The notes under the pieces: model-generated | What the model was told of the DNA's origin: nothing | Seen by the model: the letters and a program-made list of their open reading frames with translations, nothing else | Databases searched by the model: none | From: an uncultured Acidobacteriaceae bacterium | Lineage (GTDB): Bacteria > Acidobacteriota > Terriglobia > Terriglobales > Acidobacteriaceae | DNA length: 64,000 bases | Assembly: GCA_963791875.1 (NCBI GenBank) | Contig: CAWBUI010000005.1 | Coordinates: forward strand, 2,340-66,339 | Direction: 5' to 3' | Part shown: positions 1-64,000 of the stretch, one piece after another | How positions within the stretch are numbered: the stretch's first letter is position 1 | Layout: each line of letters begins with the position of its first letter | Position numbers and translations under genes: made by a program

Positions 1-70
1 CGCCCACACGCAAAAGCCTCGCAAACAGCCCCGCCTGCCTTAACATAGATCGAACGCCCAAAAGGACTCC

Positions 71-2030
71 ATGGCAAGCGCACCCTCCACTCCCGTCCCC
101 TCCCGCACAGCCTCTCCCCAATCCGCGCCAGACCGCCTCTTCGCCGGCGCCCGCGTCCTCGGCGACGGCGCCATGGGCACCATGCTCTACGCCCGCGGCA
201 TCTTCATCAACCGCTGCTACGACGAGCTCAACCTCTCCCAGCCCGAGATCATCGCCGCCATCCACACCGAATACCTCCAGGCCGGCGCCGAGATCATCGA
301 AACCAACACCTTCGGCGCCAACTCCTTCCGCCTCGAGCGCTTCGGCCTCCGCGACAAGGTCCGCGACATCAACCTCGCCGGCATCCGCATCGCCCGCCAG
401 TGCGTCGACCAGATGCGCGAAAAGCAGGCCTCCGACGCCTTCGTCGCCGGAGCCATCGGCCCCCTCGGCGTCCGCCTCGAACCCCTCGGCAAAGTCGGCC
501 TCGACGAGGCCCGCGCCGCCTTCGCCGAACAGATCGCCGCCCTCGCCGAAGGCGGTCCCGGCGTCGGCGCCGACCTCCTCATCGTCGAAACCATGACCTC
601 CCTCGCCGAGGCCTCGCAGGCCGTCCTCGCCGCCCAGCAGGTCGCCCCCACCCTGCGCGTCCTCGTCATGATGACCGTCGACGAAGAAGGCAACTGCCTC
701 GACGGAGCCTCCGCCGAAGCCGCCGCCGCCCGCCTCACCGAACTCGGCGCCGACGCCGTCGGCTGCAACTGCTCCGCCGGTCCCGCCACCGTCCTCTCCG
801 TCATCGAGCGCATGCGCAAGGTCACCGACCTCCCGCTCGCCGCCATGCCCAACGCCGGCATGCCCCGCGAGGTCGAAGGCCGCAACATCTACATGGCCTC
901 GCCCGAGTACATGGCCAGCTTCGCCCGCAAGTTCCTCCAGGCCGGCGCCACCTTCCTCGGCGGCTGCTGCGGCACCACGCCCAGCCCACATCCGCGCCAT
1001 GCGCTCCGCCGTCCGCGCCATCGAAGCGCAGGACGCCCCAACGCCGGCACCGCCCAAGCCGACCCCGAAGCCGCCGTGGACTTCGCGCCCGCTCCACCGT
1101 CCCAGGCCGCTCACCAGCAAAGTAGCTCCGCCGCCCCTCGCCGAGCGCTCCCGCATCGGCGCCATGATCGCCCGCGGCGAGTTCGTCACCCTCGTCGAAA
1201 TCGTCCCCCCCAAGGGCATCGACTGCTCCAAAGGAGATCGAAGGCGCCGCCTACCTCCACAAGCTCGGCGTCCACGCCATCAACGTCCCCGACTCCCCCC
1301 GCGCCTCCGCCCGCATGTCCGCCCAGAGCCTCTGCGTGCAGATCCAGCAGCACGTCGGCATCGAGACCGTCCTGCACTACACCTGCCGCGACCGCAACGT
1401 CCTCTCCATCCAGTCCGACCTCATCGGCGCCTCCTCCATCGGCCTCAAAAACATCCTCTGCCTCACCGGCGACCCGCCCAAGCTCGGCAACTACCCCGAC
1501 GCCACCGCCGTCTTCGACGTCGACGCCATCGGCCTCACCAACCTCGTCCGCAAGCTCAACCACGGCCTCGATATCGGCGACAACTCCATCGGCGCCTCCA
1601 CCGGCTTCACCATCTGCGTCGCCGCCAACCCCGGCGTGCCCGACATCGACCACGAGGTCCGCCGCTTCGCCTACAAGGTCGAGGCCGGCGCCGAGTACGC
1701 CATCACCCAGCCCGTCTTCGACATGCGCCTCCTCGAAGAACTTCCTCAAGCGCATCGAAGCAGTTCCGCATCCCCGTCATCGCCGGCATCTGGCCGCTCA
1801 CCAGCCTCCGCAACGCCGAGTTCATGAAGACCGACCTCCGCGTCTCCATGCCCGACGAGATCCTCGCCCGCATGGCCACCGCCTCCATCACCCCCGAGAC
1901 CGCCCGCGCCGAAGGCGTCCGCATCGCGCAGGAGATGCTCGCCGAAGCCCGCCCCATGGTGCAGGGCGTCCAGGTCTCCGCCCCGTTCGGCAAATACATC
2001 GCCGCCGCCCAGGTGCTCGGCCTCGTGTAG
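71..2030 (+). CDS. yitJ: Bifunctional homocysteine S-methyltransferase / 5,10-methylenetetrahydrofolate reductase (four +1 frameshifts, likely sequencing errors)
   Basis: N-terminal DGAMGT, ETNTFGAN, GCNC and GGCCGTTP motifs; MTHFR motifs VEIVPPKG, LHYTCRDRN, LTGDPP, AITQPVFD, PVIAGIWPL are spread over ORFs 71, 999 and 1315. Removing extra bases at ~986, ~1231, ~1739 and ~1758 restores one frame. Confidence 0.92.
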
Positions 2031-2060
2031 CAACGCCGCTCGCGGTCAAAGACAAATCTC

Positions 2061-2089
2061 TGGACAGCTCTCGGGACGAAGGGTACCCT
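2061..2089 (+). promoter_or_regulatory. Putative sigma70 promoter for the 2200 gene
   Basis: TGGACA-N17-TACCCT, ~110 nt upstream of ATG 2200. Confidence 0.45.
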
Positions 2090-2199
2090 TCCCTCATCCC
2101 CGTGTCCCTTCTTCGCCCGTCGCCGGCAGCACCTTGCCCGCAACGGGGGATTCCCTCCAAAGGGCTTTCCCGGTATCACAGCAAATAAGGGTTCCCGCC

Positions 2200-3216
2200 A
2201 TGATCTGCTCCAGAATTGCACCCGTGCTCCTGCTCGCCGCCTCCGGCCTCTCCCTCTCTGCGCAGACAGTCACCGGCTCAGGATCCGCGAACACCGTACC
2301 CCTCTTCTCCGGCAGCTCTACCCTCACCAACTCCGCAATCACCCAGAGCAACGGCCAGGTCGGCATCAACAATCCATCACCCACCGCGTCGCTCGACGTG
2401 CTCGGCACCTCCCGCTTCCACGGCGGCATCACCACCTTCGGCAGCGGCGTCCAGCTCAGCCTCGGCGAAGCCTACCTCCTGGCCAGCAGTCCCGCCGGCA
2501 GCAACGCCGGTATCACCGTCGACCGCGGCGCAACCACCAGCTTCAGCTCCATCGACCTCCTCACCGGCTCTAACATCTTCACCGGCTGGTCCTTCCAGAT
2601 GCAGCCCAACTCAACCGAGCTCGACATCGTCGACCGCGCGACCCAGGGCCAGCCCAACCTCATGATCTTTCGGCCCTCCTACGCCGAGGTCAACGGCAAC
2701 CTCACCGCCGACGGCTCCTTCACCGTCAAAGGCCAGGGCGGCATCACCTTCTCCGACGGCACCGTCCAGGCCACCGCCTTCACCGGCGTCGTCTGCGGCG
2801 GCGACTACGCCGAATCCGTCGACGTCACCGGCGACCGCACCCGCTACGAGCCCGGCGACCTCCTCGTCATCGACCCCTCCGCCGAAGGCAAGTTCCTCAA
2901 ATCTGCCGAGCCCTACTCCACGGCCGTCACCGGAATCTACTCCACCCGCCCCGGAATCACCGGCCGTCGCCAGCTCACCGACCGCGCCAACCTCCCCAAC
3001 GAGGTTCCGATGGCCATGACCGGCATCGTCCCCACCAAAGTCTCCGCCGAAAACGGCCCCATACACCCCGGCGACCTCCTCGTCACCTCCTCCCGCCTCG
3101 GCTACGCCATGAAGGGCACAGACCGCTCCCGCATGCTCGGTGCCGTCATCGGCAAATCCCTGGGCCACCTCGACGCCGGCACCGGCACCATCGAAGTAGT
3201 CGTCACCCTCCAGTAA
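2200..3216 (+). CDS. Secreted tail-fibre/adhesin-like protein with C-terminal Peptidase_G2-like (intramolecular chaperone) domain
   Basis: Sec signal (MICSRIAPVLLLAASGLSLSA|Q); GQVGINNPSPTASLDV fibre-type motif; GITFSDGTVQ; C-terminal GGDYAE...PGDLLVID...GIVPTKV...GPIHPGDLLVTS...AVIGKSL. Confidence 0.6.
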   Translation: MICSRIAPVLLLAASGLSLSAQTVTGSGSANTVPLFSGSSTLTNSAITQSNGQVGINNPSPTASLDVLGTSRFHGGITTFGSGVQLSLGEAYLLASSPAGSNAGITVDRGATTSFSSIDLLTGSNIFTGWSFQMQPNSTELDIVDRATQGQPNLMIFRPSYAEVNGNLTADGSFTVKGQGGITFSDGTVQATAFTGVVCGGDYAESVDVTGDRTRYEPGDLLVIDPSAEGKFLKSAEPYSTAVTGIYSTRPGITGRRQLTDRANLPNEVPMAMTGIVPTKVSAENGPIHPGDLLVTSSRLGYAMKGTDRSRMLGAVIGKSLGHLDAGTGTIEVVVTLQ

Positions 3217-3272
3217 AGCCGCTAGGCCGCCCCGCCCCCAACCCCACCCCAACCCCAACCCGCGACCAAACC

Positions 3273-3340
3273 GGGTGCCCCATCCTAACCGACAGCTCCA
3301 CCGTCGGTTAGGGTGGGTATCGTTTGCGGAAGCAAACGAC
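3273..3340 (+). repeat. REP-like palindromic element (GGGTGCCCC-headed) with two hairpins
   Basis: CCCATCCTAACCGAC-9nt-GTCGGTTAGGGTGGG stem (15 bp, one G-U) followed by TCGTTTGC-GGAA-GCAAACGA. Confidence 0.7.
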
Positions 3341-3513
3341 CCCCTCACTCCCTCCACCCCGGCATTCCGCACCCACTCACCCACGCAACCTACTCCCACA
3401 AACGTTCTGTCAAGCCCCCCAAAAGTTCAACCACCTCATTCCAAATGGCTTACACACCAGCAAGAACGTCAATGAGTTATCCCCAATCCCGTATACTGGA
3501 AATAGATCACCTC

Positions 3514-3543
3514 AGAAGGCCCGGCCCACCAGCCGGGCCTTCT
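3514..3543. terminator. Perfect 12-bp hairpin, terminator-like
   Basis: AGAAGGCCCGGC-CCACCA-GCCGGGCCTTCT; weak U-tract. Confidence 0.5.
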
Positions 3544-3619
3544 CCCATTAACCCGGACCCACGCCCGGCAACTCCTTTAGACGAAGTACTTTAGGACTTA
3601 AGTACAGGGGGACCCCACC

Positions 3620-4447
3620 ATGGACTACGAGCTTCCCGAACCGCAGGCGCCCGACCCGAAGCGCCGCTTCCTCTGTCGCCACGTCTTCTCCGAAGGCCGG
3701 CGCTGCGGCTCCCCCGCCCTCCGCGGCCACCATCTCTGCTTCTACCACCACTCCTCCCGCCAGCAGCCCCCCATCGCGAACGGCCGCACCCGCGAGAGCG
3801 CCGTCTTCCAGATGCCGCCGATAGACGACCGCGCCGGCGTCCAGCTAGCCCTCTACCAAGTCCTCGCCCGGATCGCCGGAGCCGAACTGGACCCCAAACG
3901 AGCCGGCCTCCTCCTCTATGGCCTCCAGATCGCCTCCGCCAACCTCCCCCGCCACCCCAAAGCGGCCCCGGCGGATCTCTCCCAACCCGCCGAACCCCTG
4001 GTCGAACACGTAACGCACCACCTCTACCTCGGCGCGCTGGCCCCCGTCCAGGAACTCCCGGAGGACCCCGCCAAAGAAGCCCTGCCGGAGCAGCAGCCAC
4101 CCCCCACATACCCCCGCCGCGATCTAAACGATTGTCATCCTGAGCAAAGCGAAGGACCTGCTTCCCCAACCCCGACCCCGCAGCCAGCCCCACCAAACCA
4201 CTCTCACCGCTCCCCGCTGAACCATACCCAGCGATCCCCGCTGAACCATACCCAGCACCGCAATGTAAACGATTGTCATCCTGAGCAAAGCGAAGGACCC
4301 GCTTCCCCAACCCCGAGACCAACCCTCCCACCCACCTGGCCCGCATCCTTCCGCGCCACCGACCGGCCGCCTTCATCTCCAACCCACCTCTACCCCATAC
4401 CCGGCATGCCCACCCTGGGATGCCGCCTCGCAGACGCATCCCCCTAA
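3620..4447 (+). CDS. Hypothetical protein with N-terminal CCCH-type Zn-finger, helical domain and repeat-derived Pro-rich tail
   Basis: CRHVFSEGRRCGSPALRGHHLCFYHH then DDRAGVQLALYQVLARIAGAELDPKRAGLLLYGLQIASANL; C-ending codon bias as in neighbouring genes; GGGGGA SD. Confidence 0.75.
   Translation: MDYELPEPQAPDPKRRFLCRHVFSEGRRCGSPALRGHHLCFYHHSSRQQPPIANGRTRESAVFQMPPIDDRAGVQLALYQVLARIAGAELDPKRAGLLLYGLQIASANLPRHPKAAPADLSQPAEPLVEHVTHHLYLGALAPVQELPEDPAKEALPEQQPPPTYPRRDLNDCHPEQSEGPASPTPTPQPAPPNHSHRSPLNHTQRSPLNHTQHRNVNDCHPEQSEGPASPTPRPTLPPTWPASFRATDRPPSSPTHLYPIPGMPTLGCRLADASP
4125..4316 (+). repeat. Two 51-bp direct repeats with GTCATCCTGAGC..GCGAAGGA REP core, flanking a 24-bp tandem repeat, all in frame
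   Basis: Copies 4125-4175 and 4266-4316 differ by one base (both NDCHPEQSEGPASPTP); tandem TCCCCGCTGAACCATACCCAGC at 4211 and 4235. Confidence 0.9.
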
Positions 4448-5421
4448 TACAGCGACGGTTCCCCTGCCGGCCGCGTCTTCCACCGCCGATGCATCCACAA
4501 CCACTGCGTCGGATACCGCCGGATCGCGTCCTCCAGCACCGCCGTGAACCGCGCCGTGTTATCCACCGCATCGGCCTCCGCATCGCCTGTGTCAGCAAGC
4601 GCAAGCTCCGGCCCGAAGTGCAACACATACTGACCCTCGGCCTCTTCCCAGGCCAGGAATCCCGGCACCACCGCCGCACCCGTCTTCAGCGCCACCCGGG
4701 CCAGCCCCGAAGCAGTGCAAGCCTCCACCCCGAAAAACGGCACAAACACTCCCTGCGGAGGAGTCATGTTCGTATCCATCAAAATCCCCACCGTCTCCCC
4801 CGCACGCATCGCCCCGATCAGCCCGCGCGCGAAGTCGTCCTTGTGCAGCACGCGGTTCCCATGCGCGCACCGGATCCGGTTCACCATCGCATCCACCAGC
4901 GGATTGTCCAGCCGCCGGATCACCATCCCCATCGGGTAGCCCGCCAGCGAGTGATAGAAGCTCGAAAGCTCCCACGCGCCCAGGTGCCCCGTCAGCACCA
5001 GCACGCCACGGCCGCGCCCTCGCGCCGTCAGATAATGCTCCAACCCCTCGTACCGGATGAACCGCCCGGCAAACTCCCGGCTGTAGCGGGGCATCTGGCA
5101 GAACTCCGCAAGCAGCCACCCGAGGTGCCGATATTCAAGCCGTAACATGCGCTCACGCTCGGCGACCGGCAGCGCAGGAAACGCCAGCTCCAGGTTCCGC
5201 AGCCCCACCCGCCGCAGCCGCGAGAACGCCACGTAAGCAAGTCTCCCGATCCCCGCGCCCAGCGCACGGGCAAGCCGCCGCGGCAGCCATCGCAGCGTCT
5301 GGATGAACAGCCAGGCCGCCGCAAACTCAGCACGATGGCGCAGTGTAGGCCCGGTGGAAGCCTGTGAGTCGGATTGCAGAGCGCGCGCCAAGTCAGTTAA
5401 GTGTAACGAAAGAAGCAGCAC
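4444..5421 (-). CDS. lpxL: Lipid A biosynthesis lauroyl/lysophospholipid acyltransferase (start uncertain, possibly TTG 5391)
   Basis: LTGHLGAWE (HxxxxE), VFVPFFG, YPTQWLWMHRRWKTRP. Confidence 0.88.
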   Translation of the reverse strand: MLLLSLHLTDLARALQSDSQASTGPTLRHRAEFAAAWLFIQTLRWLPRRLARALGAGIGRLAYVAFSRLRRVGLRNLELAFPALPVAERERMLRLEYRHLGWLLAEFCQMPRYSREFAGRFIRYEGLEHYLTARGRGRGVLVLTGHLGAWELSSFYHSLAGYPMGMVIRRLDNPLVDAMVNRIRCAHGNRVLHKDDFARGLIGAMRAGETVGILMDTNMTPPQGVFVPFFGVEACTASGLARVALKTGAAVVPGFLAWEEAEGQYVLHFGPELALADTGDAEADAVDNTARFTAVLEDAIRRYPTQWLWMHRRWKTRPAGEPSLY

Positions 5422-5487
5422 CGCCCACCGCAGTGCCGCTTCGCCGTCTGCGTCGGTTAGACGGTTTGCGTCACGGGAAGTGGGCGC

Positions 5488-5524
5488 AAAAAACCGCCAG
5501 CCTCAGTGTTCCGAGGCTGGCGGT
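5488..5524 (-). terminator. Rho-independent terminator of the SYLF gene
   Basis: ACCGCCAGCCTC/GAGGCTGGCGGT 12-bp stem followed by U6 on the minus strand, 24 nt after the stop. Confidence 0.85.
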
Positions 5525-5547
5525 CTGGAGATCGTGGGCGAAGTGAG

Positions 5548-6246
5548 TTACTTGCTGGCCTTGGAGTTCACGAAGTAGCGCGCTACGGTGCGAACGAACG
5601 CCTTCGCATTTTCCGGAACGGGACGCTTGCCACCCAGAACGGTGTCGAACGGGAGATCGCTGCCGTACTCCGTGCGCGTGTCATCGGCATTCTGCGAGAG
5701 GACAGTGCCGTCAAGGTCGAGACCGGCAAACAGTCCCTTCGAACGCGAGTAGGTAAGAAACTCGGCATTGAGCTTCCAGTCCGTTCCCGCCTGTGCGTTG
5801 CGGCCCACGGGACCGGCAGAAGCAGCAGCATCTGCACCCAGCTTGACCTTGGCCTTCAGCATGTCCTGCAGGCCGTTCTGGTTCATCGCGATCAGTACCA
5901 GATCGGTAGATTGACCGCCAATCTGCCAACCGAAGCTTCCGCCTTCAAGCTTCACAAATACCGGAGCGCTCCAGCCGTTCGGTGTGCGGCACGTCGCCGC
6001 GCCCTGACCATACTGCGCGCCAACCACAAAGGCGCCCTTTTTGTACGCGGGGATTACGACCACGCACGACGCGCCGGAAAGGATCGCCGAAGGAATGCCC
6101 TTGTCGGGAGTCGCCATAATCTCGTTGACGACAGCCTGCGCGCTTACGAGTCGCTCGTCCAGCTTTGCCTTATCAGAGGCTGCAAATCCAGGTAGAGTCG
6201 ACGCCAACAGGCCGACTCCGCACATAATCGAAGAAAAAAGCTTCAT
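5548..6246 (-). CDS. Secreted lipid-binding SYLF/YSC84-domain protein
   Basis: Signal peptide; KKGAFVVGAQYGQG, WSAPVF, GGSFGWQIGGQSTDLVL, YSRSKGLFAG. Confidence 0.92.
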   Translation of the reverse strand: MKLFSSIMCGVGLLASTLPGFAASDKAKLDERLVSAQAVVNEIMATPDKGIPSAILSGASCVVVIPAYKKGAFVVGAQYGQGAATCRTPNGWSAPVFVKLEGGSFGWQIGGQSTDLVLIAMNQNGLQDMLKAKVKLGADAAASAGPVGRNAQAGTDWKLNAEFLTYSRSKGLFAGLDLDGTVLSQNADDTRTEYGSDLPFDTVLGGKRPVPENAKAFVRTVARYFVNSKASK

Positions 6247-6411
6247 GTTTAAAACCTTTCGTGGACAGGAATCCAACGGGAACTCGGGACCAACCCCAGT
6301 TATGACCGGCAAGAATGCCGTGTCCAGTCATTCGATGGACAGGACACCGTGGGAGTTGCACGAGAGGTCAGCAAGCTTGGAGCCGCCACCCAGAGGTTAC
6401 GACCGGAACAC

Positions 6412-6542
6412 AAAAAATAAGGGGCTTCAAGAACCGAGCGGCGCGAACCGCCCAACCTTGCCGCCCCTCTCCCAGGTCTGTGTTGCCTCATGATCATGTT
6501 CCTTCTCGGAGGTCACAACAACGGTACGGAGGTTGTTGCACT
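6412..6542 (-). ncRNA. Candidate small RNA with CCUCC motifs and long terminator hairpin
   Basis: 5' hairpin CAACAAC/GUUGUUG with CCUCC at the stem/loop junction, second CCUCC at 6508-6512, 3' 49-nt bulged hairpin 6420-6468 followed by UAUUUUUU. Confidence 0.45.
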
Positions 6543-6586
6543 TTAGTACCCGCCACGTTAACCAGGGGGTAAACATGCCAGCTACC

Positions 6587-7213
6587 TCAGTGGACCTGCG
6601 TGTAAGGGTGCACCGTGAGCGCAATCCGATTGCTCACGCCCACCTTTCTCATCAATCGTCCCACATGCGCCTTCACCGTGCTCTCGTTGATCCCCAGTGC
6701 ATCGGCGATCTCGCGGTTCGGTCGTCCGCCCCGCAACAATTTCAGCACCTCGCGTTCCCGGGTGGTGAATTCGGGGCGGGCTGCGCCTTCAGAGTTGGGC
6801 TGCTCACGGTCCAGCAGACGGGAAAGAACCTTGCGCGGCGCCCACACCGAACCATCCCGCACCGTGTCCATCGCCAGCCTCAGATCCGCCTCCGTGGCCG
6901 TGAACGCCAGGTACCCCTTCGCGCCGGCGCCGATTACACGCTGGATATGTTCGGGCGCCGTCTCCCGGCCGAGCACAATCAGGCGCAACTGGGGCCGAAG
7001 CTGTCGAAAGGTAGAAATCAGCTGGAATGGGTGGCCCGTGCACTCCGAATCAATCAACACCAGGGACAGGTGAGCGTCGTCGAGGACACCGGGCACAGAC
7101 AGCGGCACCACCTCGTACCGTGTCTCTTCAAGCAGGGTCTTCAGGCCAAGAACGCGCATGGGATCGGTCGCCACCACCCCCACGCGCTCACCGAGTTGCA
7201 CACTGTCATCCAT
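6587..7213 (-). CDS. NarL/LuxR-family regulator with degenerate receiver domain
   Basis: C-terminal FTTREREVLKLL..G..NREIADALGINESTVKAHV HTH; receiver lacks the acidic pair and conserved Lys (GAKGYLAF). Confidence 0.88.
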   Translation of the reverse strand: MDDSVQLGERVGVVATDPMRVLGLKTLLEETRYEVVPLSVPGVLDDAHLSLVLIDSECTGHPFQLISTFRQLRPQLRLIVLGRETAPEHIQRVIGAGAKGYLAFTATEADLRLAMDTVRDGSVWAPRKVLSRLLDREQPNSEGAARPEFTTREREVLKLLRGGRPNREIADALGINESTVKAHVGRLMRKVGVSNRIALTVHPYTQVH

Positions 7214-7303
7214 CGGCCTCTGGCCTCATTCAAACCTGTACGATCGCACCTACGGGCCCTGTGGATGAACAACGCGCCGCCTCTCAAACAGGAGGTTCAG
7301 GCC

Positions 7304-7858
7304 CTAGAGCTTCGGAAGCACAATGCCCTGCTGCTTCTGGTATTTGCCGCTGCGATCCGCGTAACTGACCTCGCACACCTCGTCGGACTGGAAGAACAGG
7401 ATCTGGCACAGCCCTTCATTCGCGTAGATCCGCGCCGGCAGGGGCGTCGTGTTCGATATCTCGAGGGTCACGAAGCCTTCCCACTCGGGCTCAAATGGGG
7501 TCACGTTGACGATGATCCCGCATCGCGCGTACGTGGATTTGCCAACGCAGATCGTCAACACGTCGCGCGGAATCTTGAAGTACTCGATGGACCGCGCCAA
7601 AGCGAACGAGTTCGGCGGAACGATCACGCTCGGCGCCTGCACGGACACAAACGAGCGCTCGTCGAACGCCTTTGGATCGATGATCGCCGAATTCACGTTC
7701 GTGAAGATCTTGAACTCGTCGGAGACCCGCAGGTCGTAACCGTAGGACGAAAGCCCATACGAGATCACACCCTCGCGTACCTGCTTCTCGCTGAACGGCG
7801 TAATCATCGCGTGTTCCATTGCCTGCTGGCGTATCCAGCGGTCGCTCTTAATGGCCAT
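7304..7858 (-). CDS. dcd: dCTP deaminase
   Basis: [39 protein letters not shown]. Confidence 0.97.
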
Positions 7859-7977
7859 GCCTTGCGTTGTCCCCTAAGCGGCGCGCATGGGTCCTATGAT
7901 CTAGCCTCTGCGTGCACGCAGAAGCCCGCCCTCGCAGTTCACCGGATACCGTGAATCTTACGGCAGCGGAACTCGCG

Positions 7978-8006
7978 TTGACAATCGCTCCGGGAGTTCC
8001 TAACAT
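7978..8006 (+). promoter_or_regulatory. Sigma70 promoter of HU gene
   Basis: TTGACA-N17-TAACAT. Confidence 0.7.
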
Positions 8007-8071
8007 CACCGGAGAAGCCGAGCACATGTCGCGCGCAGCGACCTAACCCGTCAGTGAGAGGACGACCCAAA

Positions 8072-8380
8072 GTGATCAAGCAGGATCTAATTCAGCGGGT
8101 CGTTGAGCGGACGGGCCTGCCGCGCATCAAGGCGGAGGATGCAGTCGACGCCATCTTCGACAGCATGAAGAAGAGCCTCATCTCGGGCGACCGCATAGAA
8201 CTCCGCGGCTTCGGCGTCTTTACCGTAAAGCCGCGCAAGACGGGGATCGGACGCAACCCACGCACCGGGGCGGAAGTCAGCATCACGCCCGGCAAAGCGG
8301 TACGCTTCAAGCCTGGCAAAGACCTGCACCTGATGGACGGAGCCAAGGCGGAGACGACCGACTCCGAAGCGGCAGAGTAA
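8072..8380 (+). CDS. HU/IHF-family DNA-binding protein
   Basis: IELRGFGVF, GRNPRTG, VRFKPGK; GTG start after GAGAGGA SD. Confidence 0.95.
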   Translation: MIKQDLIQRVVERTGLPRIKAEDAVDAIFDSMKKSLISGDRIELRGFGVFTVKPRKTGIGRNPRTGAEVSITPGKAVRFKPGKDLHLMDGAKAETTDSEAAE

Positions 8381-8604
8381 TGTCCCGAAGAAGCCTCGCC
8401 CTTCTTCAAACTCAGGCAGACCGACACACGCGGCTCTGATTGCCGATGTGAGCGCACATTCTTAGTAGTGTGATCAATGCATCTCCAGGCCTCCGCAGTA
8501 TCCTTCACCACGTCGCGGAAACACCTCGCATCTGTCGGTAAGCGTCCCAAGCTCTGCGACATGGCTCGATAAAGGTACCTTGTAAGCTTGACGCGAGGCA
8601 TGGC

Positions 8605-9762
8605 ATGCCATCGGTTTTGTCGGACATCGAGCTTTACAGTCATCTCGGCACAAGCATCCTGCAGACCATTTGGCTGTCTCGATTCGTGCCTTCCCTGGCG
8701 TTGTTTGCGCCGACCACAATCTTTTCGCCGGCCTCGACACCGGCGCAATCCATCTACGGCCTCTCCCTCTTCGTCTTCGCGATTACTGCAGGCATCTTCC
8801 TCGTCGTGGGCTCACTGCTCGTGTATGCGATCGTCCGGTATCGCGCTCGCCCCGATGACTCGACCGAACCGCCACAGGTCTTTGGCAGCACACAGATCGA
8901 ACTCGCCTGGACCATCATCCCGATCCTGCTTATCATCGTTCTCTTCCTGGCCACAGCACGGGTTATCTTCTCGATCCAGGACGCCCGGAAACCCGCCTCC
9001 GCGCTGGACGTCGTTGTGATTGGCCACCAGTTCTGGTGGGAGTTTCGCTATCCCAAATACAACATCGTCACCGCTAACGAACTCCACGTTCCTCTCAGCA
9101 CGGTGCGGTCGCCCACGCCCACGTTCCTCAAACTGACGTCCGCCGATGTCATTCACAGCTTCTGGATACCCCGCCTCGCCGGCAAGACGGACCTGCTGCC
9201 GAACCGCGTCAACGAACTCTGGATCGCGCCACAGGTGACCGGCATGTACGACGGCCAGTGTGCCCAGTTCTGCGGCATGCAACACGCACACATGCTCCTC
9301 CGCGTGTATGTCGATACTCCGGAGCAGTTCCAGCAGTGGATCGCGAACCAGCAGAAGATCGTCCCCCCGGGCCCTCCGATCGCAGAAACCAGCACGGATC
9401 CCGGCCCGCTCAGGTCCATGCCCCGAAACACGCCGGGCACAGTCGCCGACGCAGCGCCCAGCCCACAGGAGGGCACCTCCAACATCTCCCCCACGCAGGG
9501 ACGGCGCGTCTTTGAGCAGCAGGCCTGCATCAACTGCCACGCCATCCGGGGCACGCCGGCCGACGGTCGCTTTGGCCCGGACCTCACGCATCTCATGTCC
9601 CGCGAAACGATCGCCGCCGGAGCCGCCCGCAATACCGCCGATAATCTGACCCGCTGGATCGCGGACCCCGCCATCTTCAAGCCCGGAGCACTGATGCCTC
9701 CGATGCACCTCACCGACTTGCAGAACAGGCAGATCACCACGTACCTTGTCACGCTGCATTAG
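8605..9762 (+). CDS. coxB: Cytochrome c oxidase subunit II with fused C-terminal cytochrome c (caa3-type); start uncertain
   Basis: IELAWTIIP, GHQFWWEF, DVIHSFW, CuA motif CAQFCGMQHAHM, haem c CINCH, GPDLTH. Confidence 0.95.
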   Translation: MPSVLSDIELYSHLGTSILQTIWLSRFVPSLALFAPTTIFSPASTPAQSIYGLSLFVFAITAGIFLVVGSLLVYAIVRYRARPDDSTEPPQVFGSTQIELAWTIIPILLIIVLFLATARVIFSIQDARKPASALDVVVIGHQFWWEFRYPKYNIVTANELHVPLSTVRSPTPTFLKLTSADVIHSFWIPRLAGKTDLLPNRVNELWIAPQVTGMYDGQCAQFCGMQHAHMLLRVYVDTPEQFQQWIANQQKIVPPGPPIAETSTDPGPLRSMPRNTPGTVADAAPSPQEGTSNISPTQGRRVFEQQACINCHAIRGTPADGRFGPDLTHLMSRETIAAGAARNTADNLTRWIADPAIFKPGALMPPMHLTDLQNRQITTYLVTLH

Positions 9763-9778
9763 CCCGCGGAGAGTACCT

Positions 9779-11494
9779 ATGGCAACACCCAGTATGCCGG
9801 TGCAGGGACACCCCGGAGCGAGCCAGGACGCAGCGGTAGACCGCACCAGGCCGCAGAGCCATCCCGGCACTTACCTTGAACACGTGCACGGCTGGCTCGT
9901 CACGACCGATCATAAGAAGATCGGTCTTCTCTACATCGGCTACGCGCTCATCTTCCTGCTCGTGGGAGGGCTCGAAGCCCTGCTCATTCGCATCCAGCTC
10001 TTCCGGGCCGAAAATCACTTCCTCTCCCCCCAGGCGTACAACCGCATGTTCACCATGCATGGCACCACGATGGTGTTCCTGGTGGGCATGCCAATACTCT
10101 TCGGCTTCGGAAACTACCTGATCCCGCTCATGATCGGCGCGCGCGATATGGCGTTCCCGCGGCTGAACGCTTTCAGCTTTTGGATCAGCGCATTCGCGGG
10201 CATCCTTCTCTACTACAGCTTCATCGGCGGGGTAGGCCTCGCGGGCGCAGGCTCCGCACCCGAGGTCGGATGGTTCGCCTACGCGCCGCTCACGGAGCGA
10301 GCCTTCTCTCCCGGCCACAGCACCGACTACTGGGCTGTCGCACTGATTGCGAACGGAATCGGTACCATCGGCACCGCAGCCAACATCATGGCCACCGTCT
10401 TCAGCATGCGGACCAAGGGCATGACCCTCTTCCGCATGCCGCTGCTCCCCTGGATTTATGTCACCACCGCGGCGATTGCCCTTCTCGCAATCCCGCCCCT
10501 TACCGCCGCGCAGATCATGCTTATGATCGATCGCTATCTCGGTGGCCACTTCTTCGACGCGCAGGCCGGTGGCTCCGCCCTCCTCTGGGCTCACTTCTTC
10601 TGGATCTTCGGCCACCCCGAGGTGTACATCCTCGTGCTTCCGGCATTCGGCTTTGCTAACGAGATCATCCCGGTCTTCTCGCGCAAAGGGATCTTCGGCT
10701 ACCCGGCCATGGTCGCCGCCACTGTTGGAATCGCGTTCATCAGCATGAGCGTCTGGGCGCACCACATGTTCACGATCGGCATGACCTCAGTCGGCAACAC
10801 GTTCTTCACGCTCTCGACCATGATCATCTCCGTCCCGACCGGCATAAAGATCTTCAACTGGCTTGCCACCATCTGGGGAGGCAAGGTCCGCTTCGCCACC
10901 CCGATGCTGTTTTCCATTGCCTTCCTGCTGCAGTGGCTGATCGCCGGCCTGACCGGCATCATCCTTTCGGTCTCGCCGTTCAATTGGCAGCTCCACAACT
11001 CGTACTTTGTCGTGGCTCATTTCCACTACGTGCTGGTGGGCGCCATCCTCTTCATGATCTTCGCGGCCTTCTACTACTGGTACCCCAAAGCCACGGGCCG
11101 TATGCTGTCCGAGCGTCTCGGCAAATGGCACTTCTGGCTGATGATCATCGGCTTCCATCTCACCTTCGACGTCATGCATATCCCGGGCCTGCTCGGCATG
11201 CCGCGCCAGATATACACTTACGAACCAAATCGTGGCTGGGAGGTGTTGAACCAGATCGTCTCTGTTGGAGGCTTCTTTCAGGCCGCGGCCGTCCTCATCT
11301 TCGTCTATAACCTGGTGTACTCCTATAGCAAAGGCAGCATCGCGGGGCCGGACCCCTGGGATGCCTGGACCCTCGAGTGGTCTGTCCCCTCCCCGCCGCC
11401 TGCCTACAACTTCGCCATCGAACCTACCGTTGCAAGCAGGCGACCCTTGTGGGACCTGAAGCACCCCGAAGATCCTGACTCGTCGTTCGAGTAA
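9779..11494 (+). CDS. coxA: Cytochrome c oxidase subunit I (A1 type)
   Basis: TTDHKKIG, HGTTM, GARDMAFPRLN, WIFGHPEVY, VWAHHMF, VAHFHY. Confidence 0.98.
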   Translation: MATPSMPVQGHPGASQDAAVDRTRPQSHPGTYLEHVHGWLVTTDHKKIGLLYIGYALIFLLVGGLEALLIRIQLFRAENHFLSPQAYNRMFTMHGTTMVFLVGMPILFGFGNYLIPLMIGARDMAFPRLNAFSFWISAFAGILLYYSFIGGVGLAGAGSAPEVGWFAYAPLTERAFSPGHSTDYWAVALIANGIGTIGTAANIMATVFSMRTKGMTLFRMPLLPWIYVTTAAIALLAIPPLTAAQIMLMIDRYLGGHFFDAQAGGSALLWAHFFWIFGHPEVYILVLPAFGFANEIIPVFSRKGIFGYPAMVAATVGIAFISMSVWAHHMFTIGMTSVGNTFFTLSTMIISVPTGIKIFNWLATIWGGKVRFATPMLFSIAFLLQWLIAGLTGIILSVSPFNWQLHNSYFVVAHFHYVLVGAILFMIFAAFYYWYPKATGRMLSERLGKWHFWLMIIGFHLTFDVMHIPGLLGMPRQIYTYEPNRGWEVLNQIVSVGGFFQAAAVLIFVYNLVYSYSKGSIAGPDPWDAWTLEWSVPSPPPAYNFAIEPTVASRRPLWDLKHPEDPDSSFE

Positions 11495-11506
11495 TGGAGA
11501 GAAGTT

Positions 11507-12103
11507 ATGGCCACCATTCCGCTCCAACACATCGAAGACGAGCCAGCCCTGCACCAGCCCTCCAAAGGTGTGGTCGGGATGGCGTCACTCATCCTGGCTG
11601 AGACCGCCATGTTCTCGATCTTCGTCGTCGCCTACGTCTACTACATGGGCACGGACAAGTTCGGCCCTACTCCGCGCCAGGTACTTGAACTGCCAATCTT
11701 CAACACGGTCTGCCTTCTTTCCAGCAGCTTCACCATCTGGCTCGCAGAACACTCAATCACGCGCCGCAACATGTCCGCCTTCACCCTCTGGTGGGGAGCC
11801 ACCTTCCTTCTCGGGCTCATCTTCCTCTTTGGCACCGCTCGAGAGTGGTCCAGGCTGATCTACCAGCATGGACTCACGATCCGCACCAATCTCTTCGGCA
11901 CCACGTTCTATTCTTTGGTCGGGCTCCACGCGACCCACGTCTTCGTCGGCCTCCTGCTGCTCGTGCTTGTGTTCGTACTTGCCGCAACCAGGAATCTTCG
12001 CCCTGAGCACGCTGAGCGCGTCAAGGTCCTCGCTCTCTACTGGCACTTCGTCGATGCCGTCTGGGTCGTCGTATTCACTGTCGTATACCTGGTCGGGAGG
12101 TAA
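11507..12103 (+). CDS. coxC: Cytochrome c oxidase subunit III (short 5-TM form)
   Basis: AETAMF, NTVCLLSSS, FYSLVGLHATHV, YWHFVDAVW. Confidence 0.95.
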   Translation: MATIPLQHIEDEPALHQPSKGVVGMASLILAETAMFSIFVVAYVYYMGTDKFGPTPRQVLELPIFNTVCLLSSSFTIWLAEHSITRRNMSAFTLWWGATFLLGLIFLFGTAREWSRLIYQHGLTIRTNLFGTTFYSLVGLHATHVFVGLLLLVLVFVLAATRNLRPEHAERVKVLALYWHFVDAVWVVVFTVVYLVGR

Positions 12104-12106
12104 CAC

Positions 12107-13000
12107 ATGTCTGCACCGATCGCCTCCAATCAGCCCGTTGATCCCGACATTCACGCGCGGACCATACAGCTTCCCGCACCGACGGCATGGCCAATTCTCC
12201 TCGCGCTCGGCCTTACCCTTGTCTTTGCGTCCTTCGTCACCAGCCCCGCGATTGGAATACTGGGTGGGATCGTCGCGACCGCGTCCGTGATCGGCTGGTT
12301 CCGGGAGGTGCTTCCCCATGAGAAGCACGAAGCCGTCGAGGTTAGCGCAGAAATCGTCCCCGTACTTCACGCAGGCCGCACCGTCGCACGCATTCAAATG
12401 GGCGCGACCCACCGCGCGCAGCTTCCACTCCAGATCTTTCCCATATCAAGCGGCATCAAGGGCGGAATCGCCGGCGGAATCGCAATGGTGATACCCGCCG
12501 AAATCTACAGCATCCTCCGCTTCCATAGCATCTGGTATGTCGTCAATCTCCTCGGGGGCGCCGGCGTCGCCGGCTGGACGGATCCGACGCCCGCGCAACT
12601 ATCCCACTTCCGGCTGAGCGCCTTCCTTATCGCCAATCTGATTCAAGGGCTCGCCACCCTGCTGGTCGGTGTCCTGTATGGCGCGGTGCTTCCGATCTGG
12701 CCGAAGCATCCCATTCTGCTCGGGGGACTCATCGCCCCTGCACTCTGGACGGGCCTGCTCCACAGCACCCTCGGCATCGTCAATCCGTTCCTCGATCAAC
12801 ACATCGATTGGTGGTCGTTCGCCGCCGCGCAGGTACTCTTCGGACTGGTCGCCGGGTACACCGTCGTCAAACTCGGCCGCATCACCAGCCTTGCGCAGAT
12901 TCCGCTCTCGGCTCGGCTCGGCCTCGAATCGCCGGGGCTGAGTCCAGACCACAACGCATCCCAGACTCCAGACCAATCCGATAAGGAGCGCAATTCATGA
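12107..13000 (+). CDS. Membrane protein, probable oxidase subunit IV-like
   Basis: Starts 3 nt after coxC; N-terminal IQLPAPTAWP + two helices ending IGWFRE; ~5 further TM segments. Confidence 0.65.
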   Translation: MSAPIASNQPVDPDIHARTIQLPAPTAWPILLALGLTLVFASFVTSPAIGILGGIVATASVIGWFREVLPHEKHEAVEVSAEIVPVLHAGRTVARIQMGATHRAQLPLQIFPISSGIKGGIAGGIAMVIPAEIYSILRFHSIWYVVNLLGGAGVAGWTDPTPAQLSHFRLSAFLIANLIQGLATLLVGVLYGAVLPIWPKHPILLGGLIAPALWTGLLHSTLGIVNPFLDQHIDWWSFAAAQVLFGLVAGYTVVKLGRITSLAQIPLSARLGLESPGLSPDHNASQTPDQSDKERNS

Positions 13001-13803
13001 CGCGGTTCCGCAACCCGTCACGGCTCTTCGGACCTGCCCTGGCTTTGGCGTTGACTCTCACCGGCTGCAGCCTTCCCGGCAGACCGAAGCCTGGTCCCGA
13101 CGTTCCCCGTCCGGAGGCGATTCTTGATGCCAGCACGCTGTTTCGACAGAACTGTTCCGGCTGCCATGGCGCGGATGGGCAGCATGGGCCCGCGACAAGC
13201 CTCGCCAACCCCGTCTATCAGTCGTTCGTCGATGAAGCCACCATCCGCGACATCATCGCGAACGGCCTACCGGGCAGCCTGATGCCGGCCTTCTCCACAG
13301 CGAACGGCGGTCTGCTCGTTGATGCCCAGATCGACTCGCTTGTGCGCGGCATCCGCGCCCGCTGGTACAAAGGAAATGTAGTTGCCGCCCAGAACCGCCC
13401 GCCGTACCGCCCCGGCGGTTCGGGGGACCTCGCCCACGGCAGGCAGGTCTATACCTCCGTCTGCGCTCAGTGCCACGGCGAAGATGCCCAGCATCCCGGC
13501 GACGATGGATCGATTCTCGACGGCAGCTTCCTGGCCCTGATCAGCCCGCAAACCATCCGGACCACGATCCTCGCCGGACGTCCTGACCTCGGCATGCCCG
13601 ACTACCGCACTCTCGATGACAGCCACGTGCTTACGGACGCCGAGATCACCGACGTGACCGCATGGGTCATGAGCCAACGCCCACCGCAGCCCGGTCAAGC
13701 CTATCCAAGCCAGAACCCCATGTCGGAACCTGCCGGAGAAGCGCAGCCCAACAACATCCAGCGGCCTCAGCCACACTCGCGGAACCCGGGAGGATCACGG
13801 TGA
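12997..13803 (+). CDS. Dihaem cytochrome c lipoprotein
   Basis: Lipobox LTGC; CSGCH and CAQCH, each followed by an MP axial Met motif. Confidence 0.9.
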   Translation: MTRFRNPSRLFGPALALALTLTGCSLPGRPKPGPDVPRPEAILDASTLFRQNCSGCHGADGQHGPATSLANPVYQSFVDEATIRDIIANGLPGSLMPAFSTANGGLLVDAQIDSLVRGIRARWYKGNVVAAQNRPPYRPGGSGDLAHGRQVYTSVCAQCHGEDAQHPGDDGSILDGSFLALISPQTIRTTILAGRPDLGMPDYRTLDDSHVLTDAEITDVTAWVMSQRPPQPGQAYPSQNPMSEPAGEAQPNNIQRPQPHSRNPGGSR

Positions 13804-13964
13804 TGCTGCAGCCGATCAGCTCGCTCAAAACACCTCACTGGAGCCCGAAGGCCACTTCGCCCGTCGGTCAGTCAAGGGACGTCACCTCCTGGACGCTCTA
13901 TCGATCCGCTGCTTACCCCCTCCCCATCACCCGTGACCACGAGATGTAAGCTCTGAGGCACTCC

Positions 13965-14675
13965 ATGGACGACTTTCCCGTCACTGACCACACCAATGAA
14001 ACCCGGCCCATCCGCACGCATGCCGATACGCTGGAGCGCGAGGCTGGAGCGGGCGTCCCCGAGGACTCTCCGCTCCATGCAAAGATCGTCAGCCGCCGCA
14101 AATTCATGATGTCCGTGGGCGTCGGTCTGAACGCAGCAGTAGCTCTCGCGATCGCAACCCCCATCATCGGCTACCTGCTGGGTCCCATTCTCCGGCGCGA
14201 AGAGTATCGCCACTGGATCGAGATCGGCTCCGTAAGCGACTTCCATCCCGGCGAGACCAAGCTCATCGCCTTTCGCAACCCTTTCAGCGATCCCTGGGAC
14301 GGGCAGACCGTCAACATTCCTGCCTACGTCCGGCGCACCGCGAGTGACGTCACCGTATTCGCCATCAACTGCGCCCACCTCGGGTGCCCTGTGCGCTGGT
14401 TCTCGGAGTCGCAACTCTTCATGTGCCCGTGTCATGGGGGCATCTACTACGCCGACGGCGCGCGCGCGGCAGGCCCACCCGAGCGCGGCCTCTTCACTTA
14501 CGAGCAGAAGGTTGAATCCGGCAAACTCTTCATCAAGGCGGGCCAGATGCCTACGCTCTCCAACCGGGCCTCGAACGCACCCTGTCCGGCCTCACAGGTC
14601 ACCCGCGATAATGCGACCAATCTTGTTACAAGGATTAAGCCATGCCCTGGTACAAACGAACCTACGATTGGCTAG
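13965..14675 (+). CDS. qcrA: Rieske 2Fe-2S subunit of quinol:cytochrome c reductase
   Basis: Tat motif SRRKFM + TM; CAHLGC and CPCHGG boxes; AGPPERGL. Confidence 0.93.
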   Translation: MDDFPVTDHTNETRPIRTHADTLEREAGAGVPEDSPLHAKIVSRRKFMMSVGVGLNAAVALAIATPIIGYLLGPILRREEYRHWIEIGSVSDFHPGETKLIAFRNPFSDPWDGQTVNIPAYVRRTASDVTVFAINCAHLGCPVRWFSESQLFMCPCHGGIYYADGARAAGPPERGLFTYEQKVESGKLFIKAGQMPTLSNRASNAPCPASQVTRDNATNLVTRIKPCPGTNEPTIG

Positions 14676-16150
14676 AACGCCGCCTCCAGCTCGAGGGGTT
14701 CGTCAAGGATGCCAGCCTCCACAAGACCCCCGCGAGCACCGCCAGCTGGTGGTACGTCTTCGGCAGCGCCTCGCTCGTTCTGCTGATCCTGCAGATCGTC
14801 ACGGGCATCATGCTGGCGCTTGTCTACGTCCCCTCCGCCGCGCAGGCATGGAACTCGCTCGAGGTGCTCAACCACCATCTTCCGCTCGGCTGGTTTCTTC
14901 GCGCCATGCACGGCTGGGGCTCGAACTTTATGGTCGCCGTCGTGCTCATCCACATGGCGCAGGTCTTCCTCTTCGGAGCCTATAAATTCCCGCGCGAACT
15001 CACATGGCTGCTCGGCGTCTTCTTGCTCCTGATGACCCTAGGCATGGCCTTCACCGGCCAGGTCCTCCGCTTCGACCAGGACTCCTACTGGGGACTTGGC
15101 ATCGGTGCCGCAATCGCAGGACGCATCCCCCTCATTGGCGGCCTTGTCGTTCACCTGATGCTCGGCGGCCCCATCATCTCGGGCGCCACTCTGACCCGGT
15201 TCTTCGCGCTCCACGTCTTCGTCATCCCGGGCATGCTCCTGGCCTTCACCGGCCTCCATGTGTGGCTTGTTCTCAAGCTCGGCGTGAACGAGTGGCCTGT
15301 CCCCGGCCGTCTCGTCCGCCGCCAAACATACATGAAGGAGTATCACGAGCTCGCGGAAAAGGGCATGCCGTTTGTACCCGGCGCCGTCTGGAAGGACCTG
15401 GTCTTCTCCGCTGCAATCCTCTTCGCCGTAGCAGTCTGCGCCGCTGTCTTCGGACCATACGGACCCACCGGCGCGCCCGACCCAACCATTATCCAAACGG
15501 TTCCGAAACCTGACTTCTTCTTCCTTTGGATCTACTCCGTCCTCGCCCTGCTACCTCCCGAGTTGGAAACACCCTTCATCCTCCTGGTACCTCCAATCGC
15601 CATCGCCATTCTTGTTGCCCTGCCCTTCGTTGCGGGCATCGGCGAAAAGAGCTGGTGGCGTCGCCCGGTAGCGGTCTTCTCGCTTATGTTTATCGCCGTT
15701 GCGTGGGGCGTTTTCACCCACATGGCCACCTACTCTCCCTGGAGCCCGCACATGGACGCCTGGAGCGGAAACGCTGTACCCGTCAAGCTGATCACCCACA
15801 CCACGCCCCTCGAGCGTCAAGGCGCTGCGGTCTTCCAGCAGAAGCAGTGCCGCAACTGTCACGAGCTTGGCGGCGCGGGCGGCCAGCGCGGTCCCGCCCT
15901 CGACAACGTAGCCACCACCCTCACCGAAGACCAGCTCTACCGGCAGGTCCTCCAGGGCGGCGGCAATATGCCCGCATACGGCAACGCGCTCACTCCGGCC
16001 GAAACCACTGCCCTCATCCGTTTCCTCGAGACCCTCCACCCCACCTTTGAACCCGCCGCAGCGGACGCCTCCCGCGGCGTCGCCGAGCACGGAACCACGC
16101 CCCCGAACTCCACGGTCCGCAAAGGCTCGGGCAGCCACACCATTCAGTAG
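14642..16150 (+). CDS. qcrB: Cytochrome b (unsplit) with fused C-terminal cytochrome c
   Basis: WFLRAMHGWG, IHMAQVF, YKFPRELTW, TRFFALHVF, Qo motif PDFF, C-terminal CRNCH...MP. Confidence 0.94.
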   Translation: MPWYKRTYDWLERRLQLEGFVKDASLHKTPASTASWWYVFGSASLVLLILQIVTGIMLALVYVPSAAQAWNSLEVLNHHLPLGWFLRAMHGWGSNFMVAVVLIHMAQVFLFGAYKFPRELTWLLGVFLLLMTLGMAFTGQVLRFDQDSYWGLGIGAAIAGRIPLIGGLVVHLMLGGPIISGATLTRFFALHVFVIPGMLLAFTGLHVWLVLKLGVNEWPVPGRLVRRQTYMKEYHELAEKGMPFVPGAVWKDLVFSAAILFAVAVCAAVFGPYGPTGAPDPTIIQTVPKPDFFFLWIYSVLALLPPELETPFILLVPPIAIAILVALPFVAGIGEKSWWRRPVAVFSLMFIAVAWGVFTHMATYSPWSPHMDAWSGNAVPVKLITHTTPLERQGAAVFQQKQCRNCHELGGAGGQRGPALDNVATTLTEDQLYRQVLQGGGNMPAYGNALTPAETTALIRFLETLHPTFEPAAADASRGVAEHGTTPPNSTVRKGSGSHTIQ

Positions 16151-16276
16151 CCGATTCGGTGGTGGGGCGCCCAAATGCGCACGCGCAACGGAGCACGGGT
16201 CCTCCGCCGCGACAGAACGCAGGCTCCTTCCTTAAGCACAGCGACTAAGCGCATCCTCCCTTACGAGCGATACCAC

Positions 16277-17155
16277 ATGCAGGCACTTCCCCAGGAAATC
16301 GCACGAGCGTGGTCTCTTCCGCTCTTACCTGCCGCGGGGATCCTGCTGACCGCCGGCTTGTACGTCCGCGGCTGGACTGCGGCTCGTCACACCAGGCCAC
16401 ACCATTTTCCTGACTGGCGCCTCGTATCGTTCCTTGCGGGCCTGGTCACACTTTGGCTTGCAATCGCATCCCCGCTCGACGCCCTGGACAATTACCTGCT
16501 CACCGCACACATGCTGCAGCATTTTCTGCTCATGTCGGTCGTCCCTCCGCTGATCGTCCTTGGCGCACCACAAGTGCCTCTCCTCCGCGGCCTCTCACGA
16601 ACGCTTGTGCGCTCCACGCTCAATCCCATCCTCCGGAGACGCTGGTTCCATCCTTTCAGCCGAGTCATCGGTCACCCTATGTCTGGATGGTTCGCCATGA
16701 ACCTCTCGTTTCTCCTTTGGCACCTCCCGTTCGCCTACGAACTGACCCTTCGCTCCGAACCCTGGCACAACGTGGAGCACCTCTGCTTCCTTCTCACATC
16801 CGTCTGGTTCTGGTGGATCGTCATGGCTCCCTGGCCGCACCGCCGACGTTGGCGCGTGTGGACGATGGTTCCCTACCTCTTCACGGCGGACCTGATCAAC
16901 ACCATCCTCTCCGCCATTCTTTGTTTCTCCGGACGCATCTTCTACCCCTGGTACTCCGCAGCGGCACGCATCAGCCGTCTGTCCCCTCTGCAGGATCAGG
17001 TCGCAGCGGGCGCCGAGATGTGGATTCTGAACTCCGTCGTCTTCCTCGTACCCGCCATGGTCCTTACGGTCAAAGCACTCAATCCCAAATACCTGCAGCA
17101 GCAAGCGGGCACCGCGAGTTCGCACCACACTCAGCCGCGAGTGCCCGCAGAATAA
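16277..17155 (+). CDS. ctaG: caa3-type cytochrome c oxidase assembly factor
   Basis: SPLD, TAHMLQHFLL, WHLPFAYE, HNVEH, LQDQVAAG. Confidence 0.9.
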   Translation: MQALPQEIARAWSLPLLPAAGILLTAGLYVRGWTAARHTRPHHFPDWRLVSFLAGLVTLWLAIASPLDALDNYLLTAHMLQHFLLMSVVPPLIVLGAPQVPLLRGLSRTLVRSTLNPILRRRWFHPFSRVIGHPMSGWFAMNLSFLLWHLPFAYELTLRSEPWHNVEHLCFLLTSVWFWWIVMAPWPHRRRWRVWTMVPYLFTADLINTILSAILCFSGRIFYPWYSAAARISRLSPLQDQVAAGAEMWILNSVVFLVPAMVLTVKALNPKYLQQQAGTASSHHTQPRVPAE

Positions 17156-17212
17156 GCGAGCTTAACGTATTGCTCTGCGCGGCGCAGAGATGGAAAGCAG
17201 ATCCGCCCGTAT

Positions 17213-17257
17213 GCGGAACGTACACGTAAGACTGCGTGGAGTCCGTGAACGCACATG
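17213..17257. promoter_or_regulatory. Two degenerate LacI-type operators upstream of the regulator gene
   Basis: GCGGAACGTACACG (17213-26) and CGTGAACGCACATG (17244-57) match the 18449 site at 11/14 and 12/14. Confidence 0.55.
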
Positions 17258-17318
17258 CTATCGGATCCATACGCTCCCGCAACGTATACTTCGCGTGTCC
17301 CACGACCCGCCCGACCGA

Positions 17319-18383
17319 ATGACCCCACAGCCAAAATCCGGCAATGCCGGCATCCGCGAGATAGCCAACGCGCTCGGCATCTCGATCGGAACCGTAGATC
17401 GCGCCATTCACGGGCGTTCCGGAGTCAGCAAGATCACGCGTGAGCGTGTGCTGAGCATGGCCAAACAGTTGGACTACACCCCCAACCTGGCTGCTCGACA
17501 TCTCAGGCTCAGTCACCGGCTCTGCGTCGGCGTCTTTCTCCCCCGGGAAATCGCCTCGTTTTACAACATGGTTCGCAGCGGCATCCTCGCCGCTGCGAAA
17601 GCCGCGGGCTCCGCAGTGGAGGTCCAACTGCACGAATTCCCCCACATAGGGGACGGAGACTGGGAGACACTCAAGCAAGCCAGATGGGAAGACTACGACG
17701 GCATCATCTTTGCCCCGGGCAACGCGCCTGCTCTGGCCGAGTTTTGGGACGCCGCCGCCACTCTTCGCCGTCCTGTCGTGCTGGTCACCACAGACGCACC
17801 GCACAGCCAGCGTCTCGCCTCGGTGGCGGTAGACGGCGAGATCAGCGGCAGTATCGCGGCGGAGTTGCTCGGCCGCGGCATCCGGGAGCACGGAACCGTC
17901 GCCATCTTCACTGGCGATGTCCAGGTTCAGGACCACTCGGACAAGGTGCGAGGCTTTGCCGGCACTCTGGCCCTTCTGGCTCCCCATCTCACCCTGCTCC
18001 CGCCAGTCGAGAACCATGACCGGCCAGACCTCGCGTATGCCGCAGCCAAGAAGGTCCTGCAGTCCCAGCCGGAGCTGAAGGGCATCTACTGCGGAACTGC
18101 CAACAGCCTTCCCCTTCTGCGAGCGGCCCGCGAAGCCGGCCTGCTTGGAAGCCTCCAGATCGTCACCACAGACCTGTTCCCGGAACTGGTCTCTTACCTC
18201 GACCAGGGCGCGGTGCTGGCCACCTTGGAACAACGGCCGTTTACGCAGGGCCGGCGCGCGTTTGAGGTCCTTTGTTCCTTTCTCGCTAAGGGCGAGCAGC
18301 AGCAGGTCCGCACGCGGCTCGCACCCCACATCGTCCTGCGGAGCAATCTGCCACTCTTCCTGCAACGGCTGAACCAACCGTAG
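17319..18383 (+). CDS. LacI-family transcriptional regulator
   Basis: IREIANALGISIGTVDRAIH HTH, YTPNLAAR, sugar-binding domain. Confidence 0.93.
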   Translation: MTPQPKSGNAGIREIANALGISIGTVDRAIHGRSGVSKITRERVLSMAKQLDYTPNLAARHLRLSHRLCVGVFLPREIASFYNMVRSGILAAAKAAGSAVEVQLHEFPHIGDGDWETLKQARWEDYDGIIFAPGNAPALAEFWDAAATLRRPVVLVTTDAPHSQRLASVAVDGEISGSIAAELLGRGIREHGTVAIFTGDVQVQDHSDKVRGFAGTLALLAPHLTLLPPVENHDRPDLAYAAAKKVLQSQPELKGIYCGTANSLPLLRAAREAGLLGSLQIVTTDLFPELVSYLDQGAVLATLEQRPFTQGRRAFEVLCSFLAKGEQQQVRTRLAPHIVLRSNLPLFLQRLNQP

Positions 18384-18417
18384 GTCTATCCTTGCCGCCA
18401 GCCGGCCTCTTCTGTGC

Positions 18418-18462
18418 TTGACATCGAGTCTCCGGCACAGGTAGGTTGCGTGTACGTTCACG
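18418..18462 (+). promoter_or_regulatory. Sigma70 promoter with operator just downstream of -10
   Basis: TTGACA-N18-TAGGTT then near-palindrome CGTGTACGTTCACG (18449-18462). Confidence 0.7.
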
Positions 18463-18486
18463 AAACATACGTGGAGAGTTTTTGGA

Positions 18487-21400
18487 ATGAGTACGCCAAC
18501 AGCGGAAGAGGTGCCCTGCGTCATGCCCGCGCACTTAGAGCTGCCCCCTGCGCCGGCCGCGGAACGAGGTGCGGTGAAGGCGTGGGCAGAACCCGTCCCC
18601 ATGCGCTCGTACATGCCCGAAGCGGCAGAACTACACCCCATGTTTCTGGATCGCCGCGTGTACCAGGGCAGCAGTGGACGTGTGTATCCTCTCCCGTTCA
18701 TCGACCGCATCGCCACCGAACCGTCAGAGCGGAACTGGCAGGCCATCCACATTGAGAACGAGCACGTCCGGCTCATGATCCTGCCAGAGATCGGCGGCCG
18801 CATCCACATCGGGTACGACAAGGCAGCCGACTTCGACTTCTTCTACCGGCAGAACGTCATCAAGCCTGCTCTGGTGGGGCTCGCCGGCCCGTGGATCTCC
18901 GGTGGCGTCGAGTTCAACTGGCCGCAGCATCATCGGCCCGCCACCTTCATGCCCGTCGCCACAGAGATCGAGCGGCATGACGATGGCTCGGTCACGGTGT
19001 GGTGCAGCGACCACGACCCCATGCAGCGCATGAAGGGCATGCACGGTGTCTGTCTGCATCCCGGCAAGTCCCTGGTCGAGTTGAAGGTGCGCCTTTACAA
19101 CCGGACGCCGTACACGCAAAGCTTTCTGTGGTGGGCCAACGTCGCCACTCGCGTGCACGAGCGGTACCAGTCGTTCTTCCCTACGGACATGCGCTTTGTC
19201 GCGGATCACGCGCGCCGCGCCGTAACCAGCCTACCCGCGCAGCCATGGCACCTACTACGGCATCGACTACGCCGAGCGCGCACGCAACGGCGTCCCGCCG
19301 GAGGAGCAGCCCCGGAACTTCGTGCCTGCTGGCAGCTATCCCCCCAACGACCTTGGGCTGGTATCGCCAACATTCCCGTCCCCACAAGCTACATGGTCAC
19401 CGGCACACGCGAGGACTTCTTCGGGGGCTACGATCACAAGGCCGGAGCCGGCGTCGTGCACGTGGCGAACCACCACATCGCGCCGGGCAAGAAGCAGTGG
19501 ACCTGGGGCAACCACGATTTCGGCTACGCGTGGGACCGCAATCTTACCGACACCGACGGCCCCTACATCGAGCTTATGGCCGGCGTCTACACCGACAATC
19601 AACCTGACTTCTCCTGGCTGGCCCCGTGGGAGACGAAAACCTTCTCGCAGTTCTGGTACCCCCTGCACGGCGTCGGTGTTCCGCAGGCCGCCAACACCCG
19701 TGCGGCACTTCACCTGTCGGTCGCCGGCGGCAAAGCCCGCGTAGGTCTCGACGTAACGGAAAACTTCGACGCCGTGGACCTCATAGTGCACGCGGGCGCC
19801 GAGGTGCTGCAGCGCTGGCGCCAGCCGGCGCGCATCGCACATCCGCTGCTGCTCACTGCCGAGTTTCCCCCTGGTGCAGCGGAGGCCGGCATCTCCGTAC
19901 GCGTTCTGGACAGTCTCGGGCGTGAGCTGATCGCCTATTCACCGGCCGCGGTCGTCCCCGCCCAGCCGCCCTCTGTAGCCACGGAGCCCGCGGCCCCGGA
20001 CGATGTGGCGAGCGTCGAAGAGTTGTATCTGGCGGGACTGCACCTCGCACAGTATCGCCATGCCACTCGCCGGCCTGAGCTTTACTGGACCGAGGCCCTG
20101 CGGCGCGACCCCGGCGACAGCCGCTGCCACACCGCGATGGCATCATGGCACCTTCGGCGTGGCGAGATGGAATCCGCTGCAAGCCATGCCGAGGCAGCGC
20201 GTGCCCGTCTCACGGAGCGCAACGGCAATCCCGCGGAAGGCGAGCCGCTCTACCTGCTTGGGCTCGTCCGCCGCCTGCAAGGCCAGCCCGAAGCCGCTTA
20301 CGACGCCTTCTACAAGGCGACCTGGAACGCAGCCTGGCGTGCGCCCGCCTACCTGGCCCTCGCTGAGATTGATATGGCCGCCGAGCGCTGGCCTACGGCA
20401 CTCGATCACCTGGAGCGCAGCCTTACGGCCGAGGCCGAAAACCTCCTCGCACTCGCCTGGCGGGTCGTCGTTCTCCGGCGCCTCGAGCGGGACACCTTGG
20501 CTGACCAGTCGCTTGCCGCGCTGCGCCGCCTCGACCCCCTCGACATCACCAGCCGTTGGCTCGCCGGTTCACCGCCGGCCAACCCGCAGGAGCGCCTCGA
20601 TCTCGCGTTCGACCTGCGACGCGCGGGACTTACCGCAGAGGCATACGATCTCCTCTCCGACGCCGACCTCGGCGCCCGCGACGGCACCGCACCGATCGCC
20701 TTCCTCCTCCGGGCATCACTGGCCGAGGATCTCGGGAGCCCCGCGGAAGCAGCCACCCACAGAAGTGCCGCAGTCTCCGTTCCTCTCGACTACTGCTTCC
20801 CGAATCGCCTGGAGGAGTACCTGGTTCTGAAGCAGATCACACAGAGTGAGCCGGGGCTCGCCGTCCCGTGGTATCTGTTGGGCCTCTTTCTCTACGATCG
20901 CGGTCGCCACGACGAAGCCATGCATGCCTGGGAGACGGCCGCCCAACTCGGCCTGCCCAGCCCAACCCTTCACCGCAACCTGGGCATCGGCCTCTACAAC
21001 GTCCGTCGCGACGCCCGGGCCGCGCAAACCGCCTTCGAACAATCCTTCGCGCTCAATCCGGACGACGCGCGCGTGCTCTACGAGAAGGATCAGCTTGCCA
21101 AACGAATCGGCGATTCGCCGGAGGCTCGCCTTAACGAACTCAGCCGCCATCGCCACCTGGTAGAACGGCGCGACGATCTCTCCGTCGAATTGGCGACGTT
21201 GCTTAACCAGACCGGCCAGCCAGAGCGAGCCCTTGGCATCCTGCTCAGCCGCCGCTTCCAGCCTTGGGAAGGCGGCGAAGGCCATGTTCTCGGCCAGTTT
21301 GTTCGCGCCCGCCTGCTGCTCGGCCAGGCGGCCCTGCAGGATAAGGCGCCGGAATGCGCAAGGCAGCACTTCGCCGCCGCGCTCGACCCGCCCGCCAGCC

Positions 21401-21906
21401 TCAGCGAGGCACGGCACCTGCTCGCCAACGCAAGCGACATCCACTTTTGGATCGGCGAAGCTGAACAAGCCCTGGGTGACGCGGACGCTGCACAGGCTGC
21501 CCGCGAGCGCGCCGTCCGCCAGCGCGGAGACTTCCAGGAGATGGCGGTTCGTTCTGTCTCCGAACTGACCTTCTGGTCCGCGCTTGCCCTGCGCCGACTC
21601 GGCCGCGAGACGGAAGCCGAGGACCTGCTTCGTTCCATCCTTGCCTACGCCGAAGAACTCGAGCACACGGAGCCCAGAATCGACTACTTCGCCACCTCCC
21701 TTCCCGCCATGCTTCTCTTTGAGGACGATCTCCGGCTTCGCTCCCGTGTCAGCGCCCTCTTTTTGCGTGCCCAGGCCTTGTCGGGTCTCGGCGAACCGAC
21801 AAGGGCGCAACATGTTCTTGAGGAGGTGCTCCGGCTCGATAGCAACCACGCCGGCGCCGGCGATTTCCTCAGGCTGCTGCGCGCGCCAGCAGGAGTCATC
21901 CTGTGA
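18487..21906 (+). CDS. DUF5107 + TPR protein (YphG-like); three compensating +1 indels at ~19230-19365
   Basis: YQGSSGRVYPLP, LPEIGGRI, GPWISGGVEFNWPQHH, PGKKQWTWG, YIELMAGVYTDNQPDF; C-terminal TPR repeats; no signal peptide. Confidence 0.88.
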   Translation: MSTPTAEEVPCVMPAHLELPPAPAAERGAVKAWAEPVPMRSYMPEAAELHPMFLDRRVYQGSSGRVYPLPFIDRIATEPSERNWQAIHIENEHVRLMILPEIGGRIHIGYDKAADFDFFYRQNVIKPALVGLAGPWISGGVEFNWPQHHRPATFMPVATEIERHDDGSVTVWCSDHDPMQRMKGMHGVCLHPGKSLVELKVRLYNRTPYTQSFLWWANVATRVHERYQSFFPTDMRFVADHARRAVTSLPAQPWHLLRHRLRRARTQRRPAGGAAPELRACWQLSPQRPWAGIANIPVPTSYMVTGTREDFFGGYDHKAGAGVVHVANHHIAPGKKQWTWGNHDFGYAWDRNLTDTDGPYIELMAGVYTDNQPDFSWLAPWETKTFSQFWYPLHGVGVPQAANTRAALHLSVAGGKARVGLDVTENFDAVDLIVHAGAEVLQRWRQPARIAHPLLLTAEFPPGAAEAGISVRVLDSLGRELIAYSPAAVVPAQPPSVATEPAAPDDVASVEELYLAGLHLAQYRHATRRPELYWTEALRRDPGDSRCHTAMASWHLRRGEMESAASHAEAARARLTERNGNPAEGEPLYLLGLVRRLQGQPEAAYDAFYKATWNAAWRAPAYLALAEIDMAAERWPTALDHLERSLTAEAENLLALAWRVVVLRRLERDTLADQSLAALRRLDPLDITSRWLAGSPPANPQERLDLAFDLRRAGLTAEAYDLLSDADLGARDGTAPIAFLLRASLAEDLGSPAEAATHRSAAVSVPLDYCFPNRLEEYLVLKQITQSEPGLAVPWYLLGLFLYDRGRHDEAMHAWETAAQLGLPSPTLHRNLGIGLYNVRRDARAAQTAFEQSFALNPDDARVLYEKDQLAKRIGDSPEARLNELSRHRHLVERRDDLSVELATLLNQTGQPERALGILLSRRFQPWEGGEGHVLGQFVRARLLLGQAALQDKAPECARQHFAAALDPPASLSEARHLLANASDIHFWIGEAEQALGDADAAQAARERAVRQRGDFQEMAVRSVSELTFWSALALRRLGRETEAEDLLRSILAYAEELEHTEPRIDYFATSLPAMLLFEDDLRLRSRVSALFLRAQALSGLGEPTRAQHVLEEVLRLDSNHAGAGDFLRLLRAPAGVIL

Positions 21907-23340
21907 TCGTGCACAGCCCGGTCGAGGCCAGGACAACTCCGCTGGACCAGCCTCTCAACACGCGCTATCTCTGGCTCATCGCTGGTGTCGCCGCGCTCGG
22001 AGGCCTGCTCTTCGGCTACGACTGGGTCGTTATCGGCGGCGCTCGCCCGTTTTATGAGCCCTACTTCCACCTGCAAAGCGAGGCTGCGGTGGGATGGGCC
22101 AACAGCTGCGCCCTGCTCGGCTGCTTTGTCGGCTCCCTGGCGGCTGGCCGCATCAGCGACCGGCTCGGCCGCAAGCGCGCGCTTCTGCTCGCGGCGCTGC
22201 TCTTCGCTGTCTCTTCCGTGCTCACCGGCTGGTCCTTTCAGATTCGCCGGCTTCATCTTCTGGCGCATCCTAGGCGGCGTCGCCATCGGACTCGCATCCA
22301 ACGTCTCTCCGATGTACATCGCCGAGGTCAGCCCCGCCGCCATGCGCGGCCGTCTTGTCAGCCTGAACCAACTCGCGCTCGTCATCGGCATCCTTCTCGC
22401 ACAGGTCGCCAACTGGCAGATCGCGCGCCCGATGGCCTCCAACGACCCTGCTGTCTTGGCCGCCTCATGGAACGTGCTGTACGGCTGGCGCTGGATGTTT
22501 ACCGCCGTCGCCCTGCCGGCTCTTGTTCTCCTCGCCGCGGTGCCGCTACTGCCCGAAAGTCCACGTTGGCTCGTCCTGCGCGGCAGGTCCGACGAAGCGA
22601 ACAACGTGCTCACCCGTTTCGGTGGCGGTCTCTACGCAGCCTCTGAGCTGGCCGCCATCCAATCGTCGGTGGGCACCCGCGCAGAGCCTCGCAGCAGCTG
22701 GCGCGAGCTCTTCGTCCCCGGTATCTCACGGCTGCTTGCCATCGGCGTCGCCCTTGCGGTTCTGCAGCAGGCCAGCGGCATCAACATTCTCTTCAACTAC
22801 GCCGAAGAGGTCTACCGCGGCGCCGGGCTAGGCATGAGCGATCTGCTCTTCAACATCGTCATCACAGGAGCGATCAACCTGATCTTTACCCTCGTCGCGA
22901 TGACGTTGGTGGACCGCTTTGGCCGTCGCCGGCTGATGCTTCTCGGCTGCGTCGGCGTGGGCGCGGCACACCTTCTCGCAGCCCTAGCCTACCGACAGCA
23001 CGCCGCCGGCACGATCGTCCTCTTGCTCACCTTGGCCGCCATTGCCTGCTACGCCATGTCGCTCGCACCGGTCACCTGGGTCCTCATCACGGAGCTCTTT
23101 CCCAACCGCGTCCGCGCCAACGCGATCTCGGTCAGCGTAGGTGCGCTGTGGGTGGCTTCCTTTGTACTCACCTACACCTTTCCGCTGCTTCATCGCGGCC
23201 TGGGGATGAGCGGCACCTTCACCGTCTACGGTCTGTTCTGCATGTGCGGCGCAGCCTTCGTCTTCTTCTGCGTTCCCGAGACGCGCGGCCGCTCTCTGGA
23301 AGAGATCGGGCAGGCGCAGGGTCTGGAAGCTCTCCCGTGA
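21903..23340 (+). CDS. MFS sugar porter (XylE/AraE-like), +1 frameshift at ~22237
   Basis: GGLLFGYD, DRLGRK, PMYIAE, PESPRWL, LQQASGIN, DRFGRR, PETRG. Confidence 0.93.
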
Positions 23341-23418
23341 TGGCCTTCCCTCCCCCACTCAATCCAGTCGAGCCCCGCACCTGAACCTGCCCGGTACGAC
23401 GCCGCGCGTACTCTGGAG

Positions 23419-25338
23419 ATGCCTATGATTCTTACCCCCAAATGCTTCGCCTCCGTGCTGGTGGCCCTCTCCCTGCTTAGCGGTAGTTCAGTAGCCCAGA
23501 CACCCGCCCCACCCTTTGCCGTGCACGGCGATCACTTCGAGCTAAATGGCCAGCCGTTTGAGGTCATCGCAGGCGAGCTGCACTATGCGCGCATTCCTCG
23601 GGAGTACTGGCGCCAGCGCATCCAGATGGCGAAGGCAATGGGCCTGAACACGATTGCCACCTACGTATTCTGGAACGTCCACGAGCCGCGGCCCGGGCAG
23701 TTCGACTTCGGGGGCCAGAACGATCTGGTCGCCTTCCTCAAAATCGCGCAGCAAGAGCACATGTACGTCCTCCTGCGCGTGGGGCCATATGATTGCGCGG
23801 AGTGGGAGTTTGGCGGCTTTCCTGCCTGGTTGCTGAAGGATCCGAAGATGGCCACCGCCCTTCGCACGCGCGATCCCGCCTTCATGGTGCCCGCGGAACG
23901 CTTTATCCGACGCGTGGCGCAGGAGGTCGCAGCCCTCCAGGTCGGCAACGGCGGTCCCATCCTGGCCACCCAGATCGAGAACGAGTATGGCAACTTTTCC
24001 AACGACCACCAGTACATGGCCAACTGGCGCGACATCTTCATCTCTGCCGGCTTCACCAAGTCGCTCCTGTATACCGTGGACCCATCAAAAGCGCTGGCCA
24101 ACGGGCAGATTGAGGGCATCTACTCCGGCGTGAACTTCGGCACAGGACGCGCCGAGGCCGGCCTGACCACGCTGGCGCATTCCCGACCGGGGCAGCCGCT
24201 GTTCGCGACCGAATACTGGCCGGGCTGGTTCGACCTGTGGGGCCACCCTCATGAAACGCGCCCGGTCGCGCCTCAGATCGCCGACCTCGAGTACATCCTC
24301 AGCCACCACGCCTCAGTCAACATCTACATGGTGCACGGAGGCACTACCTTCGGCCTGATGGCCGGAGCAAGCGAGAGCACAGGCGCGTATCGCGGCAACG
24401 TCCCCAGTTACGACTACGACGCGCCCATCGACGAGGCTGGCCACCCCACCCCCAAGTTCTTCGCCTACCGCGACGAGATCCTCAAGTACACGCACGAGAA
24501 ACCCCTGCCCGTTCCCGCTATCCCACCAGTCATCGCGGTTCCCTCATTCGCCATGCGCACCTACGCCTCGCTGTGGGACAACCTGCCTGCCCCGGCGAAA
24601 AGCGCCCAGCCGCAAACGATGGAGCAGCTCGATCAGGCTTATGGGTATGTGCTCTACCGTAAACAATTGCCGGCGACGGACGCAGCGCAGCCCCTCAAAC
24701 TCATAGACATGCGTGACTTCGCCCTCGTCTACCTCGACGGCAAATCGATCGGCACACTGGACCGCCACTACGCGCAGGACACACTCACGCTGCCTGCCCA
24801 CCCCGCGGCGCAACTGGACATCCTCGTCGAAAATACGGGCCGCCTGAACTCCACCAGGAAGATGCGCCTCGAACGCAAAGGTATAACCGCAGCGAGCCTT
24901 GCCGGTCAGCTGCTCGCGGACTGGGAGATGTACTCCATCCCGGCAAACGAAGCTCCCGCGCCAAGCCCTCGCACAAACGCGAGCGCGCGCACGCCCCTCT
25001 ACCAGATCGGCACGTTCGAACTGAAACAGGTCGGCGACACCTTCCTCGACGTGGGCCAGCTCGGGAAGGGCGTCATCTGGATCAACGGACATCCACTAGG
25101 CCGCTTCTGGGACATCGGCCCGCAGCGTACCCTCTATGTGCCCGGGCCCTGGCTCAAGACGGGCAGGAACGAAGTCACAGTTCTGGAGCTGCTGTATGGA
25201 ACAAAGGAGCCGAAGCTCGCCGGGCTCATCAAGCCGATCCTCGATGCTCCCACACCCGCGTACGCCACAGATCCTGAGCGCAAGAAGGCAGCCCCCGCCG
25301 ACGCCGAATTCGGACCCAAGCTGGCCGGAACTCCCTGA
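23419..25338 (+). CDS. Secreted GH35 beta-galactosidase
   Basis: GELHYARIP, YVFWNVHEP, AEWEFGGFP, QIENEYG, TEYWPGWFD, YMVHGGT, SYDYDAP. Confidence 0.95.
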   Translation: MPMILTPKCFASVLVALSLLSGSSVAQTPAPPFAVHGDHFELNGQPFEVIAGELHYARIPREYWRQRIQMAKAMGLNTIATYVFWNVHEPRPGQFDFGGQNDLVAFLKIAQQEHMYVLLRVGPYDCAEWEFGGFPAWLLKDPKMATALRTRDPAFMVPAERFIRRVAQEVAALQVGNGGPILATQIENEYGNFSNDHQYMANWRDIFISAGFTKSLLYTVDPSKALANGQIEGIYSGVNFGTGRAEAGLTTLAHSRPGQPLFATEYWPGWFDLWGHPHETRPVAPQIADLEYILSHHASVNIYMVHGGTTFGLMAGASESTGAYRGNVPSYDYDAPIDEAGHPTPKFFAYRDEILKYTHEKPLPVPAIPPVIAVPSFAMRTYASLWDNLPAPAKSAQPQTMEQLDQAYGYVLYRKQLPATDAAQPLKLIDMRDFALVYLDGKSIGTLDRHYAQDTLTLPAHPAAQLDILVENTGRLNSTRKMRLERKGITAASLAGQLLADWEMYSIPANEAPAPSPRTNASARTPLYQIGTFELKQVGDTFLDVGQLGKGVIWINGHPLGRFWDIGPQRTLYVPGPWLKTGRNEVTVLELLYGTKEPKLAGLIKPILDAPTPAYATDPERKKAAPADAEFGPKLAGTP

Positions 25339-25390
25339 CCACCGCTGGACGAACATGGTCATGTGAATTCGGTTTGTGCCACCGCTTGCG

Positions 25391-26143
25391 TCAATAGGTC
25401 GGCCGGTGCTCCGGAAGATACTCTTCGCCGAACTTGTTCTTGTGCTTCATCATCGGGTCGGGCGTCGCCTCAAGAGCAATCTGCCCCAGGTTCACAGCCT
25501 CACTTCCAACCCGCACGACCCGTTCCGAAGCGGCTGCATCGCTGGTCTGCGCAACCTCGCTCCACACATGCAAACGGTAACTCCCCGGAGGCACACCGTG
25601 AACAGTGATTGCCCCCTCGGCGGTAGAAACATCGTAGTAAGGCGTACCCAGCGCAAGTACCACCGCACCCATGTCCGGGTGGATATTGCAGAAGATGTAC
25701 GACACACCTTCCCGATCGAACCTGACCGTTCGAGTTGTACCTGACTCGTACAAACCCAGGTCAAAGCGCTTTCCGTTGAACAGCGAAAATACATTGTGGA
25801 AGAACGGGTCTCGGTTCGGGAACTCGACGCTGCTCCCCGCAGGCACCACCAGCAGATGTGGCGTGAATTGCTTGTCCCTTTGGACTAGGCGGAACGGGCC
25901 CTTATGCCGGGGATTGTCGCTGATCGCAGGAATCGCCGCACCCACCGGAGTAAGCCACAGGACGACATCAGAAGGACTGGGGCTCTTCTCATGTTTGGCC
26001 TGTGGCAAGCCAGCCCTGCGTTGTACCGTTACCACCGCAGAGACGTCGACGCCCTGCGCGTACAGCAACGGTTTCGCGGCCATTACGGCGGCCATGACGC
26101 AGAAGGCGTGAATCAAATTCCGCATGGCTGCCAGGCCGCTCAT
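25391..26143 (-). CDS. Secreted cupredoxin-like + carboxypeptidase-regulatory-like protein
   Basis: Signal peptide; FPNRDPFFHNVFS and IFCNIHPDM (H..C-x2-H-x2-M); ATG overlaps upstream TGA. Confidence 0.75.
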   Translation of the reverse strand: MSGLAAMRNLIHAFCVMAAVMAAKPLLYAQGVDVSAVVTVQRRAGLPQAKHEKSPSPSDVVLWLTPVGAAIPAISDNPRHKGPFRLVQRDKQFTPHLLVVPAGSSVEFPNRDPFFHNVFSLFNGKRFDLGLYESGTTRTVRFDREGVSYIFCNIHPDMGAVVLALGTPYYDVSTAEGAITVHGVPPGSYRLHVWSEVAQTSDAAASERVVRVGSEAVNLGQIALEATPDPMMKHKNKFGEEYLPEHRPTY

Positions 26144-27666
26144 CAAAATTGATATCCAACAGCAAGCGTGAAGATGTCGAGCGTATTGGCCGAGCCGCTG
26201 ATCGGCCACGTCCAGATCCGGCGGTACTCCGGCGACAGAATAATATACGTCTTCGGCCGGAAGATGATGTTGCTCATCACCATTTGGTTGCGCGCACGCA
26301 GTTGAGTAGCAGAGGCATTGGGAGGCAGAACGACGGCGTGAAAATCGCTGGCAAACCCATCGTCCAATCCAATACTGAAGTTGGTCTCCAGCGACGAGGT
26401 GACGCGCGTCTTGAGCTCGCTCCACCCCCCCACCGCATTCAATCCGTGCAATACGGTAGCCCCGGAATATGGGCTAACGCCCGCGATGACGTCCTTGTAC
26501 ACGCCTCCCCCCAAGCCGCCCAAAGCGCGGCCGCGGTAGCCCTCGCCGCTCACTTCGATATGCCGGGCAATAGGCAGACGAAAGTCAATCGTGCCCGCCC
26601 AGGAATCAATGCTTCCCGTCCCGCCATACCCCGCGTATCCCGGATAGGCCTGGCGGCTGTAGTACCCGCTGGCGCCCACTTCCAGACCGCCTTCGCCGCC
26701 CCGAGCGTATGAAAGTCGCGTCTCGTATGCGGGCTGGCGGGAATTCTCTCCTGGGCTCGACGTCCGAAAAAACTGGTTCGCGTTGTAGCCCGCTGCGGCC
26801 GGATCCCACAATCCAAATTCAGCCTGCACTTGTCCGCCGCTATGCAGGGGCACACGGTGGGCGTAGCGCAACTGCGGCGCCCAGGTCCAAAGGTTGCCGG
26901 CGCCCGCCAGCGCAGGCTCAGCCACGGTCGCATACGACGACGGGGAAAGCGGCGAGATCAGCGGAGGGGACATCCCCACCGACAGTGAATCCCTGGACCA
27001 GTCGAAATTGATAGCCGCGGTCCGAAGCCGCACCGTCCCGGCAGAGGTGCCGTAGTCGGTATAGGACACGCCCGAGAAGAAATCGAAATCCACGCTGGCT
27101 GACGTCCGGGCGCCAGCCACACGCGGGCCGTCCCCTTCAAAACCGAGGATAGTCTGGCGAAAGCTGCCCCCCAGGCTCCCGTTCCCTGAGGTCGAGCTTT
27201 GCCGCAACGCTACCTCCGGCATATCGTCGTTGTCCGGAACCCCCTTGTTAACGAAGCCGTTGAACAACACCAGCCCCGTCACGCGCACCGGATATCTGGA
27301 TTTACTCTCGACCTTCGTCTGCTCATGCAGCTTGACCTCTGCCTCCACTGCCTGCTGCCGCTCCTCAAGCGTTGCAGCGCTACCGCCTGCGCTGCCCGGA
27401 GACGCGTACTCCCCGTCGGAATTTGCTGAACCGGAATGCGCCAGCAATGTCTGCAGATCTGCGACCTGCTTCTGCAGTGCAAGGATCTCGGCCTGCGACT
27501 CTGCGATCCGTTGCTTTGCCGCAATCACCGCGGCCGAGAGTTGTTCCACGCGCTGCTGGACCTCATCCCGAGACGACACGGCCTGCGGCACAGCCTGTGC
27601 AATCGCGCGCGCGCCCGCGAAGATGGAGCCCCCACAAACCAGAAGAGCAAACGCTTTGGCAATCAT
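26143..27666 (-). CDS. Outer-membrane beta-barrel/porin-like protein with N-terminal coiled coil
   Basis: Signal peptide, heptad-rich N-terminus, amphipathic strands, C-terminal LAVGYQF. Confidence 0.75.
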   Translation of the reverse strand: MIAKAFALLVCGGSIFAGARAIAQAVPQAVSSRDEVQQRVEQLSAAVIAAKQRIAESQAEILALQKQVADLQTLLAHSGSANSDGEYASPGSAGGSAATLEERQQAVEAEVKLHEQTKVESKSRYPVRVTGLVLFNGFVNKGVPDNDDMPEVALRQSSTSGNGSLGGSFRQTILGFEGDGPRVAGARTSASVDFDFFSGVSYTDYGTSAGTVRLRTAAINFDWSRDSLSVGMSPPLISPLSPSSYATVAEPALAGAGNLWTWAPQLRYAHRVPLHSGGQVQAEFGLWDPAAAGYNANQFFRTSSPGENSRQPAYETRLSYARGGEGGLEVGASGYYSRQAYPGYAGYGGTGSIDSWAGTIDFRLPIARHIEVSGEGYRGRALGGLGGGVYKDVIAGVSPYSGATVLHGLNAVGGWSELKTRVTSSLETNFSIGLDDGFASDFHAVVLPPNASATQLRARNQMVMSNIIFRPKTYIILSPEYRRIWTWPISGSANTLDIFTLAVGYQF

Positions 27667-29525
27667 GGTTCGGCCTCATGCAACAACTGCGGGTCGTTGG
27701 GTGCAACTGGCATCGATGTACTCGACTCAGGCTGCACGATCGGATTTGACGCACCCTGGCGGTTCGTCTGCTCCGCCGCGAGACGCGCCAGTGCTGACTT
27801 TGGGAGCGTCAGGATGAACGAAGTTTGTCCCTCATGGTAGTCCGACAATTCCAGTGTTCCGCCATGCTCCTGCGCAATCTGCTGCGCCAGCGTCAACCCA
27901 AGTCCCAGACCGCTCTCCTTACCCTGGCTCACAAACGGAAGGAACATGGACCGCCGCAAGCCTTCCGGAACTCCCGGACCCGTGTCGGTAACCGTGATCC
28001 GGAAGCTTGTCGTGTCTTCCTCCAAACCGATCGTCACGACCGCAAGCCGTGGCCCAAGGCGCGCCGCCTGGCAGGCGTTCAGCAGCAGGTTGTAAAGCGC
28101 ACGTTCCAGCTTCTGTGGATCAACAAACGCGTCCGTCGCAGCGCCACCCACCGCGATGACCCGCACATCCCGCGCGGCCGGATGCGAGCGAACCAGGCCC
28201 ATCGCGTGCTGTGACAGTGCCGCCAACGACGTGTAAGCCGGCTGGAGAGCGCGCCCCGTCTGGGTAAACAAGAGCAGCGAGTCGAGCAGATCCGTCATGC
28301 CCTGCACGGCCGACTTGACCTCGAGGAACAGCTCTTCGCGCTCGTTCTGCGGCAGTGTGCCGTCGCTCAGGAACTCGGCGTTCGCATACATTGCGGAGAG
28401 GTGATGCCGCAGATCGTGCGAGATGGAACTTGCCATCCGGCCGATCGTGGCCAGCCGTTCCGAGTCGAGGAGCTCGCCCTGGGTGCGCTTCAACTCCACA
28501 CGCATCCGCTCAAACGCCCGACTCAACTCCTGAATCTCCTGCACCCCGTCTTGGCCCAGCCTGTACTCGAAATTGCCCTGCGCCAGTGCTCGTGTTCCCT
28601 CCACCAAAGTCCGGATGGGGCTTGTCAGAGTCTTGGAGATCCACACCAGCATGGTCGTGCCCGCAACAATCGCAAAGAGCGCAAGCGTGAAAATCCAACG
28701 GTTGACGCTCTGCGTCAACCGAGTCGCCTGTTCAAACGACTTCAGCACGACCAGCTGTGGTGCGCCGGCGCCGGCCTGCTCCGCCCCGAGGGGCACAGCC
28801 GCCGCGAGATACGCCTGCTTCCCCAGGCGAAGCGTACGGTCCTGCGCCGGCGTTCCGAACAGCGGTCCCGCCTGCGCCATCAACGACCCCTGTAACCGTC
28901 GGTCGAGCGTCGTTGCAATCACCCGGTCCTGCGCCACAAACGCGACCTCCGCGGCCGACGCTTCGCTTACCTCGCGCGCGGTACCCTGATCGATCTCATA
29001 TCCCACGACCACGAACCCCAGCCTGCTATCTCTCTCCCGGCTTCCAAACAGCAGCGGCTGCACAGATATCTCAAACAGCCGATCGTTGAAGCTGACGAAG
29101 ATGGGGTGATTCAATCGCCCAGGACCGCCTTCCACCTGCGACTGCACTCCTCCTCTGTCCAGCAACGCGCCCCGATTGTAGGCCGCTACCAGATTGCTGT
29201 TGCGATCGAGCAACGCGAAGAAGTCGCTCCCGCTGACCTGCCAGAATTCAGTGCCGCCATCCACGATGGTGCGCTCGTCGCCCGTCATCAAGGCCTTGAG
29301 GCTCGGCAGGTCGGCAAGCAGGGCAGATTCGCGTTCCAGCAACTGGCGCCGCTGGCGGGCGAGGTTCTGGTACGTCTGCACGGAGTGCCGGAGATCCGCG
29401 TCCAGCGCAGCCACTGCCTGTCGCTGAACGATCGCGCGCAGGATCAGCAAACTGACGATCGTGCCCCCAAACGAGAGCAGGAGCAGCGGAATCAGCAACG
29501 TCGTCCTTAGGCGCAAGCTCCCCAC
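27663..29525 (-). CDS. HAMP-domain sensor histidine kinase
   Basis: Two TMs around a Cache-like periplasmic region; H-box ISHDLRH, NLLLNA, DTGPG, GLGLGL. Confidence 0.94.
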   Translation of the reverse strand: MGSLRLRTTLLIPLLLLSFGGTIVSLLILRAIVQRQAVAALDADLRHSVQTYQNLARQRRQLLERESALLADLPSLKALMTGDERTIVDGGTEFWQVSGSDFFALLDRNSNLVAAYNRGALLDRGGVQSQVEGGPGRLNHPIFVSFNDRLFEISVQPLLFGSRERDSRLGFVVVGYEIDQGTAREVSEASAAEVAFVAQDRVIATTLDRRLQGSLMAQAGPLFGTPAQDRTLRLGKQAYLAAAVPLGAEQAGAGAPQLVVLKSFEQATRLTQSVNRWIFTLALFAIVAGTTMLVWISKTLTSPIRTLVEGTRALAQGNFEYRLGQDGVQEIQELSRAFERMRVELKRTQGELLDSERLATIGRMASSISHDLRHHLSAMYANAEFLSDGTLPQNEREELFLEVKSAVQGMTDLLDSLLLFTQTGRALQPAYTSLAALSQHAMGLVRSHPAARDVRVIAVGGAATDAFVDPQKLERALYNLLLNACQAARLGPRLAVVTIGLEEDTTSFRITVTDTGPGVPEGLRRSMFLPFVSQGKESGLGLGLTLAQQIAQEHGGTLELSDYHEGQTSFILTLPKSALARLAAEQTNRQGASNPIVQPESSTSMPVAPNDPQLLHEAEP

Positions 29526-29562
29526 TGCCGTCTTCTCCGGTTCTCTTCTCGCACCAGCTCCG

Positions 29563-30264
29563 TCACGCTTCGGACACGAATTTGTACCCTATGCCGTGCA
29601 TCGTGCGGAAGTGCATCGGCTGCGCAGGGTCGGCCTCAAGCTTCTGCCGCAATTTGAGGATCTGGTTATCAACAGTGCGTGTAGTGGGGTACGAGGTGTA
29701 ACCCCAGACCTCATTCAGCAACTCGTCGCGGGTGATCACACGCTCTGCGTGATCGACGAAGTACTTCAACAGCTTGATCTCATGCGCCGTCAGCACCACT
29801 GCCACGCCGGATTTAGAGAACACCATGGCGGAAAAATCCGCAGTGATCGCCCCGAACGACACGACAGCTGCCTTCTTGGCGCCTCCACTCACTCCCTGCG
29901 TGCGACGAATAGCAGCCTGTACCCGGGCCATCAGTTCACGCGGGCTGAACGGTTTCGTCACGTAGTCGTCCGCGCCCAGCTCAAGCAGCAGCACCTTATC
30001 CGCAACCTCGGAGATGGCACTCAGGATGATTACGGGAGTATTCGGGGACCAGCTCTTGATCGCCTTACACACCTCTCTGCCGGACATCCCGGGCAGCATC
30101 AAATCGAGCACGATTCCCGCCGGCCGCACCGACTTGCATGTCGCCAGACCCTCCGCACCGTTGCCCGCGATCTGAACGGTGTACCCCTCGCTCGCGAACT
30201 GCCGATGCAAGGCTTTCTGGATGCGCGGATCGTCTTCAATCACCAGGATCGTGTTGGTCGCCAT
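29563..30264 (-). CDS. OmpR/PhoB-family response regulator
   Basis: ILVIEDD, LDLMLPG, GADDYVTKPF, RTVDNQILKLRQKLE, GIGYKF. Confidence 0.96.
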   Translation of the reverse strand: MATNTILVIEDDPRIQKALHRQFASEGYTVQIAGNGAEGLATCKSVRPAGIVLDLMLPGMSGREVCKAIKSWSPNTPVIILSAISEVADKVLLLELGADDYVTKPFSPRELMARVQAAIRRTQGVSGGAKKAAVVSFGAITADFSAMVFSKSGVAVVLTAHEIKLLKYFVDHAERVITRDELLNEVWGYTSYPTTRTVDNQILKLRQKLEADPAQPMHFRTMHGIGYKFVSEA

Positions 30265-30369
30265 AATCCCACTCCAAGGCACTGCGCTTCGTTCTACGGT
30301 GTTGCTTCGTCCAGTCTGGCAGCACAACGCGTCCGACGGAACATACACCCCAAACACGGTACGAAGATA

Positions 30370-30400
30370 TGACACCCCGGAGACAAATCGGAGACAAATC
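30370..30400. promoter_or_regulatory. 11-bp direct repeats, putative OmpR/PhoB-type binding site
   Basis: CGGAGACAAAT x2 (30378-30399); GACA recurs at 30371, 30382 and 30393, ~110 nt upstream of the regulator. Confidence 0.6.
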
Positions 30401-30751
30401 TGACTTCGCCCACTTCCCACAGCCGCGGAGGACGACACCGAACCTATTCGGAACACGTCCTCAAATCCACCACAAACACTGCGACCGCGAACGGAGTGGG
30501 GACCGAAACAAGCTCCTGAGGGAAGGAATGGAATGTGATACGCGTCTGATGCAGCTCAAGGGTGTTCTCAAGCAACCCGCTCAAGTCAGCGGCGCGACCC
30601 CCCAGGAGATCTCGCGGCCCACACAGCCGCAGCCGTCCGTGCCACGTGGCTGCGGAAACAACCATCTGGAAAGCAGGATCAGCGAAGTGTGGAAGGCTGA
30701 TGCTCGCAGCAATTGTTTGCCCCCAGGCATCCACATGCGTTCAAAATATAC

Positions 30752-31072
30752 ATGCAGAACGGCCACGTGGAGAGTTTCGACGGCAGGCTGCGCGACGAGT
30801 GCCTGAATGCAAGCTGGTTCCGCACCCTCAACGATGTGCGCCACACCCTTGAGCAATGGCGCGAGGAGTACAACTGCGAGCGGCCACACAGTTCGCTCGC
30901 CTACAGAACACCACGAGAGTTCAGCATCGCATTGGCCTGCGGAGATGTGGAAAGCAAACAGCGCTTCCCACATCCCCACAGGCCCGACTACGACGACGGC
31001 TGTCGGATATACTCACAGCCAAAACAAACCGAGAAACTCCAGTTATCAGCGGATGAGAAACGGGGCAGGTCA
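30752..31072 (+). mobile_element. IS3-family remnant (3' end of OrfB + right inverted repeat)
   Basis: QNGHVESFDGRLRDECLN...YNCERPHSSLAYRTP; ends GGATGAGAAACGGGGCAGGTCA; no OrfA or left end seen. Confidence 0.88.
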
Positions 31073-31580
31073 CATCGGCAACACGCTACAGTACATCAAC
31101 CGTACAATGGTAGCAACCAACGGCGTACACGAACTCCTCATACCGCTCACTTCGATGGGCGGATACTCAGAAGACGGCGAGCTGCATGAAGAGCCGAACT
31201 CCGCCCCGTAAAACCAATCTGGCACTTTGTAGTCTTGCTGAAGGGGATTACAGGTGGGTACGACCTGGCCCGGCGCTCTGACGAGATGGGCTTCGACATG
31301 GCTCCCGAGACAAACCGTTGGGAGCGGCTGAGGGTAGGAAAGCCGCGGCAGCCTGAGGAAGCCGTCAAGCTGCCAGAGCCACGGCAGCCATCGCAAACGC
31401 AATACAAAGAAGAACAGCGTCAGCGGTTTCCGCGGACCGTTCAGCATTTGGTACTCCGTTTATTGTGACGTCTGTCTCGGAGTGCTTCCTCCTAGCGGTA
31501 GCTGCCGAAGCTATATCCGCCTGCTGGACTGTCTAACGGCGCCGGGCCCGTTGAAGATCGCCGCCGTAAAGCAAGGGCAT

Positions 31581-31610
31581 TTGACATTGCATGAGAATGA
31601 GACGTATCTT
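31581..31610 (+). promoter_or_regulatory. Putative sigma70 promoter for TonB receptor 1
   Basis: TTGACA-N18-TATCTT. Confidence 0.55.
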
Positions 31611-31698
31611 TGGTCCCGCATTCCACTAGATTCTCAGAGGTTAGCGTATAAACTGACGATCTCTACAGTGCGTTTGCAATGGATAATCGGAGGCCGTC

Positions 31699-34600
31699 AT
31701 GAAAGAGTGTCTATCGCGATTGGCAGTTATCGCAAAGCGTATTCGGTTACCGAAAGACAAGTTCATCATGGCCTTTCTGGCTCTAGCGCTGCTTGGCGCA
31801 AGCCCTGCGCTTAAGGCACAAACACTTTACGGCTCGATCGTGGGCAGTGTTCTGGATTCTTCAGGTGCGGTTATTCCCGGTGCTGTCGTCACCGTAACGC
31901 AGACCGAGACCAACGATACGCGCACGGCCCAAACCAACAGCAGTGGCGGATATACCTTCTCGACCATTCCCACGGGGACCTATAGGGTCTCGGTCGCTAA
32001 GAGCGGTTTCTCCACCTTCGACACGGCAAACGTCGATGTGCGAGTCAATACGACAGTTCGCGTCGATGCGTCGATGCTTCCAGGCGCCGAAACCCAGACC
32101 ATCACTGTAAACGCCGACCGGGCGGAGCTCCAATCCGATCGGGCTGACGTAAGCCATGAGGTCACCAATCAGAGCCTCGAAGAATTGCCTCAACCGACGC
32201 GCACTTACCAAGGGCTTATCGGCCTGATGCCCGGCGTCAGTCCGCCGTCGGCAAGTTCAGGTGGGACGAACAACCCTATGCGCTCAATGGTGATTCAGGC
32301 CAATGGCACTAGCGCCAGCGGCACGAACATTCGGGTCGATGGTGTCAGCGCTACGAACCCTTGGGTACAGTACTATTCCACGGCAGTCCCTTCTACCGAC
32401 GCCATCCAGACCGTCAATGTCGTTACTGGCAGTGCCGATGCGGACCAGGGCATGGTGAATGGCGCGGCCGTGAACGTCCAGATCAAAACGGGCACGAACA
32501 GCCTCCATGGCTCCCTCTATCTCTACCACATCGATAACTTGCTCAAGGCCCGTCCCTACTTTCTTCCAAGTACCTCGCGCCTGTCCAAGCTGATCGATAA
32601 CAATGCCGGTGGAACCATCGGTGGTCCGATTTTCAAGGACAAGCTGTTTTTCTTCGGTAGCTACGAGGGGGATTTCCTGCATCAAGGAAACATCAACATC
32701 GTCACTGTACCGACTGCCGCCATTCGTGCAGGCGATATGTCCGGGTCCAGCACACCAATCTACGATCCGAACACTGGCAATCCGGATGGAACAGGCAGGA
32801 CTGCGTTCATGGGCAACCAGATTCCTGGCGGTCGTATCAGCTTGATCTCGCAGAAGATCATTGCTCTCATTCCCCAGCCAAATCTTCCGGGCATCGCAAA
32901 CAACTACTACGTCAATACTCCGAGTTACTACAAACTACAGAAGATCGACACCAAGTTTCAATGGAACACCACGAAGAAGTTGAATATGTTCGTCCGTTTC
33001 AGCGACTATCCTTACAATGTCACGCAAGGCACCGTCTTCGGTCCCATTCTGAGTGGCGGAAACAACGCGTTTCAAAATGGCAACATCTATGCCGGTTCCG
33101 CATCGGCAACCTACATCTTTACGCCTCACCTTGTCGTCGACGCACTCTTCGGTCTCACCCACTCCAGCCAGAACCTTTCGCCTCCCAACACCAATCAGCG
33201 CTATGGCTCTGACGTGCTCGGCATCCCAGGGACTAATCTTGGTGCACTGCCATCGGCCGGTGGTATGCCGCAATTCAACGTCAGCAACTACAGCGGCTAT
33301 GGCTATGGGTATCCCGCTCTGGTCTACAACGACCCAGTGTTCCAGTACACGGGCAACGCCAACTGGACGCGCGGCAAACACAACATCCGCTTCGGCATCG
33401 ACGTCAGTCAGCAGCATATGAACCACATTGAGGTTTCGCCTACAGCCTTCGCTTTCACGGGCGGGGTCACCTCGCTGAATGGCGGTCCTTCGGCGAACCA
33501 ATACAACAGCTTTGCAGACTTCTTGCTGGGTCTTCCACAGAATGACGTGAACAGCGAGCTAACTGTACCGAATGTCACCCTGCGCACGTTTCAGTTCAGC
33601 CCCTATGTAAGCGACCAGTGGCAGCTAAGCTCCAAGCTAACGATCTCCTTTGGCACACGTTGGGATTACTATCCCGTTCCCACGCGCGCCGATCGTGGCA
33701 TCGAGTACTTCGACGTGCCTGCGAAGCAGTACAGGATATGCGGTAAAGGACCCAACCCAATTGACTGCGGAATTACCGTTCAAAAGACTTTGTTCTCTCC
33801 TCGCCTCGGTGTTGCGTATCGGCCTGCCCCGACGACGGTGGTGCGAGCTGGTTTTAGCTCAATACCCGAACAGATCAACATGTTTCGTGATGGTTTGTAC
33901 GATTACCCCAACACTCTTACAGGCAGCTATTCGGGCCCAAACTCCTACACCGCGGCTACGACGCTTGCCCAGGGCATTCCGACGCTTCAGCCGGTAGACA
34001 TATCGAGCGGCGTGTTGGCGCTTCCTGCGGGAGTTGCCTTTGTCACCACACCAAAGAACTTCATCCGTGGCTATGTAGAATCATTCAACGGCACCGTCGA
34101 GCAAGACTTCGGCAAGGGATGGCTTGGTCAGATCGGCTTCGTAGGCTCGCATACGGTTCATCAGCACACCCGGTACAACGCCAACTACGGTCAGGTAGGT
34201 GGCGGAGCAGCCAGCCAGCCCTTCAACAACGGATCTCTCGCGACAGGCATTACCGGCGCGGTCACCTTCGTGGAGCCATTTGAGAGCATGCACTACAACT
34301 CTCTTCAAGCCACACTCCAGCACCGGTTTTCTGCTGGGTACCAGATCGGCGTAGCCTACACCTGGTCAAAGTGGTTGGGTCTTTGCTGCGATAGCAATGC
34401 GGATGGGCAACCCGCAATCCCGATCCCGCAGTACTACTCGCTGAATCGAACACTCATGAGCGGCGACCGCCCTCAAAACGTACGCATCAGCGGCCTTGCC
34501 GATCTGCCTTTCGGCGCCAAGAAGATGTTTCTGAACCGCGGTATTGGGGCCGCAATCCTTGGCGGCTTTCAATTGAATACAATCCTTAGCTTTTACTCCG

Positions 34601-35019
34601 GCTCGCCTTTCTCTATCACGGCGGATGGCACCTCGTTGAACGCCCCGGGCAGCCAGCAACGCGCCGATCGACTAAAGCCACAGGTCATCATTTTTCATGG
34701 TGTCGGCACAAGCCCGTACTTCGACAAGACGGCGTTTGCTCCGGTCAACCAGGTCCGCTTTGGGACGGCAGCCTTCAACTCCGTCCGAGGGCCAGGCTTC
34801 GCTAACGCAGACTTTGGCCTCTTCCGCGATTTCCGTTTTCGGGAGCGCTTCAATCTGCAAGCCAGAGTCGAAGTGCTCAATGCGTCGAACACGCCGCATT
34901 TCTCAAACCCGAATGGAAATGTGTCTTCAGGTGGGTTTGGAACCGTTACCTCCACATCTCCGGGCAGTCGAACTACCGACGAGCGCTACATGCGCCTCGG
35001 TGTGAAGGCTTCCTTCTAA
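31699..35019 (+). CDS. TonB-dependent receptor (Oar-like, N-terminal carboxypeptidase-regulatory-like domain)
   Basis: GGAGG SD; signal peptide; GSIVGSVLDSSGAVIPGA; GGTIGGPIFKDKLFFFGSYEG; SPRLGVAY; C-terminal RYMRLGVKASF. Confidence 0.95.
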   Translation: MKECLSRLAVIAKRIRLPKDKFIMAFLALALLGASPALKAQTLYGSIVGSVLDSSGAVIPGAVVTVTQTETNDTRTAQTNSSGGYTFSTIPTGTYRVSVAKSGFSTFDTANVDVRVNTTVRVDASMLPGAETQTITVNADRAELQSDRADVSHEVTNQSLEELPQPTRTYQGLIGLMPGVSPPSASSGGTNNPMRSMVIQANGTSASGTNIRVDGVSATNPWVQYYSTAVPSTDAIQTVNVVTGSADADQGMVNGAAVNVQIKTGTNSLHGSLYLYHIDNLLKARPYFLPSTSRLSKLIDNNAGGTIGGPIFKDKLFFFGSYEGDFLHQGNINIVTVPTAAIRAGDMSGSSTPIYDPNTGNPDGTGRTAFMGNQIPGGRISLISQKIIALIPQPNLPGIANNYYVNTPSYYKLQKIDTKFQWNTTKKLNMFVRFSDYPYNVTQGTVFGPILSGGNNAFQNGNIYAGSASATYIFTPHLVVDALFGLTHSSQNLSPPNTNQRYGSDVLGIPGTNLGALPSAGGMPQFNVSNYSGYGYGYPALVYNDPVFQYTGNANWTRGKHNIRFGIDVSQQHMNHIEVSPTAFAFTGGVTSLNGGPSANQYNSFADFLLGLPQNDVNSELTVPNVTLRTFQFSPYVSDQWQLSSKLTISFGTRWDYYPVPTRADRGIEYFDVPAKQYRICGKGPNPIDCGITVQKTLFSPRLGVAYRPAPTTVVRAGFSSIPEQINMFRDGLYDYPNTLTGSYSGPNSYTAATTLAQGIPTLQPVDISSGVLALPAGVAFVTTPKNFIRGYVESFNGTVEQDFGKGWLGQIGFVGSHTVHQHTRYNANYGQVGGGAASQPFNNGSLATGITGAVTFVEPFESMHYNSLQATLQHRFSAGYQIGVAYTWSKWLGLCCDSNADGQPAIPIPQYYSLNRTLMSGDRPQNVRISGLADLPFGAKKMFLNRGIGAAILGGFQLNTILSFYSGSPFSITADGTSLNAPGSQQRADRLKPQVIIFHGVGTSPYFDKTAFAPVNQVRFGTAAFNSVRGPGFANADFGLFRDFRFRERFNLQARVEVLNASNTPHFSNPNGNVSSGGFGTVTSTSPGSRTTDERYMRLGVKASF

Positions 35020-35239
35020 AAAGGGCAGGGTAGTAAGGTTGGTTGTCCTCGCACGCTTAGTTTGGGGTTGCGGCTGGTAGTCCGAACTAGATCTCGTCGT
35101 GTAGGCCGCTAGTTCGTCACGAGCCGCACCGGTCTGCGAGACCACGGCTCTCCGCCGGCTTAGCTCTTGTCAGCGCCACCAGTGAGTCGCGCGAGACTCT
35201 CTGAGAGATCGGATTGAAGTGTGACGATCGCTCGATGCT

Positions 35240-36668
35240 CTATCGAGTTTTTCGTGCTAGTTGGGAGGCGGGGAGACGCACGATACGTGAGGCGTGAGAA
35301 TCAAGTACGACCGTGAGACCGCCGGGTTCGGTGGGGACTTCCGTGCCGGAGACTAAGTCCCGGAGACTTGGGGGTGCGAGGGCTGCGAAGTGAGACATCA
35401 GCTTGGTATCACGGAGGGCGTCGATCTCGGACCAGGAGACCTTGACCGTCGCGGAGCTGGGGCCGAGATTGAAGAGGGTGAGGACGGCGGAACCGTCGCG
35501 GTACGTCGTAAGCCACGGCTTGCTGAGCTTTGCCGCGAAGGTGCTGAATGTCGAGTGGGCGGGCGGGAACGCCGGCCTGGTTGATGGCGATTAGGTCGTG
35601 GTTGGAGATGAGGGTAAGGTCGGCGGGATCCATGTGGGTGAGGTCCGAACCGAGGTAGAGGGGGGCGCAGGAGATGGCCCAGAGCGTGAACATGGACTGC
35701 CGTTCCGCGGGGGTAATGCCGTCTTTCTCGCCGTTTCCGAGTTCAAGGGTGTCCAGGTCATTCCAACCACCGCCCGCGGCGCTACCGGTTCCGGCATAGG
35801 GAATCCAGCGGACAACATCGGCAAAACGCTCGACGACTTTCGACCACTGGGTGAGATTGCCTTTGGTTTCGTCGGTCGCTTTGTCGCAGCCGTAGCACTC
35901 AATGTCGTTCTCAATGCGCCAACCGTTGGAGGTGGCGCGCCAGAGCGGCGCCTGGTCGATGGAGAGGAAGTTGGAGAGTTCGAGCCAGATCGGGTGGGTG
36001 GCGTGGGAGATGGCCGCGTGCCATCGGCGGAGCTCTTCGCGGTTGTCGGAGGGAAGATTGCCACCCCCGGGGCCGACGAAGTCGAACTTGATAAAGTCGA
36101 TGCCCCAGGCGTCGAACTGTCTGACTTGAGATTGGATGTAGGCTGCGGCGGCGGGTTTCGTGAAGTCGATGCGATGGGCGCCGCGGCGGGTGCTGCCGGG
36201 TTGAGTGGTGTCCGTGATGTCGGCGATGCGCGCGGTGGTGCCAGCGATCGGGGGATTTTGCCTGTAGAGTTTGTCGGTGATTCCTGGATTGAGGTAGATG
36301 CCGAAGAGCAGGCCGTGGGCGTGCATGTACTTCGCCATGCCGTCCATGCCGCTCGGGAACCGTTCGAGGTTCGGCTTCGGGATGCCATGATCGTCGAAGC
36401 CGTCGGACCAGCCATCGTCGATGTTGATGTAGCGGTAGCCTGCATCCGGAAGGTGGTTCGCGATGAGTGCGTCCGCCTGGGCTTTGATGATGGCTTCGCT
36501 GGGTCGGTCGCGGAAGTGGCTCCAGGAGCTCCATCCCATGTAGGGGTGCTGGGCAAAGGTGGCCTGGGTTTGCTTCTGTGCGTGGGCGGGAGATGTCGCT
36601 GAGAGCAAGGGCAACCCAGCTAAAAGGAACAGGAGCGTTGAGCGTATTGCGGAATCACGGGTTAACAT
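35240..36668 (-). CDS. GH27 alpha-galactosidase-like, +1 frameshift at ~35516
   Basis: PYMGWSSW, INIDDGW, DFIKFDF, WRIENDI, WNDLDTL, APLYLG; after the indel the frame continues WLTTYRDGSAVLTLFNL...ASRIVRL to TAG at 35240. Confidence 0.9.
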
Positions 36669-36849
36669 GGCGTTCCTTGGGTGGGTCCCACCAGGCGAAG
36701 TTTCACTAATACCCTCTTGACGTGGAGCCCAGCGTACCACTCTGGGCAACCTGTTCGGCGAATTTGCTACAGAATCTGATTGCTAATCGTCGGCCACGTA
36801 GAGGACGTTTTGGCGGCTCTAGAAGCACTGTATCGAAGGCAGGTCTGTG

Positions 36850-39473
36850 CTAGCGACGAACTCTTGCGAGCGCCCCCGCTGCGTGCGGCGCAGATATCTG
36901 CAGCATTCCATTCTGCGTCGTAATGTCGATGGCTTGGCCCGGCCGCAATGTCAGCGGTTGAGTCTTGCCTTTGTAGCGAAGTCGAGTGGAGACACCGGCA
37001 TAACTGGTCAACTTCGCGCGCACCAGCGCCCCGCCCTTCCAGTCCTCGTCCACCGTGAAACCGCCACGCGCTCGCAGCCCGTGGATTGAGCCCTCTGGCC
37101 ATGCGGAGGGAAGTGCCGGAAGCAGATCGATGTAGTACCTGTCCTCGGCGTCGCCTGGGCGGTCGCGGTAGCGTTGATCGCTCTGCAGCAGCATCTCGTC
37201 GATCCCTGAGGTGCTGCCGAAGTTGCCGTCGATCTGGAATGGCGGGTGGGCGTCGAACATGTTCCCGTAGGTTCCGCCGCCTTCGCCGTGGTAGTCGGTC
37301 TCGTAGCCGTCGATGCCAGGCGAAATTGCTCATTCAGAATCTTCAGGGCGTGGTCGCCATCGTGGAGGCGCGCCCATAGGTTGATCTTCCACGCATTGCT
37401 CCAGCCGGTCGCCTCGTCTCCGCGCAGTTCGAGGGACTTCCGCACGGCGGCGGCCAAGGCAGGTGTCGTCACTGGCGTAATCTGCCAGCCAGGGAACGCT
37501 GCAAACAGATGCGAGACGTGGCGATGGTTCATCTCGGCGAGTTCAGGTCCCAGTCGTGGCCCCACTCTTCAAGTTGGCCCGCCTTACCAATTTCGAGCGG
37601 CCGGAACTGGACTTGGCCGTCTCCAGCTTCGCCCGAAAATCGCATCCACGCCAGCACCTTGCTCGCTGCGATCGTATTGGTGAACAGGTCCCAGATGATC
37701 TCCCGCTCGACGGCGGAGCCGTCGACGACGGGGCCAGCAACACCCTGATCGGTGCTGAAACGAGTTCTCCGGCGAGAGCGAAGGCGAGGTGATGAGCTTG
37801 CCATCTTCATCCTGTACAAGGATGCTCAGGTAGAACTCGGCCGAGCCCTTAAGCACCGGGTAATAGGTCTGTCAGATAATTGCTTGTCGCTCGTAAAGGC
37901 ATAGTGCTCCCACACATCCTGCATGATCCAGCCGCCGCCGCCAAAGAAGGGTCCATAGGGCAACCCAGCGCCCGGGCGTGGTCCATCCCCAGGCATTGGC
38001 GGTGTACGCAACGGCCCATCCCGGAGCGTCGAAGTAAGTTCGCGCGGTCTTAGTGCCCGGCTTCACAAGGCTGGCGTCGAGCCGGATCGCCGGCATGTGC
38101 AACTCGCTCAGGTTGGCGGTCTCGGAGGGCCAGTAGTTCATCTGGTAATTGATATTGGATTTGTAATCGCACTTCCACGGCAGATCGAGGCCATCGCCCC
38201 AGATGCCCTGGGAGTTCGAAGGCAGCGGATTATCCGGGCGACTGGAAGAGATCAGCAGATAGCGCCCCATCTGGTAGTAAAGAGCGGCCAGCGAAGGATC
38301 TGCCTTCCCGTCCGCATACCTCTGGAGCCGTAGATTGGTCTCCTCGTTTGCTCCCGGTGAAACAAGACCGAAGCTCACGCGGTCGAAGTAACGGCGATAG
38401 TCGGTGATGTGCACTGCTTTGACCTGCTCAAAGCCCTTCGCTGAAACCAGCCTCATCTCATCGGCTGCGATCGCATGGGGGTCCTGCCCCCGGTAGGACT
38501 TGTCCCAGTCGAGGACGTACGACGTTCCAGTCACCAGGAACACGGTAGCCTCGTCCGCACCCTCCACCACAAGCTCATCTCCGACTGTACGTACCGTCCC
38601 GCCTTTTGCCTTCGCCCGAACCTGTACCTCATAGCTGACGTTCCCGGGCCGTGGGTCGCGCGCGGGCTGTGCAGGAAAGCCTCGCCGGCCAGCGCCTTGC
38701 CCGGTCGCGGGAGCCGGCCTTGCAGGCCTCGCCGGCTGTGCGGGAAAGGTGCTGTCGCCCGTCATCACCAGCGTGTCCTGCCCCGCCGCCGCGGTAGTCG
38801 CGCTCGCAATGCGAGAGAGGTGCAATGTGAAACTGATCTTCCCGGGCTGGCTCGCCGTGAGGTGGCTGACGATCGCGTGGTCGGGTGCGCTCGACAACGT
38901 CTCGCGCTGGTACCTCACGCCGTCTGCCGTGAACTCGACCGCCGCGACTGCGGTCTGAAGATCGAGCGATCGCAGATAATTTGTGATATCCCCGGGGCCC
39001 AGTCTGTGCTCGAACTTGAGGTCGCCCAGCGTCTCGTATGACGGCCAGTATTCGCTGTCGCCCGTGCCGGTGCTGGTGAGGTTTGCGCGGACCAGACTCG
39101 TCGCTGCAGCGTAGTCGCCCTTGGCAAGCGCCTCGCGGATCGAGGGCAGAGCCTTATACGCGTCAGGCCGGTCCGCGTTGGGCATTGGGCCGCCCGACCA
39201 GATCGTGATGTCGTTCAGTTGAAGGGTGTCGCTCTCCGGAGAGCCGAACAGCATAGCGCCTAGCCGCCCGTTTCCGATCGCCAGCGCATCGGTCCATACC
39301 TTTGCGGGCGAACGGTACCAAAGCGACAAAGGACTGAGACTGACGGTAGCGCGCCCCTGCACCTGCCGTGCCACTGGAGCTTCCTGTGCTCGCAAATTGC
39401 CAAGGGGAAAGAGCAAAATGCAACTTGCAATACTCACTGTCCGCTTCACTGAAGACGCTCCGGGGTGCGACAT
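36850..39473 (-). CDS. GH95 alpha-L-fucosidase, several frameshifts in 37250-37980
   Basis: ALAIGNGRLGAM, QMGRYLLISSSR, NINYQMNYW, SPENSF, HRHVSHL, TGWS, HPPFQIDGNFG, EMLLQS, LRARGG across successive frames. Confidence 0.92.
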
Positions 39474-39558
39474 GTAAATCTGCGCCTTGGGCGCACGCCT
39501 CCGGCGCGGGGCGCAGAAAGAAAGCTGCATCAGAGGGCGGGACAATCATAACGCATAA

Positions 39559-39570
39559 GTAAACGTTTGC
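39559..39570. promoter_or_regulatory. LacI-type operator upstream of GH95
   Basis: GTAAACGTTTGC. Confidence 0.7.
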
Positions 39571-39943
39571 CTAAGTTCCCTAGTGCCCTGAGGTGCAACT
39601 ACCGCTCTCAGCTACTCAAGGTTCCGTCCAGCGCGCCGCGAAGTAGGCAGGCCGTCTGGCGCACGATCAACCACTTGGCGATCGCCTGAATCTCCTGCCG
39701 CATTCCGGGTCCCGTGCTCCAATGCGAGAGCAGCTCCGTCGCCATTGCGTGCGCCAGGTCTCGCCAAATGCACTCATTGAGAGTGGTTTGTGCGGGTTTT
39801 GGCACGGCCCGCATGGAAGACTCGTTGCCCCGGAATGTATAGAACAACGAACCCTGGTCAATGTGGTCTGCCATATACATGTTTGAAGCATGGGAGTTTT
39901 GAGGGGACACGCAATGGACACAAAATAGTCCCAGAAGAATTCC

Positions 39944-39997
39944 TTGACAGCGGCGACTCGGATCGAGTATTTGTCGTTCCCTCAGGTAAACGTTTCC
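39944..39997 (+). promoter_or_regulatory. -35 box and LacI-type operator upstream of GH27
   Basis: TTGACA at 39944; GTAAACGTTTCC at 39986-39997. Confidence 0.65.
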
Positions 39998-40018
39998 TTT
40001 ATCCGCGCTGGAGAACAG

Positions 40019-41389
40019 ATGAGTCATCGTCGTCGCTTCCTCGTAATCGGCCTTTGTGCCGCCCTTGGCGCAGCCGGAATCCCTGCTGCCCCCGAGGCGC
40101 TTGCAGAGGACAAGGTGCTGGCGTCCACCCCGCCAATGGGTTGGAACAGTTGGGATTCCTATGGCACCACCATCAAGGAAGCGGAAGTAAAGGCCAACGC
40201 CGACTTCATGGCGCAGAAGCTCGCCAGCTTCGGGTGGCAATACATCATCGTGGACATCGAGTGGTATCAGCCCAACGCGAAAGCCCACGGCTATATCCCG
40301 CGCGGACCCGTGACGATCGATGCGTTTGGCCGCTTCGTCCCGTCGCCAAACCGGTTCCCGTCCGCAGCCGGCGACGCTGGCTTCAAGTCTCTGGCAGACT
40401 ATGTTCACGCCAAGGGACTCAAATTCGGCTTTCACATCATGCGCGGCATCTCCCGCGAGGCCGTCGATAAGAACCTCCCCATCAAAGGAACAAATCTCCA
40501 CGCCGCAGACATCGCCGACAAGGTTAACGTGTGCCGCTGGCCTGACATGGAGGACACCTACGGCGTCGATATGACCAAGCCCGGCGCGCAGGAGTACTAC
40601 GACTCCATCGCCCAGCTCTACGCCTCCTGGGGCGCCGACTACATCAAGGCGGACGACATGGCCGGCCGCTGGCCTGAGATCCATGCTCTGAGCGTCGCTC
40701 TGCGCAAGACGGGCCGCCCCATAGTCCTCAGTCTTTCGCCGGGCGGCTCGCAGCCGGGCAGGTATGACGACCTTCGCGCCAACGCGCAGATGTGGCGCAT
40801 CTCCGGCGACTTCTGGGACCGCTGGAGCGACGTCAAGCGGCAGTTCGACAACACCAAGCGCTGGCAGGGCCTCGTGCACCCCGGCGGATGGCCCGACGCC
40901 GACATGCTTCCGCTCGGCCACATCGGACTACGCGCCGAACGCGGGGACGATCGACCGAGCCTCCTCACCCACGATGAGCAGTACACCCTGATGTCTTTGT
41001 GGTCCATCTTCCGCTCGCCCCTCATGATGGGCGGAGACCTGCCCACAAGCGACGCGTTCACCCTCGACCTGCTCACAAACCCTGAAGTGCTCGCGGTCGA
41101 CCAGCACAGCGAGGCCGGCTACGAGTCGTACCGTGAAGCAGGCATCATCGCCTGGACCGCCGATGTGCCCTCCTCCGACGCAAGGTATGTGGCCGTCTTC
41201 AACACCACGGACACCGACCAGAACATCAACCTCCCCTGGACCGCCGTGGGCCTGCGCGGTGCCCCCACTGCCATCCGCGATCTTTGGCAGCGCCAGGACG
41301 AGAAGAGCACTGCCACCCTGCACACCACCTTGCGACCGCACGCGAGCGTGCTCTATAGAGTGGCGCCCCCACAAAGAACAATCCGCTAA
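40019..41389 (+). CDS. GH27 alpha-galactosidase / beta-L-arabinopyranosidase
   Basis: HRRRFL signal; TPPMGWNSWD, VDIEWY, DYIKADD, WRISGDFWD, WPDADMLP, SPLMMGGD. Confidence 0.93.
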   Translation: MSHRRRFLVIGLCAALGAAGIPAAPEALAEDKVLASTPPMGWNSWDSYGTTIKEAEVKANADFMAQKLASFGWQYIIVDIEWYQPNAKAHGYIPRGPVTIDAFGRFVPSPNRFPSAAGDAGFKSLADYVHAKGLKFGFHIMRGISREAVDKNLPIKGTNLHAADIADKVNVCRWPDMEDTYGVDMTKPGAQEYYDSIAQLYASWGADYIKADDMAGRWPEIHALSVALRKTGRPIVLSLSPGGSQPGRYDDLRANAQMWRISGDFWDRWSDVKRQFDNTKRWQGLVHPGGWPDADMLPLGHIGLRAERGDDRPSLLTHDEQYTLMSLWSIFRSPLMMGGDLPTSDAFTLDLLTNPEVLAVDQHSEAGYESYREAGIIAWTADVPSSDARYVAVFNTTDTDQNINLPWTAVGLRGAPTAIRDLWQRQDEKSTATLHTTLRPHASVLYRVAPPQRTIR

Positions 41390-41434
41390 CTGGAAGCCTG
41401 TCACCGGGTCCACCTGCACGAGATCCGGTGATAA

Positions 41435-41446
41435 GCAAACGTTTAC
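41435..41446. promoter_or_regulatory. LacI-type operator upstream of TonB receptor 2
   Basis: GCAAACGTTTAC. Confidence 0.7.
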
Positions 41447-41502
41447 TGTGATCAGCCCGACATCATCCGCCGCTCATGAAGCCGCTCTCCATGGAGGCTC
41501 GC

Positions 41503-44500
41503 ATGCCTTCCTCGCACCCAAAGTCGCCGTTGCGTTCAATACGGACGTGCGCGTGAATGCGGCTCTCACCGTGGGCTCGGAGACCCAGGTCGTCACCGTA
41601 GAGGCTGGGTCGGTCGAGTTACAGACAGATCGTGCCCATGTGCACACCACGATCAGTTCCAAGGAGCTGGTCGACCTCCCGTCGCCCACGCGCACCTATG
41701 AAACCCTCGTCGGACTCACTCCCGGAGTCAACCCTCCCACCGGCGGTTTTGCCGGCGGCGGCGGCACCAACAATCCCGCGCGCTCAGTCATCGTTGAGGC
41801 GAACGGCACCAGCAACAGCGGCACCGATGTTCGCATCGATGGCGTCAGCGCCGTCAATGCCTGGGTGCAGTACTATTCCACCGCGGTCCCGTCGACGGAG
41901 GCCATCCAGGCCGTCAACGTCGTCACCGGCTCGCCCGACGCGGAACAGAGCCTCGCGAGCGGCGCCACCGTCAATGTCGAGATCAAGAGCGGCACGAACA
42001 AGTTTCATGGCGAGGTGTACGAGTACCACGAGGACAACGTCCTTAAGGCAAGACCCTATGCCTTCACCGTAACTCAGCTCACCAACCGCAAGCCCAAGCT
42101 CGTGGACAATGACTTCGGCGGGACCTTAGGCGGCCCGATCAAGCACAACAATATCTTCTTCTTCGCTAGTTATGAAGGCGACTTCACCAGCAATCAGGGC
42201 ACGACGTTTCAGACCATCCCGACCGGTACCTCCGGCCCCAACCAGACTCCTACGGGCGAGCGCGCAGGCGACTTCAGCCATGCGCCAGCGTTCACTCCTG
42301 GAACGAACTGCAACGACTTCACCCAGACCGCCAAGCAACTGCAGGGCTGCATCTATGACCCCGCGCTAACTACACTCAACCCCGTCACCGGGAAATATAC
42401 CCAGGTCGCCTTCGCCAACAACATCATTCCTGGCAGCCGCCTCAGTTCCATCACTCAGCAGCTCGTCGCCCTGCTGCCCGCAGTAAACGTTGCAACCCCG
42501 ACGGACAGCAACGACTACCTCAGCACCTACCCGAATACTTACACGCTGCATAAGCTCGACACTAAAACAACGTGGGACGCCAGCTCCAGGCTGCGCATCT
42601 CGGGCAGGTACAGTCAGTATCCCTATAGCGGCACCCAGGGGTCTACCTTGGGCGACCAGTTGGGCGGAGGCAACTTCCACACCCAAAACGGCGACATCTT
42701 TGCCAGTGCGGTGGCTGCGAATTTTCTGGCTACGCAGCGCCTGCTCTTCGATGGCTCCTTCGGCTTCACGCGTGCCATCCAGAACCTCATCCCGCCGCGC
42801 AACAATCAACGAGTCGGCTCCGACATCCTCGGCATTCCCGGCACCAACCTCGGCACCCTGCGCGCGGCCGGCGGCCTGCCGGACTTCAACATCAGTGGTT
42901 ACTCCTTCTACGGCTACTCCTATCCGTACCTCAACTACACCGACCCCGTGCTGCAATACGCCGCAAACGGAAGCTGGTCCCGTGGCAGCCACAACTTCAA
43001 GTTCGGCGCGCTGGTCGCCCAGCAGCGGATGAACCACATCGAAAACAACCCCACCTACCTCGGCTTCAACGGAGGATCCACCACTCTCTACGGCCAGGCC
43101 ATCGCCGCCGATAACAGTTACGCCGACTTCCTGCTGGGCGCCGTCAACAATCGCCAGAACAGTCAGATCGTCGACGTCGTAGCCCTGCACACCTGGCAGT
43201 ACAGCGGCTACGCCCGCGACCAGTGGCAGGTTCGCAAGGACCTCACGCTGTCCCTTGGCCTCAGCTACGAGTACTATCCCGTTCCTGCTCGCGGCGGCGC
43301 CCGCCAGGGGATCGAGCACTTCGACTTCTCCACCAATACGTACCAGATCTGCGGCAACGCAGGCATACCCAACGACTGTGGAATTCACGTCGAGAAGACC
43401 CTCTTCGATCCGCGCATCGGTGTCGCCTACCGACCCCGGGACAAGTCCGTCTTTCGCGCCGGCTTCGGCATCTCCCACGAGCAGCTCAACATGTTTCGCG
43501 ACGGCATCTACAACTATCCCGTGCGCCTCGGATACGTCGACTCCGCGCCCAACACCTATCTTCCCTTGTCCTACGTGCAGCAGGGCATTCCGGTACTTTC
43601 GCCCCCGGCCGCGGGAGTCGGCGCCATTCCTCTCTCTTCATTCCCCAAAGGCCTTTCCTTCCAGGCCTCCACCGATCTCAACTTCGTGCGCGGCTACGTT
43701 GAGAGTTACAACGCCGCCTTCCAGCAGGACATGGGCGGCGGTTGGATCTTCTCGCTCGGCTACGTGGGCACCCACACCGTTCATCAACACACGCGCTACA
43801 ACGCCAACGCCGGCACCGTGCTCGGCGCGGGTGCCAGCGGACAGTACTTCTACACCCTCCCCGTGCCTACCGGCGGCACCTTGGGTGTCACCGCGTCCGA
43901 GGTCGTCATCAAGCCCGCCGAATCGATGACCTACAACTCCATGCAGTCCACCCTCGACAGGCGCTTCAATCACGGGTTCCAGATGCACGTTGCCTACACC
44001 TGGTCCCATTGGATGGCGATCTGCTGCGACACCAGCGGTGACGGCGGACCTTCGATCTATATTCCTCAGTACTACCACCTCAACTATGTCGCCTCTCCCG
44101 GAGACATCCGCCACAACATGGTGATCGCCGCGATCTACGAGCTTCCCTTCGGCAAGAACAAGTCGTTCCTCACCCACGGAATCGGTTCGGCTCTCGCGGG
44201 CGGGTGGCAGGCCAACACCGTCATCGGCCTGCACACCGGAACGCCGTTCAACATTACCTCCGGCGGCGGGGCCAATCTCAACGCCCCCAACAACACGCAG
44301 ACACCCGACCTCATCGCACCTCTCCAATACCTGAACCCAAAGACAACACCCAACCACCAGTTTCTCAGCCCGGCCTCGTTCCAGGAGGTTCCCAGCGCAG
44401 TGACGACGGGCATCTATCGCTTCGGCAGCCTGGGTCTCGACACCGCACGCGGACCTAATTTTGAGAACGTCGACTTCGGCCTCTTCCGTAGCTTCCCCAT

Positions 44501-44708
44501 CCGTGAAAAGGTGCAGATGCAGTTCCGCGGTGAGGCCCTGAATCTCCTCAACCACACCAACTTCTCCAACCCTGGCGGAGGCTTCAGCACCACCACCGCG
44601 ACCAATACCGCGACCGCGGGCTCGCTCTTCAACATTACCGGTGTCAACTCGGGCACGCACCAGATCGCAGAGCGCTACTTCCGCATCGGTCTCAAAGTGC
44701 TGTTCTAA
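41503..44708 (+). pseudogene. TonB-dependent receptor 2 with N-terminal deletion (no signal peptide)
   Basis: Paralog of the 31699 receptor from KVAVAFNTDVRVNA onward; the GGAGG-preceded ATG at 41503 is out of frame with the body; intact C-terminus RYFRIGLKVLF. Confidence 0.75.
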
Positions 44709-45965
<1,257 letters not shown>

Positions 45966-45981
45966 GAGCTTCCCTTTGAAG

Positions 45982-47718
45982 ATGAATTCTTTGCATCCGA
46001 CACGCCGCCAGTCAATTCTCGGCCTCGCCGCTTCCGCCGTATGTGCGGCAACAACCCCTAAGCTGCTGGCCCAAAAGCTGCTGGCCCAAGCAGTGCCCGC
46101 CCAGGCGATAGGCCATGAAGACGCGGCAGCGGCGTTGGCCGCGGACCAGGGGGCGCGGGCAAAGAACGCCTCTGCCGACCCGTGGACCAACCACGACACG
46201 CCGGAGATGGTGGCGGAGGCCCTGGTGGGCGTTCCGCTACCGCCTCCAGGGCCGTACCAGGAGACTTGGGAGTCGATTGCCGCGCACTGGCAGGTACCCG
46301 AGTGGTTTCGCGATGCCAAGTTCGGGATCTACATGCACCTGGGCATCTTCTCCGTTCCGGCGCACGCCAGCGAGTGGTACGTGCGCTACATGTACGGCGG
46401 CAACGCCGACGTGATGAAGTGGCATACCGAGCACTACGGACCGCCTACCAAGTTCGGCTATAAGGACTTTCTGCCGATGTACACCATGGCGAAGTGGGAT
46501 CCGGACGCGTGGGCGACGCTCTTTCAGAAGGCCGGCGCGAAATACGTCTATGCGCCGGGCGAGCATCACGATGGATTTTCCAACTGGAACAGCAAGATCA
46601 ATCGGTTCAACTCGGTGAACTTCGGGCCGCATCGGGATATCGACGGCGACCTGATGAAGGCGGTGGAGAGGGTTGGGCTGAAGACGGGCGTATCAAATCA
46701 TTCAAACCCGCACTTCCTGTTCATTCCGGCGCTCAAGGACAGCGATCAGTACGATCCAGCTTGGGCGGACATGTACAGCGTAGCCGACCGCAGCGAGGAC
46801 GCGCGCATACGTTTCCTCCGCAACTGGCTGACGAAGAACATGGAGCTGATCGACCTTTACAAACCGGACATGCTTTGGTTCGACATGAGCACCGACCGGA
46901 CCTGGGGCCCGCTGAAGCTGCGGCTGGCGGCGTACTACTACAACCGTGCCGCGCAATGGGGTAAGCAGGTCGCGATAAGCGCGAAGGGCGACTGCTTCCC
47001 CTCCGGCATGATCACAGACTACGAGCGCGAGGGCCGCGCGCCGATGGAGCTGACGGACTGGGTATGGCAACCGGATGACCCGATCCAGGATAAGTTCGGC
47101 TACGTTGAGGGAGTGCACCCGGCGACGGCGAGTTCCTTTGTCTACAAGATCATCGAGAACACGAGTAAGAATGGCAACTTGCTGCTGAATATTTCGCCAC
47201 GGGCGGATGGGACGATTCCGCAGGAACAACAGGATGTGCTGCTGGCGATCGGCAAGTGGCTGAATGTGAACGGCGAGGCGATCTACAAGACGCGACCGTG
47301 GATGAAGTATGGCGAAGGGCCGGCTGCGGACGCGGCGGCAGCGTGCATGGTTAATGCCCGCGCGAAGGGATTTGCCGGGCGCACGAATGGGCAGAACATG
47401 GGCGATGCTAATGTTTCCGGCGGAGGAATTCCGCGTCACGGCTATACACCGCAGGACATCCGCTTCGCTACCCATGGCAACACGCTCTATGCCATCGTGA
47501 TGAAGTGGCCAGACAATGAGGTGGCGATCACTTCACTCGCAAAGGGGAAGGAGCTACCAGGAAAGGTTACCAAGGTTGAACTGCTGGGGCATGCCGGACA
47601 ACTGGCATTTACGCAGGACGATTCTGGGCTGCGTGTAAAGTTTCCGAGCGAAAGGCCATGCGACTTTGCCTATGCGCTGAAATTGAGTGGCCTGAAACTT
47701 AAGGATTCAACACGTTGA
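45982..47718 (+). CDS. GH29 alpha-L-fucosidase (Tat signal)
   Basis: TRRQSIL; PEWFRDAKFGIYMH, EHHDGF, LWFD, SKNGNLLLNI, NGEAIY. Confidence 0.93.
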   Translation: MNSLHPTRRQSILGLAASAVCAATTPKLLAQKLLAQAVPAQAIGHEDAAAALAADQGARAKNASADPWTNHDTPEMVAEALVGVPLPPPGPYQETWESIAAHWQVPEWFRDAKFGIYMHLGIFSVPAHASEWYVRYMYGGNADVMKWHTEHYGPPTKFGYKDFLPMYTMAKWDPDAWATLFQKAGAKYVYAPGEHHDGFSNWNSKINRFNSVNFGPHRDIDGDLMKAVERVGLKTGVSNHSNPHFLFIPALKDSDQYDPAWADMYSVADRSEDARIRFLRNWLTKNMELIDLYKPDMLWFDMSTDRTWGPLKLRLAAYYYNRAAQWGKQVAISAKGDCFPSGMITDYEREGRAPMELTDWVWQPDDPIQDKFGYVEGVHPATASSFVYKIIENTSKNGNLLLNISPRADGTIPQEQQDVLLAIGKWLNVNGEAIYKTRPWMKYGEGPAADAAAACMVNARAKGFAGRTNGQNMGDANVSGGGIPRHGYTPQDIRFATHGNTLYAIVMKWPDNEVAITSLAKGKELPGKVTKVELLGHAGQLAFTQDDSGLRVKFPSERPCDFAYALKLSGLKLKDSTR

Positions 47719-47920
47719 ACCGTGCTCCAAATTCTCTTATTTGCTGAATCGGTGCAGACAAAAATCCCTTCCTGAAACCCAGTCACATCCTTCTGCTCTC
47801 CAGCACGCGTTCGACTAGTATGCCCGGAAAGCATGGCAAGGCCCAGTGCAATCGATCGTGTGCTGGGTTATCTCGGTGGCCATAGCAAACTATCTTTCGG
47901 TGAAAGGCGAGCGGCAAATC

Positions 47921-49213
47921 ATGAGAAAGACGCAGAACCAGATGTTCGACACACGGTTGAGTCGGCGAACTTTGTTGGCAGATGCAGCTCTCGTTACCGC
48001 GGGTATGCTCGTTTCCCGTGGCCTGCGTTCTCAAAGCTCTGCCCCCGCACGTTCGCCCGGGGGGATGAACGGCATTGCTCCCGGTACTCCAATGCCCACG
48101 GATGGCAAGAGCCCATACGCCTACTCCGGAATCAGCGGCGCTGGCTGGCCCGTCGACGCCGCGAGCGCCCACGGCGGCTATCGTTCCGGCTCGGGAGGCC
48201 TCGCCTACGCGGGTGAACATCCCTACCCCTTCCCTACCCAGGTACTGACTGAGCGGGACGCCTCGGGCTCTGCCGTCACAGCGGGCCTCCTTCCGCCGAT
48301 AAAGCCCATCATCGAGGTCCAGGTGCGCGACACCATCGTCTGTAAGGGCGGCGATGGCAACTTCTACATGACCGGTTCCACCGGCGAAAACATTTGGGCT
48401 TACAACCGCGGCGTGGAGCTGTGGAGCTCTCCCGACCTTCAGTCCTGGCACTACCTCGGGCTGGTCTGGGACATGGATAAAGAAGCTACCTGGGAGAAGG
48501 CCTGGCGCCCGCTGCACGATAAACCTTGCCGCGCTATCTGGGCACCCGAAATCCATTACCTGCGCGGAAACTACTACATATGTCTCTCGATTGCGCCTAC
48601 AGGGATTTCGATTCTGAAGAGCACCACCGGCAAACCTGCCGGCCCGTATGTCCACGCATTTTCCCCGGAAAAGCCCATCATCAATGCGATCGACCCCACG
48701 CTCTTCGAGGACACTGACGGCAAAGTTTATTTCACCGCCAGCTCGGCCACGCGCATCGTCAAACTTAAAGATGACCTCTCCGGCCTCGCCGGGGACTGGC
48801 ACGCTGTTCAACTGGCAGACCCGGACCACACGCCCTCGCATCATGCGGACCGTTGCACTCCACGAGGTTCGAACGATCTCGGGACCGAGGGCGCAGTTCT
48901 TTTCAAGGCCAACGGCATCTACTATCTCGGTGCGGCGGACAGCTACGAGGGGCGCTACTCCACATGCCTGGCTATGTCGGACAACATCTTCGGCCCTTAC
49001 CATAGGCGCCACGAATCGGTGCCGTGCGGCGGAGGAACCGGGTTCTTCCAGGACCACTCTGGCGGCTGGTGGTCGAGCTACTTCGGCAACGATTCGCAGT
49101 CCCCATTCCGCGAGAAGCCAGCAATCGTGAAAGTCGACTTCGCCTCCGACGGCCGCGTCATTGTGGCAGCGAAGCAGCCGTTCGTGCCCAACTACGTGCC
49201 GAAAAAATATTAG
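47921..49213 (+). CDS. GH43-family glycoside hydrolase (Tat signal)
   Basis: SRRTLL; VRDT, YMTGST, WAPEIHY, IDPTLF, TEGA. Confidence 0.88.
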   Translation: MRKTQNQMFDTRLSRRTLLADAALVTAGMLVSRGLRSQSSAPARSPGGMNGIAPGTPMPTDGKSPYAYSGISGAGWPVDAASAHGGYRSGSGGLAYAGEHPYPFPTQVLTERDASGSAVTAGLLPPIKPIIEVQVRDTIVCKGGDGNFYMTGSTGENIWAYNRGVELWSSPDLQSWHYLGLVWDMDKEATWEKAWRPLHDKPCRAIWAPEIHYLRGNYYICLSIAPTGISILKSTTGKPAGPYVHAFSPEKPIINAIDPTLFEDTDGKVYFTASSATRIVKLKDDLSGLAGDWHAVQLADPDHTPSHHADRCTPRGSNDLGTEGAVLFKANGIYYLGAADSYEGRYSTCLAMSDNIFGPYHRRHESVPCGGGTGFFQDHSGGWWSSYFGNDSQSPFREKPAIVKVDFASDGRVIVAAKQPFVPNYVPKKY

Positions 49214-49290
49214 CTGCATCCGCGGCTGCGCCGTGACTTAAGTACAGCCTCGCCATTACAAGTCCGCGAAGACCGCGGAGAGGATTCCCA

Positions 49291-51822
49291 ATGACGGTAT
49301 CGCGAAGGCATTTCATCGAGACAAGCGCACTCTGCGCCAGCGGGCTTTTACTCAAAGAAGCGGCTTCTCCCTTTCAGATGAACGCGCAGACATCGTCGTC
49401 AAACACGGTGGTTGAAGTTGGACCGAGCATGCCTGCTCTCACGGCGAGGCAGGAATTCAACCTTGATCAAAATTGGCAGTTCTATCGGCCGAATGGGAAC
49501 TCGGCCAATTCGACTCCAGGTCGCTCTGCCAATGACGAGCTACCGACCCTCGCCACAGCCTCTTGGGATGCAGTAACTCTTCCGCACTCCGTCCGGCTCG
49601 AGCCTCGCGATGCCAGCGGAGGCCAGAATTACCAGGGTATCTGCTGGTATAGAAAACAACTTCACCTAAAGCCGGAGTGGGAGAAGCAGATCCTCTATGT
49701 CACTTTTCATGGAGCTATGCAGGTGGCCGACGTTTGGTTGAATGGAGTCCACCTCACAACGCATTACGGCGGATACATCCCCTTCACGATAGACGTTGGG
49801 AAAGCCGCTCGTTTTGATCAAGAGAACATTCTCACGGTGCGTCTGGATAACTCGGACAATCCCGAAGTACCTCCGGGCAAACCGCAGCACTCGCTTGATT
49901 TCACATACTTCGGCGGCCTCTACCGCAGCGTGCAGCTTCAGGTGCTTCACCCCCTGCACATCAGCAACGCCATTCTCGCCGGCAAAGTCGCAGGCGGAGG
50001 CATCTTCGTTACATACCCTCAGGTTGACGCAGGCTCAGCTTTGGTCAAGGTTCAGAGCGACGTCGCCAACGAGAGCGGCGGTTCAAGAACTTGTGTAGTC
50101 AAGCACACACTCGCCACACACTCGGGCCAGATCGTAGCTACAGTCCAGGCCCGCGCCCAGATCGCAGCCCACGCCAGCCTCGCGATAGTGCAGAGCCTCC
50201 AGGTGCATAACCCGAAGCTGTGGCATCCCGCCGACCCGCACCTCTATCTGCTGCACACCACGGTAAGCGAAAACGGCGCGGTTACGGACGACGAATACAC
50301 GCGCCTCGGCATACGCAGTATTCACTTTGACAAGAGCACCGGCCTGTCGATCAATGGGGAGCGCTTCTTCTCGATCGGGGCGAATCGGCATCAGGACCAT
50401 CCGTACGTCGGATACGCGTTGCCCGCATCAGCGCACTACCGTGATGCCTACAAGCTGCGCGACGCAGGGTTCACCTCGTATCGCAGCCACTATCCGCAGG
50501 ATCCGAACTTCATGGATGCCTGCGACGAGCTCGGCATCCTGGCCATCGTCTCGAACCCTGGCTGGCAATTTATGGGGGACGATGTCTTCAAGCAGCGTGC
50601 TTACCAGGATGCACGCGAGATGATCCGCCGTGATCGCAACCGTCCATCAGTGATCTTGTGGGAGGTTCCGATGAATGAGACGGACAATCGTTCAGTCGCC
50701 GCCGAGCTTTACAAGATTGTTCACGAAGAGTTTCCCGGGCCGGACGTTTACGCCTCGGGGGATCCAATTACGCAGGGCCCCGTAGAAGGCTTTAATGGCT
50801 GGGACCTAGAGTACGGGAGTGGCGGAGCAGGACATAGCCAGCAGCAACCACCCACCAGGCCGAGGTGGATTCGCGAGTGGGGTGACCAGGTGGACAATTG
50901 GAGCGACCAGCAGGGTCGTGTGCGCGTCGCCCGTTCCTGGGGTGAGACGCCTATGCTGGTGCAGGCAGGCAGTCATCTCCGAGCGCTGGACAACATCTAC
51001 GCGGCCTCAACCACGCTGAGCGGCGCGGACCTCTGGGCCGGCATCGACGCGTATCGCGGATATCACCACCAGCCCTTCCTCGGCGCGCCTCTCGACTTGT
51101 TCCGTCTTCCCAAGTTCGACTACTACATGTTCCAGAGCCAGCGGCCGGTGGACATGACAACGTTGAAGGTCGGCAGCGGGCCCATGGTTTTCATCGCCAA
51201 TTACGCCTCGTTCTACTCGCCTTCGAACGTCACCGTCTTTAGCAATTGTGAAGAGGTGCGTCTCACCCTGAACGGAAAGGAGCTCGGCACCCAACCTCCG
51301 GATATCGGATACTACCTTCCGCACCCACCGTTCACCTTCAAAGCAGGAGATTTCAGCACCACCCGCAGCATGCTGTTTTCGAATGGTATCGCCCCCGCGG
51401 GCACACAGATCGGCGAGCTGCGTGCCGAAGGACTGACGGGCGGCAGGGTCGTTGCGACTCACTTGATCCACTCGCCCGGGGTACCGACAAGCCTTCGACT
51501 TACTGTTGACGCCTGTGGCCGCGATCCGATTGCGGACGGCGCCGACTGGGTGCGCGTCTACGCCCATGTCTGCGATGCGCGCGGCAACACCCACCCCCTT
51601 GCGGACGATTTCGTTACGTTTTCAGTACTCGGAAATGGTTTTTTGATTGGGACGCGAGACATCTTAGCTAATCCGGTGCGGGCGGAGTCAGGCATCGCTA
51701 CCAACCTCGTCAGTATGACCATGACTCCGGGCTCAATCACGATCCGCGCCTCCGCACCCGGACTTAGGGACGCAACCGTGACGTTGGAATCGAAGCCCTA
51801 CAGTGGCCCCTTGCGGCTTTGA
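49291..51822 (+). CDS. GH2-family glycoside hydrolase (Tat signal)
   Basis: SRRHFI; YFGGLYR, GANRHQD, RSHYPQ, RDRNRPSVILWE, NE acid/base. Confidence 0.92.
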   Translation: MTVSRRHFIETSALCASGLLLKEAASPFQMNAQTSSSNTVVEVGPSMPALTARQEFNLDQNWQFYRPNGNSANSTPGRSANDELPTLATASWDAVTLPHSVRLEPRDASGGQNYQGICWYRKQLHLKPEWEKQILYVTFHGAMQVADVWLNGVHLTTHYGGYIPFTIDVGKAARFDQENILTVRLDNSDNPEVPPGKPQHSLDFTYFGGLYRSVQLQVLHPLHISNAILAGKVAGGGIFVTYPQVDAGSALVKVQSDVANESGGSRTCVVKHTLATHSGQIVATVQARAQIAAHASLAIVQSLQVHNPKLWHPADPHLYLLHTTVSENGAVTDDEYTRLGIRSIHFDKSTGLSINGERFFSIGANRHQDHPYVGYALPASAHYRDAYKLRDAGFTSYRSHYPQDPNFMDACDELGILAIVSNPGWQFMGDDVFKQRAYQDAREMIRRDRNRPSVILWEVPMNETDNRSVAAELYKIVHEEFPGPDVYASGDPITQGPVEGFNGWDLEYGSGGAGHSQQQPPTRPRWIREWGDQVDNWSDQQGRVRVARSWGETPMLVQAGSHLRALDNIYAASTTLSGADLWAGIDAYRGYHHQPFLGAPLDLFRLPKFDYYMFQSQRPVDMTTLKVGSGPMVFIANYASFYSPSNVTVFSNCEEVRLTLNGKELGTQPPDIGYYLPHPPFTFKAGDFSTTRSMLFSNGIAPAGTQIGELRAEGLTGGRVVATHLIHSPGVPTSLRLTVDACGRDPIADGADWVRVYAHVCDARGNTHPLADDFVTFSVLGNGFLIGTRDILANPVRAESGIATNLVSMTMTPGSITIRASAPGLRDATVTLESKPYSGPLRL

Positions 51823-52136
51823 GTGTCGTAGCGGCATACATTGCGCACCCACGTCCGAGCCGGCACCACGTCCCGGAATCTTCAACTGAGTTGACTCCAC
51901 CGGGACATCGGAACGGTAACTTTGCTGCGCGGAATGTCGGCTGGTACTTCGTAGAACTTATGTTGCGGGGTAACGCCTCGCCGCGCCGCATGAGATGACG
52001 GGACGGCTGATCATCAGTTCGAATGACATAATGGCGAGGGATGTTGGACGTGATCTCTAGTTCACCACTCGCAGTGTGCTTGTTGGGGAACGGAGTCGGC
52101 CGGAACATCAAACCGAGACTCGAGAGGATTCACTCG

Positions 52137-53180
52137 ATGGCAACGCGGATGAAAGATATTGCAAAAGCGCTTGACCTCTCGATCGTGACGGTCTCCAAGG
52201 TTATCAATAAGAAAGACGCTCATATAAGCGAAGCCACCCGCAAGCGCGTACTGGAGTGCGCACGCCGCCTGGACTACCGGCCAAATCTCGCAGCCAAAAG
52301 TCTCGTTACCGGTCAGTCAAACATGATCGGCCTCATAGTCCCAGAGCTGTTCCACGGATTTTTCGGGGAAGTCGCCGCAGGCATGTCGGACACCCTGGAT
52401 CAGCAGGGTTATGGGTTGATCATCTCGTCGTCTCGTGACGATTTCCACCTTGAGAACAAAGAGATCCGGCAAATGCTCGCTCGCAATGTAGATGCTCTCG
52501 TCGTCGCCAGTTGCAACTCGAATTCAGACGCGCTACTGTCAGCGGACCGCGAAGTCCCCCTCATTCTCTTGGACAGGCGTGTAGGCGAGCGGGGTGCATT
52601 TTGGCTTGTCGGCGTTGATGACTTACTGGTCGGCGAACTGGCGACGCAGCACCTTATCGACATTGGCCGCAAGAGAGTCGCATTCATTGGCGGCCCTGAT
52701 TTCAGCCCCACGAGTGACCGCAGGGAGGGCTACCTGAAGGTCCTTGGAAAGCACGGCATCAAGGTGCCCGCCAAGTGGGTGCTGAGACTTCCGCGCAACG
52801 AAGAATCAAGCCCTGTCTTTGGCGAGACGATCATGCGGCAACTCCTGAAGTGCAAGCCAAAGCCGAATGCCGTGTTCTGTTACAACGATCCAACCGCGTG
52901 GGGCGCGACGCTCGCAGTTCTCGAAGCTGGCTTGCGCGTGCCCGAAGATATCGCAGTGCTGGGATGCGGGGACAACATGCACAATGACTTCTTCCGGGTG
53001 CCTCTCAGCTCAGTGAGCCAGAAATCCAAACTGATGGGATGCGAAGCCGCAAATCTCGCGATCAGACTAATCAGGAACCGAGCTCAGAAGGTGGAGCAGG
53101 CTCCAATGACGTTGTTTCTGCAGCCCACAGTCGTCGTCCGGAATTCCACGACGGTCCCCTCACGTAAGTCTCAGGTGTGA
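52137..53180 (+). CDS. LacI-family transcriptional regulator
   Basis: MKDIAKALDLSIVTVSKVIN, YRPNLAAKSL, VPEDIAVLG. Confidence 0.95.
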   Translation: MATRMKDIAKALDLSIVTVSKVINKKDAHISEATRKRVLECARRLDYRPNLAAKSLVTGQSNMIGLIVPELFHGFFGEVAAGMSDTLDQQGYGLIISSSRDDFHLENKEIRQMLARNVDALVVASCNSNSDALLSADREVPLILLDRRVGERGAFWLVGVDDLLVGELATQHLIDIGRKRVAFIGGPDFSPTSDRREGYLKVLGKHGIKVPAKWVLRLPRNEESSPVFGETIMRQLLKCKPKPNAVFCYNDPTAWGATLAVLEAGLRVPEDIAVLGCGDNMHNDFFRVPLSSVSQKSKLMGCEAANLAIRLIRNRAQKVEQAPMTLFLQPTVVVRNSTTVPSRKSQV

Positions 53181-53247
53181 AGCGAGCGCCCTCCAGTAAT
53201 TCTCGGCAGCCGTCCGGCGGCGCATAAGCAAAAATAGCGAACGGGTC

Positions 53248-53303
53248 TTGACATTGGCATCCTGGCGCGAGTAAACCTTTAGAGGTTTAAGATAAACGTT
53301 TAC
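53248..53303 (+). promoter_or_regulatory. Promoter with LacI-type operator upstream of GH29
   Basis: TTGACA at 53248; GTAAACCTTTAG at 53271 and ATAAACGTTTAC at 53292. Confidence 0.65.
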
Positions 53304-53456
53304 CTGTAGTGGTTCGCTCGTAGTTATCCCGCCTACATTCAGGATGACATCAAGGTCAACCTTAGGCTGTCAGTTAATGCCGGACGTCGCCGGAATGTCT
53401 TCTCCCCGCGCGCCAAGCAATTCTCCGGACGACTCTACTTTTAGGACACCCTATCT

Positions 53457-55172
53457 ATGCCGCTTACAAGACGCCGCTTCCTTGCCCAGTCGTCGCTTCT
53501 CGCAGCTTCTTCCACCTTGGCGCCGCATACCGCCATCACCGCGTTCGGCCAGACCCTCTCTCCTTCCGGCGTGCCTGTCTCGGAGGCGGAGAAGGACCTG
53601 GGTGAAGGCGGAAACTCTATGGGCTTTGATATGGCCCCAGAGACCAATATCAACGTGGTGAACGCCGCGATGGAGAAGATATCGGCACAGATGCCCGCAG
53701 GACCATTCAAGCCTGCATGGGATTCCCTGAAGCAGAATTACAAGGTGCCGCGGTGGTTCGTCGGCGCAAAATTTGGGATCTTTAGCCACTTCGGCATCTT
53801 CTCGGTGGCGGCGCACGGCAACGAGTGGTACGAAAAGTTCATGTACGCCGGCGGAGATGACAGCACGCTGAAGTCCATGAATAGTCATGGCAGCTTTGTC
53901 GCTTGGCACACTGAGCACTATGGCTCTCCAGACAAATTCGGCTACAAGGACTTTATTCCGATGTTCACGGCGGAGAAGTTCAACGCGGAAGCCTGGGCAG
54001 AGTTATACAAAAAATCGGGAGCCAGATACGTCGTTCCAGGAGCGCAGCATCACGAAAACTTTGCCATGTGGGACAGCAGAGTAACTCCTTTTAACTCGAT
54101 GAAAATGGGACCGAAACGAGATGTGATCGGCGAACTGGCCACGGCGGTGCGCAAGCGAGGCATGAAGTTTGGAGTCGCGAATCACGGTATCGAGAACTTC
54201 CAGTTCATCAACCCGCCAACCGAACTCGCCGAAAAAATGAAGGCCCAGAAAGTCGATCTTTATGATCCTGCATGGGCCGAGTTTTACAACGTCGCTGATC
54301 GCAGCGACGCCGCTTGCGAAAGATTTCTGGTGAACTGGTACGAACGGAATGTCGAACTGATCGACAAATATCAGCCCGATCTCATGTACTTCGACAACGG
54401 GATTGATCAGCGATATCTCGATCCTCTCAAGCTGAGTATTGCCGCGTACTACTACAACCGTGCCAGAAGCTGGGGCAAAGAAGTCTCCTTCACGACCAAG
54501 AAGGCTGCGTTCTCGCCGACCGGCAAAAACACCGAAACGATTGGGTCCATCCTCGACTTTGAAGGCCATACGCCCGGCGGCATCCGCACCGGCTCGTGGG
54601 AGGAAGACCGTTCCATCGGCAGCAGCTGGGGATACACGTCGGGGGAGCGGATCTATACCACCAACGAGGTCATCGGGTTTCTGGTCGACGCCGTTAGTAA
54701 GAACGGCAATCTCCTGCTCAACGTGTCCCCTATGGCCGACGGCACCATACCGCAGGACCAGCAGGACTCCCTGCTTGGTGTAGGCAAGTGGCTCGAAACC
54801 AATGGCGAGGCTATCTACGATACTCACTCCTGGGTGAGGTTCGCAGAGCCCGGGGAGCAGCGCATTCACTTTACCGTCAAAGGCGACGCACTCTATGCCA
54901 TCGTTCTTGGCAAAGGACCCACAGCCGAACTCGTGATTGCTTCCCTTGCGACCGGTCAGCTGGCAGCAGGAAAAGTCGCTTCTGTAACCATGCTGGGCAG
55001 CGATCGGCCTCTCCGTTTCACGCACGATTCTGGTGGTTTGAAGGTCAGGCGTTCCGACTCAGCTCCTGCAGACAGTCCCTACACCTTGAAGATCACGGGC
55101 CTCAAGATGAACCCGCCCACCTCGACGCTTTCAGGTAACCCGATGCCCAACAACGGTGCTGCGAAACTCTGA
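53457..55172 (+). CDS. GH29 alpha-L-fucosidase (Tat signal)
   Basis: TRRRFL; WFVGAKFGIFSH, QHHENF, YFDNG, SKNGNLLLNV, NGEAIY. Confidence 0.93.
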   Translation: MPLTRRRFLAQSSLLAASSTLAPHTAITAFGQTLSPSGVPVSEAEKDLGEGGNSMGFDMAPETNINVVNAAMEKISAQMPAGPFKPAWDSLKQNYKVPRWFVGAKFGIFSHFGIFSVAAHGNEWYEKFMYAGGDDSTLKSMNSHGSFVAWHTEHYGSPDKFGYKDFIPMFTAEKFNAEAWAELYKKSGARYVVPGAQHHENFAMWDSRVTPFNSMKMGPKRDVIGELATAVRKRGMKFGVANHGIENFQFINPPTELAEKMKAQKVDLYDPAWAEFYNVADRSDAACERFLVNWYERNVELIDKYQPDLMYFDNGIDQRYLDPLKLSIAAYYYNRARSWGKEVSFTTKKAAFSPTGKNTETIGSILDFEGHTPGGIRTGSWEEDRSIGSSWGYTSGERIYTTNEVIGFLVDAVSKNGNLLLNVSPMADGTIPQDQQDSLLGVGKWLETNGEAIYDTHSWVRFAEPGEQRIHFTVKGDALYAIVLGKGPTAELVIASLATGQLAAGKVASVTMLGSDRPLRFTHDSGGLKVRRSDSAPADSPYTLKITGLKMNPPTSTLSGNPMPNNGAAKL

Positions 55173-55272
55173 GTCTTTCGCAACGCGGGCCTCCTACTCT
55201 CAAACCGAACTTATTCGCCGCGAGCGGGTCACCACCTATTACCCTTAGCTACTTCTTCATCGAGAGACAATA

Positions 55273-56940
55273 TTGCTGACAAGACGTAAATTGATTGGAA
55301 GAGTAGCCGCAGTCGCAGGAACGATCTGGCTCGCACACCAAAGCTATGCCCAGAGTGACTCACTGCCGAATACCGCAGACACGCAGCCCTTCGACCCCCG
55401 CCGCTTCGGCGCAAAAGGAGACGGCCGGGCCCTCGACACCACCGCCGTCCAGGCCGCCATCGACGCCTGCAGCAAGGCCCGCGGCGGCTCGGTCGTCTTC
55501 CATCCTGGGCTCACGTTCCTGATCGGCACCATCTACCTCAAGGACAACGTCCACCTGCAACTCGAACCCAACTCCACCCTGCTCGGCAGCGACAACCTCG
55601 CCGACTACGCCAACGACGTCGGCCTCAACCCCTTCTTTCCCGAGACCATCGACCCCTGCCTCATCTACGCCAAGAGCGCTACCGGGATTGGCATCCGGGG
55701 CGAAGGCAAGATCGTGGGCTACACCGGCGCCAGGTTCACCCCTCCGCCTGGCGGCGACGCCCGCGCCGCGAAGCAGCGCCCCATGCTCATTCGTCTCGAC
55801 ACCTGCACGCAGGTCACTGTTGCCGATGTCTCACTTTATCGTTGCGGCTCCTGGTGCATGCACCTCAAGAACAGCCGCGAGATCTTTCTCACCAACGTCC
55901 ATATTCAGAATGAGAAGCAGGACGGCTTCGACCTCGACAGCTGTCAGAACGTCTCCATCTCTGGCTGCCACATCGAAGGCGGCGACGATGCTATTGCCAT
56001 AACGACCAGCGTCAAGGACCATCCCGCCCGCAACATCACCATCACCAACTGCCTGCTCAAGTCCCGCTGCGCCGGTATCCGCTTCGGCCCACTCTCCAAG
56101 GGCGACTTCGAGAACATCTCCGTCTCCAACTGCATCTTCTACGACTGCAACCTCGGCGGCATCAAGCTCGGCGTCTTCGAAGGCGCCACCATCCGCAACT
56201 GCGTCTTCGATAACCTCGTCATGGACAATGTCACCGCCCCGCTGTCGATCTTCATCGCCACCTGGCCCGACGTCGGCTCGACAGACGCCAATCCGCCGAT
56301 GATGCCCCCCGGCAAGATCCATGACCTCCAGTTCCGCGGCATTCGCGCCACCACCCGCCCGGGTCCGCCCTCGGCGCACCCCGACTCCAACAGCAGCATG
56401 TTCTTCCAGGGACACCCGCAGAGCTCGATCGAGAACATCCTGCTTCAAGACATCAACATCACCTTCTCCGGTCTGGGCACGGTCGACCAGGCCAAGCGCC
56501 GGAACATCGTCGACATGGACAAGATCGACTGGCGCAAGGACGGCTACTGGACCGACCACAAGACCACCTGGGGTGTGCCTCCCGCCTACGGCCTCTATGC
56601 ACGCCACATCAAGGGGCTTACCTTGCAAAACGTCACCTTCCAGCTCGCACAACCCGACCACCGCTCAGCCATCTTCCTCCACGACTCCGAAGACATCCAG
56701 TTAGACCACTTCAAGGCCGCATGCGATCCCCCGGACACCGCCTTGATCACCGCGGCTAACACCGTCGGTTTGCACCTGTCCGGGATAGATGCCTCTCCTA
56801 AAGCAGCCTTCCTTCTCTGCCTCGAAGGTGCTTCGTCCAGCGGGATCGTTCTCGGACCCAACCTGCCCGGCAAGTTCACGAAGACAATCGAGTACGCCGA
56901 TGGCGCAACCGATAAGGCGGTTCTGCAGCAGGGCAGCTAA
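55273..56940 (+). CDS. GH28-like parallel beta-helix hydrolase (Tat signal)
   Basis: TRRKLI; FGAKGDG..DT.AVQAAID, QDGFDLDSC, GGDDAIAI, PAYGLYARH. Confidence 0.88.
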   Translation: MLTRRKLIGRVAAVAGTIWLAHQSYAQSDSLPNTADTQPFDPRRFGAKGDGRALDTTAVQAAIDACSKARGGSVVFHPGLTFLIGTIYLKDNVHLQLEPNSTLLGSDNLADYANDVGLNPFFPETIDPCLIYAKSATGIGIRGEGKIVGYTGARFTPPPGGDARAAKQRPMLIRLDTCTQVTVADVSLYRCGSWCMHLKNSREIFLTNVHIQNEKQDGFDLDSCQNVSISGCHIEGGDDAIAITTSVKDHPARNITITNCLLKSRCAGIRFGPLSKGDFENISVSNCIFYDCNLGGIKLGVFEGATIRNCVFDNLVMDNVTAPLSIFIATWPDVGSTDANPPMMPPGKIHDLQFRGIRATTRPGPPSAHPDSNSSMFFQGHPQSSIENILLQDINITFSGLGTVDQAKRRNIVDMDKIDWRKDGYWTDHKTTWGVPPAYGLYARHIKGLTLQNVTFQLAQPDHRSAIFLHDSEDIQLDHFKAACDPPDTALITAANTVGLHLSGIDASPKAAFLLCLEGASSSGIVLGPNLPGKFTKTIEYADGATDKAVLQQGS

Positions 56941-57080
56941 CGCGCAGCAGGAGGCGGAATGGAGCGCAGAGCCACTGGCGTCGTACTCGGCCAGCATTGA
57001 TCGGAAGAAGACTGCGTGGGGCCAGTTGGTGCCTGCCGATACGTGTAGGGCCGAGCGCACGGTGATCCGGCGATCCTGAA

Positions 57081-57470
57081 ATGCTGTGGATCTCCAGCCG
57101 AACCTATAAAGCCTTTGACGATACGCACACAAAGACCGGCCTCGCACACCTCTCCGACGCAAAATCCATCGCCGAGCACGGCGTCACCTTCAACGAACCG
57201 CCAAGCTCCCAGCGATCCTTTATCTCGCCACCGGCGACAGCGCGAAGCCTCCCGGGCCGACCGCATCGAGAAGACCACCTTCAACGCAGGGCTTTAGTCC
57301 ATCTCGACGGACTGCAGGTCGCACCAGTACTACTCCAGCCATAACCAGGTCGTCGCGCACCACGGCCTCGTGACCAACCAGGATCCGAACCGGGCGGCAT
57401 AGCGTCCCCGCCACATAACCGAGTGCTGCTCCGGCAACGTCCACCGCTTCCTACCAAACTATGTGCCTTC
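57081..57470 (+). pseudogene. GH127-like (beta-L-arabinofuranosidase family) remnant
   Basis: HGVTFNE, then in another frame ADRIEKTTFNAGL*...HQYYSSHNQV...*RPRHITECCSGNVHRFLPNY with two in-frame TAG stops. Confidence 0.7.
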
Positions 57471-57670
57471 CTGGCGAGAACTATCGCCGGAGTCCTCCGA
57501 GTACGGGCGATATCAGGTGTATGTGACCTGACCTGCGAAGCACGTCTTAACTTCTTTTGCATGCTCGGCCTTTTGCCCTCTAATGAACAGTAGCTATCGT
57601 GAGACGGACAGTATTTCTGGTGGGAAGCGTGCCAATTCGTCAATCTTCACCAGCCATGATCGTCAGGCCG

Positions 57671-60571
57671 CTACTCTGCAGCCAGGACGATCTTTTCCCC
57701 AGCCCCTGTACCGAAGACGACCTTCTCGCCATCCAGAGTCTCGGCCTGATGCCCATTGCGAGAGAGGCGTATCCGCTTGCCCGGCCAGGGATTCTGGATC
57801 GTACATAGCCTTCCCTTTTCACTGTCGATCACCAACCCCATCACCTTGCCGTCGCTAATCTCTGCCGAAACCAGGAACGCCCCGTAGGCGCGCAAATGGT
57901 CGAAGCGAGCATTGTGATCTTTGGGCCAGTCTGGAAACAGCCGAAGCATCCCATCACTGCTCTGCAGGAGCATCTCGTTGATTGCTCCAGGAATCATGCT
58001 GGCGGTCTCCACGCCGCCGCCATGAAAAAAGATGTAGCCGTTCGCGTATCCATTGCGTGCCACATCGGTCCGCAGCGACTCGAGCAGCTTGTTCGGGTCG
58101 TAGCCTATGCGGGCGAGCGCGGGCGGCAGCAAGGGGTGGCCGTCGAAGGGGATCTGGTCTGCCGAGTTACGTGCGGTTGCGAGCAGTTGCGGGTCGCTTC
58201 CCAGGCCAATCTCCCCGGTAGGCCACACTGCGCGCATGCCACCTCCTCCTCCGCCCGGACCAGTCTCGCTTGCTCTAAAAACGGTCTTGCCATTCAGCTC
58301 CTGAGTCGGATAGGTGCTGAGGTGCGCGACAATCTCCGTCCACTTGCTTCTTCGGTCAGCATCCCTGCCCAATTCTGTGCTCATCGCAATGAGACCGCGA
58401 AATGTCGCCTTCACAAAAGCCAGGTCGTTCAAAGGATTTCTGTCCGAGCCACACGCCGTCCAGTCGGCATTCGCACCCGCCCCAAGCGCCCATGGCCCCA
58501 CCTCTCCTGGACAATCGTTGTCGATCACGTATCGGTCGCGCTCTCGCCGCAGATAGTCCTCCCAGAAGTCCCCTACGGCGAGGATGAACGGGTACACCCG
58601 CTCGCCGTACGAGAGGTCGTACGTGCTGTAGAACCTCATCAGCATCGGCTGCACGAGAAAGGCGGCATCCCCCTTCTCGCCCATGAACGGCTCATAGTCG
58701 AACGGCCGCTCTAAGCCCCACGGTCCCAGGTGGCCCGGATAGTACGCACCACGCACATGCAGCATGGTTTGAGCATAGAGCTTGCCTCGTTCCAGAAAAG
58801 CCATGATCGGCGGATCATACGGGTCCGTAGTGGCGATGTGGTTTGAGGCGTACAAAGCCAGGAACGGGGTCTGGTGGTTGTAGTTGGTCGTATAGTCCCC
58901 GTTCCAGGATGGATGGTCAGTCGTCACCCAGGGTCCGTACAGTCCCGGCGCAACCTTGCCGCTGCGGCTCGACGAGGCAATTACGTACTGCGAGGAGTAA
59001 TAGAATTTTTCCAGCAAAGGATCGTTGATCTCGACAGAAGACTCGGACCAGTAGCGCCTCCACCACGCATGGTGCTCAACGGCGAGAGCTTCGATCCCCG
59101 CAGATGCAAACCCTTCTGCCATCGCGATCGCCGCCGCGCGGTGATCGGGCGCATCCAGATCGGTCAAAACGGCAGTCACCAGAGACACCGGCGCGCCGGG
59201 ACGCACTACGAATTGCAACGCTCCATCCTGAACCGTTGCCTTCGCACCGATGAGGTGCGCCGCGATCGTGATTTCACGGCCCTGGGTAGTATCCGTTCTG
59301 GTAGGTGGCAGCGGATTTGGCCATTCATACTGCTCATCCACAGGTCCGTCCGCGTTTCTGCTGATCCACACCGTGTCGGAAGTGCTGCCGCCGCTCAAGA
59401 AGCGAGCTCGTGGAAGCGCCTCCTTCCCATCGACGTAGAGGCGGATCGAGGAGCCATCGAACGTGCCGGCGACATGCACCCACTGTCCGATCGGCAGAGC
59501 AAATGCAGTACGCGCAAAGTGGTCGCCTATATTCAGCCGGAGCTTTCCATGATCCAACGCGAGACTGTATGCTTCGTTCCACTCGCCCTTACTCACAATG
59601 TAGTTCGCGTCCCCGGCCGCAAAGATGTAGATCCACGCTGCCAGAGTGACCTGCTGCAAAGCGGGAATCTGGCCGGCGTCAAGATAGACGGCCGAGTGCA
59701 TCAGCTTCGCTGCGCGGCCTATCTTCCCAAGCGAGAAACGCTGGTAATCCAGGTGGTATCCGTCAGGACGACAGCCGGTCTGTTCTTCCGTCGGTTCTTC
59801 GGCGGGGCGAAATACCCGAGGCGGCAAACCACAGTCAGCACCGGACACTACCTTCAATGGAGTATCCGTGGCGCTCGGCCCGTTTAGATTCTCAAATGCC
59901 CAATGACGCACCAGCCCTTCTTTAACTTCTCGCAGTTGCGCTAAATCCTTAATTGCGTCTGGCTCGAGGGCTTGATTGAATATTTGAACCTCGTCGAGAA
60001 GACCGTCGAAGTACCAGCGGCCGTCACCGTGTTGTTCTCGTCCAAGGTTTACTGGCCTTCGATTGTTCTGGATGGCGGCAGGCCTTGGGGAGAGCTGTGC
60101 GTTCACAGTGATCGCAGCCCCCTCAGCGGAAACGGAGGTTACGACAACATTCTTTCCCGCCGCCACCCATGAGCGCATCCTGACCACACTGCCGGGCCTG
60201 GAGAATGTCCCCACAACCTGCGCATCAGCGAGACTCTGTTCCTCGCGGTAAGAGGCGCCGGATAACTCCGGAACTCGGAGACGCAGGCTGCCAACTGACA
60301 TCACCGATGCCTGCTGACTCCAGAAATCGTTCTTGCCGAAGTAGAACTCCTGGTCCTCAGGACCGCCGCCGATCGCAACTCCCAGATCACCGTTGCCGAG
60401 GATCGGTCCATCCACTACGGTCCCGCTTGGAACGCGTGTCGGCGGTTTCTGCATCACCAAGGTGTATTTCCCAACGATCTCAGGACCGCGTTGTCCCAGG
60501 CAATCCAGTCCGCACATGCCCGCCAGGACAGACAGGCTATAGAAGGTATTATTGGCTGTTTGCCGGATCAT
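57671..60571 (-). CDS. GH95-like glycoside hydrolase with inserted LamG/ConA-like domain
   Basis: GPILGNGDLG, KNDFW, WNGDYTTNYN, INEMLLQS, RLFPDWP, LRAYGAFLVSA; LamG motifs in 59420-60080. Confidence 0.75.
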   Translation of the reverse strand: MIRQTANNTFYSLSVLAGMCGLDCLGQRGPEIVGKYTLVMQKPPTRVPSGTVVDGPILGNGDLGVAIGGGPEDQEFYFGKNDFWSQQASVMSVGSLRLRVPELSGASYREEQSLADAQVVGTFSRPGSVVRMRSWVAAGKNVVVTSVSAEGAAITVNAQLSPRPAAIQNNRRPVNLGREQHGDGRWYFDGLLDEVQIFNQALEPDAIKDLAQLREVKEGLVRHWAFENLNGPSATDTPLKVVSGADCGLPPRVFRPAEEPTEEQTGCRPDGYHLDYQRFSLGKIGRAAKLMHSAVYLDAGQIPALQQVTLAAWIYIFAAGDANYIVSKGEWNEAYSLALDHGKLRLNIGDHFARTAFALPIGQWVHVAGTFDGSSIRLYVDGKEALPRARFLSGGSTSDTVWISRNADGPVDEQYEWPNPLPPTRTDTTQGREITIAAHLIGAKATVQDGALQFVVRPGAPVSLVTAVLTDLDAPDHRAAAIAMAEGFASAGIEALAVEHHAWWRRYWSESSVEINDPLLEKFYYSSQYVIASSSRSGKVAPGLYGPWVTTDHPSWNGDYTTNYNHQTPFLALYASNHIATTDPYDPPIMAFLERGKLYAQTMLHVRGAYYPGHLGPWGLERPFDYEPFMGEKGDAAFLVQPMLMRFYSTYDLSYGERVYPFILAVGDFWEDYLRRERDRYVIDNDCPGEVGPWALGAGANADWTACGSDRNPLNDLAFVKATFRGLIAMSTELGRDADRRSKWTEIVAHLSTYPTQELNGKTVFRASETGPGGGGGGMRAVWPTGEIGLGSDPQLLATARNSADQIPFDGHPLLPPALARIGYDPNKLLESLRTDVARNGYANGYIFFHGGGVETASMIPGAINEMLLQSSDGMLRLFPDWPKDHNARFDHLRAYGAFLVSAEISDGKVMGLVIDSEKGRLCTIQNPWPGKRIRLSRNGHQAETLDGEKVVFGTGAGEKIVLAAE

Positions 60572-60751
60572 GCTGGCTCTCTCTTAAATTCAATCGTTGC
60601 GCACACTTCTGACCTGATCTATCTGCCGATTGAGCCAGGACCTTCCGTAACGAGGGTAGGACGTGATGAACAATGCTACTCTCAGAGGCGCCTATAAAAT
60701 CACTCCTTGCGGGCGGATTCATCCCGTCCGCGATCCGACGTCGGACACATC

Positions 60752-62020
60752 ATGAAGGGCTGTCGCCTCTTGTTCAACCGCCTGACGCTCCCCGTACTGT
60801 TCGTTCTCGTCTCTCCGTCGGCGGCGATCTCCGCCTCACCGCAGCCTCACTGGGTTGGTACCTGGGCCGCGTCTCCGTTGCATCCCGATCGAGCCGACCT
60901 GCAGGAAAAGCCCGGTGCACCGCCCCGGCCCCGACCCCAGCGCGCTGACATCACAATTAGAGAGATCGTTCACGTCAGCCTGGGAGGGCAACAGCTGAGG
61001 GTCCGCTTTTCCAACCTGGACGGAAGCAGCCCTCTTATCCTCGGGGCAGCGGAAATCGCCAGGACGCTCCATGAAGCGGCCATCGTGCCCGGCACCAGTA
61101 GCCGCCTGACGTTCAACGGGAAAGCTTCCGTCTCGATACCGCCCGGCGCTTTGATCGTTAGCGATCCAATCTCATTCAACCTCGCGCCGATTTCCGATCT
61201 TACTGTGAGCATGTACATCTCGGCCGCTTCCGACTACGTCACCGAGCACCAACTCGCGAGCGCAACCTCATATCACGCCACCGGCAATTCCGTGTCGCAA
61301 GAGAATTTCGATGCCCCCCAGACTCGAACAACCTGGGAGTATCTCAACGGCATTGATGTGCTGGCGCCCGGAGACGCGGCGGCCATCGCCACTATCGGCG
61401 ATTCCATCACCGACGGCGCGTATTCAACAGCGAACACCAACCAGCGGTGGCCCGATGAACTTGCCCGGCGCCTGCAGGCAAACCGCAAGTACAGCAATCT
61501 CGCAGTTCTCAATGAATCAATCAGCGGAAACAAAATGTTGATGGATCGAGCTGGACCAAGCGCCCTGGCGCGTTTTGACCGCGATATTCTTGCCCAGTCT
61601 GGCGTCAAGTATCTCGTCATCCTGGAAGGCATCAACGATATCGGCAATATCCAGAAAGACCCCAGCGATCCTACAAGTGCCATCGAACTCATCGCAGGTC
61701 TGAATCAGATGATCGTGCGCGCTCACGCTCACGGAATCGTCGTGATCGGCGGCACACTCACTCCGTTCAGCGGGTTAAAGTCCTACTTCAGCGAGAAGAC
61801 TGAGGCGATTCGGCTCGCCGTCAATCAATGGATCCGCACCGGTGGTGCGTTCGACGCGGTCATCGATTTCGACGCCGCCACCCGCGACCCAGCCCACCCA
61901 GACACATTTCTACCCGCGTACGACCATGGCGATCATCTGCATCCGAACGACACAGGCTATAAAGCAATGGGAGCCTCCATTGACTTGAAGCTATTCACGT
62001 TGAAGCCGCACAAGCCGTGA
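60752..62020 (+). CDS. Secreted SGNH/GDSL hydrolase
   Basis: WVGTWAAS, IGDSITDG, LEGIND, GDHLHP. Confidence 0.93.
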   Translation: MKGCRLLFNRLTLPVLFVLVSPSAAISASPQPHWVGTWAASPLHPDRADLQEKPGAPPRPRPQRADITIREIVHVSLGGQQLRVRFSNLDGSSPLILGAAEIARTLHEAAIVPGTSSRLTFNGKASVSIPPGALIVSDPISFNLAPISDLTVSMYISAASDYVTEHQLASATSYHATGNSVSQENFDAPQTRTTWEYLNGIDVLAPGDAAAIATIGDSITDGAYSTANTNQRWPDELARRLQANRKYSNLAVLNESISGNKMLMDRAGPSALARFDRDILAQSGVKYLVILEGINDIGNIQKDPSDPTSAIELIAGLNQMIVRAHAHGIVVIGGTLTPFSGLKSYFSEKTEAIRLAVNQWIRTGGAFDAVIDFDAATRDPAHPDTFLPAYDHGDHLHPNDTGYKAMGASIDLKLFTLKPHKP

Positions 62021-62206
62021 CAACCAGCGTTTCTTTGTCACCTGCGTACCACGTAGGGGTGAGCTTCGGCGCTCCAGCAACGAAACTTCGCCAGCCTCCC
62101 CGGACCGAAAGGAAGGCCGATCATCAATTGAATCCTTCTATTGCAACACCTACAACTGTGCGAGGTGGTGCTAGGAAGTGCGAGGAAGGTGGGATCTCGC
62201 AGGAAT

Positions 62207-62226
62207 TGGTTGCCCCCCAGGGATTC
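62207..62226 (-). other. 3' fragment of a tRNA (probably tRNA-Gln); putative attR of a tRNA-integrated island
   Basis: Minus strand GAATCCCTGGGGGGCAACCA = half T-loop, T-stem 3' side, acceptor 3' side and ACCA; no 5' half of a tRNA adjacent. Confidence 0.7.
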
Positions 62227-62970
62227 ATATCTATTGATAACAAGGGTTTACTTAACTTTTCCACAGCGGTACCCGTATGAATACCCCGACCGGAAATAAG
62301 CACTCGTCGGTCCTCCAAGCACCTGCTGACACTTCACTGAGCTAGTTCGGATTGATCGATCTCTGGTGGATGCCGTTTGGACACTGCACGCAGCTAATCC
62401 CCCGTGCTGCGCGATATTGCCCGCGCACTTCGACCCGGGGAGATCGGCAGTTGCCGCATACGCAAGCTGATCGACCAGATGTGGGCAACTCTGGCTGACG
62501 CTCGCGCGCGATCTCGTTAAGCCGCCAGCGAGTGGCGCTTCCGTCTTACGCTTATTCGGCGGTAGCCGGTCGGAAACAGTCGCTTGCGGGAGCGAGCGAT
62601 AGCGTTGAGCACTCGGGCTCCTGCCATTTCACACCATACATTCGTTATTGGAGAAGAAATCGAATGACGGGGCCCCACTTCTTCTGTTGAGCCGCAACTT
62701 CTCCTTGAGCGCTGCGATCATGTCGCCTTCAACGAAACGCCAATCAACCTTCGCAGGATTGCAATGCAGCAGATACTGTGACGCCTGCTCCAAGCGGTGA
62801 AGACGATCCCTCTCGTTGTGACGAATCTACAGCCATAGCGCCTCACTAACGTGAAAGCGCGCCCCAAGCTGTCAGCTGGATGTGTGCCTATGCGTTTTGG
62901 TGAGCCTGAACCTACTCTTCAATCTGTCCGCGACTCTACCGCAGTCCGCGCAGCTTGTGCTTTGCTGCGC

Positions 62971-64000
62971 TCAGCCGGGTTTCGGACCGACAGCACCCGC
63001 GGCGGGACCTGTGTAGACCTCCCCGGAGGAACTGACGCGCTTGGGAGCCTCCGGGTGCATGCGCCGCCAGATGATCCGCAATGTGGCTACGGCTGGAACC
63101 GAAATAAGAGCTCCAACCACGCCTGCAATTTCGCCTCCAGCCAGGACTGCGAAGATCTGCACCAGTGGGTTGATCTCAAGGGATTTGCCCATAATGCGTG
63201 GCGCACTCACATAATCCTGAAGGAGCCGCCACGCCCCAAGAAACACCACCAGCCATCCCGGGTGCGGGTAGCCGGCGAGAACCGGAATTGCGAAGACGGA
63301 TACCGCGGCCAATGCGGGGCCTACTACGGGGACGAACTCCAGAAAGCCGGCGACCGGGCCCAGAACCAGGGCATAAGGGACGCGCAGAGCGCTCAGAACT
63401 GCGGTGTATGCGATGAGGGTCAAACCGGCAAGGATAAGTTGCGCGCGGATATATGAACCGAGCATAACGTTCACATCGGAGACGAGCCCCTTGATCAGAA
63501 CACGATCCTCGCGATCTGAAGATAAAGTTACTGAGGCTGGCCGCGATCTCGTCCGCTTGCTTGAGGAAGAATAGGCTGAGGATGGGGATCAGAATCAACC
63601 ACCAGATATGGGTCGCCGGGCTCTCCAGCTTCTGAGCGAACGCTTTGGCATACCCCCCGATGTCCTCGCGGTGATTCACCAAAATGGACTGTACCTGGTC
63701 GACCCTCCCCGCCGACCAGCTGTGATGCTCACCGAAGGAGCGTAGAAGTTCTCCGGAGGCCGCCCGATCAAGAAGGTTCGGCAAGGTCGTTGCCAGCGCG
63801 CGGGCCTCCTGTGCGACGGAGTTCCCGATCAGGATGCCACCCAGCGTGAGCACCACGCCAAGCAGAAGGTATACGGCAAGAATCGCCTTGCCTCTTCCTC
63901 TAAGCGGGCGCTGCAGTTTGGCGACCAAGGGCTCCAGAAAGTATGCAAAGAGGATTGCAAACAGAAAGAGCGTCAGGGTTCCCCGAGCCGCTCGGAAAAC
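62971..64000 (-). CDS. AI-2E family transporter (5' end outside window; +1 frameshift at ~63525)
   Basis: YFLEPLV, SYIRAQL, LEFVPVVGP, LQDYVSAPRIMG, INPL, GALISVP. Confidence 0.9.

What the first reader, a model, noticed from the sequence alone, without database searches (positions are those of the whole stretch)
3273..4447. Composite module: REP hairpins + inverted AT-rich sites + hairpin + Zn-finger ORF, a candidate repeated or selfish unit
Seen in ~350 bp of noncoding DNA: a GGGTGCCCC-headed double hairpin; two loosely similar AT-rich sites in opposite orientation (3429-3452, reverse complement TAAGCCATTTGGAATGAGGTGGTT; 3569-3592 CAACTCCTTTAGACGAAGTACTTT); a TATACT box before a perfect 12-bp hairpin; and palindromes AAGTACTT and ACTTAAGT just before the ORF. 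The ORF has a CxH-x7-C-x10-C-x2-H finger and an LDPKRAGLLLYGLQIAS helical domain. I recall this protein family and this upstream style as multi-copy in Acidobacteriaceae, but have not verified it. Inference: an uncharacterised nucleic-acid-binding protein travelling with its own cis sites, possibly with a short RNA.
Basis: partly seen in the sequence, partly recalled or inferred. Interest (0 to 1): 0.72.

Follow-up and report, generated by a model that had tools for sequence, protein, structure and literature searches.

The report
Multi-copy zinc-knuckle gene on repeat cassettes
This stretch holds one of seven copies of an unstudied small zinc-binding protein gene found only in one family of soil Acidobacteria, and it sits behind a promoter-and-leader cassette that is itself a repeat scattered about 80 times through the genome, in front of unrelated genes and at gene-less sites.

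Summary
The REP-type hairpins, the TATACT box, the perfect 12-bp hairpin, the short palindromes and the Cx9Cx10Cx2H ORF are all at the stated coordinates. The "inverted AT-rich sites" (12/24 identity) are no better than chance.

The interval is not one private unit. It is a stack of independently repeated blocks:
- REP hairpins.
- A ~150-nt promoter module (box TGTCAAGCCCC, a -10-like box, a terminator-like hairpin), 78 copies in this genome.
- A ~43-nt leader ending in a G-run, 16 copies.
- A gene for a basic zinc-knuckle protein.
- A tail built of in-frame REP copies.

The protein family is large (4802 cluster representatives), matches no curated family or solved fold, and was found only in this bacterial family. 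It has 0-14 copies per genome and no conserved neighbour gene.

All seven paralogs here carry the cassette, as do most homologues in the genus. In one relative, three 98-99.5% identical ~0.9-kb copies of cassette plus gene lie in unrelated contexts. The cassette also replaced the ancestral thiG leader in this lineage, and about 30 copies are gene-less.

Best reading: a repeat-borne expression cassette driving a probable nucleic-acid-binding regulator. A link between protein and leader units is only suggested.

The scan noted similar cassettes, and this protein type, in other Acidobacteria.

The parts
3273..3317 (+). REP-type hairpin with a GGGTGCCCC head (arms 3279-3293 / 3303-3317), 57 nt after the stop of the upstream gene
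   Evidence: Sequence read. The GGTGCCCCAT head occurs 36 times and GGGTGCCCC 65 times in the genome. The same head-stem-GGGTGGG design is seen in loci of relatives.
3320..3339 (+). Second small hairpin, TCGTTTGC-GGAA-GCAAACGA
   Evidence: Sequence read. The double hairpin 3268-3345 has one other 93% copy, at C13:14588-14656.
3401..3551 (+). Promoter module, one of 78 copies. It is a short variant that lacks the TTGGCnGTTTAG box.
   Evidence: nhmmer profile hit at C5:5740-5890, E = 3.7e-33. The profile converges at 78 copies. A profile built without the seven zinc-knuckle copies still finds this copy at E = 1.4e-17.
3408..3418 (+). Box A, TGTCAAGCCCC, at the left end of the module
   Evidence: 57 exact copies here against 2 for the reversed control, and 0-66 in 40 other genomes of the genus. 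It lies about 230-320 nt upstream of zinc-knuckle genes in G084, G103, G101, G011 and G099.
3492..3497 (+). -10-like box TATACT (family consensus TAnAAT), with no -35 at canonical spacing
   Evidence: The column is conserved across the 78 copies. The simple sigma-70 scan finds no full promoter here. The rrn promoter of the same genome is canonical, TTGACA-N16-TAGTCT.
3514..3552 (+). Promoter-proximal 12-bp hairpin followed by CCCATTAAC. It resembles a terminator or attenuator, and its T-tract is weak in this copy.
   Evidence: Fold. 41 of 78 modules have such a hairpin with 40 distinct complementary arm pairs, an A-tract before and a T-rich or TTTAAC tail after. It is conserved upstream of homologues as stem + TTCGCATTTAA. 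It is not called a terminator by the simple scan.
3570..3619 (+). Leader repeat 'X' (TAAC..CTTTA..GAAGTACTTTAGGAC.TAAGTAC) ending in a G-run/C-run just before the ATG.
   Evidence: nhmmer finds 16 copies in the genome, mostly 20-200 nt after a promoter module. The best match of this copy is at C2:146196, which is not a zinc-knuckle locus. The same type of leader precedes homologues across the genus and is dispersed in G012 (23 hits) and G103 (15 hits).
3620..4057 (+). Conserved core (aa 1-146) of the zinc-knuckle protein: basic Cx9Cx10Cx2H knuckle, a two-helix hairpin, then the motif LGxLAPxxE
   Evidence: Alignment A2 with its invariant and near-invariant columns. AlphaFold2 gives pLDDT 77, with helices 71-86 and 92-108. 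565 homologues and 4802 cluster representatives.
4058..4447 (+). Non-conserved low-complexity tail read through two in-frame REP copies (4118-4175, 4266-4316), up to the stop
   Evidence: The tails do not align among homologues. The REP segment has 81 BLAST hits in the genome and GTCATCCTGAGC occurs 82 times.

Best explanation
The interval is a stand-alone gene for a small, basic zinc-knuckle protein. The family is large, uncharacterised and restricted to Acidobacteriaceae. The gene is expressed from a modular promoter-and-leader cassette whose parts are themselves dispersed repeats.

Shown:
- Transcription signals, leader and ribosome-binding region come as portable blocks: box A, a -10-like box, a GC hairpin with a TTTAAC tail, a ~29-43-nt leader unit and a G-run.
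- These blocks occur about 80 and 16 times in this genome, in front of unrelated genes and at gene-less sites.
- They recombine independently.
- In this lineage they have replaced the ancestral leader of thiG.
- Every zinc-knuckle paralog here carries such a cassette, as do most homologues elsewhere.
- In one relative the cassette plus gene has recently been copied as a ~0.9-kb block to three unrelated places.

Inferred:
- The TAnAAT box is a -35-independent promoter.
- The hairpin attenuates or ends a short transcript, and read-through gives the mRNA.
- The G-run is the ribosome-binding site and can pair with upstream C/U-rich leader sequence.
- The protein binds nucleic acid through its basic knuckle and dimerises through its helical hairpin.
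- Most speculatively, it recognises the repeated leader units on its own and other transcripts or their DNA. That would make it autoregulated, and the gene-less units would act as decoys.
For: Family and copy number:
- 7 paralogs at 100-37% identity.
- 35 of 41 genomes of the genus hold 1-14 copies, as do 31 of 60 genera of the family.
- In the phylum sample: 10 of 15 genomes of this family, 0 of 185 genomes of 68 other families.
- 4802 cluster representatives.
- No Pfam, NCBIfam, PDB or fold match.
- Invariant C19, H21, C29, C40, H43 and many conserved Arg residues.

Cassette is a repeat:
- 78 module copies and 16 leader copies.
- Downstream genes confirmed by Pfam as Peptidase_A8, ThiG, Oxidored_q4 and PMT_2.
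- About 30 copies face a convergent gene, yet still carry leader units and the C/G-run end 190-350 nt after box A.
- The box B variant is specific to this lineage: 34 copies here against 0-1 in 60 other genomes.
- About 15 relatives share a different conserved thiG leader, while G000 and G009 have the cassette.

Link to the gene:
- 7 of 7 paralogs have the module, hypergeometric P about 1e-12.
- 6 of 7 are found by a profile built only from the other 71 copies.
- In 71 homologous loci, box A is present in 41, a GTCCAGAC motif in 43, the GAAGACTTT-type unit in 41 and a G-run in 49, against 0-8 in control flanks.
- In G084, 2 of 4 box A copies precede its only 2 zinc-knuckle genes. In G103 the figure is 4 of 7.
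- Three 98-99.5% identical 0.88-0.96-kb copies in G103 have unrelated flanks.

Hairpin is selected as structure: 40 different complementary arm pairs.

Leader units and protein co-occur:
- Other genera carry 2-3 tandem ~29-nt units of the same type before their zinc-knuckle genes.
- Typical tandem units were seen in 10 of 31 genera with the protein and 1 of 29 without, Fisher P = 0.006.
Against: - No experiment or transcript data are available.
- The simple sigma-70 scan finds no promoter at 3200-3700, and this copy's hairpin lacks a T-run. Both promoter and terminator roles rest on conservation and position.
- The protein-to-leader link is only correlative. Modules far outnumber the genes.
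- A degenerate single-unit pattern shows no difference between genomes with and without the protein (Mann-Whitney P = 0.34).
- The tandem-unit classification was done by eye, and genera are not independent.
- G009 has many modules but no zinc-knuckle gene was found in it (82% complete, 200 contigs).
- The predicted fold matches nothing, so nucleic-acid binding is inferred from composition and the C3H knuckle only.
- The assembly is 64% complete by marker genes and shows frameshifted genes, so G-run lengths and ORF ends may contain errors.
Confidence: 0.55

Rival explanations
1. Selfish composite element. The zinc-knuckle gene and its cis sites form one mobile unit that copies itself, with the protein acting on the flanking sites to promote its own spread.
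For: - The gene is multi-copy and patchy, not syntenic and has no conserved neighbour.
- Three near-identical ~0.9-kb copies with a shared right end lie in unrelated contexts in G103.
- The copies are flanked by REP-type elements.
Against: - The cis blocks are about 10 times more numerous than the gene and occur without it.
- The blocks shuffle independently. This copy's promoter part is closest to that of a 37%-identical paralog, and its leader is closest to a copy at a locus without the gene.
- No terminal inverted repeats or target duplications were seen at the G103 junctions.
- The conserved core of about 146 aa has no nuclease or recombinase signature.
Confidence: 0.15
2. There is no functional link. 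The cassette is simply a successful portable promoter/5'-UTR repeat (a 'mobile promoter'). The zinc-knuckle genes are one of many passengers, or the original source, and their shared upstream regions reflect descent and gene conversion. The protein does something unrelated.
For: - 71 of 78 modules are at other loci.
- The thiG promoter was replaced.
- The box B variant is lineage-specific.
- Promoter and leader parts are dispersed independently in G012.
- The single-unit pattern does not track the protein.
- No zinc-knuckle gene was found in G009, which has many modules.
Against: - The cassette architecture is kept upstream of paralogs whose proteins have diverged to 37-42% identity, and upstream of homologues in other genera whose unit sequences differ. 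That is hard to explain by descent alone.
- In genomes with few box A copies, those copies are concentrated at zinc-knuckle genes.
- Tandem units are enriched in genera that have the protein.
Confidence: 0.25
3. The key product is a short RNA. The -10 box plus the hairpin form a gene for an RNA of about 45-60 nt (an A/G-rich 5' arm followed by a terminator hairpin). The gene-less units of 200-350 nt are longer non-coding RNAs. The protein-coding genes downstream are expressed only by read-through (attenuation or antitermination, possibly of nut/boxA type through the CAUUUAAC tail).
For: - The hairpin is selected as a structure, with an A-tract before it and a T-rich or TTTAAC tail after it.
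- The initial transcribed sequence AGAAGTAGAG is conserved.
- About 30 units have no downstream gene.
- The rrn leader boxA of this genome (GATCTTTGACAA) partly resembles the tail.
Against: - 37 of 78 modules lack the hairpin.
- This copy's tail has no T-run and fails the terminator scan.
- No Rfam family matches.
- The transcribed parts are less conserved than the promoter, which is unusual for an RNA gene.
- The boxA resemblance is 5-6 of 9 bases only.
Confidence: 0.3

Closest known systems
Putative mobile promoters / promoter reuse (Matus-Garcia, Nijveen and van Passel 2012; PMC3575422)
   Same: Homologous upstream sequences lie before non-homologous genes in one genome. Here copies share 80-82% identity over 107-135 nt, and an ancestral leader was replaced.
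   Different: - The family here is far larger (78 copies, whereas most described families are pairs).
- It is built of several recombining blocks, including a hairpin and a ribosome-site leader.
- About 40% of the copies are gene-less.
- It is tied to one protein family.
Mosaic intergenic repeats that carry promoters or alter transcripts: Correia elements of Neisseria, ERIC, pneumococcal BOX, E. coli BIME/REP (as cited in PMC3575422; otherwise from my own knowledge)
   Same: These are short non-coding dispersed repeats with modular make-up, hairpins and outward promoter activity. They lie in intergenic DNA next to REP-type elements.
   Different: - No terminal inverted repeats or target duplications were found here.
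- The element is directional, running promoter to ribosome site.
- It ends just before start codons.
- No RAYT or transposase link was tested.
Plant WRC domain (Pfam PF08879), a C3H zinc finger of GRF transcription factors
   Same: It has the identical Cx9Cx10Cx2H spacing in a basic stretch. The Pfam alignment covers residues 28-48.
   Different: The score is 11.2 bits against a cut-off of 28.6, E = 0.31. The host is bacterial and a different helical domain follows. This is a resemblance, not membership.
Small zinc-finger or RNA-binding regulators acting on leaders, with decoy RNAs: phage Mu Com on the mom leader, and CsrA with CsrB/CsrC (from my own knowledge)
   Same: This is an analogy of logic only. 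A small protein would act on repeated short motifs in 5' leaders that overlap the ribosome site, on its own leader too, and gene-less transcripts would carry several motif copies.
   Different: There is no sequence or fold similarity. Binding is untested, the motifs differ, and the decoy role of gene-less units is a guess.

Membership tests
Putative mobile promoters (PMP; PMC3575422) | At least 80% identity over at least 50 nt between regions upstream of genes | tested here: met
   The copy at C8:621931 matches C3:487435-487569 at 82% over 135 nt and C10:5541-5644 at 80% over 107 nt.
Putative mobile promoters (PMP; PMC3575422) | The adjacent coding sequences are not paralogous | tested here: met
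   Downstream genes include Peptidase_A8, ThiG, Oxidored_q4 and PMT_2, besides the zinc-knuckle genes.
REP / BIME elements | A short imperfect palindrome with a conserved head, many intergenic copies | tested here: met
   This holds for 3273-3317 and for the tail copies. The head GGTGCCCCAT occurs 36 times, GTCATCCTGAGC 82 times, and there are 81 BLAST hits. It does not apply to the promoter module.
REP / BIME elements | An associated RAYT (TnpA_REP) gene in the genome | not tested
   No search for a RAYT was run.
MITE / Correia-type transposon-derived repeat | Terminal inverted repeats and target-site duplication | tested here: not met
   No such features appear at the three G103 junctions. 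The left end (TGTCAAGCCCC) and right end (C-run/G-run) share only a C/G run. The check was by eye, not exhaustive.
Sigma-70 promoter | -35 and -10 hexamers at 16-18 nt spacing | tested here: not met
   The scan of 3200-3700 finds none. Only a conserved TAnAAT is present. The rrn promoter of this genome is canonical.
Intrinsic terminator | A GC-rich stem-loop followed by a T-run | tested here: inconclusive
   The stem is present and varies in a compensatory way. 20 of 41 copies have at least 4 T in the 9 nt after the stem. The window copy fails the scan.
WRC domain (PF08879) | A score above the Pfam gathering threshold | tested here: not met
   11.2 bits against 28.6. The Cx9Cx10Cx2H spacing itself is met.
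Rfam RNA families | A covariance-model match in 2000-6000 | tested here: not met
   The only hit is a chance snoRNA match outside the feature, E = 0.023 and below the gathering score.
Nus-factor antitermination site (boxB hairpin + boxA) | A boxA matching the organism's own rrn boxA, next to a hairpin in a leader | tested here: inconclusive
   The own rrn leader has GATCTTTGACAA. The cassette tail CATTTAACC shares about 5-6 of 9 bases. There is no functional test.

The most novel reading that the evidence does not exclude
The zinc-knuckle proteins are the trans-acting partners of a lineage-specific repeat system. They would bind the ~29-nt leader units (TAAC..TTT..ATTTTGC-type, here GAAGTACTTT-type) carried by portable promoter-leader cassettes. 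That would place dozens of unrelated genes, and their own genes, under one post-transcriptional or operator-type control. The roughly 30 gene-less mini transcription units would act as decoys. This would be a regulatory network that spreads by copying its cis cassette, with paralog number and cassette number expanding together.
Probability: 0.17. Interest if true: 0.82.

Novelty: new variant of a known kind. Interest (0 to 1): 0.62.

Why it matters
Acidobacteria are among the most abundant soil bacteria, and almost nothing is known about how they control genes.

- **Promoter rewiring.** A directional promoter-plus-leader cassette has spread to about 2% of the gene starts of one genome. It has displaced the conserved leader of a housekeeping operon (thiG). 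It also exists as gene-less units. That is promoter rewiring on a scale rarely documented.
- **An untouched protein family.** The zinc-knuckle family has thousands of members, is confined to one bacterial family and matches no curated model or solved fold. It is always attached to this cassette, so it is the obvious candidate for a partner.
- **If the link holds,** this would be a new type of regulator-plus-repeat system.
- **If it does not,** the cassettes are still useful. They give candidate native promoters and ribosome-binding leaders for genetic tools in Acidobacteria, and they warn annotators that many 'ORF tails' and short ORFs here are translated repeats.

Tried and rejected
- **Sigma-54 promoter for the TTGGCnGTTTAG box.** The GG-to-GC spacing is off by 1-2 and the GC is not conserved (read). 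Rejected.
- **Box A as a -35 of an upstream promoter.** No -10 follows it at 16-18 nt. Rejected.
- **Fold and sequence searches.** Foldseek against PDB (best E = 2), a PDB profile search, NCBIfam and the ESM Atlas (only hypothetical Acidobacteriota clusters) gave no lead. The pdb_via_wide library was unavailable.
- **RNAalifold on a MAFFT alignment of the hairpins.** The stems were misaligned, so only 4 pairs were predicted. I replaced it with per-sequence folding.
- **Exact motif searches across the family.** GTCCRGACYTAA and CTTYGCATTTAAC were at background. The motifs are genus-specific, so these say nothing about co-occurrence.
- **Degenerate single-unit pattern TCWWKATTTTG.** It did not separate genomes with and without the protein. 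In two genomes without the protein its hits were scattered singletons.
- **My crude GC3 gene caller.** It covers only 61% of the genome, so its orientation counts are weak. A codon-phase profile was used instead.
- **TPP riboswitch for the conserved thiG leader of relatives.** No Rfam family reached its gathering score.
- **Conserved neighbour genes of the zinc-knuckle gene.** None was found in 109 loci.
Full report
**1. What is at 3273-4447**

- Two hairpins lie at 3279-3317 and 3320-3339, behind a GGGTGCCCC head.
- A TATACT box lies at 3492-3497.
- A perfect 12-bp hairpin spans 3514-3543.
- The palindromes AAGTACTT and ACTTAAGT lie at 3585-3604.
- A 275-codon ORF (3620-4447) carries C19-x9-C29-x10-C40-x2-H43 and KRAGLLLYGLQIAS.

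The one element that fails is the pair of 'inverted AT-rich sites'. They share 12 of 24 bases. The same 274 nt hold 178 such inverted pairs, and shuffles give 60-194.

**2. The protein**

The own genome (13 contigs, 4.3 Mb, 64% complete by markers) holds seven paralogs at 100, 82, 77, 42, 40, 38 and 37% identity over the first 114 residues.

A word-indexed search gave 565 homologues, all unnamed or 'hypothetical', with no Pfam domain. An exhaustive profile search gave 4802 cluster representatives at E <= 1e-3 and 3250 at E <= 1e-10.

Features of the 112-sequence alignment:
- C19, R20, H21, G26, C29, C40, H43, L99, L102 and L109 are invariant.
- Many arginines are nearly invariant.
- Conservation ends near residue 146, after a motif LGxLAPxxE.
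- The tails do not align.

AlphaFold2 (pLDDT 77) predicts a small knuckle (residues 15-47), a linker and a two-helix hairpin at 71-108.

Nothing known matches:
- Pfam gives only sub-threshold WRC and RING-like hits, although the Cx9Cx10Cx2H spacing equals that of WRC.
- NCBIfam, PDB sequences and Foldseek give nothing.
- The ESM Atlas gives only hypothetical Acidobacteriota clusters.

Distribution:
- 35 of 41 genomes of the genus, with 1-14 copies each.
- 31 of 60 genera of the family.
- In a phylum sample, 10 of 15 genomes of this family and 0 of 185 genomes of 68 other families.
- Record titles of related loci name Acidobacteriaceae, Edaphobacter, Granulicella and Terriglobales.
- No neighbouring gene family recurs in more than 5 of 109 loci.

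The copy in the window is not syntenic. In 11 genus relatives the lipid A acyltransferase gene (window 4444-5421) directly adjoins the homologue of a gene just left of the window. In this genome about 4.4 kb lie in between, including the zinc-knuckle gene.

The tail of this copy reads through two in-frame copies of a REP family with about 80 genomic copies. This agrees with an earlier first-stage note on this window.

**3. The upstream DNA is a repeat, not a private control region**

The upstream regions of all seven paralogs align. They share these blocks in order:
- A box TGTCAAGCCCC ('box A').
- In four of the seven, a box AAAATAGTTGGCnGTTTAG ('box B').
- A TAnAAT box followed by AGAAGTAGAG.
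- An A-tract, then a GC hairpin with a T-rich or TTTAAC tail.
- In five of the seven, further leader sequence ending in a G-run before the ATG.

A profile of the first ~150 nt finds 76 copies in the genome and converges at 78. A profile built only from the 71 copies that are not next to a zinc-knuckle gene recovers 6 of the 7 paralog upstream regions at E <= 1.4e-17. The association therefore does not come from how the profile was built. With 78 modules among roughly 3800 gene starts, 7 of 7 has P about 1e-12.

Genes downstream of other copies are unrelated. Pfam confirms signal peptidase II, ThiG, NuoA and a PMT-type glycosyltransferase.

A codon-phase profile shows that about 45 copies are followed by a co-oriented gene and about 30 by the 3' end of a convergent gene. 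These 'orphan' copies still carry leader pieces. They end in the same cassette, typically ACCACCCCCCGGGGGGAGGGGGGTACCC, 190-350 nt after box A. They are gene-less mini transcription units.

The last ~43 nt before the ATG of the window gene ('leader X', consensus TAACCCCTTTATCCGAAGTACTTTAGGACCAAAGTACGGGGGG) is a second repeat with 16 copies, mostly 20-200 nt after a module.

The blocks shuffle. The promoter part of the window copy is closest to that of the 37%-identical paralog on C1. Its leader is closest to a copy on C2 that is not at a zinc-knuckle gene.

**4. Promoter and hairpin**

The TAnAAT box is the best-conserved short element besides box A and box B, and it sits at the right place for a -10. 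There is no -35 at canonical spacing, and the simple scan calls no promoter. The rRNA promoter of the same genome is canonical, TTGACA-N16-TAGTCT. Promoter function is therefore inferred: it may be -35-independent, activator-dependent or served by another sigma factor. From memory, many copies read GCTAYAMTTAA, which resembles the sigma-S-type extended -10 of proteobacteria. This is a lead, not a test.

The hairpin is selected as a structure. 41 of 78 modules have a perfect stem of at least 7 bp, with 40 different arm sequences, all complementary. An A-tract precedes the stem and T-rich sequence follows it. Upstream of homologues in other genomes the same stem plus TTCGCATTTAA recurs with compensatory variants.

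The hairpin looks like a promoter-proximal terminator or attenuator. The window copy has a weak tail (CCCATTAAC) and fails the terminator scan. No Rfam family matches.

**5. History of the cassette**

- Box B is specific to this lineage: 34 exact copies here against 0-1 in 60 other genomes of the family.
- BLAST with one copy finds many hits only here and in G009. G009 is unpublished. The statements that a second genome shares abundant box-B-type modules and the thiG replacement rest on it.
- Box A is older. It is over-represented in most genomes of the genus, 0-66 copies against 0-3 for the control.
- At thiG, about 15 relatives share a different, conserved ~250-nt leader that matches no Rfam family. 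G000 and G009 have the cassette there instead, each with a different leader piece. This shows lineage-specific promoter replacement rather than an old regulon.
- In G012 the promoter part (16 hits) and the leader part (23 hits) of a zinc-knuckle upstream region are dispersed separately.

**6. Link between protein and cassette**

Across the genus the same architecture precedes the zinc-knuckle genes.
- Box A lies within 420 nt in 14 of 26 usable loci.
- In 71 loci from public genomes, box A is present in 41, a GTCCAGAC motif in 43, a GAAGACTTT-type unit in 41 and a G-run in 49. Control flanks give 0-8.
- Where box A is rare it sits at these genes: 2 of 4 copies in G084, 4 of 7 in G103, 1 of 2 in G101.
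- Box A count and paralog number correlate across 41 genomes (Spearman 0.55). Genome size, completeness and kinship confound this figure.

In G103, three copies of a 0.88-0.96-kb block are 98-99.5% identical and lie between unrelated genes. The block runs from 75 nt before box A through the promoter and leader to about 190 codons of the gene. All three share the same right end, and the left end abuts REP-like elements. No inverted termini or target duplications are seen. The gene does travel with its cassette.

In four other genera the leaders of these genes carry 2-3 tandem ~29-nt units of the same type, TAAC..TTT..ATTTTGC. A tandem-unit pattern finds typical units in 10 of 31 genera that have the protein and in 1 of 29 that lack it (Fisher P = 0.006). 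This classification was by eye, and genera are not independent.

Two results weaken the link:
- A looser single-unit pattern shows no difference.
- In G009, which has many modules, no paralog was found. That assembly is fragmented.

**7. Verdict**

The interval is a stack of repeated building blocks, not one private or demonstrably selfish element.

The best-supported reading is a portable promoter-leader cassette, of the mobile-promoter or mosaic-repeat kind (PMC3575422), driving a family-restricted zinc-knuckle gene. That the protein acts on the cassette is a testable hypothesis with modest comparative support.

Earlier agents of this scan described promoter-bearing repeat cassettes in other Acidobacteria, and first readers noted this protein type in two other genomes. 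I found no paper on either.

Tallies include the unpublished genomes G022 and G045. One search includes the unpublished G017. No specific claim depends on them.

Noticed in passing
L139, L141, L142, L144-L146, L148, L150, L153, L156 (about 100-360 nt upstream of thiG in genus relatives): Relatives share a strongly conserved ~250-nt thiG leader. It has a Shine-Dalgarno site, a ~20-codon ORF (MIQPMKIDSNSC...), several hairpins and a terminator-like stem with a T-run. No Rfam family, including the TPP riboswitch, reaches its gathering score. It may be an undescribed leader-peptide or RNA control element of thiamine genes, and it is replaced by the repeat cassette in this genome.
   Followed up: partly
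window 71-2188: A YitJ-like bifunctional gene (homocysteine S-methyltransferase + MTHFR) reads in three different frames (71.., 999.., 1315..), so it is frameshifted or mis-assembled. Together with 64% marker completeness in only 13 contigs, this suggests indel errors in the assembly or real pseudogenes.
   Followed up: no
window about 1-4447 (G000:C5:2340-6786): About 4.4 kb lie between two genes that are adjacent in 11 genus relatives. The segment holds the frameshifted YitJ-like gene, a tail-fibre-like secreted protein (2134-3216) and the zinc-knuckle gene. This is a lineage-specific insertion or rearrangement.
   Followed up: partly
G000:C8:622838-622883 and G000:C10:245595-245637: Further copies of leader X lie inside or at the end of the long 'tails' of the paralogs on C8 and C10. 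The annotated-looking tails therefore read through the next repeat cassette and are probably not all translated.
   Followed up: no
G000:C11:32400-32560 (downstream of the module at C11:32728, minus strand): A tandem array of a ~19-nt unit (CCGTTCATCCATTTAC x6) sits between a module hairpin and a leader Y unit in a gene-less cassette.
   Followed up: no
G000:C1, about 100-260 nt upstream of the 16S gene (16S 515F site at C1:448485): The rRNA leader has a canonical promoter (TTGACAAGCC-N-TAGTCT) whose -35 region resembles box A (TGTCAAGCCCC). It also has a boxA-like GATCTTTGACAA after hairpins.
   Followed up: no
G070 (several contigs, e.g. C173:2627-2666, C199:8073-8112): In another genus the ~29-nt units TCAAKATTTTG occur as tandem pairs at many dispersed sites (62 hits). 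The leader-unit repeat is therefore genome-wide there too.
   Followed up: partly
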